Both the position numbers and the translations under genes were made by a program. This document shows, piece after piece, positions 1-64,000 of a DNA stretch of 64,000 bases. The notes under the pieces are model-generated. The model did no database searches. It was not told the origin of the DNA and was given only the letters and a program-made list of their open reading frames with translations. The number at the start of each line of letters is the position of its first letter. Position 1 is the stretch's first letter. The stretch lies in contig CM022667.1 of the NCBI GenBank assembly GCA_012295275.1, positions 12,896,001 to 12,960,000 on the forward strand. The letters run 5' to 3'. This DNA is from Chrysomallon squamiferum. Taxonomy: Eukaryota; Animalia; Mollusca.

Positions 1-79
1 AAACTTCCTCCAGCTCTTATCACAACCCTGAGAATTCTTCACACACTCGTCATCAGTCCTCAAACCAAGTTTCCTCAAG
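1..79 (+). CDS. VIRMA: VIRMA exon (partial): [26 protein letters not shown]
   Basis: Open frame 1; donor AAG|GTATT at 79/80, phase 1, matches the next exon. Confidence 0.8.
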
Positions 80-3000
80 GTATTATTCCTCAGACACAGT
101 TTACTTAACTTAGTTAGTCCTTCAGCCTGACTTGTGTAATCTGTTCACTTCCAAAACCTAGTGTACTTAATCTCTGTAGTCCCCAAACTTAGTTTACTTA
201 GTCTATTTAATCCTCAAACTTGGTTTACTTAAACTATTTAGTATTAAAACCAAGTTTACTTAATGATAATCTATTCAGTCCTCAAATTTACTGAATGTGT
301 TACATAACCAGAAATGTATATGATAATTATGGACTAGACCCCAGTCTGAACATTTTTTAATGGTATACTTTGTTATGAGTGATGATATATCATCCAAAAC
401 AATAAAATAATAACATGAAAGCATAACTGGGGAATAACTGATTATGGTCTTAGGATCTCAGTTTAATCTTGCTAAGGTAAGAATGGTGTAATTCAGAGAG
501 GCTATGCCATTTGACCTGAGCAGGACAAAGCTGATAACCAGTCTTTTTTTCATTTCCTTTTATTCTGAATCCTACATACTACAAAAACTAAATATATGTA
601 ATTAATTGTTTTCATTCTCATCTCACTGCTCTTGATCAGTTTCATGTATATTGGTTTTGATGTCACTTACACTTCAAAACAAAATAGTTCTTAAATAATG
701 AAAAATTATTTGTTATTTTTGGGATGATTGTTTATTCACACTTATTATACTATTATGCTTTGTATTTATGGGGTGTTTTGTGTGTTTTTTAAACTTAAAT
801 TTTATTATTTTAGATCAGCTGACAGAACTAAAATACAAGTATGCTCTACTGGAAATGTACAGTGAGGAGTGTTTTCCAATTCTACTTGGTTTTCTTCAGG
901 TTAGACTCATCATCCTCATCCTCATCATCATCATCATCATCATCATCATTATAATTATTATTATTATATTACAGTATTCAGAAAATCATTAGCTGCTGTT
1001 TCTAAAAATAGAACAACTGTTTATATATTTAAAGAGAAAGACAAATTTATTTGAAATAAAAATTATATTAGATAAATTCTAAACCTTAACCTTAAAAAAA
1101 AGATGAAGAAGAAGAAGAAAATAAGAGAAATTAATGAGTTCAGTAAGTTAAAAAAATGATTTGATTTTTTTAAATAATAAAAAAATTAATAATAATAAGA
1201 AACAATAAACTTGTAGCAATCAAAATTATCTGAAAGATGAAATTACAAAACTCGGTGTTATGTCTGAAATGTTGTTTCAGAAATTGATCTTACCTTATAA
1301 ATTAAATCTGAAACATGAAACTGTTTCACGGATGCTCATTTTTAAGTTTGCTCTTTCAGAAACTGAGTGAGTCTTTGCTGCGTCCATGGCAACAAGGTTT
1401 GCGACTGAACAATGAACAGCTGATGTTGCATCTCGCTATAATACAGCCATCTCTCGCCATTGTCCGCAAAACTCTGTGTGAACTCATTGGAGCTACAGGC
1501 AGAGAGGTGATGACTCTTGTATTGTACAGAGCAATGGATGAATGAATGGATGCATGGATGGATGGATAATTGAAAGAACAAATGAACATATGAGTGTGAA
1601 GAATAAAATAGTGGAAATGGAATGAACAAATGGTTTTGCATAGATGAATGAATGAATAAGGGAGTGCAAATTAGATGAAAAGTGAATGAATATAAAGAAT
1701 GGATGAGAGTGAAGAAATGGATAAAACAAATGAATTGGTAGATGGATGAATGAATTAAAACTAATTAATAAATGAATAAATAAATGAACAGTTAAAAATG
1801 GCATCTTATAAACAACTTATCTTTTGTTTTATCAATGTAGATTCATATTTTATTTTTATTTTTATTTTATTTTTTTTGTTGCCAGGAAGAAACGAATAAT
1901 AAAATAAATTTATTTAGATATGAAAATTTATTGTTAATTTTTTTATTTTATTTTTTTTCAGTTCAAGGACCTGACAGCTCTTCCAGTGTTGTTTGAACTT
2001 TACACTGTGACATGCTCTGTTCCACTCTCACTGATGCACAGCCAGGAACTGTCCAAGGTAATTTAATTTAATTTAATTAAATATCTATAGATACTTTTAG
2101 TTCATTATTTATTACAATGCTATTTAAAATTTTTATCACTTTTGAATATGTACCAACATTTATGCACATATATAGATAAAGACAAACTAGGCTAAAGTGC
2201 AAAGTTTTTCTTTATTTCTTTTCTTATGTTTTTTGTTTCTAATGATAAAACTTTAAAAAAAAATTACATCACATATCAGTTTATCCCAGTTGAAATTCCT
2301 CACAGTGTACATAAAAGTGTGAGCTGTCCACAGACCAGTTAGTGTCATTGTTTTAGCCAAAGATTATCAATACCCCAATCAAAATCTATGAAATAATTGA
2401 AGTTTTATACTAGTTTGACTGAAATCTTTTTGAGAAATAAGAGTGAAATAAAGTGACTGTGACAGAAAATCAAAAATCCACAAATTAGCACATTCACTAG
2501 CTCAAAATAGCTGCTTGCATATTTGTAGTTTTTTTTGTGTGGCATCACAGATATAAATAACGCTCACAACACATTTAAACAGACTGTTTTTAAATATTTT
2601 ATAAAACTTTTCATTTTATTTTCACCTCAGATTTTACATTGGCTGTTAAAGAAAAAGTAAAAATTATTGTTTTACTGACTGTATCTTTATCTTTGTATTA
2701 CATATTAAATTTCAGATATTTTCATTGTAAATAAGATTTTTTAAAAACCCAGATATTTAATATATTTTATCTAATGTAACGAAATATAAATATTGGGTTG
2801 TTATATTTTTTTATAATGCATAAGACACTTTTTTTGTAAATCTCAGTGCAACTTCATAATTGACAAACCTGAAGGTGTTTGCTTTATCTCGCATTTCTGT
2901 TTTTAGGAAGTTAATATTAGTTTTTTTTAAAATACGACCCAAATTCTTAGTTATATACTAGCTATGTTTAGTATTGCAGTTTGTTGTTAATGTTTTTCTA

Positions 3001-6000
3001 AAATTTAAAACACAGATACAGAAGGAAATTATTGACTGTATTCTGGCTTACACTCAGCCCACTCTTGACCCACAGGCTCAGACAGAAGATGGTGAGAAAA
3101 TCTCTTATGTATTATCATTAATTTAGCTAATTCTATTATTTCACTTTCACTTATATTCATAAATGAGAACAAAAGAAAAATGGGTCCTGACTGTAGAATG
3201 TTGTATGATATAGAGACGGTTTATTTGAAAAATATGATCCCTATGGCATACACAAATATGAAATAATATTTTTGTAATTTCAGATATTTTTTTTTAAGTG
3301 ACATTTCTACTGTCACTCCAGTGTTAATTAATTATTATTTTGTTGTCATATTTTATTATAAGTTTAGATTGGCCTTTGACAATTTAATAAACTGGAATGT
3401 TATTTGACTATTTGTTCATACATCTTTAGGCATTTTCATTGTGTTTCTAAATTGCCTTAATAGTAAGTTCATCAGCTTTGATATTTTATCTGTTTTGAAA
3501 TTTAAACATAAAATAACAGTCTTCAAAATTATGTTAACAGTAACTTTGAGGTTTATTACAAGATATTTTCAGGTTTGGGAGATAATGTTTTTATTTCTTT
3601 GTTTTGTTTGTAGCCCTGAGTCAGAGTCTGTGGACTAAAACTGTGGGAGAGTTGTTAAAGTACACTGTGAAAATGCCGTACGCCTATCTCAGTGGACTTC
3701 TCATCCTCTCCGAAATACTTCCACTGCCTCTTCCACTGCAGTCAAAACAGGTGGACTTTTATAGAAAATTTATTCTTTGAAATACTTCTGTTATCACTGT
3801 CAATGAAGTCAAAACAGGTTGGGCTTTTCTAGAAAATTTATCCTTGTCTGAAATACTTCCATTATCACCATTTCTACAGTCAAAACAGGTGGGCTTTTCT
3901 AGAAAGTTTATCCTTTTCTGAAATACTTCCATTATCACCATTTCTACAGTCAAAACAGTGGGCTTTTCTAGAAAATGTATCCTTGTCTGAAATACTTCCA
4001 TTGCCTCTTCCACAGCAGTCAAAACAGGTTGGGTTTTTGTCAAGAAATTGTATTTTTTCTATGAAATGTTTCTGTTAACACTGTCAGTGCAGACAAAACA
4101 GTGGGCTTTTCTTAGTTTTAAATTTTTATCAAATGAAAATGAAAAAGTTTCAAAACAAAATAGTGTTATTTTCATTTGTTTGTGTCAATTATTTTATTTA
4201 TAAATTTAAAACATATTTTTTAGAAATTTTATTATTTCAAATGTTTCATGGAAATTTCCACTAGTATTGAACTCTAAACATCAGCTGTTCTTTGTTTTAT
4301 TTATTTATTTATTTATTTAGTTTTATTTATCAAGGCTCTAACAGATTGGAAGGTTTGTACATGCCTTGAACTCTAGAAAGTTATTTTTGCTCACCTTATC
4401 TATAATACATATATATTTTAATTATAAACATATAGAAAAAATTGGTAGGTTTGTTACATGTTTCTCTGTAGCATTCTTTTTTAATATCACATCTATAATA
4501 CATATATATTTTAATTATAAACATATGAAGTCAAAAAGTTAGTATAACAGTTACAATAAAGCTAATAATTTAATATCACATCGCTAATACATCACATTAT
4601 AAATATATGAAGTTAAAAGTAAGTATAATAAAACAGTGATAATGAAAGGAATAAAATAATTTTGTTAATCTTTAAATATCTAGTTTAACAGAACATTTTT
4701 ATTTTTCTTAATTTTTTAAAAATTAGGTTTTGACATAAATTGTAAAGTAAAATTATTATTATTATTATTATTATTATTATTGCAGTTATTTTTTATAAAG
4801 AATTTAGTTAAATATTTGATTATCACAAGCTTGAGTTTAAGAGAATTTCTTTTTATTGTCGTTATTAGATAATTGTTTAATAATAATAACAATAACAATA
4901 ATATTTCTGTTCTTTTTATAGCAAAAATTATCAAGTTCTGTTTTGAAAATGTTTAATTTAAAACAAAGTAGGTACAGTCTTTATTTCACTTATTCAGGCT
5001 CGAGTTGCCAGCCAGTGCAACACATGATAAGACGAGTCTGTTGTCAGTTGGCAGATCTGGCTGCGCCCACCTCCACGATGCTCACCAAGTAAGTTGACAT
5101 CTGAGCTTTGTGCAGTCACAGAATCACGTCTCTCTTAGAAGTGTCACTTTTTACATTTCTTGTGTCATGTGTTAGATTACTGATAGTTTAAAGTGGGTTT
5201 TTTTCTCCTGTTTAAGACTAAGTGACAGCTAGTTAATATTTTATTGTTTGTTTTATTTTTAAAATGTTCTGTTTTAAAAAATATTTTTATAGATGAAATA
5301 TCTTCTAAACAGTAAGAGTTATAACTAGTGAACATGTAGTTATTTTAATTGTTGTTCAATGTGAAGCCCTTGATATTAATTTAAATGTTGTATTTTTATT
5401 TTATTTTTGAATGATTTGAAAAAAAAAAAAAAATCTTAATATTTAAAACAAAAATCTTTGATGTTCTACATTTCAGCTCTTGATATTTATTAATTTTGAT
5501 ATTTGATAATTTATTTTATTTTTTTTTTTAACATTAATTTTAATATTATTTCTGTTTTGTTTTGCTGTTCTTTATAAATAATTCTTCTTAATATTTTACT
5601 ATTTGTTTTGATGTGAGAACTTGATATTTATTAATTTCAAAACTTTTATTTTATTTTTTCAATGTTCCATAAATAATTCTTACGATTTTTTTTTAAAATT
5701 TATTTTTACGTTCACTAAATTGAGATTTTATTTGTAGATGCTTTGTGGACATTCTGCTCAGCAATCTGAACTGTAAAAAGGAATCGGAGGGTTCGGAAGA
5801 GAAGAAAGAAGGGGATGCAGTGGACCATGATGGTTTTGAGACTTTGTCCTGCACGCAACATGTGGGCAAAGTGTTCAACCTGCTGGCCTACCTCATGTCC
5901 CAGCCTGCCATAAAAACATCCATGCTGGACATCATCAGAGGGTCAGTATCAACACTGTCCAAGTTTTAATAACAGAAGCTATACCAATCTTTGACGATTG

Positions 6001-6179
6001 TTATGTTTTTTGTTGAAATCTGCTAAGGACTTTGTGTGTGTAATTAGTAAATTGAAGGAGGAGGCTGGCTGACTTAATTAGTTTGCTCCGGTTTTGATTG
6101 GAATTTTGATCTAAAGATGTTTTTAAAAAAAAATATTTTTCTCTATACTTGTGTTCATTGTGTGCTTATATATGTGTGT

Positions 6180-6214
<35 letters not shown>

Positions 6215-9200
6215 GGTGGGTGTGTTTTGGCCTGGATGTTCATAATATTTCTTATGCCTTTAACACCAGCCTTTGCTCATGTGTATATTTTTGACTGCAA
6301 AATAAAAATAAACAACAAAAATATAAAATAAATAATAATACATTTCACTATAAATGAAGAAAATTATAATAATAATAATAATAATAATAATAAAATAAAA
6401 TAAAAATTAATAACAACATTATTTTATTTAGTTTTACGATTTTTCTCTTTAACCCTATTTAATCTAAGTTTTTTTGTTCGCGTTTTGTTTCAGGTCTTTG
6501 GAAGAAGAAAACTATTCTCGCTTGCTGCCATGTTTTCTGCAGATGTTGAATCACGTGTCAGACAAACCAGCACACAACAGTGCTCAGGAGTGTATAGTGG
6601 TTAGTTACCACCTTTTATATCCATCTCTTTATGTTCCCTTTAGACATTTCATCTTCCATGTGTTTTGTTAAGTTTTACTTCATTTTTTTAGCTTTTCTTT
6701 TTCTCTCAGTTGTTTTGTGCTCATTTCTTTCGTGTTTCCCCGTGTAACTGTTTTTGTGTTACATGTCGATCAGTATTCCAGTGAGTCTGTATCTGTTTTA
6801 ATGTGTAGGTGTGTCTTAATTTGTAAAACAAATTTTGTTTATTATTCATCTGTTTATTTATAATGTTGTGTATGAAATGTTTATTTGTTTACGTTGCTTA
6901 TTCTTTATTTTATAATTGATCTGTTTTGTTTCTACAAGACCTGTTTTCATTCTACAAGTTTACGAGTATCTGTTTGATTATTTTCAGAGTATTCTGCTGA
7001 ATCTGTGTGACCCAGAGATCACCCTCGTGTCACCAGAGTCCAAGATGTCATTACCTGAACAGGTACGAGGACTTTCCACATTATTACATTATTAAAAACT
7101 CTTATGATTGTTAGAAAGAAATTTCTTTTGTAAACATTTGTCATGCAGCTCTTGAATGCTGTGGCGGTGCTTGTCTTACACAGATAAATTTTCAAATTTT
7201 TATAACAGTACTGTAATGTCTGTAATAACTACTCTACTGTTATTATTATTTAAATTACTACTGTTATTATTACAATTATTACTGCAACAGCTACTACTCC
7301 TACTACCACCACTACTGTTACTACTACTAACTTTGATAACTATTCTACTCCCATTATTAATTTAATAGTATGTATTATTATAACTATTAGTTTAATCTAA
7401 CTGTTACTAAGTTTAATTGTCATAACTGCTTTTACTATTATTACTACTATTATCATTACTGATGCTACCACCATTACAACAACAACTACGACCATTGTAA
7501 CTCTACTACTACTACTTTTACTACTTTTTCTACTTTTACCACTATAATTCATCTACTACCATCTTCAGGACAGTCTTAACTACTGCTCCTTATACTGCAA
7601 ATCCTTGCTGAAGTTTGAAGTATTTTAATGATCAGCTAAATGTGTGGGTGTTTTTCAGCTCGCCAACTCCTTGCCAGGAGGAGAGAACCTGAGTTTGATT
7701 GTGAATGCTTTGTTAGAACACATCAGCAACAGGGACCATTCCTACGCCACCATCTTGCCTTGTGTCAGGACGCTGGTCATGCTAACTGACCACGATTACG
7801 GCTTTTATCATGTTTACAGGTAATACGATTGTCAGTGTTATTTGTTAAGAAACTGAAGTAAAAATCAGAAATATTTTTGTGGTGACGATTTTTCTGTTGT
7901 TTTTTTTTAATATAAATTGGAGTAACATACATTTCATTATAGTTCAGGATAGTGGAATGTATAAAAAAATAACACTAATGAGATGTAGTAATAGAAATAT
8001 TAATAATTAAAAAAAATGTTAAGAATAATAATTAAAAATTAAAAATAATATAAAAAAAAATAATCATGATAAAAATAAACGAATTTGTAAAATAATGATT
8101 TCTTCTTAAAATATTAAATTATGTAAATATCATTTTCATTTATAAAATGTATTAATTTGTATTTGTTTATTTCAATGGTTTAAAGAAGATTTCCAGCGTT
8201 TTTAACAATCTTCTGATATTTATTTATTTCAGTGGTTTAAAGATTTCCAGCATTTTTAACAATCTGCTGATATTTATTTATTTCAGTGGTTTAAAGATTT
8301 CCAGCATTTTTAACAATCTGCTGATATTTATTTATTTCAGTGGTTTAAAGATTTCCAGCGTTTTTAATAATCTGCTGATATTTATTTATTTCAGTGGTTT
8401 AAAGATTTCCAGCTTGTTTAACAATCTGCTGATGTTTGTTTATTTATTTCAGTGGTTTAAAGAAGATTTCCAGTGTGTTTAACAATCTGCTGATATTTAT
8501 TTATTTATTTCAGTGGTTTAAAGAAGATTTCCAGCGTTTTTAACAATCTGCTGATATTTATTTATTTATTTCAGTGGTTTAAAGAAGATTTCCAGCGTTT
8601 TTAACAATCTGCTGATATTTATTTATTTCAGTGGTTTAAAGATTTCCAGCATTTTTAACAATCTGCTGATATTTATTTATTTCAGTGGTTTAAAGATTTC
8701 CAGCGTTTTTAATAATCTGCTGATATTTATTTATTTCAGTGGTTTAAAGATTTCCAGCTTGTTTAACAATCTGCTGATGTTTGTTTATTTATTTCAGTGG
8801 TTTAAAGAAGATTTCCAGTGTGTTTAACAATCTGCTGATATTTATTTATTTATTTCAGTGGTTTAAAGAAGATTACCAGCATGTTTAACAATCTGCTGAT
8901 ATTTATTTGTTTATTTCAGTGGTTTAAAGAAGATTTCCAGCGTGTTTAACAATCTGCTGATGTTTGTTTGTTTATTTCAGTGGTTTAAAGAAGATTACCA
9001 GCATGTTTAACAATCTGCTGATATTTATTTATTTATTTCAGTGGTTTAAAGAAGATTTCCAGCGTTTTTAACAATCTGCTGATATTTATTTATTTCAGTG
9101 GTTTAAAGATTTCCAGCATTTTTAACAATCTGCTGATAGTTATTTATTTCAGTGGTTTAAAGATTTCCAGCGTTTTTAATAATCTGCTTATATTTATTTA

Positions 9201-11254
9201 TTTAAGTGGTTTAAAGATTTCCAGCTTGTTTAACAATCTGCTGATGTTTGTTTATTTATTTCAGTGGTTTAAAGAAGATTTCCAGCGTTTTTAACAATCT
9301 GCTGATATTTGTTTGTTTATTTCAGTGGTTTAAAGAAGATTTCCAGCGTTTTTAACAATCTGCTGATATTTATTTATTTATTTATTTCAGTGGTTTAAAG
9401 AAGATTTCCAGTGTGTTTAACAATCTGCTGATATTTATTTATTTATTTCAGTGGTTTAAAGAAGATTACCAGCATGTTTAACAATCTGCTGATATTTATT
9501 TGTTTATTTCAGTGGTTTAAAGAAGATTTCCAGCGTGTTTAACAATCTGCTGATGTTTGTTTATTTATTTCAGTGGTTTAAAGAAGATTTCCAGCGTGTT
9601 TAACAATCTGCTGATGTTTGTTTATTTATTTCAGTGGTTTAAAGAAGATTTCCAGCGTGTTTAACAATCTGCTGATGTTTGTTTATTTCAGTGGTTTAAA
9701 GATGATTTCCAGTGTGTTTAACAATCTGCTGATGTTTGTTTATTTATTTCAGTGGTTTAAAGAAGATTTCCAGTGTGTTTAACAATCTGCTGATATTTAT
9801 TTATTTCAGTGGTTTAAAGAAGATTTCCAGCGTGTTTAACAATCTGCTGATTCGTATTTGTTTATTTATTTCAGTGGTTTAAAGAAGATTTCCAGCGTGT
9901 TTAACAATCTGCTGATTCGTATTTATTTATTTATTTCAGTGGTTTAAAGAAGATTTCCAGTGTTTTTAACAATCTGCTGATTCGTATAAACAACACGTTC
10001 AGCAAGGACAGTTCAGACTGTCTGTCCACTCTCTCTACCAGCATCGAGTTTCTCCGACTTCTCGTCGTCGTGGAATCCTCGGTCATGGATCTGAGCTTCA
10101 CTAGGACCTACATGCTGACCACTCAGCAGCTGGCAGAGGTGCTGTCATGGCAACCTGGCATACAGCACCCTCTGGATGACCTTGAAAAATTACTAGAGGT
10201 GAGAGATTTATTGACTTCTGATTTCAAAATTTATTTTTTGTGGATTGATATTAGATCAATGTCTGGTATGTGTTTAAAGTAATTTCAACAGTTTGCATTA
10301 GGTATTTATTTTTGTTTATGTTTATTTGTATAGATATATCTTAGTGGTTTAAGTTGTGACTTCAGACACAATAGATTGCAAGATCTGTATACCACATCAG
10401 TTATAGCCAAGATACAACATTAATTTGCATGTATTTATATTGTTTGTTGTAAAGAACATGTTAAAACTTCCATGTTGATAACTGATGTCCACAGCTTATA
10501 AAATAACAACATAGATTTCATCTTTAGGCTATCATTAACATAACATGGCATTAAAATTCCTGTATGATTAAAAAGCACACACACAAACGCTCACACACAC
10601 ACACACAAATTTAACTATCAGTATTTAAATATTCACTTTAAAGTTCTGTCATTCTTTATATCTGATCTAATAATGAGTCAGTTTAGAGAATCAAATTTGT
10701 GCAGTTTAATTCTGCTACTCTGTTTGTAACCAGATGAGAGGGAAGGATGACTACAAAATAATGACAGTTAATTTTATTTGTTATGTGTGATGGTCTGTTT
10801 AGGAGTGTGCGAAGGAGGAGGAGTCCATAGACAGTCTGGTAGAGAGTATTCACTCGCTGATGAAAGTGTTGAGAGAGGCAGGCAGTGAGGAGGAGAGACG
10901 TGAGTTTTATACGTTCAACTGTGCATGTGCACAGACTTAAGACAGTCTCTCTGATATATATATATATATATATATAGATCTTACATAAAAATGTACATAT
11001 ACACATGGACACACACCAACATGCACAAGCACACATACACAGACACACACAGTGCATATATTTCCATGAATATAACAAAAAATCATTTTTGCACACACAC
11101 ACACACAGATCCATATGCATATATTTACATTAAAATGCAAAAAAGCAAACATGTATGTACATCCATACACTTATTCACATAAACAACACTCATAAATTGT
11201 TTTTTGTCTGCACACATATGCATTCACACACACACATACACATCACATAAAACA

Positions 11255-11307
<53 letters not shown>

Positions 11308-12098
11308 TCTCAGATGTTCAAACATATAAATATCTAAATACTTTTTCAGACTCATGCACACATTTTTGCAGAACCTCAAATACAACAGAATTTAAAAAAA
11401 ACTAAATTTCTTGCAGAGATTCCTGAGGTCACTCTCCCCAGCCCAGAACCCTTGAGCGAACTCTTTAACCAGAGAGTGGTGTTTGTCATTGCCGACGTGG
11501 AACAGGACAGGCTCAGTCCTACCTACTGGCTGGGGAATCCTGCACTGGAGGAGCCCGATCAGGAGCCTGATCTCATTGGGGTTAATCTGGAGGAGATGTG
11601 TTCACGATACTTCCCGGACTTTGCACTGGAGTTTGAGTTGAAGAAGGACTGCAGTCTGATTGGTATTGACGTTGTGAGGCCTAGACGACCGAAAGGGTAA
11701 GAAGTGGCAGAGAAAGAGAAAGCTTAAAGGAATAGCTGCAGAGAGAGAGAGAGAGATAGAAAGTAAATAGAAGACTGAAAGATTTGTAAGAAAGAAAGGT
11801 AGAATAAGAAAGACTAAAAAGAAAAAAGAAGAAGAAAAGTAAAGTAGTAAAGCATAAAGAGAAAGAAATAGAAAGTGAGAAAGCAACACTGATTTTCTTT
11901 ATTTGTGTCTCTGTGTGTGTGTGTGTGTCTGTGTGTGTGTGTAATAATATAATGAATTAAATATGTAGAACAATGCTATGTTAATTTGTTAAATGTTTTC
12001 AGATTAATTTTTTTGTTTAAATTTCAGAGATCGAAGACGTTCACATGAAATGATCAACATAAACAGAGGGCGACGTGGTGGACGACCATTTGGTAAAT

Positions 12099-12149
<51 letters not shown>

Positions 12150-15100
12150 AGACACACACATACACAGACACACACACACACACACACACATACACAGACA
12201 CACACACACACAGACACACACACACACATACACAGACACACACACACACACACACAGACACACACAGACACACACACAGACACACACACAGACACACACA
12301 CACACAGACACACACACAGAGATACACACACACAGACAGACACACAGAGACATACAGACACACACACACAGAGACATACAGACACACACACAGAGAGACA
12401 GACACAGACACACAGACAGGCACACACATCCACACACACACACACACAGACACACACACAACACACAGACACACACAACACAACACACACAGACACGCAC
12501 ACACAAACATACACACACAGACACACACACACACACAGACAGACACAGACATACACAATCTTCATAAAACTAACACTAAAAAAAAATATTGTCGTTTGTT
12601 AAAAATAGTTTCATTATTAATGAACATCATTATTATAATTTGACTTAAAATCTTGATAAGAACTACTTAAATAAAAAATTATCAATTGTTAAAAAGTTTC
12701 ATCATTAATTCTATTTTATTATTATCATTTGTCATAAAATGTTCATAAAACTACTAAAAAAAGATAATTATCGTTTATTAAAAACAGTTTCATGGTTATT
12801 TCCATTTTATCATTACTGTTTTATTTTATTTTTTTAATATTTTACTCAAGATGTTGTGACAAATGATAATAATAATATTAACGACAAAAATGTTTTTAAC
12901 AAATGATGCTGTTTATTTAAAATCTTCATAGGTGTTATGAAGGTGCTTATGATAAAATTAATTATGATGATTGGAAGTTATTTTGTGGTTGTTTACTTCC
13001 TAGTTGCTCCAATGCGTGGACGTGGATTGATGAGTCAGAACAGATCTGATCCATTTCGGTCACGCCCTCCAAACACGAGTCGCCCCCATCCATGCACGTC
13101 GATGACTTCATCAAGATGGAGAAAAACCGATCTCACAGTCCATCGCCACAGCAGCAGCACATTCAGAGTACCACCACGAGACGAATAGACAAAGTAAGCT
13201 CATTTAAAAATATAAAATTTCTATATTTATAGTTTAGACTTTAATTTTTTTTTTTTTTTTTATTATGATAAATAAATAAAAATTTTAAAATCGTAAATGT
13301 ACTGACAGCACTGCAGATATAATTAAGTAATTTTTTTTTTTTTAATCCTGTTTATTGTAAGAGCCACTCATGTTTTTGTAAAGCTGAAAGATGCATCAGT
13401 TTACCTTTTGTATTTTTGTAAGATGAAGTCATGTCTTTAACTGATGACAGTTTTTTTTAATTTCTCTCACCTCACTGTTTAAAAACAATATTAAAATTTG
13501 TTACGGCGAAACTGTTAAAACGTAGCTGAGTTTTATTTTAACGTATTAATAATTACATTTGTTTTTAACAGGACACTTCACCCTACAGAGGGCGTGGTCG
13601 AGGCGGTTTCCCGTTCAGTGACAGAGGTAGAGGTGGGTTTTCCACACGGGGGAAATTCTTTACCCCACCACCGAGCTATGGACCTCCAGAACATAGTGAG
13701 TTGATAAAAAAAAAAAAAAAAAAAAAAAAGCAATGGAGGTTACCTCCTGAGCAGACTATTACAACTGATAATGGATGGAGACCATCAATTCAGTATTTTA
13801 CATTCAGTTTTTAATTCGTTGAGAGAAAGTTTGGGCTATAGCTCTGTGGTATATATATATACACTAGTATGGAGTGAACTGTATTTAAACATGGTTCCTA
13901 CAGATCCTTAAAAACCCATAAAAAAAAAATCTTACATTTTAGAATAATTGTCAATTCTTAAAAACTTCAATCTCAGGAAGATGTTCAAAAAGTCAGTAAA
14001 AGTCTGTAAACAAAAACAAACAAAACAGAAAAACATTTTGTTTCAGTGTTTATTAGGGTTCTGTTCTTTATTTTCTTTACACTGGTATTTTCTATGTTTG
14101 TGGTGAATGTACTGTGAGATAGTTAGTCCAGCAGTGATAATCACCTCTCCCTTCTCTCTGTGTTGCATGCAGTGATTATTTTCCCAAAAGAGGTCCCATA
14201 ATATTCATGTGGATCTCATCCTTAAAAATCCATGGAAAGTCCTTAAATTTCTGTTGTGTGGGAACCATGTTTGATTTTCTGAATCTTTGGTTTAAAACCA
14301 TCATCAGTTTTGTGTCAGTGTAACTGTTGATAGCTTTGTTTTGTTTATAAGTGTATTGGTGTGTCTTAATATTACAAATTATTTGAAAATATTTGCATTT
14401 CATCTTACAAGACTTGATGAATAATCCACGAACACTGTAAACAAGAAAACAAAGTCAAACAGAATAAAAGTAAAAATATGAAAAATTGACATTTCATCTA
14501 TAAATTATTAAAAGTAAAAGACATTCTCCACATGTCTTTAAGAAATAAAAGACTTTAAGAAGTTAAAATATGAAAGTTAGAATTATATCTCTGTGGCAAC
14601 TGATTTCATAGTAATAAAACAAAACATTATCCATAAACCACCCACTTGAATAAAAAAATAAAATAACATAACTTAGCATAAAATAACAAAATAAAATAAG
14701 TTTAAAACAATAACAAAATTATCACAATTAAGATTAAATTATAAAAACGGACATTTTGTATGTGTTCAGCTGATTTCACATTACTAAGACACTTACTCTA
14801 TTCATCCATCTTAATAAATAAAACAAAGTTAAAATATGAAGAACGATATTTATTTCATCTCTGTATATAGCTGATACAATATCTATAAACCACCCACTGT
14901 AAGAAATAAAACAGAATAAAAGAAATAAAATGTGTATAGTGCTGATTTTAACAGTGTGTTACTTGTTGCATGTGATTTTTCTTACAGTGCAGCGTGGAGC
15001 AATGACTTCATATCGAGGTGACAGAGGGAAATTCAGCCCTCGTGGATTTTACAGAGGAAGGTAAACTAATAATCATCTGACTGTAAAATTACAGTAAATG

Positions 15101-16344
15101 TATTGTCAACTAACTTAGAATATTAATATCTTATACTAATCTGACACTGAAATCTGACCCTATCCTGTAAACCATAGACTAACATAAATGCAAAAATATT
15201 GACGCTAATCTAATATTATTCTGGCAGTTTGACAATGTGCTACTACTGATAGTTTAAATGGACAAAACATATAATGTTAAACATGGAAAGTTTCAAACTG
15301 AGTGTTTTTAATGACAGTGATTATATCTTGATTTTATGCCATACTAATTCTCTCATAATAAAAGACATAAAATAAGGAAGTTTGTTCAGTATTTGATTTT
15401 GAAAACGAATGTTAATTATATGGAATAAAAAGACTAATTATTATTTTTTTTATTTTTTTTTCTCTCTCTTCTCTTTTGAATGTTTCATAGGATAAAGAGC
15501 ATTTTTTATTAATCAACTATTAATTTTTTTCATTTTGATTAGAAAAGTTATAAAATTACTGATTGTTGTTTCAGTTACGACCCTCGACCCAATGTGGGGG
15601 AGAGAGGTGGGACTCGCAATGCCCGGTTTTCACCACGAGGTCGGGCAGTTTGGACGAGAGAGAGCAAAGACAATGGAAAGTAGGTGTCCGTATGTTAGTG
15701 TCTCTGTCAGTATATACTACTGCCACTGTTAATGTGTTATTTTTGTTATTTTTGTTTCAGTTTTATAATTTATTTTTTTATTTTTTGTTAGTTTTAGTTT
15801 TAATTTGGGTTTTTTTATGTGTTGCGTATGTCATAATGTGTTTCTGTATACGAGTGTGTTAGTAAAAAGTTGTAGACTTACTGATTGTAACTGTGTTAAC
15901 TTAATGTTTCTCTTTTTGCAAAAAATTCACTGTTAGAATTCTATGGAGATCTGTTTGTAATCTCTAGTGTCATTTGTATAGATCCAGTCTGTGTTTTCAG
16001 GGAAAATTTGTTTTCAATATTAATTCTTAAAATTTCATTAATATTTTTAGCTACATTGTGTAGTTTGTAATAGTTTAATTCAGGTATACATTTACATTTT
16101 ACCACACTTCATTTTTTTTAATTATTATTATTATTTTTTTTTTTTTGCAAGGTAAAATGGACTTAATAAATAGTTTTATTTTTAATTTGCAAATAATTTT
16201 TTATTTTTATTTTTAATTTACAAATAATTAATATGAGTGTAATAATAAAAATAAAAGCTAACTTTATTTTTGTTTCACAGCAGATTTCCAGTTCAAGGAA
16301 GGCGAGAGTTTGCAGGAAGACATATTCGATCATTTACAAAATAA
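1..16344 (+). CDS. VIRMA: Protein virilizer homolog (VIRMA/KIAA1429), 5'-partial spliced gene: join(<1..79,814..899,1360..1506,1962..2057,3016..3091,3614..3750,4345?..4444?,4998..5088,5738..5941,6494..6599,6988..7062,7659..7819,9940..10198,10803..10899,11417..11696,12028..12092,13004..13193[frameshift],13572..13695,14988..15060,15575..15679,16281..16344)
   Basis: Hand-assembled GT-AG exons with matching phases give motifs collinear with VIRMA as I recall it: [67 protein letters not shown](PSMHVDDF), RGG-rich tail, GRHIRSFTK*. Confidence 0.95.
55..295 (+). repeat. Degenerate ~31-bp tandem repeat (7-8 units) whose first unit spans a VIRMA exon end and donor
   Basis: Units resembling AGTCCTCAAACYWAGTTTACTTAAnCTATTT start near 55, 85, 116, 147, 178, 209, 240 and 277. 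Confidence 0.7.
814..899 (+). CDS. VIRMA: VIRMA exon: [29 protein letters not shown]
   Basis: TTTAG| acceptor, CAG|GTTAG donor. Confidence 0.9.
1360..1506 (+). CDS. VIRMA: VIRMA exon: [12 protein letters not shown]...[10 protein letters not shown]
   Basis: TTTCAG| acceptor, GAG|GTGATG donor, phase 0/0. Confidence 0.9.
1535..1790. repeat. Degenerate (ATGA)n/(GGAT)n microsatellite
   Basis: Visible GAAT/GGAT periodicity; produces the spurious HPFIHSFI ORFs. Confidence 0.85.
1962..2057 (+). CDS. VIRMA: VIRMA exon: [32 protein letters not shown]
   Basis: TTTTCAG| acceptor, AAG|GTAATT donor. Confidence 0.9.
3016..3091 (+). CDS. VIRMA: VIRMA exon: [25 protein letters not shown]
   Basis: CACAG| acceptor, G|GTGAGA donor, phase 0/1. 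Confidence 0.9.
3614..3750 (+). CDS. VIRMA: VIRMA exon: [17 protein letters not shown]...[20 protein letters not shown]
   Basis: TGTAG| acceptor, CAG|GTGGAC donor; conserved LPLPLP motif. Confidence 0.92.
3712..4112 (+). repeat. ~70-bp tandem repeat (6 units) made of the exon 3' end plus 5' splice site
   Basis: GAAATACTTC...GTCAAAACAG(G)TGGGCTTTTCTAGAAAAT recurs, with GT at 3751, 3818, 3889, 3958, 4028 and 4101. Confidence 0.92.
4345..4444 (+). CDS. VIRMA: Putative, damaged-looking VIRMA exon containing HALNSRKL
   Basis: ALNSRKL resembles the ALNTRKLW motif expected here. 4345..4444 is stop-free with phases 0/1 that fit both neighbours, but its 3' half duplicates intronic sequence, so the boundaries are uncertain. 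Confidence 0.5.
4998..5088 (+). CDS. VIRMA: VIRMA exon: [30 protein letters not shown]
   Basis: TTCAG| acceptor, AA|GTAAGT donor. Confidence 0.93.
5738..5941 (+). CDS. VIRMA: VIRMA exon: [10 protein letters not shown]...[10 protein letters not shown]
   Basis: TGTAG| acceptor, GG|GTCAGT donor, phase 2/2. Confidence 0.9.
6494..6599 (+). CDS. VIRMA: VIRMA exon: [35 protein letters not shown]
   Basis: TTTCAG| acceptor, GTG|GTTAGT donor. Confidence 0.9.
6988..7062 (+). CDS. VIRMA: VIRMA exon: [25 protein letters not shown]
   Basis: TTTTCAG| acceptor, CAG|GTACGA donor. Confidence 0.9.
7225..7560. repeat. Degenerate (ACT/ATT)n low-complexity tract
   Basis: Trinucleotide periodicity; source of the poly-Leu ORF 7156..7365. 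Confidence 0.8.
7659..7819 (+). CDS. VIRMA: VIRMA exon: [11 protein letters not shown]...[19 protein letters not shown]
   Basis: TTTTCAG| acceptor, AG|GTAATA donor, phase 0/2. Confidence 0.93.
8158..9985 (+). repeat. Minisatellite of 31 units (54-65 bp), each a 3' splice site plus the first ~40 nt of the downstream exon
   Basis: (ATTT)nCAG|TGGTTTAAAG(AAG)ATTTCCAGCGTTTTTAACAATCTGCTGAT counted by eye 31 times; the last unit is the real exon start at 9940. Confidence 0.97.
9940..10198 (+). CDS. VIRMA: VIRMA exon: (S)[25 protein letters not shown]...LDDLEKLLE
   Basis: Starts at the last acceptor of the tandem array, the only one that gives an open frame; donor GAG|GTGAGA. Confidence 0.9.
10803..10899 (+). 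CDS. VIRMA: VIRMA exon: [32 protein letters not shown]
   Basis: GTTTAG| acceptor, C|GTGAGT donor. Confidence 0.9.
11417..11696 (+). CDS. VIRMA: VIRMA exon: [26 protein letters not shown]...RPRRPKG
   Basis: TTGCAG| acceptor, GG|GTAAGA donor; overlaps ORF 11452..11700. Confidence 0.92.
12028..12092 (+). CDS. VIRMA: VIRMA exon: [21 protein letters not shown]
   Basis: TTTCAG| acceptor, G|GTAAAT donor, phase 2/1. Confidence 0.85.
12104..12556. repeat. Compound (CA)n/(CAGA) microsatellite
   Basis: Visible directly; source of the CVCVCV ORFs. Confidence 0.95.
13004..13193 (+). CDS. VIRMA: VIRMA exon APMRGRG...[25 protein letters not shown]...RRIDK, with an apparent 1-nt deletion at 13083-13087
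   Basis: CCTAG| acceptor, AAA|GTAAGC donor. Adding one C to the C5 run restores both the conserved motif and the phase-0 join to the next exon. Confidence 0.88.
13572..13695 (+). CDS. VIRMA: VIRMA exon: [13 protein letters not shown]...[15 protein letters not shown]
   Basis: AACAG| acceptor, A|GTGAGT donor; FFTPP motif. Confidence 0.9.
13887..14272. mobile_element. Non-autonomous DNA transposon (MITE-like), ~385 bp, in a VIRMA intron
   Basis: Terminal inverted repeats AAACATGGTTCCTACA (13887) and TGTGGGAACCATGTTT (ends 14272) match 15/16; subterminal CCTTAAA motifs near both ends; no coding capacity. Confidence 0.7.
14988..15060 (+). CDS. VIRMA: VIRMA exon: (M)[23 protein letters not shown]
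   Basis: TTACAG| acceptor, AG|GTAAAC donor, phase 1/2. Confidence 0.85.
15575..15679 (+). CDS. VIRMA: VIRMA exon: [34 protein letters not shown]
   Basis: TTTCAG| acceptor, AA|GTAGGT donor, phase 2/2. Confidence 0.85.
16281..16344 (+). CDS. VIRMA: VIRMA terminal coding exon: [20 protein letters not shown]
   Basis: CACAG|CAG acceptor; conserved C-terminal GRHxRSFT motif; TAA at 16342-16344. Confidence 0.92.
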
Positions 16345-17316
16345 AACTTTCATTGTGAAATTTCTTTGGCTGTTGAAATGAAATGATAATTCTCTGGCTG
16401 TTGAAAAAGAAAATGACAAAAATCATTTACAGTATCAAATTTACCTACATTATGAAAATTCTTCAGTTATTGAAAAAGAAAACAACAACAATCTGCCTAC
16501 CAAAGAAGATTAAATGTTTTTTCTATTTTATTATTTTTTTTTTGGTGTTGTTTCAAAACATTTTTACTGACAAGAAATTGGTGATTTTCATGATTTGGGA
16601 ATTTGAAGACAGTCTGACTAGAGAAGTCACTTCCATATTTTTGAGAATTCTACGTTACAAGAATGGAAGAAAAATAAAACGTTTTAATGTTAATTGTTGT
16701 TTCAAAACATTTGTGTCATCCACATAGCAGTTATTTTCATGTCTTTATTATTTGTAACTTTAGTCAAACTTGGATTCTGTTTTTGTTTTTCACTTTACAT
16801 TGATGTGAACATTTAAACTCTAGATCATGAAGATCAGAGGTAACTTTTCATTTATATAATTTATCAGTCCAACAGTAACAGATGTATTTTTTGTACTAAT
16901 GAATCATGCATCAACAGCATCAGAACAGTATAAAAATATTTGTTCTTTTATGACTGATGAAAGTTGAAAAAACCTGGTTTTGAATTTCAGTTTTATTTTT
17001 TCTTGTTGTTTTATTTCAAATTTATATTTCTAAAGGAACCCTGTGTTCTTAAACATAAATGTACATGATGAATTTTATTTTTAAATGGTACATAAAAAAA
17101 ATATATTAAAAAAATCAAGACTTTATAACATTATTCTTTTTTGAAATATTTTGTTATGGATCATAGCCAATATAAAAAGTATACAATGAGAATGATTACC
17201 GATGAAGATTTGCCTGTGCAAGTTATTTCCCCTTTCGCGATACAGGAAATAACATTTGACATGGATAAGTCATTCAATTATGTTGGCGACTTCATTTAAA
17301 AGGCATTCCAGTACAT

Positions 17317-17317
<1 letters not shown>

Positions 17318-17374
<57 letters not shown>

Positions 17375-17423
17375 TAATAATAATAATAATAATAATGATA
17401 ATAATAATAATAATGATAATAAT
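17318..17423. repeat. (AAT)n microsatellite
   Basis: Visible directly. Confidence 0.95.
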
Positions 17424-19291
17424 ACGTATACTTATTTAATTAGTTAAAAACACTTATTCGTTCAACAACATCAATGTCTTCTTATAACTTAAAAAGTAAA
17501 TGTGTGTTATTGCACAACTCTTAGCAAATTTAAAATATCGATTCCAACCATTAAAGAAACCGATTCGTAGGTTAGGTTATTACAAGGTATTCACGATTAA
17601 AAAATTAAAATGGAAAATAAAGTATAAAACCCAGTAATTAGTTCAACGAATTTTAAATCAATATACAAACTACTGTGGGAATTATCTAAATTGAATAGTA
17701 CTATTTTTCGAAGTTTTGCTTTCGTGATACTAAAAGCAAAAAGGTAAAGGAAAATGACAAGGAACTGGAAAGAATGAATGCAACACTGGACTTCCTGAAG
17801 TGGAGGAACCACCTCAACAGAAAGATCTTCAATAACTTAACTGAGGAAATAAAAGTAGAGACCATTCATGAAAAAAAAAAAAATGAAAGGATTTAAAAAA
17901 TTATTTTTTTTATGTTTTAGAAAATGTTCTTGTTTCTAAAGAATTTCTCATTTTTCAACTTTCGGCAAAAATTTTCAACGTAAAACAAAAAGGGGGGAAA
18001 ACAACAACAACAACAACAACAACAAAACCAGTGAAAAGAACGCTAACTTTCTCATCTTAGATTTGCCTATAAGTGTTCCCTTTTCCATTTTATCATGAAC
18101 ACATTTCTCTGGTTTCGGAAGGAGCTTAATATATAATTTTATAAAGAAAAGTAACATTATGGAAAGACAATTGTATCAAAGAAATTACTGTGTCTAGGCT
18201 TTTTCAACGCAAAATAAACTGTCTCTGACTTTTTAATAATGAGGTTGATATACTGTTAAACTGGACTGTCATCTGTTATAATCCTGTGATTTTTGGAATA
18301 GTTGACTGATTATTTCAAGGAGAACGTTCACATTCTGAGCACTGACTTGACTTTTCTTCAGGCCCATTTGCGTTTGACGAGAAGCATGTCTATGAATACT
18401 TTACTTTTAGTAGAAACTGTAACAAGAACGAGACTTCTTCATCCCAAGTTTGATTTGTTTTCTCGTTTCCGTGTTTTTATTACCACTCACACTGATAATG
18501 TAATTATTTTTTTTTTTTACCGAATCTTCAAAACATTCATGGACAAATCGTCCATTTTCTGTCAGTTTTCTTCTATATGACCACGATTGCCGCAAAGCTT
18601 GTCAAAACATTCATTTCAGATAGCACTGCTGGTCAAGGCTATAAATTGTTTTATTATTATGTCAAAAGAGCAGTGAATTTTTCACTTGTCGATGTTTATT
18701 GAGGTTACCTACGAGACAGCGTTTTCCCCATGGCTGAAAAGAAAGCTTTGCTGACGTCTTTTTAAACTGTGTATCGAGCTTAACTTTTTCAGTTGGGAAT
18801 CCAATAAGAAAGATACATTTTTTTTTTTTTTTTTCTCGTTTTTATTACCACTCACATTGAACATGTACTCGTTTTTACCGGATCTTCATGGACAAATCGC
18901 CATGTCTGAAACATTTACACTAATGACGTTGGACACATTCTTGCTGAGTAACGCAGCTGTTGCTTTGCCGAGCACGAGAATGTGGTGTTTTCCCCCGATA
19001 GCTGAAAGAAAAACTTCATTGATGTTTGTATTCTCTCTCGAGTTCAACTTATTGTTAAAAGAACTGAGCTATGTAAGAATACATATCTCGCACTTAAAGC
19101 ACGAAGTTAAACCTTAAATTTGCCTCCAATTGTTCCCTTGCCCATTTTATCAACGACACATTTCTTAAATGAAACAGTCAGGTTTTACGTTTCAAAAGCA
19201 GCGAATTGAATAGTCGAGTCATTACTTTGTTCTTCTAATAATTATATTTTAATAGTTAATGGGGAGGATCTGAATATACAAGCTGGTAAAG

Positions 19292-19332
<41 letters not shown>

Positions 19333-22300
19333 ACTAAAATAGCAGTATAAAGTAAAGAACAATATCTAAGCGTTTTCAACCCAAAGTAAATTTGTACACC
19401 ATATATGACATTTCCCTGTTGAGGTTGATGTATATCTTTTTATTCTCAATTATCTACGTTTGAAATTAATATTAATTATTCATTTTTGTTGTATATAACT
19501 GTTAATTCTTGTAATATTTATATTTGTTAAATATTTTCAGTGATTAAAACAATTAATTAAATCATCTCCATTTTACTTTTTGATTTTGATTTTAGATGAT
19601 GATGTTGATTACAATGATGGTATTGTTATTGTTAAGTAAAAACGAAACATCAGTAAATGACACACATGCACTCTCACACACACAAACTCACACTGACACT
19701 ATACCAGTCTTCAAGACTTTTTCATAATAGAACTATGGTGTTATTTGGATTTTTGATTGAAATGTCTGAGAGAAACATTTGAATTAACAAAACAGAAACT
19801 TTGATCTGACACAATAAAGCATGCTGGTATTTTCAATTAAACTAAGAATACTACAGTATAAATTCACAGTTTAACAGTTAAGTGTTCATATAGATTTTGT
19901 ACACAAAAATATACTTCGTAAACTGTAAAATGCACTCCCAAAAATAGTTTCTAAGAATGAATGATAGAATAAAATTATTGATACCTGAATACACAGTGAC
20001 GTTAATAATCATGAGTAAGTATTTATACAGTGATATGAAAGAAAACTCACTGCTACAACTAGAATATTCATCAATGAACAGAAAATTATTCTTTAATATG
20101 GTTTCTCTCGGAATGGAAACAAAGCACATTCTTTTTTTTTTTTTTTAAAATGCTCTTTTAAATTAAAAGGAAGGAAAACTATGGATCTATAATATATTCA
20201 TTAACATATAATAATAATAATAAAAATGTTAATGATGAAGATGATAATTAATTAACAAAACATAAAAACAAAGACATTCATCTAAAATATTTTATTTATT
20301 TGAGGTTATTAAAAATAGACAATAAAAATCAATTAAAATTCTACAAGTTACAAGAATAAGGAATGCAGAACTCTGAAAACACACCAAGAAAATACAGTGG
20401 AATGAAAACCAAATTTGATGTCAAAATTTATAAATGTTTTACAAATTTATATTTTCTTTATGACTGTTAATACTTTCCCTATTTCTAGTGTTTTTATTGG
20501 CAATCTCTGTCTCTTTAGCACGAACACACCCTTCCTCATATACAATCTTTTTTTACTGACTACACTGTGACAATGAATTTTTTTTAAGAATTTTTTTTCC
20601 ATCACTCAAACTACTGAGTAGTAAGTGACACAGAATTCTTTTTTTAAAGAAATCTAAAATATATATTTATATCAATTTTTTTTTTTTTTTATCATATATA
20701 TACACAATAGGATTCAGATAATTGGGACATTACCATTCAAAGAGATGTAATGTGGATCATCATGTATATTGAATACTCTTAACACATCAATGTGTACTTG
20801 AAAACTAAGATATATTTTTTATTTAGCTGAAATCTTCTACAAATTAAATTAATCTGTTTTCTACTCCCTGTCCTTTCAACACAAAATAATCAAACAAAAA
20901 TATCCATTTGAACAAGAAGAATAAATATACTACTGTTTGTAATCAAGTATGTAAGTCTATCAAACGCTAGTGCTTGCCAATAGAATTATATACTCAAAAG
21001 ATTCATTTGTATTCTTTATTTACAAATTCTGGAACTGGATACAGTATAATTATCTTGTTTCACTGTCAGTCTGTCCTGTGATTTATGAAAACTTTATAAT
21101 AAATGTTATGATAATTTTATAGTTAAAAAAAGAAAAAAGAAAAACAAATCAAAAACATTTTTAATATCACATAATTTATAAACTGTTCTATACACTTTAT
21201 AAATTTATTAATGGGCTGCCCATTTAAAAAATATGTAAAAATGGTCAAATGCAATAATCTATGTATTAAATGCAATTATTTTAATCTGAAAGATATGGAA
21301 ATTCATTGAGTAACATAAAAAAGATTTTCACATGACAAACTTCTTATATATTTATTTTATTTTATTATTATTATTTTTTTAATTTTAATTAGCATTATCT
21401 GGTTCCTGTTTATGAATCAAACATGAAGAATGTAAGTATTTAAAAAAATAAAAAAATAAAAATAATGATAATAATAATAATGAACTAAAAATTCCCACAA
21501 GATTTGAGTTTCCATAACATGGAATTCACTGTATCTTCAGAAGAGAAGAATGTAACAATCTATGTGTTATGCAGTTACCCAGTAAATAATAAAGAAACAA
21601 ATTAAATCTGAACTTGAATGAAAAAATCAACCTCTACAGAGAACTCACTTAATGACAAGTGTGAGCACACTATGTACCATGCAAAGATGTTAAAACACTA
21701 ACTGAAAAATACAGTTAACAGAAAAAGAAATAACTGAGAATTAAAAATGTAGATTCAAGCAAATTTCTACTCAGTTCTTAATGAAATTTCAAAGACAATG
21801 TAGACACACACACACTGGATGTGACAACAAATTCAAAGATTAGTAATGTATCTATCAGGTACTATTCAACAACATGTGAAGCGAAAGATACATTTTGTAA
21901 TGAAACAGAGAGTTAAAAAAAATAAAAAATAAAATTATTAAACCAGACTATGTGCTTTATGAAGTTTAGAATGTACAATTTGGTTTTTCTTCATTTGAGA
22001 GAAATAAAAATTAAGTTAAAAAGTTAATATATATAACTTGTTTATGTGACCAAATAGATATTGTTTCTTTTAACAAGTGAAAATTAATTTTACAAATTTA
22101 ATACAAAATCATGATGAACATTCTAAAACAGTATAAATTTATGTTGGGGGAAAATAAAATAAAATAAAATAAAATAAAATAAAAATGCAGACATTCTCTA
22201 CCAAATCTGATACTGGATGAAGAAATTCACTATGACAGAGAACTTGGTTTATTCTTATACAACATGTGAAACACACTATAATTACAAATAAAACCAGTAA

Positions 22301-22455
22301 ATGTGAAAAAGGAACTGGTGAAGATGTTCACCTCAATGTAGAACTCACTTTAACCTCAGAAGACAAGTGTGAAGAACGTTACATAATGCAACTATGTTAA
22401 TACATTTGACAGAAAATATATAAATGTGAATGAAAAATGTGTTTCGATTTTGGAA

Positions 22456-24887
22456 AAGAGATAAATGCATCTCCAAGATATGTAAAATGGTAACATAATG
22501 ACAGAAGTAATGTCAGAAGAGTGAAAGCACACAATCTTCCATGCAGTGATATTAATTTGATAATGAAAAAAAAAAAAAAATTACAAATAAAATAAAACAA
22601 AATAATTGTGAATGAAAAATGTCTTGAATTTTTGTACAGAGGAAAATAGTCATGGAAGACAGTTTGTTATATTGCAGACAAATGGATCTACAAGATTTGT
22701 CATAATGGTAACAATTACAATACTCAGATCTGCATGGGCAAATCAGCAAGGAAGCTAAAAAGTAGTAATGTATCCATCACTGAATAATATGTTTTAGATA
22801 TAAACTATGTAAAAAGAGTTTTTGCCAAAATGTTCAAAAGAGATAAATGCATCTCCAAGATATGTAAAATGGTAACATAATGACAATATTCATAAAAACA
22901 CAAGTAATGTCAGAAGAGTGAAAGCACACAATCTTCCATGCAGTGATATTAATTTGAAAAAAAAAAAAAAAAATTACAAATAAAATAAAACAAAATAACT
23001 GTGAATGAAAAATGTCTTTGAATTTTTGTACAGAGGAAAATAGTCATGGAAGACAGCTTGTTATATTGCAGACAAATGGATCTACAAGATTTGTCATAAT
23101 GGTAACAATTACAATACTCAGATAGTCATATTTATCGAAAAGAAAGCTAAAAAGTAGTAATGTATCCATCACTGAATAATATGTTTTAGATATAAACTAT
23201 GTAAAAAGAGTTTTTGCCAAAATGTTCAAAAGAGATAAATGCATCTCCAAGATATGTAAAATGGTAACATAATGACAATATTCAGAAAAACACAAGTAAT
23301 GTCAGAAGAGAGGAAAGCACACACAATCTTCCATGCAGTGATATTAATTTGAAAACGAAAACAAAAAAAATTACAAATAAAACAAAACAAAATAATTGTG
23401 AATGAAAAATGTCTTGAATTTTTGTACAGAGGAAAATAGTCATGGAAGACAGCTTGTTATATTGCAGACAAATGGATCTACAAGATTTGTCATAATGGTA
23501 ACAATTACAATACTCAGATCTGCATGTGCAAATCAGCAAGGAAGCTAAAAAGTAGTGATGTATCCATCACTGAATAATATGTTTTAGATATAAACTATGT
23601 AAAAAGAGTTTTTGCCAAAATGTTCAAAAGAGATAAATGCATCTCCAAGATATGTAAAATGGTAACATAATGACAATATTCAGAAAAACACAAGTAATGT
23701 CAGAAGAGTGAAAGCACACAATCTTCCATGCAGTGATATTAATTTGAAAACGAAAAAACAAAAAAAATTACAAATAAAACAAAACAAAATAATTGTGAAT
23801 GAAAAATGTCTTGAATTTTTGTACAGAGGAAAACAGTCACGGAAGACAGCTTGTCATATTGCAGACAAATGGATCTACAAGATTTGTTATAATGGTAACA
23901 ATTACAATACTCAAATATCCACATTTTTATCGACAAGAAAGCTAAAAAGTAGTAATGTATTCATCACTGAACAATATGTTTTAGATATAAACTATGTAAA
24001 AAGAGTTTTTGCCAAAATGTTCAAAAGAGATAAATGCATCTCCAAGATATGTAAAATGGTAACATAATAACAATATTCAGGAAAACACAAGTAATGTCAG
24101 AAGAGAGGGAAAGTACACAATCTTCCATGCAGTGATATTAATTTGATAATGAAAACAAACAAAAATTACAAATAAAATAAAACAAAATAATTGCGAATGA
24201 ATAATGTCTTTGAATTTTTGTACAGAGGAAAATAGTCATGGAAGACAGTTTGTCATATTGCAGACAAATGGATCTACAAGATTTGTCATAATGGTAACAA
24301 TTACAATACTCAGATATGCACATGCCTAAGAGCGAAAAAGCTAAAAAGTAGTAATGTATTCATCACTAAATAATATGTTTTAGATATAAACTATGTAAAA
24401 AGAGTTTTTGCCAAAATGTTCAAAAGAGATAAATGCATCTCCAAGATATGTAAAATGGTAACATAATGACAATATTCAGAAAAACAAAAGTAATGTCAGA
24501 AGAGAGTGAAAGCACACAATCTTCCATGCAGTGATATTAATTTGATAACGAAAAAAATAATTACTAATAAAACAAAACAAAATAATTATGAATGAAAAAT
24601 GTCTGAATTTTTGTACAGAGGAAAATAGTCAGGGAAGACAGTTTGTCTTATTTGTCATAAAGGTAACAATTACAATACTCAGATATGCACATGCCTAAGA
24701 GCGAAGGAAGCTAAAAAGTAGTAATGCATCCATCACTGAACAATATGTTTTAGATATAAACTATGTAAAAAGAGTTTTTTCCAAAATGTTCAAAAGAGAT
24801 AAATGCATCTCCAAGATATGTAAAATGGTAACATAATGACAATATTCAGAAAAACACAAGTAATGTCAGAAGAGAGTGAAAGCACGC
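22456..24887 (+). repeat. Tandem array of ~370-400-bp units (6 full + 1 partial)
   Basis: AAAAGAGATAAATGCATCTCCAAGATATGTAAAATGG recurs at about 22456, 22836, 23228, 23626, 24023, 24422 and 24792. Confidence 0.95.
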
Positions 24888-27560
24888 AACGTTTTGAAAG
24901 AGGTAAATGGTTATGGAAAAAGATTTGTCATATCAAAGACAAATGCAATTCACCAAAAGAAACCTAGGACATGATCATGAAATAGAAGACTCATTTTGTA
25001 ATGAAATTGATAATTAGAACCAAAAAGAGAAGATAAAGAAATAGAATATCCAGGTACTTAGGACTGATTATGTATCTACAGACAAGCTAACAATCAGTTG
25101 GAAACAAATACTTTAAGAGATTTCCCTTGACACTTACAAAGAGATTGTGATCAGAATATTACATCTGCAATGCCATCCCCTTTGCTACCAACTATTACAA
25201 CTATTACTACATCAGTAGAAATGTATGCTGTAACCAGCTGGTATGTACAAAAGAAAACAACAAATCTTTGTCCTCCCTTCTATGTCAACCTTGACATCTT
25301 CTTCAGATTTATTGAAAATAATGAACAACTGTCATTCCACCACTTTTGACATGAGCCTATTTCCCAGAAACAGAGAACTATATGGCAAAAATGAATCTCA
25401 TTTTACAAGTAAAATAAAATAAAAAATGAAATGGTTAAATGAAGTGATTTTCAAAATGTTCCTAATGTAAGTGAATAAGCGTTTGTTTATATATATCATC
25501 TTCAAAAAATCTATTCCTAAGATAAATTATAATTATTATATTTATATAAAGTTGACATGATCTCTGAAGAAAACTGTAACTGCCAAAATTTTGCATTCTG
25601 TATTTACACAATACATACATAATGTAACAAAAAACAACAAATATGCTTTATTTCAAATTATCTGATTTGAAGCCTAAACACAATATACAACAACTTAATA
25701 AACTGTTTTTCTTTCCAGTTTAAGAAAAATAATTTAAATATAATATTTCTGTATTTGTCTCATTTTTAACTAAAAAAAACAATTTAAAAAGATTTTAAAT
25801 GTATTTACCCCCAAAAAGGAGATAATGATAACAACAACAACAAAAACTATAACATGATTCTTTTTACATTGACTATTTCTACAGTGCTCGTATTAGTAAT
25901 CTCTCTCTCTCTTTCAGAGAAATATACTCTTCCTCATACTATTGATCTCTTACACATCTGGAATATTACAATATATTCTGATCATGATCAAGAAATCGAA
26001 GAGGTAGAAATAACTTTGTTGTTTTCATCAAATAATCATGTTAAATAGGTTAGTCTAAGTTTTATTTTGTAACTAAAATCATAACTGCTTCACGATCTTT
26101 GTTTTCACCACAGATGGAATATTGTAATCAATAATACATTTAATCACAAAAAGGTAAAAAAAAAATTATAATTTATTTCACGAAACAAATGTAAAATCAA
26201 ATATTTGTCAGTTAACAGATATGATTAATAGACAGAAGATTATTACTGTATTATTTTTATAACTTGTCTTTATTTTAAAACTTTCTCTACATAATGAGTA
26301 TTTTACTTATTTAGATACTTATTAATCTACCATTTATTTACATTGCAGAATCAACGCTGTTGGAATGAAACGATTTAAGATATTTCAATTCATAGCAACA
26401 AGAGACTGTGGATAATAAAACTATGATTAAATTGTACAAACTATGATGAGGTGAATAGAAACAGACAGTTACGAGTTAAGTATGCGTAATACCTTGTACA
26501 ATACCTATACTTTCACTGCAAAGAAAACAGGGAGTTTGTTGCTGTCTTATATCTTCAAATAATGTACAACTCTGCCATTCTAAACACTTATTACATGAAA
26601 CCAGATCACATATGTTTCCTAGTAAGAGAAAACCACAGAGCAACAATGATTCTATTTAAGGATATAAATAATGTGCCCTGTTTAACAAAAGTGAAAAAAA
26701 AATCTTAAATCAATATTTAAATGAGTTAAACTTACAGTAACATGGACCAATAAGGCATACAGCATCACACACTGGAAAATAGCCTTTCATGTGAGCTATT
26801 TAAGTACGAAACATGCCAGAATAAGAGTAAAAAAAAAAAAAAAATAAAACATTTTACAAATATTTGAATGTGAAGAATTTGTCATAATATATGTAAATAA
26901 GAACATTTCCCTAATAACTGAATTAAGTGTCATCTTTGTTAATGCTTTTTTGTAACCTAAATTATAACTGCTGCAGTTATCTGAAGTTATTGCCATGATT
27001 TCTGAAGAAAAATATAATATAAAGATGTATATTTATATAATATAACAAAAGCATCAAAAATACTTTCTTTTAGGAATTTTAAAAATGCAGTTTTTCTACA
27101 TTTATTTTGATTTCCATTTTTTTGCATGTAATTTTTTTAATAACTTTCAGATGTATGACAGTATCTTTTTTCCTTTACATTAGAAAAATAATGATAATAG
27201 AATAAAATTTAAAATGCAGTTTAGTTTTCTGTAACCATATAATATATATATATGTATATAGATAAAAGTTGGCTACTTCTAATTCTGATTAAAAAATAAA
27301 TAAATAATGAAAATAGTAATACTAAGGATTAGATCTTGCTCATGAAGTTTATATTTCTGTTCTAATTAAAAAAAAAGTTTTCCTTTAAAGTATTTTTTAT
27401 TCTTTTGTATTATTATTATTTAAATTAAATGCAATTATTTATTTTTCTTAATGCAGTGTAATAATTTTAAAATAACTTAAAAATTAAAATAGGAAGGAAA
27501 TTTCTACTATTTAAATTTCTAAATTATTAAAATCAGATATTTATAGAATTTTACCAGCCG

Positions 27561-27598
<38 letters not shown>

Positions 27599-28828
27599 AA
27601 TTTTATAATTTAAATATATTTTATCCACATCATGACTGTCATACTATGTGTATGTATATGAAAATGCATGTGCATGGAGATAATTTATATAAAAAAATAA
27701 AAATGTTTTTTTTTTTTTAATGATATTGTTATAAACGAAAAACCCCACATCATCTCATTTTATCAATTAGCAACACGTCTCTTATATACACCTACTCATA
27801 GACAGCATATGTCTTCTTTACACAGAAAGAACTGGAAGATATCAAATGGTGCATAAAGATGACTCATCTGTCAGTAGAAAAAGCCTCAAGTTAGGTACTA
27901 AAACAATGATGCATGTTACATCTTGCAGAAAGTGATGTAATTACAAAATATTTCACTGATGAGTGTAGTCTCTGTTAAGTCGTTTCAGTCACCTGGTGGG
28001 TTTTATGATTCTGAATGTTTCAATGTTTTTCGTCCTTGCTTCTTCAGTAATACAACTTGAGATAGTCTGTTTTAATTATACATAACTGTTTGTCCTGAAG
28101 TGAAAAAAAACAACAAAAAAAAACAAACAAAACAATTAATACATATAAAAATATTATGTATGAAGTGCATTTAATAATAAAAGTTTCAAAAAATAAAATA
28201 AAATAACAAAGGAAAAGAAACAACTATTGCTTTAACAACTGTTAGTCAGTATTTTGTAATTATTTCCTGGCTCTGTTCATTATGGTGAAGGTTATATTAA
28301 ATTTATCCTAAAAGAATTTGGTAAAAAACTATTTTATTTTTATATAATATTTAGGTATGTGATAAAAGTTATAAAAAATAATAAGTACATAAAAGTCTCC
28401 AGAATAAAACTACCATATTTATGATTGTAACTTGAAAAAAAAAACAGTAATGGGAATTTTTTGGTTCTGAAAATAATGGGAATTTTTTCTCCCTTTTTAC
28501 AAGCTTTATTGAATAAATTCTGTGGGCTAAGTTCATTAAATTCTAATATGCCCCTTTAAAAGCAGAATAACTGTCAAATTTGGAGAAAATATCAAGTTCA
28601 AAAGAAAAAGAAAAAGGTAGACTATATAAAACGCACAAATCTATTAACAGAATACATTAATAATATGGAGGACGAGAAACAAAATTGTTTAAAATATAAT
28701 AGTTACAAGATTTTCTGAAAGGACGCCTCTTCTGAAGTATATGAATTTCGCGTGATAGAGAATATATTTATTTATCTGTTCATATTCAGAAATATTATGA
28801 AACTCCATGTAATCACACCAATGGAAAT

Positions 28829-28867
<39 letters not shown>

Positions 28868-29053
28868 ATGAAGTATAAAGAACTAAAATAAAAATTATAA
28901 TAAATAAATATAGAAATAAATAAATACCCAATCAAATGGTGACGTGTCAGGCGGCCATAATGGTTTCTTGCACATCGACAAATCAGCCTTTACAAAACTC
29001 GGATAATCGCGAACAATGCGATTTGATCACGTACCTCTCAAATAAAATAAATA

Positions 29054-29093
<40 letters not shown>

Positions 29094-29282
29094 TAAAAAT
29101 AAAAAAGAAGAAAAAGAATTATTATAATATTAATTATTAATTTAATCATATAAATGTGTCCGAATTAACAATACTTACTTATTTATTTCAATTTCTATGA
29201 CACCCTGAATTTTGTATCTGTTAGAAACTGCCTTGTTCATCTTATTTTTAAAAAATGTTAAAAAATGTTTAAATTTATTTAT

Positions 29283-29855
29283 CTTTTTAACGTTGCCTCA
29301 ACATTCAGCGCCGATCCAGTCAAATGACGTAGAGCGCAACATTTTCTTATGCGAACCGAAATTAATAGCGCGGGAAACTTATTTTTCTGTTTCTCCATAT
29401 TTGCTATAAAGTAATCAATCAATCAATCAATAAAAAAAAAAATAATAATAAATAAAAATAATATAAAAATTAAATTAAATTAACAGAAATATTTCTCTTA
29501 CATCTAACGACAAGCGTTTCCTTATTATTTGTCCTTACAAGTAAAATAGTATTGTAAAATTTTATCTGCAAAAATGTCTCTGAATAAACAACACTACCTC
29601 ACAGTTATCTCAGTGATACATTCCCTGTTCATCCCATTTTTAATATCTGAACCTTTCATAATATACGTTAACATTTCTAAAATTATTATAATTTTTTAAA
29701 TATTGCATCAACGTTCAACGCAAAATTTCAAAAGTAGTCTTCGCCGGAAGTACAGGTGCGCCAAAATGACGTGGACCATAACATGTTCTTCCGCGAACCG
29801 AACTTAGTAACGCGGGAAATTTATTTTCGCGTTTTTCTCTCTATTTGCAATAAAG
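29283..29855. promoter_or_regulatory. Duplicated CpG-rich promoter-like module: CRE half-site plus E2F site, with an ETS site in copy 2
   Basis: AAATGACGT...GCGAACCGAA...CGCGGGAAA occurs at ~29320-29378 and ~29764-29819; CCGGAAGT at ~29744. Function is inferred from motifs only. Confidence 0.45.
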
Positions 29856-30449
29856 AAATGATTAACCATCTTCTTATAAACTCTAAACCTTGATCGAATA
29901 CATCAATCGTTCTAATTTTACCATTTTCACTAAATTCTTACTGATATTGTTCATCCATTCAATACGAAATCCTGGCGTCGATGTGGAACAAATCGACAAT
30001 TTGGGTTCACTCCAGAGTTTTACCAAGCTTTTCCGTAGCATTCGTTAGTAAATTTTACCATTTTTCCTTTTCCAAAATGTGCGTCATCCTACTCGCCAAA
30101 TGTTGTAACAGCTACAAAGGATAACAATTTATTTAAAACTGTATTAATACGCGAATTTTCTATAGATCGTAGAACGGAATGAGCGTTCGAACCAGACAGG
30201 ACACATTATTTACATCTATTATACAGTATTGTTTTGTCTAAATAAATAAATAAACAATGTATTATGATAATAAGCCTTAAAAGTGGTTTACTGATTTTAT
30301 TTCAAAATATATGTAAATAGTTAAAAAAATAACGGACTTGAAATATTTAATACTTTCTTCACTGTTGACTGCTGAATAATGGCGTAAGGAGAAAATATGT
30401 AAATTAATATATAAATAAATAACACAAGTCAATTTAATAATAATAATAA

Positions 30450-30480
<31 letters not shown>

Positions 30481-31116
30481 AAATACAATTTAAAAGAAAA
30501 GAAGATGTTTTCTTTCAAAAATAGGATTAATCGTTCTTCGTTAGATCTTTTCAACATCAGGTTTGTCAGGTTTATTAGGCTGTCGTGTTACACAGTTTCA
30601 GATGATAATTCACCGTTACCGCCATGAGTCGTTATGAAGGCATCCTCACTAGTACAAGCAGAGCAAAATGCTTACCACATTTGCCTTTCTCATTTATGAA
30701 GAATTAGCAAACCCTTTCGTGTTTGTTGCATCTTCTAATGTCGTGCCAGTTTTGTGCTTTTATATCTTTGAAGATGATTAGTGTGTGATTTGTGTGTAAA
30801 TTTGTCTCGCCTCATTCTCTCATTGTTAGACATAAAGACACATGCAACACACTTCCAATATCACAAACGAAACCCGATTTTCATGTTATTATAATTCTGA
30901 CTCCTCTGTGTAAACCTGATACCATAATGGTTGACACTGCATTTCATTTTATGTTGTATAACGATAACAACTCACGCAACGAACTATCCACAGGGATGTT
31001 TTTCAATAAAAACATATAGTGGCTATGTGTCAAAGGTCAGAGGTAAATAAAAATAATAATAATAATAATAATAACAATAACAAGTAAATAAATAAATTGA
31101 ATGAAAATTTATTAAC

Positions 31117-31640
31117 AATTTATTCAAACAGCCATTGGTTATATTATTATTATTATTATTATTATTGTTCAAAACGTTAAAAAAAAAAAATAATAAAAAA
31201 AAAATAACATAGCACCAAATGGTCAGAAAAAGCCAACACACGGATTCTTTTTATCGATAAACTGCAAAAATGTCCGATATTTAATACTGATTTAATACCC
31301 AAAGTGGCACAGATATATTACACAGGTAATTAGGTAGAAATAAATTTACAAAATGAAATTTCGAAAACGATACTTCACTCTAACGTTCCTCTATTAACAA
31401 TGTCAACAACAACAAAAACTATTTTCAAATTATAAATAATTTATACAGGACTACGGAAAGTTATGAATAATTTATTCAATTACCCATTAGTTATATTATA
31501 ATTCAACCTCTATGTTTTTTTAAATACATAGCACCTAAACGACAAAATAAGCTAACAGAAGGAAAAATTTATTTGATCTATAAATAGCAATGGTGGCTAT
31601 TTAATACTGATTCATATACGTCACACAACTGAAATATTAG
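31117..31640. repeat. Diverged direct duplication (~350-bp offset) downstream of the RING gene
   Basis: AATTTATTCAA...CCATTRGTTATATTAT...ACATAGCACC...TATTTAATACTGATT is present at ~31117-31293 and ~31469-31612. Confidence 0.7.
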
Positions 31641-32415
31641 AACTAGCAATACTGTCAGACGATGGAAAATTGTACAGAATAATCGTCCTTGGTGAAAAGT
31701 TCAGTGCGTAAATTATACAGACCAAGTCATTACATCCGACAATCATACACATCTTGTCAGTTGTAGTTATTCGGATTTCTCTCGTGTTTTTTCAGAGTCA
31801 GATATTGCTCACTGATTTAATCCTTTGCACAAAGAATCGTCTGCTTAAATGCAAACTGAATACTGTTTGAGAAAAGTTTAGTTCGGTGATGGAGAATTTA
31901 AGGGACATATCAGAGTAGCACAGAATGTATATATATATAAGGAGAAAGATTGGTAGTTAATATTATTACTATTATATTTTTATTTCTCCATTTTCGTTAT
32001 TAACCTTATAAGCAGTAGTTTTTGAGGAGAGAGAATCTACAAGTAGCTGTACAAACTGAACTTATCGATTTAAAAAAGAACGCCATTTATAATCATCATT
32101 ATTATATGAAGCATTACTGAACAAAATATCTATAATTTCACACAGTGGCCATTTTAAGGCATTAAAGGAATGTTAATGATCACATCATTTCATTAATTTT
32201 CTGTAAGAGGAAAAGTATTATGAGAAATAAATCTACTGACACAACCACGAATGTTTAGTTTATATTTAGTCATTTGAGGAAATATTTTAGCTCAATATTA
32301 ATCATCTTTAAGATGACAGCAAGGAAGGAGGTTATCTATCTCGAACATGAAATACATATCCATCAAGTAATCAGAATGCATGACGTAATTATAAAAGAAC
32401 GTAACACAGACGTCT

Positions 32416-33258
32416 TCATATAGTAGTTTCTTTTTCTTCTCGATGAACAGCATGTGCACAGTGTCTGCATTTCGGCTGTCTTTTCGAAGTTTCTTGTTCC
32501 TTTTCTATCCTCTCCAGAACCTCCAACAATTCTGTCCTTTCTATCTGCATTCGTTCTAGATCCTGCCTCCTCTGGAGTTCCAGATCCATCAACAGTTTCA
32601 CCTTCTGATTTATTTTCGTCAGTTCCGTTCTCAACTCTTGCAGACTGCTCTGCATGGCTGCCTCTCTCTGGACCATGTGTCCACGCTGCATGTCCAGCCT
32701 GACCTCCATTTCTCGCCGCTGGTCGTCCAGTTTGCAGATCATCTCTGCTCGGAGAATCTCGATAGAACTTCTCAGTTCAGCGATGCAGTTGTGTTCCTTG
32801 TCGTCAGCGCTAGACAGACGTAGTCCACAACCTTTAGGACATTCTTTCGAGCCACTGCCACAGTTTTCCAAATGTTCGTCCATTTTGTTTCTGGGCACTG
32901 ACCGGTGACAGCTGGCGTTTGGACACCGAATCAATTCAAACGGACAGTCTCCTCTGTGCGATGCTTCGAATTCCAAGTTACAAACGTGAGTGCAGCCTTG
33001 TCTGAAATTCCGGCACCTGATTGAAAGACGTTGCAAGTCGTTTTTCATGTATCTGAAGATCGGTTTCAGGTCTGACGGGAAAAGCGGTTTTCTGTCTTCG
33101 GGACAGGAGCACTCGTTGGCCAGCCAGCTGTTGATGCAAGCTGAGCAGAAGGCGTGCTCACACGGAGCCTGCAGAGGTGATTCGAGGACGTCGCGACAGA
33201 TGCAGCAAAGAAGTCCGTCGTTCACTGTTGCTGTAAAACGTTCCACGTCATAGCCCAT
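32416..33258 (-). CDS. RING finger E3 ubiquitin ligase, RNF151/NRDP1(RNF41)-like: RING-HC + TRAF-type zinc fingers + coiled coil, 280 aa, single coding exon
   Basis: MGYDVERF...CCICRDVLESPLQAPCEHAFCSACINSWL...CPEDR, TRAF-type CPKGCG...EHNC, then heptad-rich helix. The track's TTG start at 33312 lies in the intron (acceptor TTCTCCAG|G at 33302/33301); the true ATG is at 33258. Confidence 0.93.
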   Translation of the reverse strand: MGYDVERFTATVNDGLLCCICRDVLESPLQAPCEHAFCSACINSWLANECSCPEDRKPLFPSDLKPIFRYMKNDLQRLSIRCRNFRQGCTHVCNLEFEASHRGDCPFELIRCPNASCHRSVPRNKMDEHLENCGSGSKECPKGCGLRLSSADDKEHNCIAELRSSIEILRAEMICKLDDQRREMEVRLDMQRGHMVQREAAMQSSLQELRTELTKINQKVKLLMDLELQRRQDLERMQIERTELLEVLERIEKEQETSKRQPKCRHCAHAVHREEKETTI

Positions 33259-33864
33259 GTCCGTCCAGAAATCGACTGATGATGTCTGCGAAGCGTTAGA
33301 CCTGGAGAACAAAATTATTCATTCAGATAATTAGGTCATTATTATCAATAATTTATGTTTCTTACAACAAAAAAAAAATAATAATAATAATAATAAATAA
33401 ATAATAAATAAATAAATAAAAAACACAAAAAACACAACAACAACAACAAAACAAAAAACATACACTCATTAATACGTACACATAAAAACACATACATACA
33501 CCCACACACACACATAGATATATAACTAACTAACTAATTAACTAAATAAATAAATGTTTTTGCTGTACTTGTACTTACAACACTAGAATAAAACTATATA
33601 TTTTTCAATGTGGTTTACTCTAACTATATTTGAATTTCAGTCTGGTTACACTAGTTTACTTTAGAACAAAACTTTTATTCAGAAACCCGCTGTTTGGACG
33701 TCTCGACCCATGACGTTAAGGTTATTTGTACACGCGAATTTCAACATAGAAATTCTTTGTCCGAGACATTCAGCTCACCCCACCAAAGGAAGTTATAGAT
33801 TTACAGTGGAAAAGTATTGAATTTCAAAATGTTGTCTATTTATAATATTATTATCATGAAATTC

Positions 33865-33930
<66 letters not shown>

Positions 33931-34894
33931 TAATAAATAAATAGCTAAATATATAAATAAATAAATAAATAAATAAATAAATACTACTACAATGTTAAGA
34001 TTTATCATAAAATCACCAGTACTATTACTGCACCAAAAGTACGCTGTTTCCAATTTCTATTATCAACAGAGGATTATCAACATGACCCATGTTAGTTATT
34101 AATTAAAATAGCATACATGATAAAACATACCAAAATGATAAAAGGAAATATTACTTCTATCGAAATTACATTCGGACAAAAGATTTCCCCTCACTCATTC
34201 ATTTTATCGCGGATCATGTGAAAACGGAAATAATAAGATTGTAAGTCCTGAATATAGATGTACATTAAAGGGAGTCACTCGCCACAGTTAAACGGAAATA
34301 TTCAACACATTACATTTGCTACTGTATTCCAAATTTAAGTGTTTAATTTGTTTTCACAAAGCCAAATCTTTACATAAAAATAAAACATGATGTAATATAT
34401 ATACAGTTAGTCATAAATAAACATATGTTACTACAGCTTATAATAACTATGTATATTTATAGTATAATGTAGATGATGACGATAATAATAACAGTGTTAG
34501 AGGTTACGATTATCATAATAATAATAATAATGATGATGAAAGATGAGAACAACAACAACAACAATAACAACGACAACAACATCAACAACAACAATAAGAA
34601 TATCCTCTTATTTCAAATCTGTAATATTCTCTTACCGCTTTCCATGTTATTTTTGTAATAGAATCCTCTCACTTTTAATCCTTGAAAAACCGTTACTTTA
34701 CTCTGTTTTGCAACGTAACAACCTTACAGCAGCATGTACTTGCTATAATAATTATTATTACAGCCGTCGCTTTGGTCTGTGTGTGTCTGACGTAGGCGAC
34801 AGCATGGTGGCTTTGTTAGCAAGAGCTTATTTTCAAAAACAAGATTGCTTACAAGCCGAAATATTTCAATAGAGAATAATTAACAAATACTGAC

Positions 34895-35100
34895 CTAAGT
34901 GGAATATAAGCTGTATATCACAGGTTTCTTGGTCAGTCGGGTCATGTTTGCATTTGGGATTACCGTATCTAAACACCTACCTACTTACCTGGAATGTCAC
35001 ACCCCTTTTTATACTTTTTCTGACTTGTATGTACGGTTCAGTTAATGTTACTAATCTTAAAGCTGAAAGATCAGCAAATTCACAGCTTGCATAACGGTGG
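34895..35100 (-). other. Probable non-coding 5' exon(s) of the RING gene
   Basis: Minus-strand donors CAG|GTAAGT (exon end 34989) and TAG|GTCAGT (exon end 34895) lie upstream of the acceptor at 33301; the 5' limit is unknown. Confidence 0.4.
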
Positions 35101-35178
35101 GATTTTAGAGAAATTGCTTTAGGGATGTTATGAGAAAAGTTATTTAAAAGTTATAGGTAAATTAGGTGAAATATTTAC

Positions 35179-35242
<64 letters not shown>

Positions 35243-36697
35243 GAAGAAGAAGAAGAAGAAGAAATGTTATAGAAGAATTAATAGTTGTTAAAGAAGTAGT
35301 GATAGAAACGGTGGTAGTAGTAGTAACAATCCATTATTCAGGTAATGTTCATTTTAATAATTCCGTATTAAATTATTATTAATTTGTCAGATATAACAAC
35401 AACAGCACAACAACAACAATGATTAAGCAACAATAAATAAATTTAAAAAAAAAAAAATAAAGAAAGAAATAAAATTATGTAAACGAATATTAACATCTTA
35501 GAACAATATAAACATTATCCATTTGAAAACAAAAGTTAAAAAATCATCCTCAGATTTTCCTGTTTTAGCAAAGACACGACAGTGTGAAATAAACCGAGTA
35601 CCTTTTATCTTAACACACTTTTAATGTAATAAATTATGACGATGAAGTGTTGTGGGTTTTTTTATTGCTCAGGAACACACGTAATACGGATCTCTTTAAA
35701 CATTAATGTGTTTTAGTTCCCTTTCTCGTTTCAGTCGAGATAAAGTTAGAGATAGCTGCTGTGACGTTATGATTTCGAACTCAGTGAACATCGAAGATAC
35801 TAAATACGGAAGAGAAAACAGATATTCTGTGTACAAGGGATCATTCTGTGTGTGTGTGAAACAAGTCACAGAACTGAGACAGACTTGCTACATTTAATAC
35901 ACTCTACTATTAATATTACTGCTCCTTCTCCACCTCATCCTACTACAGTCTCGACCACCACCACAACCACCTCATTACTAATGTTACCACTACACCGTAA
36001 CTATTACCACTTTCATTGCTATTACTGCTGTTACTATTACTACTACTAAAAGCCCTGTCACTACTATTACTACTGTTACTCTTATACTAGCACTTTTGCT
36101 GCTGCTACAGCTGCTACTACTACTACCACCACCACTATTACTGTTAATATTAATAATAAATTCACGAATGCCCATATCTATTCACATATTATACAAACTG
36201 TTTGGTATATAACAAATAAAGGCATTAATGACTTTCAGTCCTTTGTGTAATTTATTTATTTAAAACAAACAAATATTAATATTAATAAAAAAAAAAAGAA
36301 ATACACAAAAATACCTGGTATTTTTTATGTTTAAAATTAAATCAGAGCGGACGATAAATCAAAACAGCATGTTTATGATTTCAAAGTGTGGCTTAGTAAA
36401 AGCGCATGTCTGTCATCAGTTTGTGACAGCTGTATGGAACGTACACACATTCATGTTGGATACAGTCGTATTTAATATCCTTCATATTGAATAACACGTC
36501 AGAAAAGGATCAAGGGGAGGTATAGGCAGGATATAGATCCAGCGGTATTTATGATGTAATATCGATTTTTTCTTACTTCAGTCTTTTAAAAGCACCTAAC
36601 TTATCATATATGCAATACAAGTAAAAAGAAAAAATATATCTATATATTATAATAATAAATAATAATAATAATAATAATAATAGTAATAATAATAATA

Positions 36698-36737
<40 letters not shown>

Positions 36738-37211
36738 AATGAAATGAAATGAACAAAATAAAATTAAAAGATAAGAGAAAAATAAAATAACTAATAAAAA
36801 AAAAAAAAAAAAAAAAAAAACAACAGTAGTAAGAGTGGTAACAGTAGTAGTAGCAGTAGTAGTGGTTGTACGAGCAGCAGCAGTAATAAAAATAGTATCA
36901 AAAAATAAATAATAATAATAGTGATAATAATATTCAATCATCATCCATAACCATAACCATACAGGTACACACAAAACAGAGAAACAGCCATAACACACAA
37001 ACGCACGCACACACTTTAAATTACTTTATTTCAAACGAGCTGCACACAATAATGAAGACAGTTTTAGAAATGGAAACAATTAATATAAACATGATATCAT
37101 ATTGATAAAATGAAAATGATAGGAGTGTTATATAAATACGAAAAGACCGAAGGCAAAATAAAATGAATCATAAATGAATGAATATAAATAATCCATTAAC
37201 GAAATGAACTG

Positions 37212-37244
<33 letters not shown>

Positions 37245-37839
37245 AAGAAGTAGAAGAAGATGAAGAAGAAGACCAAGAAGCAGAAGTAAAATAATTTTTA
37301 AAATCCCCATTATTATACACCATCACATTAGTCAACTTCTGTAAAAGTATGTAAGTAATATTTACCTAAAACCTCCATGTTGTGAACTGACTACAACCTC
37401 GCTTTAATATCAAGTTTATGACTCAGAATTAGTTATCTTTGTCTCTGACGGACGTCACTCTCAGAATAAAGCGTTTATGAACGTTGAAAACAATGAGGCC
37501 CTGGCCTGAACCGAATGGGAAAACGCCAGTGACTCATTCAGTTCCGATCAATTGAAAAGCTCCATCGCTGAGGAGAAAAATCAGTTTGTGTATACATACA
37601 CGTCCTACGGGCCTCGAGTTCACTCGGCTTTCCGAACCTTAACGATAACTGAAATATCGTTACAGCTGTTGGAAATCACGTACGTTGCGGTAATACATTG
37701 ATTAGAGATGCATATTTTCATAACTCGCTCAGTCAGTGGAATGTGATCTCGTGCATTTTTCATATCGGATTTTATCTCTTTTCTGCTTCCCCCCCCCACA
37801 AAGAACACCTGTGTTTTTCGTCTGCCGAGATAAATACAG

Positions 37840-37872
<33 letters not shown>

Positions 37873-38296
37873 AAATAGAAAATCAATACAGAGGTCCGGA
37901 GTAAACGATTTCGTATCTCGGCACATTATCTCAACTGGTCAAATCAATGAACGGTTTGCTAGCAGGCCTACATGATTATTTTATTACTAAATTGCAAAAC
38001 AGTTAACTCGGGCTTAATTACAACGCCAGTTTTTCCTAATGTTTATCGATTCTCTCCTGATAAAGGGCGAGCTTTTTAATAAGCTACCGTTTTACCAATA
38101 AACAATTAAGTCACTGTACAAGATAAAAAAAAATTATTTTTTTAAATAAATATTTTGATCATATCGACGAGTGTTTATTCATTACAAAGCTGTACTTTAA
38201 AGTTATATATATAGTAATAATTTATTTTGAATCCTCGATACTAAAACAATATTTAAGATATTTTGAGATGGCTGTTCATATTCAAAACGCGTATTC

Positions 38297-38300
<4 letters not shown>

Positions 38301-38375
<75 letters not shown>
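38301..38375. repeat. (CT)n microsatellite
   Basis: Visible directly. Confidence 0.95.
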
Positions 38376-38377
<2 letters not shown>

Positions 38378-39816
38378 AATCACATTTATAAAGCCACTAA
38401 ATCACATTTTAAGTTTACAGTCAGTCCTGGTCCTGAATGGAATTGAAGACATCTATTTGGGCGACTAAAGGTTTTCTTTTCAAACTGAGAAAACACACAC
38501 ACACACACACACACAAACATACATATATATATAAACTAAACACGAAATAAGTATTTTATATTATCACCTTACAATCAGTAAAATATTTATATTTCTCTTT
38601 AATGCACCGCTAAAATATTTTAATGGTCTACGTCCTGTTCTGTAATGGCCGCCAATTTACATACGTAATCGCCAATAAGCGACGTATTACATATTCCAAA
38701 TCGTTACCAAACTCTTTACTTCAGGTCAGTGAATTGTGTTGAATGTCAGACACACACTCAGTGGGTATTTTCACTTTGCTGTCATGTCAGCAAAGCCGAT
38801 CAGTAAGGGATAAATAAAAAAAAAATGTAAAAAAGTAAAAAAAAAAAAATACGTCTTTCATTGGTCGTTAATAGATTTTACCCCAAAGTGAAGTATGGAA
38901 AAAATTCTTTGATGTGCGTCTGTGTATGCGTGTGTATGTGTGTTGTGCGTGCGTGTTGGCGCGCGTTTTATTTCTATTCAATATTGCTTATATTCTGTAT
39001 GGATTCAGAAACAATAACCTTTATTATTTGTTTAGTATTTTAAACTTAATTAATTATTATAACCGCATGTGTGTATTGTTAATTCATATTTATAACGGAC
39101 AACATATATTAAACAAAATAAAATTTGTAAATGAAAAATAACTTAAACGATGAGATAAAATTCGATATACCGGTATCGTTTTCAAAAAGAAAACGGCAGT
39201 GTATATTCTATTGCAAGAACCAGACCTGCGGTGGGTATGTCATTTATCATTGTATTAACCCCCCATCCCACAGTACGTGAAGTTGGAAAAGACTGCATTG
39301 TCCATCCAGTAAAGTAAGACTTTTATAGCTAGTCTCATCTAAAAAGAAAAAGATGTAACCCTTATTTTATTTCCCCACTGTGTGTGTGTAAGTATGCATT
39401 GATGCTGTTATCTTTTTCGTTTTTTGAATTCTTCTTCTTCTTATTATTATTATAATAAAAATTAAGTAGCAGTCATTTTCTTAAACAAAACATATATGTT
39501 TTTTTTTTTTTTTTTTTTTTTAAAGTGAATATTTGTTTATTTGCTTCTGTGTTTGTACGAGTATGGCAGGTGTGTGTATAATAGAAAAACCAAGTGTCGT
39601 CTGCTCAAACAAGTCAAATTTACACAATAAGTTTTAATCAAACACACGTTTATGTGTTTCGGAGAATGTAAACCCGTCAAAAACGAACACGGCGTTGTCA
39701 ACCACACTAAATTCATATCCAGTTTTTCGTGTTGTTTCTTTTTCTCTGCCAGTTTGTTTCAAAACGTTATTTTATATAAACAAAATTAACGAAACAAACA
39801 ATAATTAATTAAACAA

Positions 39817-39878
<62 letters not shown>

Positions 39879-40015
39879 CACAATATGATTATATAATAGA
39901 AATAATCAGAGTAACTGAATAATCTTCATGTCAAAACATCAATTTTATGGATTTTTATTAAAAGTAAGTCTGTCTCATTTACTCAGTCCCCCACACATGC
40001 ACATACAAGTACAGG

Positions 40016-40050
<35 letters not shown>

Positions 40051-40330
40051 TTAAATACACACGGACACATACGCAGTACATACTGCCCACGGATGAGAAA
40101 GATCCAATTTGTTAGAAAAGTGGCGATTAGCGTGCCAGTCAGTCACTAGTGACTGGGACTATTTACGGGGTCACGAGTCACGCTCAATTTAGGCTGACGG
40201 CCACTAAGCCTGTCGAGGTTCTGGCTGGACGTGCCAGGCTGAATGGAACTGTAATGAGGATAAGGCTTTGTAAGAAATTCAATTAGCATATAGTTGTGGC
40301 CAGATGTTCCTTCCGTACAGTACGGTAGAG

Positions 40331-40363
<33 letters not shown>

Positions 40364-40445
40364 CAAGTACTAGAAATAACGAAGCTGTTAATTAAGTTTC
40401 TAAATAGATGAATAGATAAAGTAGGGCAGGATAGGCATGTGGGTA

Positions 40446-40490
40446 TGTGTGTGTGCGTGTGTGTGTGCGTGTGTGTGTGCGTGTGTGTGT

Positions 40491-40551
<61 letters not shown>
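40446..40551. repeat. (GT)n-(GA)n compound microsatellite
   Basis: Visible directly. Confidence 0.9.
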
Positions 40552-41840
40552 CAAATCAGTGATCCACAGACTAATAATTATATTTAATTATATTTTATGA
40601 AATGAAAAACGTAACATACATATGCACGGATACACATACACATATACACAGAGAGATATACAGATACAACATGACACTATCTATTTCTTTGTTTTTGATA
40701 TTGTTTAACTCTTAATAAAAACAGTGTCGAGTTGTACATTTGGTCAAAAGAATGTTCGTCGTGTACTTTAGACCTATTAATAAGTTTTACTTACCTATGC
40801 CAAAAGCAACAACTACGACAATGACAATAACGACAATAACAGTAACAGTAACAGTAGCAGTAGCAATAACAATAACAATAACAATAACAATAACAATAAC
40901 AATAAAAATAATAATAATAAAAATAATAATAATAATAACAGAAGTATTGTAGCAGATACTGCAGTGGTAGTAGTAGTAACACTAGCAGCAGTAATTAATA
41001 CTAGTAGACTGGTGAGTCAATAACAGCAGTAAAATCAGATTAACGGAACAGTATAGGCCTAACATAAGTGTGTGGTTGAACAAAGTCTGCGTTAACTTAA
41101 ATAAACAAGAATAACAAATAAAAATATAATAATGTCAGTACTTACGAATAAACAGAGGAATTCCTTCAAAACAGCGGTTCACGTTTACGAACAGTTATTT
41201 AAAAGAATTCGCTCAAGCATGTCGTATCCTTGGTTTCATGCTTTATGTAATCGCTAGTAATAGTAGGGTTGTCTTTTTTAAATCTCTCTCTCTCTCTCTC
41301 TCTCTTTCTTTTTTCTTTTTTCGGTTTTCGTCTATGAAACGTCAGCTATTTCTTTTAGCCACAATTTAAACAGGTAAACGTTGTCGACACTTCTGTCTTC
41401 ATTATTCTAAAAATACCTCGGTAAAGACGTCTTTGTCCTTACGAAAACAACTCCACGCGCTGTCCAGATTTGTTTTGATCACGTGATCACACGAGCAGAC
41501 GGCTTTGTTGTCGGTTATAATTCCTTGTATGTGACATCAATAATAATTGATCCATAACAAAACATGAACTCATCGGATAGGAGAATAGTATATAGCGTGT
41601 CTTCTGAAAATATTACTCGATCTTTCTTTTCTGTTCTTTTGCTTTCTTTTTCCTTTCCTTTCTTTCTGTTATTGATCGAGCTTCTTTTTTCTTTCACCGT
41701 TTAATTGATTCCGTAATTATTTATCATTTCTTTATTATCTTAGATTCGTCAGACAATTTAAGCATTAATAAATAAATAAATAAATAAATAAACCAGAATG
41801 GCGACAACAACAACTACTACTACTACTAATAGTAATTATT

Positions 41841-41945
<105 letters not shown>

Positions 41946-42191
41946 ACGTATGTGTGTTTCTTTTTTTCTTTTTCACCTCCTACAGAAACTGGTCATTACA
42001 GGTATGGTTAAATTATAAGATGATAATACAGGATTACCACGTTGATGAAAAATCACCTTGTACAAAACTAATAGTTTAGATTCAAAACATTCAAAAAGTT
42101 TAGATGTACTGAGTCCTCGCATTTTTGTATCTCTCGCATCACTCAACAAATTAAAAATAATAATTAATAATAATATTAAGAATATGAATGA

Positions 42192-42260
<69 letters not shown>

Positions 42261-42579
42261 CAATAATAATAAAATAATTAAAATAATTAAAATAATAATA
42301 ATAATAAAATAAAATAAAATAATAAATATAAGGAAGACATTATTTTTAGAAAGAAAACGATTTGACAGTTATTATTTGTTAAAAATATATTTATTTTTTT
42401 CTAGAAAAAGCCTGAGAGAAGAAAGCTAGTTTGATCTTATCAATATACATGGAGCACTGGGTAAAACGGGAAAAAGCCATCGAAGATGTCTGATTCACGA
42501 TACGCTGTGAAACTATATTCAAACTATTTTTAATTCACTAATATTTTTTGTTTTCTCAATAAAACTATTTATTTATTTG

Positions 42580-42623
<44 letters not shown>

Positions 42624-43124
42624 TTAATTACATTGTCCCCACCACCAGTAGCTGAAAAGCCCATACCGCTCTCTCTGTCGTCTTTTTTTTTTTAAATCGT
42701 TGTGAGGTGTTGGGTTAAAGGTTAACGTCGCGTGAATTAAAACAAATACCTCACGGCGCTAGAAAGAATCCGCCCAAGAAGCCGCTACCTTAACACAAAA
42801 GTAAACAAAGTCATGGAACTTGAAAGAAGTTTGTTTGTTGAAGTGTTAAAGAATTAACGTTGAAAATCTTTAGAAATTTTCTAGTGAACATAAAGAATGT
42901 TTTGAAAAAAAAAAAAAAAAAAAAAAACCGCAAGGGAGAAGAAAAAAAAATCCGCTTGAGTAATTTCTTTGTGTGTGTGTATATATATGTGCGTATGGGT
43001 GTGTGCGGAGAGAGAGAGAGAGAGCAATTATGAAAAAAAAAAGGTACACACATACATCGCCTATTCAGAGAAAGAGAAACACATACATACACGCACACAC
43101 AACATAATGTATATATATATATAG

Positions 43125-43153
43125 ACAGAGAGAGAGAAAGAGGGAGAGAGGGA

Positions 43154-43224
<71 letters not shown>
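43125..43224. repeat. (GA)n microsatellite
   Basis: Visible directly. Confidence 0.9.
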
Positions 43225-43227
<3 letters not shown>

Positions 43228-44264
43228 GGTAATTAAAAGCTAGTGTAAGAACAAGGTGCATGTGATGCTTGTACCTGTTTTACAGGATTGACAGACATGC
43301 GGGCAATGTGGCTGGGGGCGCCACTGTACATACAATGTATGCAGAACAATGTATGCAGAACTTTCGGTTTGCAGAGGCAAACGTACACAGACACAGTTTA
43401 ACTGTCGCCAGTTCGAGTTGTATGTGTCATTCGTCATCTTTTATTCTTCATATTTCATGTCATTGCATCAATAAGAATATACTAACTATAATAAAGATTG
43501 CAAATAAATGAATAATATGAAACACACAGCATAAATAATTATAATAATAATAAACTCTGTAGGGCTTAATTATTAAACATACATACATTTATTTATTTGT
43601 TTATTTATTTAAATGTATATATATATTTACAGCTCACAGATTTGACTGCAAGTTGAAACTGTTACTTGTTACTATGAGCAGTTAAACCAATAAATAACCT
43701 GAGAAAATTGTACCAGCGCTGGAATAGTTTACATTAAAATTTATATTTATAATCTGTATATAGAGTAATGTTAGGTAATGTACAGAAAATTTAAATATTC
43801 TTCAGTAATGCCTTAATATAACTGTATTTCTATCTCCTTTTATTACATACATTTTTTTTTTTTTTATATGTATGCATGTACGCTTTAATTTATTATTTTT
43901 ATAGATTTTTTTATAGAGTATTACAGATACATTTTCGTTCGTACACCATTTTTTTTCTATAAATATAACTACGTATCTAATTACGCAGTGTAATTCAGAT
44001 GACAAAACAACACACTAAGCTCATTTATTTACAAATAAGTTTATCTGCAAATATTGCATAATAAGTGATTGCTGACATACCTTAAGTTATTAAAAATAAA
44101 ATGAATGTATATAATTATTTAGTAGGCGGTGATCAATATGTAATCTTCTATACCACACTGAAAATCAACATTTTATATTATTGCCGAACATTATCTGGAA
44201 TAAATTTTATTTAACAATATCTGGTAGCCTTAAACATTACGTATTTTAAATTTACTATCGATTT

Positions 44265-44361
44265 TAAACGTCACGACAGTGGCATGAATGAGAAATAAAT
44301 GACAATACCGAGAGGAGGACGTCATACGCACCTGCTACATTCTATAGTTGTGACGTCACAA
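44265..44361 (+). promoter_or_regulatory. Rhophilin proximal promoter with clustered CRE sites
   Basis: Palindrome TTGTGACGTCACAA (44348-44361, full TGACGTCA) plus ACGTCA half-sites at ~44268 and ~44319, just upstream of the ATG at 44442 in CpG-rich DNA. Confidence 0.55.
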
Positions 44362-44441
44362 TGTCAGAGGTCACAAGCAGGCATTTACGCAGCCTGCAAG
44401 GCTGAGGTTCAGACAAGAATGATCGTTCGGAAAATAAAAGT

Positions 44442-44537
44442 ATGATGGAATTTTCGAAAACAAACGGATACAGTATGAGCCTCCCGCATAAAAGTGTAAT
44501 CCGTGTCATTAAAGAACACGAAAAACACAACAGAAAG
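44442..44537 (+). CDS. RHPN2: Rhophilin exon 1: MMEFSKTNGYSMSLPHKSVIRVIKEHEKHNRK
   Basis: 32 open codons ending RK|GTGAGT, phase 0, matching the RK|G junction of rhophilins; an alternative ATG is at 44475. Confidence 0.75.
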
Positions 44538-47500
44538 GTGAGTGTTGTAGTATTTTAAAGAAGTTTCGCCATTTCGCTATTTCAAGTATTTGGGGCGTAA
44601 GGAAGCGGCAATTACTGATTTAGATGGCAAAAGAAAAACTGAACAGTCTTTATCTAGCGAATCTGAATGAAGGCTTGGTTCGAAATAAGTTGACTTATTA
44701 CATTCATCTGTCGAACCTATTATAATTAAATGAAATATTTATGCGAACTAATTTACACATGGGTACGAGACCTATTATTTCTTCAGTGATCACGGATGTC
44801 AATCTCGAATTAATCATCGGCAGCGAACACAGGCAAACGCCCAAACACATAAACATTTATAATTCACCATCTTTAACTAGATATAAATATGCAGAATGCA
44901 TAACGACAATATTTATGAAAGAATTACTTCAGCAAGAATATAACTCAATAACTGCCGTCTGCCATAATTTTATTTTTGGTACACCGTACAGTGATTCATA
45001 ACACTATAATTATTTCGTTATGAATTCTTGGGTATCGGATGTTTACACACATTTTAGCATAATGCATGCATCTTATTAAATTACCATCCTCAGAGTATAT
45101 ATGGTTAACCTTTAACTTTAAGATATATATCTTAATTTTGGATGAAATGGGATATGATCCCATGATCAGCAGTCATTGTTTTGATTTCTCAGACATTGAC
45201 ATTCATTTTCGTGGTAATTTTAACTTGGTATTCTTAGTATATAATTCTACACAATATCAGTTTGCAACTATACATAACAGATAATTTTAATAAATGAACA
45301 GAATTAATTTATCATTCTGGTGTTGATCTGACAGTAGTCATACTGCAGGACAGGACAATGTTATTTCATAGTAAAATGGTCATTAATATGAGAGTCATGT
45401 TTGGTTTAACTGCAAGAGACTAAAAGGTACAAATATAACTTTCATTTTCACAATGAACTAGGACAAGCAGGTATTTTAATTTTATTATTTTTCCTTTCCA
45501 GTGCCAATATAATGGGGGGGGGTTGTGTGTTTTTTTGTCTTTTTCTGTAATACTTGGAAATTTAGTGATTTATGTATGTATGTTCCTGTTGCTGTGTGAA
45601 TGGACACACACACACATATGTATTCTTATGTATGATAAATGTATCTAATTTTATTGGTGAATATGGACAGTGCAGATGAAAGTATCTGTCATTGTGGTGA
45701 CATCAATCAGTCATCAGTTAACTAAACTGCAGATAATATTTGCTGTAGTGTTAACACTGAAACTTTGAAAACAATGCTGTTCAAAAATATACACTGATGT
45801 AGATTAAATTTTAAAATAATTGTCTCTAGATGACTTTTTGTGATACCTTAGGAAAGTGATTGGAAATAGTTTGCTATGGAACTCTAGAACAGAACAACTG
45901 TACCAAGACAAAAGGAGTGGCTGAGGCATGGAACTCAGGAATATTAAATATAAAGTATTTAACTTTGTTATTATCTTGTGATTTAATGCATTTTATTTAA
46001 ACTGTCAGATATATATTATCATGACTGTGAATATTAATGAATGTAGGTTAATTCTATAAAAAAAAACCCTAAACTGGGACATGTTTGTTAAATTTTAAGT
46101 TTAAATATATTTGTGTATTTTATTATTTGGTACTATCATTTGTATTGAATGTATTAATATTTGGAGATTTTGATGCTGAATATGTATATTTTCTGATTAC
46201 ATTATTTCAGTATACTAGTATTCACACCTAACGATATATTTAAACAACAACAACAACAAAAAGAAAGAAGAAGATGCAAATAGTCTTATTTTTATTACTG
46301 AATGCAAAGAAAATAAATAGCTGTGAGTTTATATAGCAAACTATTTAAAATTAAATAATCTAAAGACAAGACAAGATGAATGTTTTAAATGGTATGATAT
46401 AATACTTATTAGTCTATGCATTTAATTGTTACTATATGTACAAATAAAAAATGTTCAATAACAGCACGATAAACTGAATTTAGGCTATTATAAATTTACA
46501 GGTTTACAATATTATTCAGATATTTTAATGCACTGGAATTTTATGTTAATATTTTTATGTTTAAAGATACATAGCACACATATATTCATTTCATGTTGTC
46601 TGATTAGCATTATATATCAGAATTTATCTGGAGATCACAAAAAAATGTGGCCATAAACTGCCACCGCTATAATAAATGTGACAACCATTATGTCTACTGC
46701 AGATTCAGTTGCAGTGGAAAAATTCAGTAACATCACCCAAACACATTTTTATTGGTCATCACGCATTGTATGTAGTGCTTTAATATCTCATTTCAGTTAT
46801 CTATCATGTGTGTACACTGTAACCACATATTACTGCTGAATATTAAGTATCTGCTGTTCACTTCCCTACAGCAAACACACTTAGACATTCTTGTGTGTAT
46901 GTAAAGAATGGCTGGTCAGATACTTTTATCTAGATAAACAGGTTTCCTCAGAACTCACCACACATTTAGGTTTTGTGATGCTTACAGCATGGTATACACA
47001 CTACATAACATAGTTCGAGATAAAAACATACAAAAGGAATAATGAGGAAGTGATGGTTCACCAGTGACTTTGTTTGTTCACAAAGTACAATACAGAAATT
47101 ATCTCACACACTGCATATAAAAAGAATTTAGCAGACTCATGGTGTGACATTATGTAATAAAGGTAACAAAACAATGAGAACATATTTGAATGTCCAGCTT
47201 TGTTACATTACTGCAACATGCTTGTACAAAAATAATCCAAAGATATTCATTATTAGTGGTGTTTTATTTTAAACTTAATGGACTAATATCAAAATGTAAC
47301 TTTAAATTTAAAACATCTTCGTTTTTATTAACATTATGAGAAATTTGTTTTTGAAGCGGTGCACAGATTTAATAGATTGACAGGATGCTAGAGGGAACCC
47401 CTCCCATCTTTCCACCCCACCTCTTAATTATATTATTTCACTACAATCAGTATGTCAATCTAAATATTGTTCAGTAATATTTTTCTTTTTAAAATATTTT

Positions 47501-49754
47501 GTTAAAAGGTTTTAAATTTACTTTATCAACGAAACAACCAACAAACAAAAGAAAATATTAGCAAATTTCACGAATTAATCTGATTCCATGAAGAAAGCAT
47601 ATATTCAAGAACAAAGAATTAATCAACAAATTGTACATGGTAATTATAATTATTTTAGCACTAAAGAAAATTCCCATAAGTATTTCAAGATAATTAGTTT
47701 CAGTTGTGCTATTTTGGGAACAATTTTCTATTACAGAATTGAAAAAAGGAAATATTTAATCAATCAGTTTATAAAAACTCTCAGAGTCATTTGAAAACTT
47801 AAATTCTTGTGTGTTTAAAGAAAGCTGAATTTAATGCATCCATTAAAATATATTTTGGTTTATACTTGTTTTGTTTATAAATTATTAAGAACATGCTTTT
47901 TTTTTTTGTTGTTGTTGTTTTCCTAAATATCTCTTTGGTAATGAAAACTGCTATCTTGCATTTATCAAATTCTAAATCATTTGACATTTAAATAAGAGAT
48001 CATGGAACATGATACCTTGTCCCTTTTCAGCAGTTAGATTTTATTTTCTTGAAACAAGAAACTTTAGTATAATCTGAAGTGAAAAACCCCCAAAACAATA
48101 TTAACATTGTTTTTATCTGTGATACCTTGTTGGTTGCTGTTACCTTGAGTTAAAATGTTTGAAAAAAAAAGAGTTAAAATGTTTGAAAAAAAAAAAAGAG
48201 AAAAAAATGACCTTCGGTTCAGCACATACTGTCAATACATCTGACCCTCCCTGCATTATATTACGTGAAATCTTATTTAACCCACATTTTAGTATTTCTT
48301 ACCTTTGTGTTTAACCTGAATGTGTAGCTTATAGGCAAAATTAGGTTAATTTACTTTATCTTCCTGACAACAGTGGATTTTATTAATGGGCAATTTCATT
48401 TGGAAGCTAAATCTTTGTTAATCTTTTTTGTTTCAGTGGCAGTAGTGGGCTGTTTGACTTCTTAAGGCCTACATGAATAGGTATAATTATGTTTCAGAAT
48501 ATGACCATAAGGCTACTCTGGGAAATGTCTTCTTGTTAATTTTAAAAAATTTCTTTGAAAATAAATTCTGATAATTGCTATATGTATCTATTATGGCTAA
48601 TGAATATATGTATGGAATAAATAGTTCTGCAATGACACATGATAAACAAATTTATTATTTCACATATTGACAGGTCAGAGAGATGTTATAGGATTAAGGT
48701 GGTCTGCAGCAGTCCAATCACAACATAATTTCTGTTTGATTTGAATATCTACAATAGATTAATATACCTATAGAACTGATGCATGCAGATGAAACAACAG
48801 GTTAATTTTGGCCAAATCTGGATTCAGTAATCAGTGAATTGTGGTTTGTTCTTGTTAACTAACATATTTTCAGTGACATCTAACACAAAGTGAAATATTG
48901 ACTGTCATATAGCAGACTAGAACTCTTATTATGTTTAGTTACTTCAAGATTCTCTTCACATTTTAATGATAAACAACAGTCTGAGGTACATATTTCGATT
49001 TTAGTTCTTGGTCAGTTACTAGTAATGAATCATACTGTTCTTGGTGTTCAGAAATGCATTACAAAGAGGTTAATGGATAGCTTACTTGTTTGCAGACAAT
49101 ATAAAAACTAGTGAAATGAAAATTATCTGGTAGAAAACCTTTCGGTGAAAGAATTACTTCTCAGTCAATAAGTACATTGTTGTTTGTTGAGGTTATTATT
49201 TCGACCTATTTGTATACTACAGTAATGTATATTTATATTTAGAAGTCATTAGCAAATAAATATTTCAGTTAGATATCATATGGCAGTTTCTTTTTTGTTT
49301 TCTCTACTTGATTTGTTATTCATTTAATTAAAAAATATTTTTTTACATTTATTGTTTATTTATTTGCAAAGAATGTTTTTTACATTATATAGCTGCATTA
49401 TTGAAATTACTGGTAATAGCAGCAGCTTTAATTAGTTTTGGACTTTACTTGTAATGTAATATATATATTTTATTATTTTCTTTTTTATATTATGTTATAT
49501 ATGTGTGGAAGTGTTTGTAATATTAACAATGTAGGTGGAAATATAATTATAATGTAATGGTATATGTTTTTATGTAATGATATATTTATAATAGATTAAA
49601 AATATAGATTTAAACATTGTTATCTGTGACAGGCATATAGATGTTATTAGAAGATGTCTAGAGATAATAGATATTTGGTCAGATAGTATTTTATGTAAAA
49701 TATGTGATTAGAAAATGCCTCTCTGATCAGTTGATCTATATATATTAAAGAAAG

Positions 49755-49804
<50 letters not shown>

Positions 49805-50705
49805 TTAGAACATTTCATTTGATATATTAATTAGATGTTAGATAACAAAACATTTTGAAAGGAAATATTACTATGTAAAGATATTTATTAGAAAATCTGA
49901 AAATCAGAAGAAATCTTCTGAGAAATATTATTATTCTGATTAGCAGACAATATCTAGAAACAGAAATGTAATCAGAATGTAAGGGACATTGATCAGAAAA
50001 TGTCTTGAGGTATTATGTCAGATATCTTGGATAAGTAGATTTCTAGAGATATTAGTTTTTGTGTCTCTGATTAGAAAAATCTCTTGAGATATTATTTTAT
50101 ATATGTTTGATCAGAAGACATCTTGGAATATTGTTTTTAATATTTCTGATAAGGAGTTTCAACAGATATTTTAGATAACTGTTACCTATTGATACACAGA
50201 GAATTTGTTAAATAACTGTATGCTTAAATCCACTGATCTTAAGCATTAAAGAAATAGTTTAAGAGGCAGCAGATGTTGAAATATCAAATTGACAAAACAG
50301 TAATAACTAATAACCTTGATATTTGGAAATGAATATGTTTTGTTATAGTCAGTATATGATTAATGGACTTTTTTCAAATTTTTATTTATAAAATGAGTGA
50401 TACTTACAGTGATAAAAGCTTAATAACCTAGTAATTTATTGACATAAACTTTAAAGGTTACAAAAAGTTGATTGAAATACAGTCGTGAAGCATTGGATAT
50501 GTAGTGCATTAGAAAAACATTTGAAACATAGTATAGTATACTTTTTAAGATTTTTGGTGAAGACATCTTTGGTCTGTAGTTAACACTGTCCATTGACCAA
50601 ACATGACATTTACATTGTATGTAGATCTACCATTGTCCTTACCAGTGTATGTAGATCTGTTGCTGCAGTTATCATGTCCTAGATATATTTCTGAATAGGT
50701 TAGCA

Positions 50706-50746
<41 letters not shown>

Positions 50747-51284
50747 CACACATTTTATACTGTAGTTATCTTCATCGCTCTCTGCCTCAGTCAATGTACA
50801 TAGACCTTACACTGAAAAGTGTATGCAGACCTATCTCTGGTTATCAGTTAACAGAAACCTTACAGTATACCACTGTCTGACTCTTTAACTGTATGAATGT
50901 GTCATTATTCTATCACTGGAGTATGGCTTGACTCTTTAACTGTATTATTCTTTGTACCAAAAAGTGAGTCTCTTTAACAGTGACTTATTGAAATTGTTCT
51001 TAAATGTACTTGGAAAATCAACTGACTGTTTTTAATAACTATTTTTGAATTTGTACTAAGGCCTTACTTTGATGTACCTTCTTTAATATTAAACTAGTGT
51101 TTTTGTTCACTGACCTGGTAGTGGAACAGTGACCAGCTTTGCTGAAACTTAGCCAGATGTGTCACTGCTCAAACACACAAGTATGACTAATGGTATTTAA
51201 TACTAACCTACTGATCAAGCAGTGAAGTACTGACTGTTTTTAATATAAGTCACTAATTATATCTTTCAGTGAAACATTGGACAT

Positions 51285-51344
<60 letters not shown>

Positions 51345-52319
51345 ATAGTAATATACTCTGTTATTTTACCTGGAACAATCACTGGAAAACCAATTCAGTA
51401 ATTATCTTTAAGTTACCTTACCTGCTGGTCCTCGTATACAAACCAAATATTTGAGATCTACTTGTGATACAATAGATCATTGAATGCTTTTAGAAATACT
51501 GTTATAGTAATTGGCTTTTTTTTATTAAAATTATATCATATATAAACATATGCATTGATTCTCTCTACTAGCAATCTACTTTAATTTTGTACAGTCTTAC
51601 CATTAATTTATATTAATTCTCTTTAATGGTAATACTTATTATTGCACACAGACATAACCATGGAGCACCGATTGACACTCTTTTTAAGTGGTAGCCAGCT
51701 TGAAGTAGGTGCAGGCTGGAAACTGAATCCAATAAATACTGCATGCTTCACTAACCACTTGTGTTTATAGTCCTTTCAGTCATCACTGAGCTCCAGTGGA
51801 CACACTGGATACCAGGCACTGGTCAGGCTTTTTCTTTTAGCCCTGTCATGGACATAATTGAAGTTTTCAAACTAGATTATTTTTTTACCTTGTCATACCG
51901 GCTTTGTGTCCAAAATGGGTGATAATAGAACTCAGCCATGTTATTTGAGATAATAATCCTTAGGGCTTTGTTATTGTCCATTTTTATGCTACACAAACTA
52001 TCAAAATAGTCAAAATGTGCTATTAGCAACCTTCTGCTTTCAGTCAACAAAACAGATGGGACAGATACTTTACCTGAAGCTCAACATTATTCATAATAAT
52101 TTATTTCTATTGTCACTGGTTGACTTATAACTTGGGTCAAGTTTGAGTTCAGGTCAAAGGTTATTTCCTTTTGTTAAAATTCCAAAAAAAAAAAATCATT
52201 AATTTAAATAAGAAATAAAATAATATTTTGTTTTTATTATTTATTTTAATTTTTTTATATATGTACTGAAATATAAAAGTAGTATGAAATTAAGTCTGTG
52301 TCAATGAAATAAATTTGCA

Positions 52320-52354
<35 letters not shown>

Positions 52355-55116
52355 GGAAAAAAACATTTAATAATAATTTAAAAAAAAATGGAAGTAGAAA
52401 AAACACAAAGAAACCTAAGATTAAAAACAGACATTGTAATATTGACATCTTTCACTTGCTGATATATTGATATGGATAATAATAATGTCTTTCTAATGAC
52501 TGTCATGGAATATACATTACTTAAATAGATATGCAATTAGCAGACGGATTCCAAAACAAAATTCACATGCAAATATTATTACTTTATTAACCATTATATG
52601 TTTATTGTTTATAAAATGAAAACTGGAAAAGGTAATTAAAGATAGTGGCATATAATTTGAAAACACTCCAAGAATTTATGACTTGATTTTGTTATTGTGA
52701 CATTATTGTTTTTTCTTTTTTTAAACTGAAAATTAAAGAAATATCTATAAAGAATGGCTCACATAACTGAGTGTCACACCTACAAAATTGTTAAAGAATT
52801 AAAAAATTGTAAGAAAGGTTAACAAAAAGAGGCCACATATTTCCCCCAACATTTATTGTGGAATGCCTTAGGGTAAATGTATCTGTCATTTTTATATGGT
52901 TTAGCATCCATTTGTCTTATTTTTATTATATCATACATTGCCTTATAACAGGTTTGAGGCACCTGCCACTGTACAATTTAGATGAAGTGTGTGATATATT
53001 TCTGGTATCTGCTATATGTTATAACTGAACTGCATTCAGATATCAAAGTTACGATCTTTTGTATTACAAACTAACATCAAAAGATCTGATAGACATCAGA
53101 TACCTTTCAAACAAACTGTGATCCTTCTTAAATTTCTTGTCTTTTTCGTTTTAAAAATAAAAATAAAAAATACATACATGTATATATATATATGTGATTT
53201 TACATCTAATATATATGTATTGAAATATGAATGTAGTATGAAATTAAATCTGTGGAAATATAATACATTTGCTGTATGTTATCATATAAAAAAAAAATGA
53301 AATATTGTATTTAGGTACCTTCTGATATCAAAATGAATGACTGTGGTTCTGTAAGACTAACTGTTTGTCATGTTGTGTTCTAGCTCATCATGATATAATA
53401 AGAATATTCCACTGCCTCTGTCTTACACTGATATCAGACACATTGTTTTCATTACTTATTTTATTAATATGTGCTTTCATTTACTCTGCATGTTAAGAAG
53501 CCAATGCTGAGATCCCTCCATATTGTATTCTGAAATAATAATCATTATGTGACACAGATGAAATAAAATTTTTTTTTAAAAAGATATGAATCAGATATAA
53601 CAAATATTTTTTAATTAGATATTAAAAAAAAAAAATAGTGTTAGGCATCAGATTTTAATATTTAACATGCAGAATAATTTAGAAAAGTACTTGTCCAGTT
53701 ATTAGGAATTCTGCAAAGCAGATGGATAATACCAACTGGAAATAAAATGATATATTTATTTGTCAGATATATAAAATGTGGAGAATGTGTATTGACAGTG
53801 ATTAGTGTATATTGTTAATAAAAAAAAAAAAAACACAAAACTAATGTGTAAACATACTATTTTGTTTCTGTATATGAACATATGCAAAACATGATGTGAC
53901 CTCACAGCAATACATTTTACCACATATTTTCTTTTTAATTTAGAAATTCATTTCAGTATTGATCTCTTCACAGTATGTTATAAAAAAAAAAAAACAGTTT
54001 CACTGTTGCACTTTATTTCCTGGTCATTGTTGATATAAAAGGATTCCTTGTTGCAGAATGATCTGGGCTCAAAGAATGACAAGTGAGGGTTTCTTCTCAT
54101 ACATTTTATTGTGGTTAAACTGAAAGTTTAAACCTTATCTAAGACTTTGTTTATTTTGTTAGAACTATAGGGAAAAGTTTAATAATAATAAATCAAAAAA
54201 AGAAAAGAATCAGTATAGTAAACTATAGAAATGAGCTGGGAAATAAGGCTTCAGAACAGGATTCTGCCAAACTTAAAGTAAAGGGAATGGCTTAACCTCT
54301 GTGTCTGGTTCTTGTTTTCATCAGAACTGTACATTAAATGTTATCATGAAGGTGGCATATGACCTTTGGCTAAGGTCAGACTTACAGCTGGTATTGGAAT
54401 GGATGAATGAATACATTCTTGTTCTCCTGACATCTAAACATGTCTGGTGTAGATTAAAATAATTGGACTGCTACAGAATCTCTGTCTGGGGCACAGAAAG
54501 CTGTTTTGTTTCAATGCTTTGTTTTCTTATCCTGTAAAACATTAATTAAACACTGGGGTATGTGCTGTTTGTAAACAGGTACACATGTAGTTGTTTGTTT
54601 CTTGATTTTTGGCAGCATGTCTGTGTTTTATGCAAATTTTATGTGTCAATATTTTTACCTGTTAAAGTTGTACCTAACTATATACATGACAGTTTTTAAT
54701 TTTTTAATTTTTTTTAATTTTTTTATTTTTATTTCCTTTTTAAGTGTTGTATATAATCAGCTTGAATTACATTTTTTTTACAATAAAGTTACATGCTTTA
54801 CTTGTCTATAATCTGTTCAATTTCTTTCATCTGAAAGTTTTAACTTCATGTTTGCTGTTATTTAACTGTGAAATGTATACATGTTTATCTGCCATTTTTT
54901 CACCTGCAAAAGTTATACTTGTGTTTTTGTGTAAATATTTCACCTGCAAAAACTTTACCTGTGCATATTTGATCTGTCACAGTTGGGATCATCAAAAGCT
55001 GTTGTATTTTCACAAGACAATCAAAATGCTTTCTGCATCTGTCCCACATTAAATATTACCATTAATCACAGATTTTCTACAATATAAGCATATAAAACAA
55101 AACTTATTGTTATTAC

Positions 55117-55148
<32 letters not shown>

Positions 55149-58100
55149 TTATTATTATTATTTTTATTTTTATTATTTTGTTGTTGTTGTGGTTTCAGGT
55201 TGAATAACTGAATATGTTTATGATCATTTCATGTTTATTATTATTATTATTATTATTTTTTTTTTTTAGAATATAAGTTTCAGTAATCAAAAAAAAAAAA
55301 AAACAGAAAAATAAAACAACACCAACAATTCATAATCAAAACAGACAATACCCTAAGGAGCTATAGACAAAAACAAAAGTCTATACATACAGACAAATAA
55401 ATAAAATAACAAATCATGTAAATATAAATGGGTCTTTCTACAGATGCAGTAGACTCATAAAAACAACAAAAACCACTATCAAATATCAAGAACACTATTT
55501 TCTTTCTATTCAAATTGTGTATTAAGCATTGTAAAATAATAAAAAATTTAATGTCATATTTATTTTCAGTACATAAAAATGTGTATGTATATATTATTGT
55601 CTCCATACCTCTTTATATCTGAAAAATTAGATTCCTTAGAAAATCATTAAAATGCTGTAAATACCTCTTTTGTGTGAAAAAACAACAAAAAAACAAAAAA
55701 AAATAATTAAAAAAAATAAGATTTTGATTACTTGGAAAATTATCACAATGCTATAAATATCTCTGTAACAGAACAAAAATAGATTACTTGGAAAATTATC
55801 ACAATGATGTAAATAACTTTCTGTATCTGAAAAAACAGATAACATAGAAAATGTTGACAATGCTGTAAATACCTTTCTGTATCTCAGAAAATAGATTATA
55901 TGGAAAATGTTCACAATACTGAACACACCTCTCAGTATCTGAAACAGATAACTTGAAAAATGCTGTTTATTTTTCTGATGACTTTTGGTCTGTAAATAGA
56001 GCCACACCTTCAACAGTTGATAAATTATTTTGCCATGACTTAGGAGATATCCGCTTTTATTGATCACTACCTTTAAACTCTCTTATGCATTCTGAAAGGA
56101 TGATTATATACAGGTTTTTAAATGTTTTTAGTGTTTTATTTTTTAAATTTATTTATTTATTTAATTATTTATCCACTATAAAAAAAAAAAAAAAAAAAAA
56201 AATGAAAAGAACATCACAATCATATCAACATCATCAAAAAGAAAGAAAAACAGTACAAAAAAAACCTCCATTCATTCATATAATAAACACTCAAAACAAA
56301 AATGACAAACCACTTCCCCAAAGCATAAACCTATATGCAAAAAAGAAGAGAAAGATCCTCATAACAACATTCCAAAACCAAAGAAACCATAAACAAATGA
56401 AAATAAAAACTAAAAATAAAAATAATCCATATAACAGAAAAAAAGAAAAACCAACAAAAAAACCAAAAACTGTAACTAATGTAACCATAATGTATCTTAC
56501 TATTTTACACTAATACCTTCTATATAATGTTTACTGTAAGCTGTTATTTTTCTCTCATTAACAACCTCAGCTCTAATCTCTGTTGTAACCAATTATTTTG
56601 TAACCTCTTCTGTAACCTTGTAATTTTTTTTTCTTGCAGGGTTCCGACCCTCTGATTCAGACAGCGCGTGGGAAATTGCAGACTAGACGATCCAAACTGA
56701 ACGACAAAATTAACAAAGAACTACGCATGCGAACAGGAGCTGAAAATCTCTTCAGGTATGTATAAAAAAAAGATAAGATGTTAAATGATTAACCTTACAT
56801 ACTACTTACTGGTCATAAAATTTAATCAGTTTTCTAACACAAAGCAATTGTTTAAATAACTTTGATTGTTTATTTTTATTTTTTTAATAATGAAAATTAG
56901 GTAACGAAAAAAAAAAGAGGTAAATATTATCTTTATTTTTTAGCAGGTGTTTATTACATCTGCATCTGTATAACTATTTGGATGTTGTTGGTTCTGTCTG
57001 ATTTTTTTTTTTTTTTTTTTTTTGGGGGTTAAATAGGTGTTCATTTTCTGTGTCTGTTCATTATTGGTAGGTTATGAAAAACAAATCCAAAGCAAGTCAT
57101 TCAGTCTAAGATAAAACTAAAATTAATATTTAAAAAATGTATTTTTTTTTGTCCATTGTAATTTATATTTAAGTCATTAAAATTAACATTGATGGTGTGT
57201 GAAAATAACAAAAGTGCATTTTGATTAAAAAAATATTGACAATTTTCATCTTCATTATTTATATATATATTCAATTCAATGATACAGTATGGATAACAAA
57301 AAAAATTAAAAATTAAAAATATCCCCAAAAAACCCAAAATAAAACCAAATTAGTTACTAAATTATGATAGTGATTATTAATATTTATGTTCAAGGTTGTT
57401 TATGGGTAATGTTATTTTTTCATTTCAGAAATGTTACATATTTAATATCTTTCAGAAATAATAACTGTGAATATAAAATTTAATGTAAAACTCTTTTAAT
57501 AATACTGACAATATTTCATTTAATTATACTGGTTAAAACATTATTTATGTTTTTTTATATTATAATATTTTTCATTATGTCATCACTGTAATATTTTGTG
57601 ACGTTTATTACATTTTTGTTTTTTAAATTGTGTTTTATTTAACTTAATTTTACCAGTAATAAGAGATGGAGTTTTAAATTCTTGAATGACAGAATATTAA
57701 CGACATTTAGACAAGTTGGTGGTTTGCCAGCTGTTTATTGCTTCAAATAGCTGATATGTCTTAAACTTGTGGGTCACTCTGAACTTCAAATGCCTTTGCC
57801 ATACACAGTGTTTACATTTTTCTTACTTAATCGTGTAATAGAAAGTAATATAAAACTTTGAAATTTAAATTAAAAAAAAAATACCCGTAAAAATTATCTT
57901 AAATAAATAAATGTATTAGCAAATGAAAAGTCATATTAAACAGGATTCCTATAAAATTAGTATATTATCAATACTTTGGAATGTAAAATAAAAAAATAAT
58001 TAAAAAATATATTCACTCATTTAGTAGCAAATAATTTTTTTTTATTGTAAATGAAGCTCATAAAACTGCTGTATAGTACATAAAATATTTCAGCATACAT

Positions 58101-60131
58101 TATGCATTTATCAGTATTTTAGATTATCAGTAAATACATTTTTTAGCACATGAAAAATTGTATTAAACTGAATTCATGTAAAAATGGTACCAGTAGTTTG
58201 GAATGTAAATAAATGAATACAAATGAAAACTTATATTAAATGAAAGTTCAACTGAAGGGTTATTATGTTTTCTGCACTTTGTATGTACATAAATAAAATT
58301 AAACATTATGAAATACTTGGTCTCTGTTTAAACAACAGATTGCTTGTGTTTTGCAACATTAATGATTATTTATACTTGTTTTAATGTAAAAATTATTTAT
58401 AGTTTATTGAACTTTAAATTTCTCAGATGTAGTTAATAGTTATACATGATTGTCTGTTTCCATTTTTTAAGTGACAATAAGTGGTCTTCAAAAACTGAAA
58501 TCTTAAAAATCAGTATTTATTATTAATTTTAATATTTGCATACTTCATCACATGCAAAGCAACATTTTGATGTTCACAAACAGATATATTTGTTTCACTA
58601 TGTTAAATGATTTGTTGAATGTTTCTTTATTAACAAAAATAAGTAAACAAGTTGTATATAGAGATATGGTCTGCATTTTTGATTTACATTTGTCAACTTA
58701 TTTATCAAATAGTAACTGTACAGTTAAATTATAATAACAGTACCACTTAATGCTTTCCAAATTTAGTGCAACTTCACTGGAGTCACTCTAGAAGTATTAA
58801 CATATTTAATTATGAGTCTCTGGAACCAACACTTTGATGATTTCAGTCATACCTGTGCAATACCAACATTATCAAACCTTAATAGTCGATTTCATATTTT
58901 ACTTTTAAATATCTAACTTTATACATTTTCAAGTTTAATTCATTTGTTTAATTTACATTTATCTGTCTTTAGATTGTGTGTTCTGATTTTTTTTTATTTG
59001 TTCTTTCTTTTTACCAGGGCTACAGCAAATAAGAAACTAAAGGAACAAGTTGCAGTAGAGTTGTCTTTCTTTAATTCCAGTATTCAACTCCTCAAGGAGG
59101 AACTATCGGACCTCAACAGTTCTGTGGACATTTACCAATACGACAAGTAACTATTTTATCTTTGTATATAATCAGAGCTCGTAACTGAAACATATCATAG
59201 TTACTTTTTATACTCCGTTTATTATCGTTTTTCTGCATGTGTTGATCATAGGATTTTTTTCATTTTTCTTTTTCTTTTTATATATATGTGTTTGAGTATC
59301 TGTGTGTGGTGAGTCCGTTCCTGTTTCTGTTATATTCTTAATTTGTATGAGCTTTGGTCTTTGATAATACGTGTCTGTGACTGCATATGTATGTCTGTTT
59401 CACTTTTTTTTATATACAAATACATGTTTGATCTTTGTAAATAAGCATCTTTGTTTGTATTTCTGAGAGTGTGAAAGATTGCATTAAGGAGAAATGATCC
59501 CAGAACCCATCATCCTTGAAGTAGACATAACTACTGGGCTGTTCTCTACTATTTCTGTTTCTGCATCAGTAATTTACGTTTTTTTTTTTTAAAGATTTTA
59601 TGCACTAAAAAACTTAACAAACCATACATTATTTGATAATTTTATTTTTTGCTTTATTTGAAATCTGACAAGATAAATATTTTCAGATGATTAGTAAGTG
59701 TTACAAGTATTAGTTACAAAATATGTTTGTATTTATATAAATTTGTCTGCCATTATTTATTTTTATTTTTTGTTTCTTTATTCGATACATTTTTTTTTTG
59801 GGGGGGTGCGAGTCTTTATTCTAATAATAATAATAATAATAATAATATTAATAATAAAGAGCATAAAAAATACAACTAAATAATGATAATAATAAAATTT
59901 TAAAACCCACAAAAACAACAAAACAAAACAATAAAAAATAAATTAAATTTTTTATTATTTTTATATAAATGGTAATATTTTGTCAGTTCTTCTGAAGTCT
60001 GATTGTGTTACACATTGGAGGTTGATTTTTCTTTTCTTTTTTATCAGAGAGAGGGATGTTATTGAATAACAATAAATCAATATTATACAAATTGAATTCC
60101 AATTTAATTTAAACAATAAATAAACAAAAAA

Positions 60132-60164
<33 letters not shown>

Positions 60165-63100
60165 TATAATTATAATTATAATCATATCACAACAAATGTA
60201 ATAATAAAATTAACTTTCAACATAACATTATAGTAGATATATTTTGCTGTCATTTTAAAAAGCAAATGGCATTTTATGTACTGCTGTGGGCACTTTTGAT
60301 TGACATCACCAAAGCACAAGGCAGTTATATATGACCTTATGACTTAAGAGAGTTTTATATGACCTCATAACCTTAAGTAATTTTATTTAACCGTATGACC
60401 CAGAATTGTTTTATGTAATAAGTCTTGGTTTTATTTCACACTTGAGAAGACATTTATTGCAAATTAGATAACTGTAAAAATCTACAGTAAGTAAGCATTA
60501 ATTTTTCTAAGGCTGTTTGTTTTTTGTGTTGTACAACAATTCCATGAAAGCTTTTGTTTTGTTTTTTTCTGTCTAAAGTTAGTTTGGATGTATAGAAGCA
60601 TTGAATAGGTTTTTGTAATAAAAATTTAAATTAAAATAAACTTGCCTTACATCACAATGAGTAGACAACTTTTCAAAATATTTTTTTATTTTTTTATTTT
60701 TAAATATTTTTTTTTTATAATCAACAACAACAGCAACTAAAACATTATTTATTTTAATTAATTTATTATTTAAATGTTTTTTTATTAATACGTCAAAGTT
60801 GTTTTTTCACCCTTACTTTTCTTTACTGAAATGGTCTTAATAGTACAAATGTCAGTAACAAGAACAGTAACAATTATTTGAAAAAGTAAGATAATACAGT
60901 AATAAATACTTTATTTAAATAAAATAAAAGTGAGAGAAAGAATAATTAATGTCACAGTGAATGTTTGGAACCATTAAGCAGGAAACATTACACCATGATA
61001 TATAAATCTAGTTATTACAGTGACACAAAACATTACTCAAAACAATGGCTGTTATTTTCCCTTTCAGTAATGTTTCATTACCAGTGGTTCCAAAATGTAT
61101 ATATATAAATAAGTAAATCAAAAAAAAAAAAAAAAAAGAAACCTAATAAATTAAACAAATATAATAATCTCAAAGACGAAATAATAAAAATGAAAATAAA
61201 TGCATGAGTCAGATTAAATAGCTTCAAGTTCTTTTTAAAAGCATAAAGGTTTTTTTTGCATTATTGTGTTGTGTGTGTGTATAGATGTGTGTGTGTCCAT
61301 ATGTAAATTATATAAGTTAAATCTATTTCGGTAGAAATGTTTTTATGAAAATACTTTGCTGTTAATTTAAAAGTATAAACTTAAACTCATTTTGTATGCA
61401 GTAAGTTTATGACAAAACAAAAAAAAAAAATTAAAATTAAAAAAAGAATAACAAAAGAATGAAAACTGAAAAGAATAAAAAAATACTTTAAAATCAACCC
61501 CTTCCAACCCTCCTCATATTTGAAATGCAAAACCCCCCTCCCAAAAATAAAATTAAAAAATTAAAAATTAATGAAATAAAACCTGAAAATAATACAAAAA
61601 AAATAATTTGGTTAAAGGCATGTCTATATATATACACATTTTTTATTATTATTATTATTTTTTATAATTTCATATGAACAAATTGGCAATGTATAAAACT
61701 ATAAATAAAAGATTTCAAGAAAACACACATGAGAAAGCTGATGATTAGATTTACTAAGTAGTTATTATTCAGAGCTAGTACCAGGAATGTTTGTTGTTCA
61801 CACACAGCAGAGACAGCATCCATACTAATGTCATGACTGTCTGTAACATCAGCTCAGTAGTTTGTGCAGGTATAATGAACTTGGGGGTTAGAGAGATAGC
61901 AAGGGGCTGGATGGTTTCAGGATCAAATCTGCTTGACGTTCTAATTTTTACTCACTATTTTTACTCACGGCCATGTGCATTCTTTATTTTAATGTTAGAA
62001 AAGTTCTAAGTTCAAGACCTAAGAGTTGTGGCCTTAATTCTCCTTATAATTATTTCCCAATCTGGCTGGTTCTCCAAAAAGCTCCATCCCTGAAAATAAA
62101 GTGTGCATGAAAGATATCTTGATGTTAATCAGTATCAGTATATAGACAATAACATCAGCTTTGTTTTCTCATTAACACAACCATGTCTGCCTCTTTAAAT
62201 CAGTTAATAATGAAATGTTTTAAGATGTTATCAGACATTCATATGTTGATTATGAAGACTCCATATACACAGATAAATTATACACAAATTCATAAAATAA
62301 AGAAATGAAAAATTTAAAAAAATACATTTTCTTTTTTTCTTTCTTTTTTTAAAAATATTTTTGTTCTGTTAATCTTACTTATTTTGTTGTTTTCTTACAG
62401 TTCAAAATGTTCTCCCATGATTCCACTGGGCTTGAAGGAAACCAAGGAAGAAGACTTCAGGGTTCCATTAATGGTTTGTGACTTTTAAAAAAAAAAAAAA
62501 AAACATACAACATTCTAATTATATAAATCTTATCTATATCTGTCCTTTAATGGTTTTATGATCCAAACTAATGTCTCATATCTTTGGTAGTAGACTGTTC
62601 CACACACCTTGCTCCAAATAAAATATTAAATGTAACTTTTTATTATTATTTTTTTTTTTTTTTTGTAATATCATTTTTTAAATAAAAAAGTTAAAAAGAA
62701 ATTTTAAGAATATAATAATAATATTGTAGCAGAAAGCTGTTATATTTAATTAAATAAAGGTATACAAACAAAGATAATCAAATAATTTACAAAGTTGATG
62801 TATTTATCAGTTACATTAGATAAAGTTGCTGACTCTTGTTATTGTCATACTTTATTGTTACCAAAGGTTGATGACCACCTTCAGATAAATCTAATGAAGA
62901 CCACTAATACTGCATATCTTTATTTATCTTTTATTTTTGGCTGTCTAGCACTTAATTAATTAACTATGAGGCTATAATGATTGTTGCTACAGCTACAGAA
63001 ATGTGTTTTCTTTGCAGGATGTTATCCTGGAACATTACAGTGAAGATAGTAAAGACTATGAAAAAGAAATCCAAGAATTAATGGATATCAGACAGGTAGC

Positions 63101-63825
63101 ATTGTTATAATATATAGATGTAATGTACACATACAACAAATAATACATATTTATTTATCTATAGAATGTGTATGTGCATGTACACAGTCACCTATGCATG
63201 CACATGCACATATTCAAACACATGTACAAAAGCATGCAGACATGCATGCACATATGTATACCATATGCTGTTGATCTTTAATTTCATGAACTAATAGGGG
63301 AAAGCACTAGTCTGAAAAATGCAAACGTCTGGGAATTTACTGAAATATTAAACTTTAGCACACATAATAGTTATATAGCTCAGTAACATAATAATGTAAG
63401 AACAATATCCAGACTTAAAAACAAATGTCGTACAGAATAACTTAATAGTATCTAGAGATAAGGTTTCAAGATTTGGTCTAGATTTCACAAACAGTACACA
63501 CAGGTCAACAGTATATGCAGACAGTGTCTATCTGTGTATATAAGTGAGCACATGCATGCATGAATGCCATTAAAGTGAATATACAAATATTCTTTAACAC
63601 ATGCTTATAAACATGCATAAATGTACCTACATAAATCTTAGAAAAACCCTAGACTAAATTCTTTTTTTTTTTAAATATATGTTTGTTTTTACCTTTTCAG
63701 GCAATCCGAACACCTTTACGAGACCCTTCAGGTGTAGAACTTTTAATTGAATATTTTAATCAACTGTATTATGTAGAAAAAAGATTTTTCCCTTCTGATA
63801 AAAGTCTACCAATTCACTTTCACTG
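44442..63825 (+). CDS. RHPN2: Rhophilin (Rho GTPase effector; HR1 + start of BRO1), 3'-partial: join(44442..44537,56640..56755,59018..59146,62401..62473,63018..63095,63701..>63825)
   Basis: Spliced product ...HNRK|GSDPLIQTARGKLQ...RMRTGAENLFR|ATANKKLKEQVAVELSFFNSSIQLLKEELSDLNSSVDIYQ...PMIPLGLKETKE...DVILEHYSED...YFNQLYYVEKRFF is typical of rhophilins; all phases are consistent. Confidence 0.93.
49640..50150. repeat. Highly degenerate minisatellite (GATTAGAAAATGTCT-like core) interrupted by (GT)n
   Basis: Recurrent GATTAGAA/GATCAGAA...TCT(T/A)GAGATATT motifs in Rhophilin intron 1. Confidence 0.55.
55605..55965. repeat. ~56-bp degenerate minisatellite in Rhophilin intron 1
   Basis: GATTACTTGGAAAATTATCACAATGCTGTAAATA...TCTGTATCTGAAAA-like units at about 55727, 55781, 55838, 55894 and 55947, with an older unit near 55630. 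Confidence 0.75.
56640..56755 (+). CDS. RHPN2: Rhophilin exon 2 (HR1 domain, N-terminal part)
   Basis: TTGCAG| acceptor; GSDPLIQTARGKLQTRRSKLNDKINKELRMRTGAENLF; AG|GTATGT donor. Confidence 0.93.
59018..59146 (+). CDS. RHPN2: Rhophilin exon 3 (HR1 domain, C-terminal part)
   Basis: TACCAG| acceptor; ATANKKLKEQVAVELSFFNSSIQLLKEELSDLNSSVDIYQYD; AA|GTAACT donor. Confidence 0.93.
62401..62473 (+). CDS. RHPN2: Rhophilin exon 4 (BRO1 start)
   Basis: CTTACAG| acceptor; SKCSPMIPLGLKETKEEDFRVPLM; ATG|GTTTGT donor. Confidence 0.9.
63018..63095 (+). CDS. RHPN2: Rhophilin exon 5
   Basis: TTGCAG| acceptor; DVILEHYSEDSKDYEKEIQELMDIRQ; CAG|GTAGCA donor. Confidence 0.92.
63701..63825 (+). CDS. RHPN2: Rhophilin exon 6
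   Basis: TTTCAG| acceptor; AIRTPLRDPSGVELLIEYFNQLYYVEKRFFPSDKSLPIHFHW; TG|GTAAGT donor. Confidence 0.93.
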
Positions 63826-64000
63826 GTAAGTTTTACACCAGTTCAACACAAATTGGTTTTGCTAATACCATATCATAATATTATGTATGGCAACTGTTTA
63901 ACAGTCCTTTCACCTGTAAATTTAATGCCCATATAACTTTAGACAAAGTTTATCAATGTGACAAATTTAGTTCATACTGCAGTAATAGTTTATTATTATT

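What the first reader, a model, noticed from the sequence alone, without database searches (positions are those of the whole stretch)
8158..9985. Array of 31 tandem 3' splice sites in front of a VIRMA exon; 30 are decoys that all lead to premature stops
Seen in sequence: every unit is (ATTT)n-CAG followed by the first ~40 nt of exon 9940-10198. 29 of the 30 upstream units keep an AG (unit 1 has CAA, unit 19 has AAG). The exon-derived end of each unit supplies a branch-point-like CTGAT for the next acceptor, 16-24 nt from its AG, so even the real acceptor sits behind duplicated exon sequence. The penultimate unit is 65 nt and both shifted frames contain TAA (GTT TAA), so splicing to any upstream acceptor without re-splicing truncates the protein. 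The seed junction shows GTAT microhomology between exon (TTCGTAT) and intron flank (TTTGTAT). Established knowledge: VIRMA/virilizer is the scaffold of the METTL3-METTL14-WTAP m6A writer and affects splicing; first-AG scanning would favour upstream sites. Inference: either exon definition skips ~29 near-identical acceptors, or the array is a copy-number-tunable NMD or splicing-factor decoy that sets VIRMA dose.
Basis: partly seen in the sequence, partly recalled or inferred. Interest (0 to 1): 0.82.

Follow-up and report, generated by a model that had tools for sequence, protein, structure and literature searches.

The report
Splice-acceptor "mirage" minisatellite in VIRMA intron
The end of an intron plus the start of the next exon of a VIRMA (m6A-writer scaffold) gene, likely from a mollusc, is repeated 31 times head to tail, but the spliced transcripts assembled across this junction use only the last copy, so it is likely a harmless repeat of a kind already described in lancelets and humans.

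Summary
The array is real: 31 units at 8158-9987, with 28 CAG, 1 AAG and 1 CAA upstream acceptors. All 30 upstream sites would give a TAA. The gene is VIRMA/virilizer, likely molluscan. Genomic contigs of three runs from three studies, each differing from the window's haplotype, carry many copies of the unit, so it is not an assembly artefact. Both spliced contigs that cross the junction (two studies) join 7819 to the last acceptor, 9940. Contigs drop rare forms and NMD was not blocked, so low leakage is not excluded. Nothing points to a tuned decoy. The stops follow simply from a 65-nt penultimate unit, 12 of 30 units are in-frame, and the few private mutations hit the acceptors. The same gene has two more exon-boundary arrays, both more decayed (3712-4110, 55-264). 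This is a new member of the amphioxus 'mirage' class (PMC3087553), with human parallels (F7 IVS7, CBS 844ins68). The scan has noted the same kind of array in other genomes (8 notes). Verdict: ordinary, likely neutral.

The parts
7659..7819 (+). Upstream VIRMA exon; donor CAG|GT after 7819 (phase 2)
   Evidence: tblastn blocks. Loose ends of spliced contigs X7 and X8 equal window 7787-7816. The exon start is read from sequence only.
7820..9939 (+). 2120-nt intron, about 84% made of the array
8148..8175 (+). Likely ancestral acceptor region: unique intron with a TTAAT branch-like motif at -21; the acceptor now reads CAA (no AG); holds one side of the 7/8 microhomology
   Evidence: sequence; ancestry inferred
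8158..9987 (+). 31-unit minisatellite (54-65 nt units, 20 types among the 30 upstream units, higher-order blocks of about 345 nt) copying the intron end and the first ~41-48 nt of the exon
   Evidence: multi-copy in genomic runs X3, X4, X5
9912..9939 (+). Working 3' splice site: predicted branch point CTGAT (A at 9915, -25) derived from the exon copy in unit 30, then the ATTT tract and CAG
   Evidence: acceptor use shown; branch point predicted only
9940..10198 (+). True VIRMA exon, 259 nt, spliced on to 10803
   Evidence: contiguous with the upstream exon in 15 of 15 homologues that matched both exons, of 17
3712..4110 (+). Second boundary array in the same gene: 70-nt unit copying an exon end and its donor (about 5 copies, 81-87% matches, plus a decayed sixth)
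   Evidence: use of donor 3750 inferred from homology, not tested on RNA
55..264 (+). Third, old boundary array: 31-nt unit whose first copy is an exon end plus the predicted donor at 79; later copies decayed (64% matches)
   Evidence: first unit matches the majority of units 3-7 at 24/31, reached by 0 of 50000 random 31-mers

Best explanation
This is a 31-copy minisatellite of an intron-end/exon-start junction in a VIRMA gene; the assembled mRNAs splice only to the last copy, and the other copies are likely inert intron sequence. Inferred origin: slippage or unequal exchange between a 7/8-base microhomology in the intron flank and one 48 nt into the exon duplicated a 61-nt piece. The copy placed an exon-derived CTGAT at the same -21 register as the old TTAAT branch-like motif, so the downstream copy was likely a working acceptor at once. 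Ordinary repeat turnover then likely expanded it (higher-order blocks, ATTT slippage, a spread 3-nt deletion). Inferred mechanism of choice: both flanking introns exceed 250 nt, so exon definition with donor 10198 would favour the nearest acceptor, giving a 259-nt exon versus 324-1966 nt. Any leak would be predicted to go to NMD as noise, not as regulation.
For: Shown: 2 of 2 spliced contigs across the junction (X8, study P1, 10.5x; X7, study P2, 16.6x) join 7819 to 9940 unbroken, and their depth at 9921-9963 is accounted for by that one contig. 15 of 15 homologues matching both exons have no insertion there. Genomic runs X3, X4 and X5 carry the unit in many copies, with a tandem joint in X3 and X4. 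X4 has a unit variant (8199 T>A) absent from all 31 window units. No bias to frameshifting units (12 of 30 in frame, P=0.28); 2 of 5 private substitutions fall in the CAG. Two more boundary arrays in the same gene are more decayed. Literature: amphioxus mirages do not disturb splicing (PMC3087553 and PMC3902484, passages); CBS 844ins68 uses the downstream copy (PMC2630376, passage); cross-exon proximity under long introns (PMC9225289, abstract and passages).
Against: Contigs drop rare variants and NMD was not inhibited, so exclusive use is not shown. RNA run X9 holds a 91-nt contig of array-internal sequence at depth 4.9; this may be pre-mRNA, DNA or decoy-spliced RNA. PMC9225289 reports that upstream 3' splice sites are preferred overall and that long introns only reduce this preference. 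In some human donor-side arrays (6-16, CBS intron 13) the nearest pseudo-sites are used (PMC1557585, Introduction). The array is present in every genomic run laid (3 of 3), which retention by selection would also predict.
Confidence: 0.82

Rival explanations
1. Leaky decoys set VIRMA dose: some transcripts splice to upstream copies, gain a TAA and are degraded by NMD, so copy number acts as a cis-regulator (possibly with m6A feedback).
For: 30 of 30 upstream sites would give PTCs more than 250 nt before the next junction. Six upstream acceptors match the real one over -20..-1. Array-internal contig in RNA run X9. Leaky neighbours are known in human donor arrays.
Against: No decoy junction in 2 spliced contigs. 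The PTCs follow from one 65-nt penultimate unit. No sign that the AGs are conserved. No listing on such a VIRMA event among 12 of 174 papers shown.
Confidence: 0.1
2. The array is a staging ground for intron or microexon gain: a decoy acceptor pairs with a weak internal donor and inserts an in-frame 13-14 residue duplicate of the exon head (the model proposed for mirages in PMC3087553).
For: 8 units hold a GT that would give a 39- or 42-nt in-frame microexon.
Against: Those donors match only 3 of 7 consensus positions versus 4-6 for 12 candidate real donors. No insertion in the contigs or homologues.
Confidence: 0.04
3. Assembly artefact or inflated copy number.
For: The whole array was not spanned by any read or contig here; copy number 31 is not independently measured.
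Against: Tandem joint 9981 to 9921 in two genomic runs, and summed depth tens of times the unique depth in three runs. Twenty structured unit types.
Confidence: 0.03

Closest known systems
Amphioxus 'mirage' minisatellites (Adh3, globins BflGb6/BflGb9, troponin C, PGBD5; PMC3087553 and PMC3902484, passages read)
   Same: Tandem copies of an intron/exon boundary next to the true boundary. BflGb6 copies the intron 3' end plus exon start, as here. Many but not all units keep AG/GT, both boundary types occur, and the mRNA is spliced normally.
   Different: Here a likely molluscan VIRMA gene, with 31 units versus 3-6 in BflGb6 and three such arrays in one gene. Length polymorphism and somatic instability were not measured here.
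Human F7 IVS7 37-bp VNTR and similar donor arrays (6-16, CBS intron 13, LMNB2, PDGF; PMC1557585, abstract, Introduction and Discussion read)
   Same: A minisatellite whose terminal unit spans the exon boundary; the copy next to the exon is the one used; the pseudo-sites are potentially functional.
   Different: Donor side rather than acceptor side; in 6-16 and CBS the nearest pseudo-sites leak.
Human CBS 844ins68 (PMC2630376, passage read)
   Same: Duplication of an intron/exon junction; the downstream copy is used and the upstream exon piece becomes intron.
   Different: Two copies only, not an expanded array.
Poison-exon / AS-NMD autoregulation of splicing factors (search listing only)
   Same: An RNA-processing gene with potential PTC-generating splice choices.
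   Different: Those elements are conserved and demonstrably used. Here there is no observed use and no sign of constraint.

Membership tests
Mirage minisatellite | Head-to-tail repeats whose unit spans an intron/exon boundary of the host gene | tested here: met
Mirage minisatellite | Copies lie in the intron beside the authentic boundary; many but not all keep AG/GT | tested here: met
   29 of 30 upstream units keep AG
Mirage minisatellite | mRNA is spliced at the authentic copy | tested here: met
   2 of 2 spliced contigs across the junction; contigs cannot exclude minor forms
Mirage minisatellite | Concerted evolution of internal units | tested here: met
   Shared variants and repeated blocks of unit types; 345-nt higher-order period
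Mirage minisatellite | Length polymorphism between haplotypes or somatic instability | tested here: inconclusive
   A unit variant in X4 is absent from the window, but short-read contigs give no copy number
AS-NMD / poison regulatory element | The alternative site is used in vivo | tested here: inconclusive
   Not seen in X7 or X8; ambiguous array contig in X9; no NMD block
AS-NMD / poison regulatory element | Use generates a PTC more than 50-55 nt before a junction (rule recalled) | tested here: met
   30 of 30 in silico
AS-NMD / poison regulatory element | Splice signals under purifying selection | tested here: not met
   Within the array, 2 of 5 private substitutions hit the 3 CAG columns of 56; small numbers
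AS-NMD / poison regulatory element | Conserved across species | not testable with these tools
   No eukaryote genome collection or own assembly was held
Recursive splicing (ratchet) sites | AG immediately followed by a regenerated GT donor (definition recalled) | tested here: not met
   Units read AG|TG; the GT two bases in matches 1 of 7 consensus positions in 29 units
VIRMA/virilizer gene | Colinear homology of exons to virilizer proteins | tested here: met
   E down to 1e-19 for the exon; 13 ordered blocks against P0003. The N-terminal Pfam domain lies outside the window, and 8 exon peptides gave no Pfam match of note.

The most novel reading that the evidence does not exclude
The upstream copies leak at a low, copy-number-dependent rate into NMD, so the length of this array is a heritable dial on VIRMA level and hence on global m6A in this animal. 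A second, weaker idea: three of four minisatellites in this gene start at an exon boundary (rough P about 0.01, or 0.055 without the focal array), hinting that exon edges are birth sites of minisatellites in invertebrates.
Probability: 0.08. Interest if true: 0.65.

Novelty: new member of a known kind. Interest (0 to 1): 0.2.

Why it matters
As it stands it matters little. It extends a described repeat class to a likely molluscan gene and gives a large natural test case for 3' splice-site choice among about 29 near-identical competitors, where cross-exon proximity appears to beat first-AG scanning. The working acceptor's predicted branch point is built from copied coding sequence. Three arrays at different stages of decay in one gene give a tidy picture of birth and decay. 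It would matter more if array length tuned VIRMA, since that would link a VNTR to transcriptome-wide m6A.

Tried and rejected
No assembly is held for this window, so genome-wide frequency of such arrays could not be counted. Pfam on 8 exon peptides gave only two chance-level hits. Runs X6 and X9 had no contig on exon 7659-7819; the tool leaves out some records, so this is no finding. Summed contig depth (X4 2350 vs 55; X3 374 vs 8.6; X5 about 1700 vs 82) was used only to show many copies, not to count them. No listed contig bridged the unique flank into unit 1, so whether its CAA is shared by other individuals is unknown (table 8 was cut). Polarity of divergence towards the real exon was not significant (rho -0.27, p 0.15), although units 29-30 alone keep the full TCGT junction. 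My first alignment of the 55-264 array was out of register (14/31, not significant) and was corrected. Recursive splicing was rejected. Selection for frameshifting units was rejected. The private-substitution count covers 56 aligned columns and leaves out the variable ATTT part, which has one more private change (2 of 6 if counted). Paper searches gave no paper on this locus. The 'mirages' search gave 4 papers, 2 relevant, none on molluscs or VIRMA by title or listing. The original Adh3 paper and all supplements were not seen.

Full report
Observation. The window holds a tandem array at 8155-9982 (TRF: period 61, 31.0 copies, 90% matches, score 2509). There are 31 unit starts between 8176 and 9940. 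The 30 upstream acceptor trinucleotides are 28 CAG, one AAG (unit 19) and one CAA (unit 1). Units are 54-65 nt: about 41 nt of exon head followed by an (A/G)TTT tract and CAG. A CTGAT (once CTTAT) branch-like motif lies at -17, -21 or -25 before acceptors 2-31 (12, 15 and 3 sites). Splicing donor 7819 in silico to each site gives a TAA for 30 of 30 upstream sites, 253-1718 nt before junction 10198, and an open frame only at 9940.

The gene. The 86-residue exon peptide finds 17 proteins; the best are named VIRMA or virilizer from bivalves (55-57% identity, E to 1e-19), then a snail, a brachiopod and arthropods. The animal is therefore likely a mollusc. tblastn of five of these lays colinear blocks over 1-13.7 kb. 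In 15 of 15 homologues that matched both exons (of 17), exactly one residue, the split codon, lies between exon 7659-7819 and exon 9940-10198. No array-derived coding sequence is expected.

Is it real DNA? Nine public runs hold the region; seven were laid, all as contigs. Genomic runs X3 (study P1) and X4 (P3) show a tandem joint from 9981 back to 9921 and the same 3-nt deletion that 10 of the 30 upstream units carry. X4 and X5 (P2) pile up on unit 1. All three differ from the window in the unique flanks, and X4 shows two haplotypes. The array is therefore shared among individuals and is not an assembly artefact. Copy number cannot be read from these contigs. X4 has a unit variant at 8199 that none of the 31 window units has, a hint of turnover.

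Which acceptor is used? X8 (recorded as RNA, P1) and X7 (kind guessed, but spliced; P2) each have one contig covering 9937-10196, joined on to 10801 across a GT..AG intron. The loose end before 9937 equals window 7787-7816, and the shared CAG fits both sides. Both thus join 7819 to 9940, unbroken, at 10.5x and 16.6x, and no other contig lies on the unit in those two runs. On the other side, RNA run X9 holds one 91-nt contig (depth 4.9) made of array-internal sequence across two acceptors. It pools many copies and could be pre-mRNA, DNA or decoy-spliced RNA. X9 and X6 had no contig on the upstream exon, which the tool's filtering can cause. Contigs drop rare forms and NMD would remove decoy products, so low leakage remains open.

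Signs of function? None found. That every upstream site gives a stop follows from the 65-nt penultimate unit and the TAA in both shifted frames. Twelve of 30 units are in-frame and stop-free (P=0.28 against one third). Of 5 private substitutions in 56 aligned columns, 2 fall in the CAG (P about 0.03, tiny numbers, post hoc), which leans to decay of the decoys rather than conservation. Unit types repeat in blocks, matching a 345-nt higher-order period, as expected from unequal exchange. Units read AG|TG, so they are not recursive sites. Internal donor-like GTs are weak; eight could give in-frame microexons, which were not observed.

Origin and mechanism (inferred). Flank 8155-8162 and exon 9980-9987 match at 7 of 8 bases. 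A duplication between them gives a 61-nt unit whose junction survives in units 29-30. It puts the exon's CTGAT in the same register (-21) as the TTAAT motif in the old intron, so the downstream copy probably had a usable branch point from the start. The old acceptor (unit 1) has since lost its AG. With introns of 2120 and 604 nt, exon definition with donor 10198 would favour the nearest acceptor: 259 nt versus 324-1966 nt. PMC9225289 (abstract and passages) supports cross-exon proximity under long introns.

Context. The same gene has a 70-nt array copying an exon end and donor (3712-4110) and an old 31-nt array whose first unit is an exon end plus predicted donor at 79 (24/31 match; 0 of 50000 random 31-mers). 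Match rates of 90%, 81-87% and 64% look like three stages of one neutral process. Three of four arrays of period 25 or more with at least 2.9 copies in the gene start at a boundary. A rough calculation with about 35 inferred boundaries gives P=0.01, or 0.055 without the focal array: suggestive only.

What is known. [quoted passage not shown] They include an acceptor-plus-exon-head case (BflGb6), keep many AG/GT signals, vary in length and do not disturb splicing. PMC3902484 (passages) adds troponin C and PGBD5. PMC1557585 (abstract, Introduction, Discussion) covers human donor-side arrays: silent in F7, leaky at the nearest copies in 6-16 and CBS. PMC2630376 (passage) describes CBS 844ins68, where the downstream copy of a duplicated intron 7/exon 8 junction is used. 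I found the human cases myself; the name 'mirage' came from earlier notes of this scan (8 similar findings in other genomes), and I checked it in the two papers. Searches showed no paper on this locus or on molluscan mirages. The original Adh3 paper and supplements were not seen.

Verdict. Observation confirmed; the regulatory interpretation is not supported but not fully excluded. It is a new member of a known kind, likely neutral (0.82). Interest 0.2.

Noticed in passing
window 3712-4110: 70-nt array copying the end of a VIRMA exon and its donor; five downstream donor-like GTs, one (3888, in frame) matching the consensus slightly better than the presumed real donor at 3750. RNA use not tested.
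   Followed up: partly
window 55-264: Old, decayed 31-nt array whose first unit is an exon end with the predicted donor at 79.
   Followed up: partly
window 32419-33318 (-): 300-codon open frame with RING and TRAF-type zinc fingers (Pfam E to 1.5e-7), a TRAF-like gene or exon.
   Followed up: no
window 56641-56757 (+): Likely exon with a partial HR1 repeat match (E 3e-5, below Pfam's cut-off), perhaps of a PKN- or rhophilin-like gene (names recalled).
   Followed up: no
window 22501-24889: 397-nt tandem repeat, 6.1 copies, 91% matches; relation to any exon not examined.
   Followed up: no
window 12548-12815 and 55726-55944: Further intronic-looking minisatellites (89 nt x2.9; 56 nt x3.9). The first is not at an exon boundary; the second shows no obvious one.
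   Followed up: partly
window 8162-8229, run X9: A 91-nt array-internal contig at depth 4.9 in an RNA library; source (pre-mRNA, DNA or decoy splicing) unresolved.
   Followed up: partly
window 10200-10910, run X4: Dense heterozygosity in the introns beside exon 9940-10198 (dozens of substitutions and several indels over about 700 nt).
   Followed up: no
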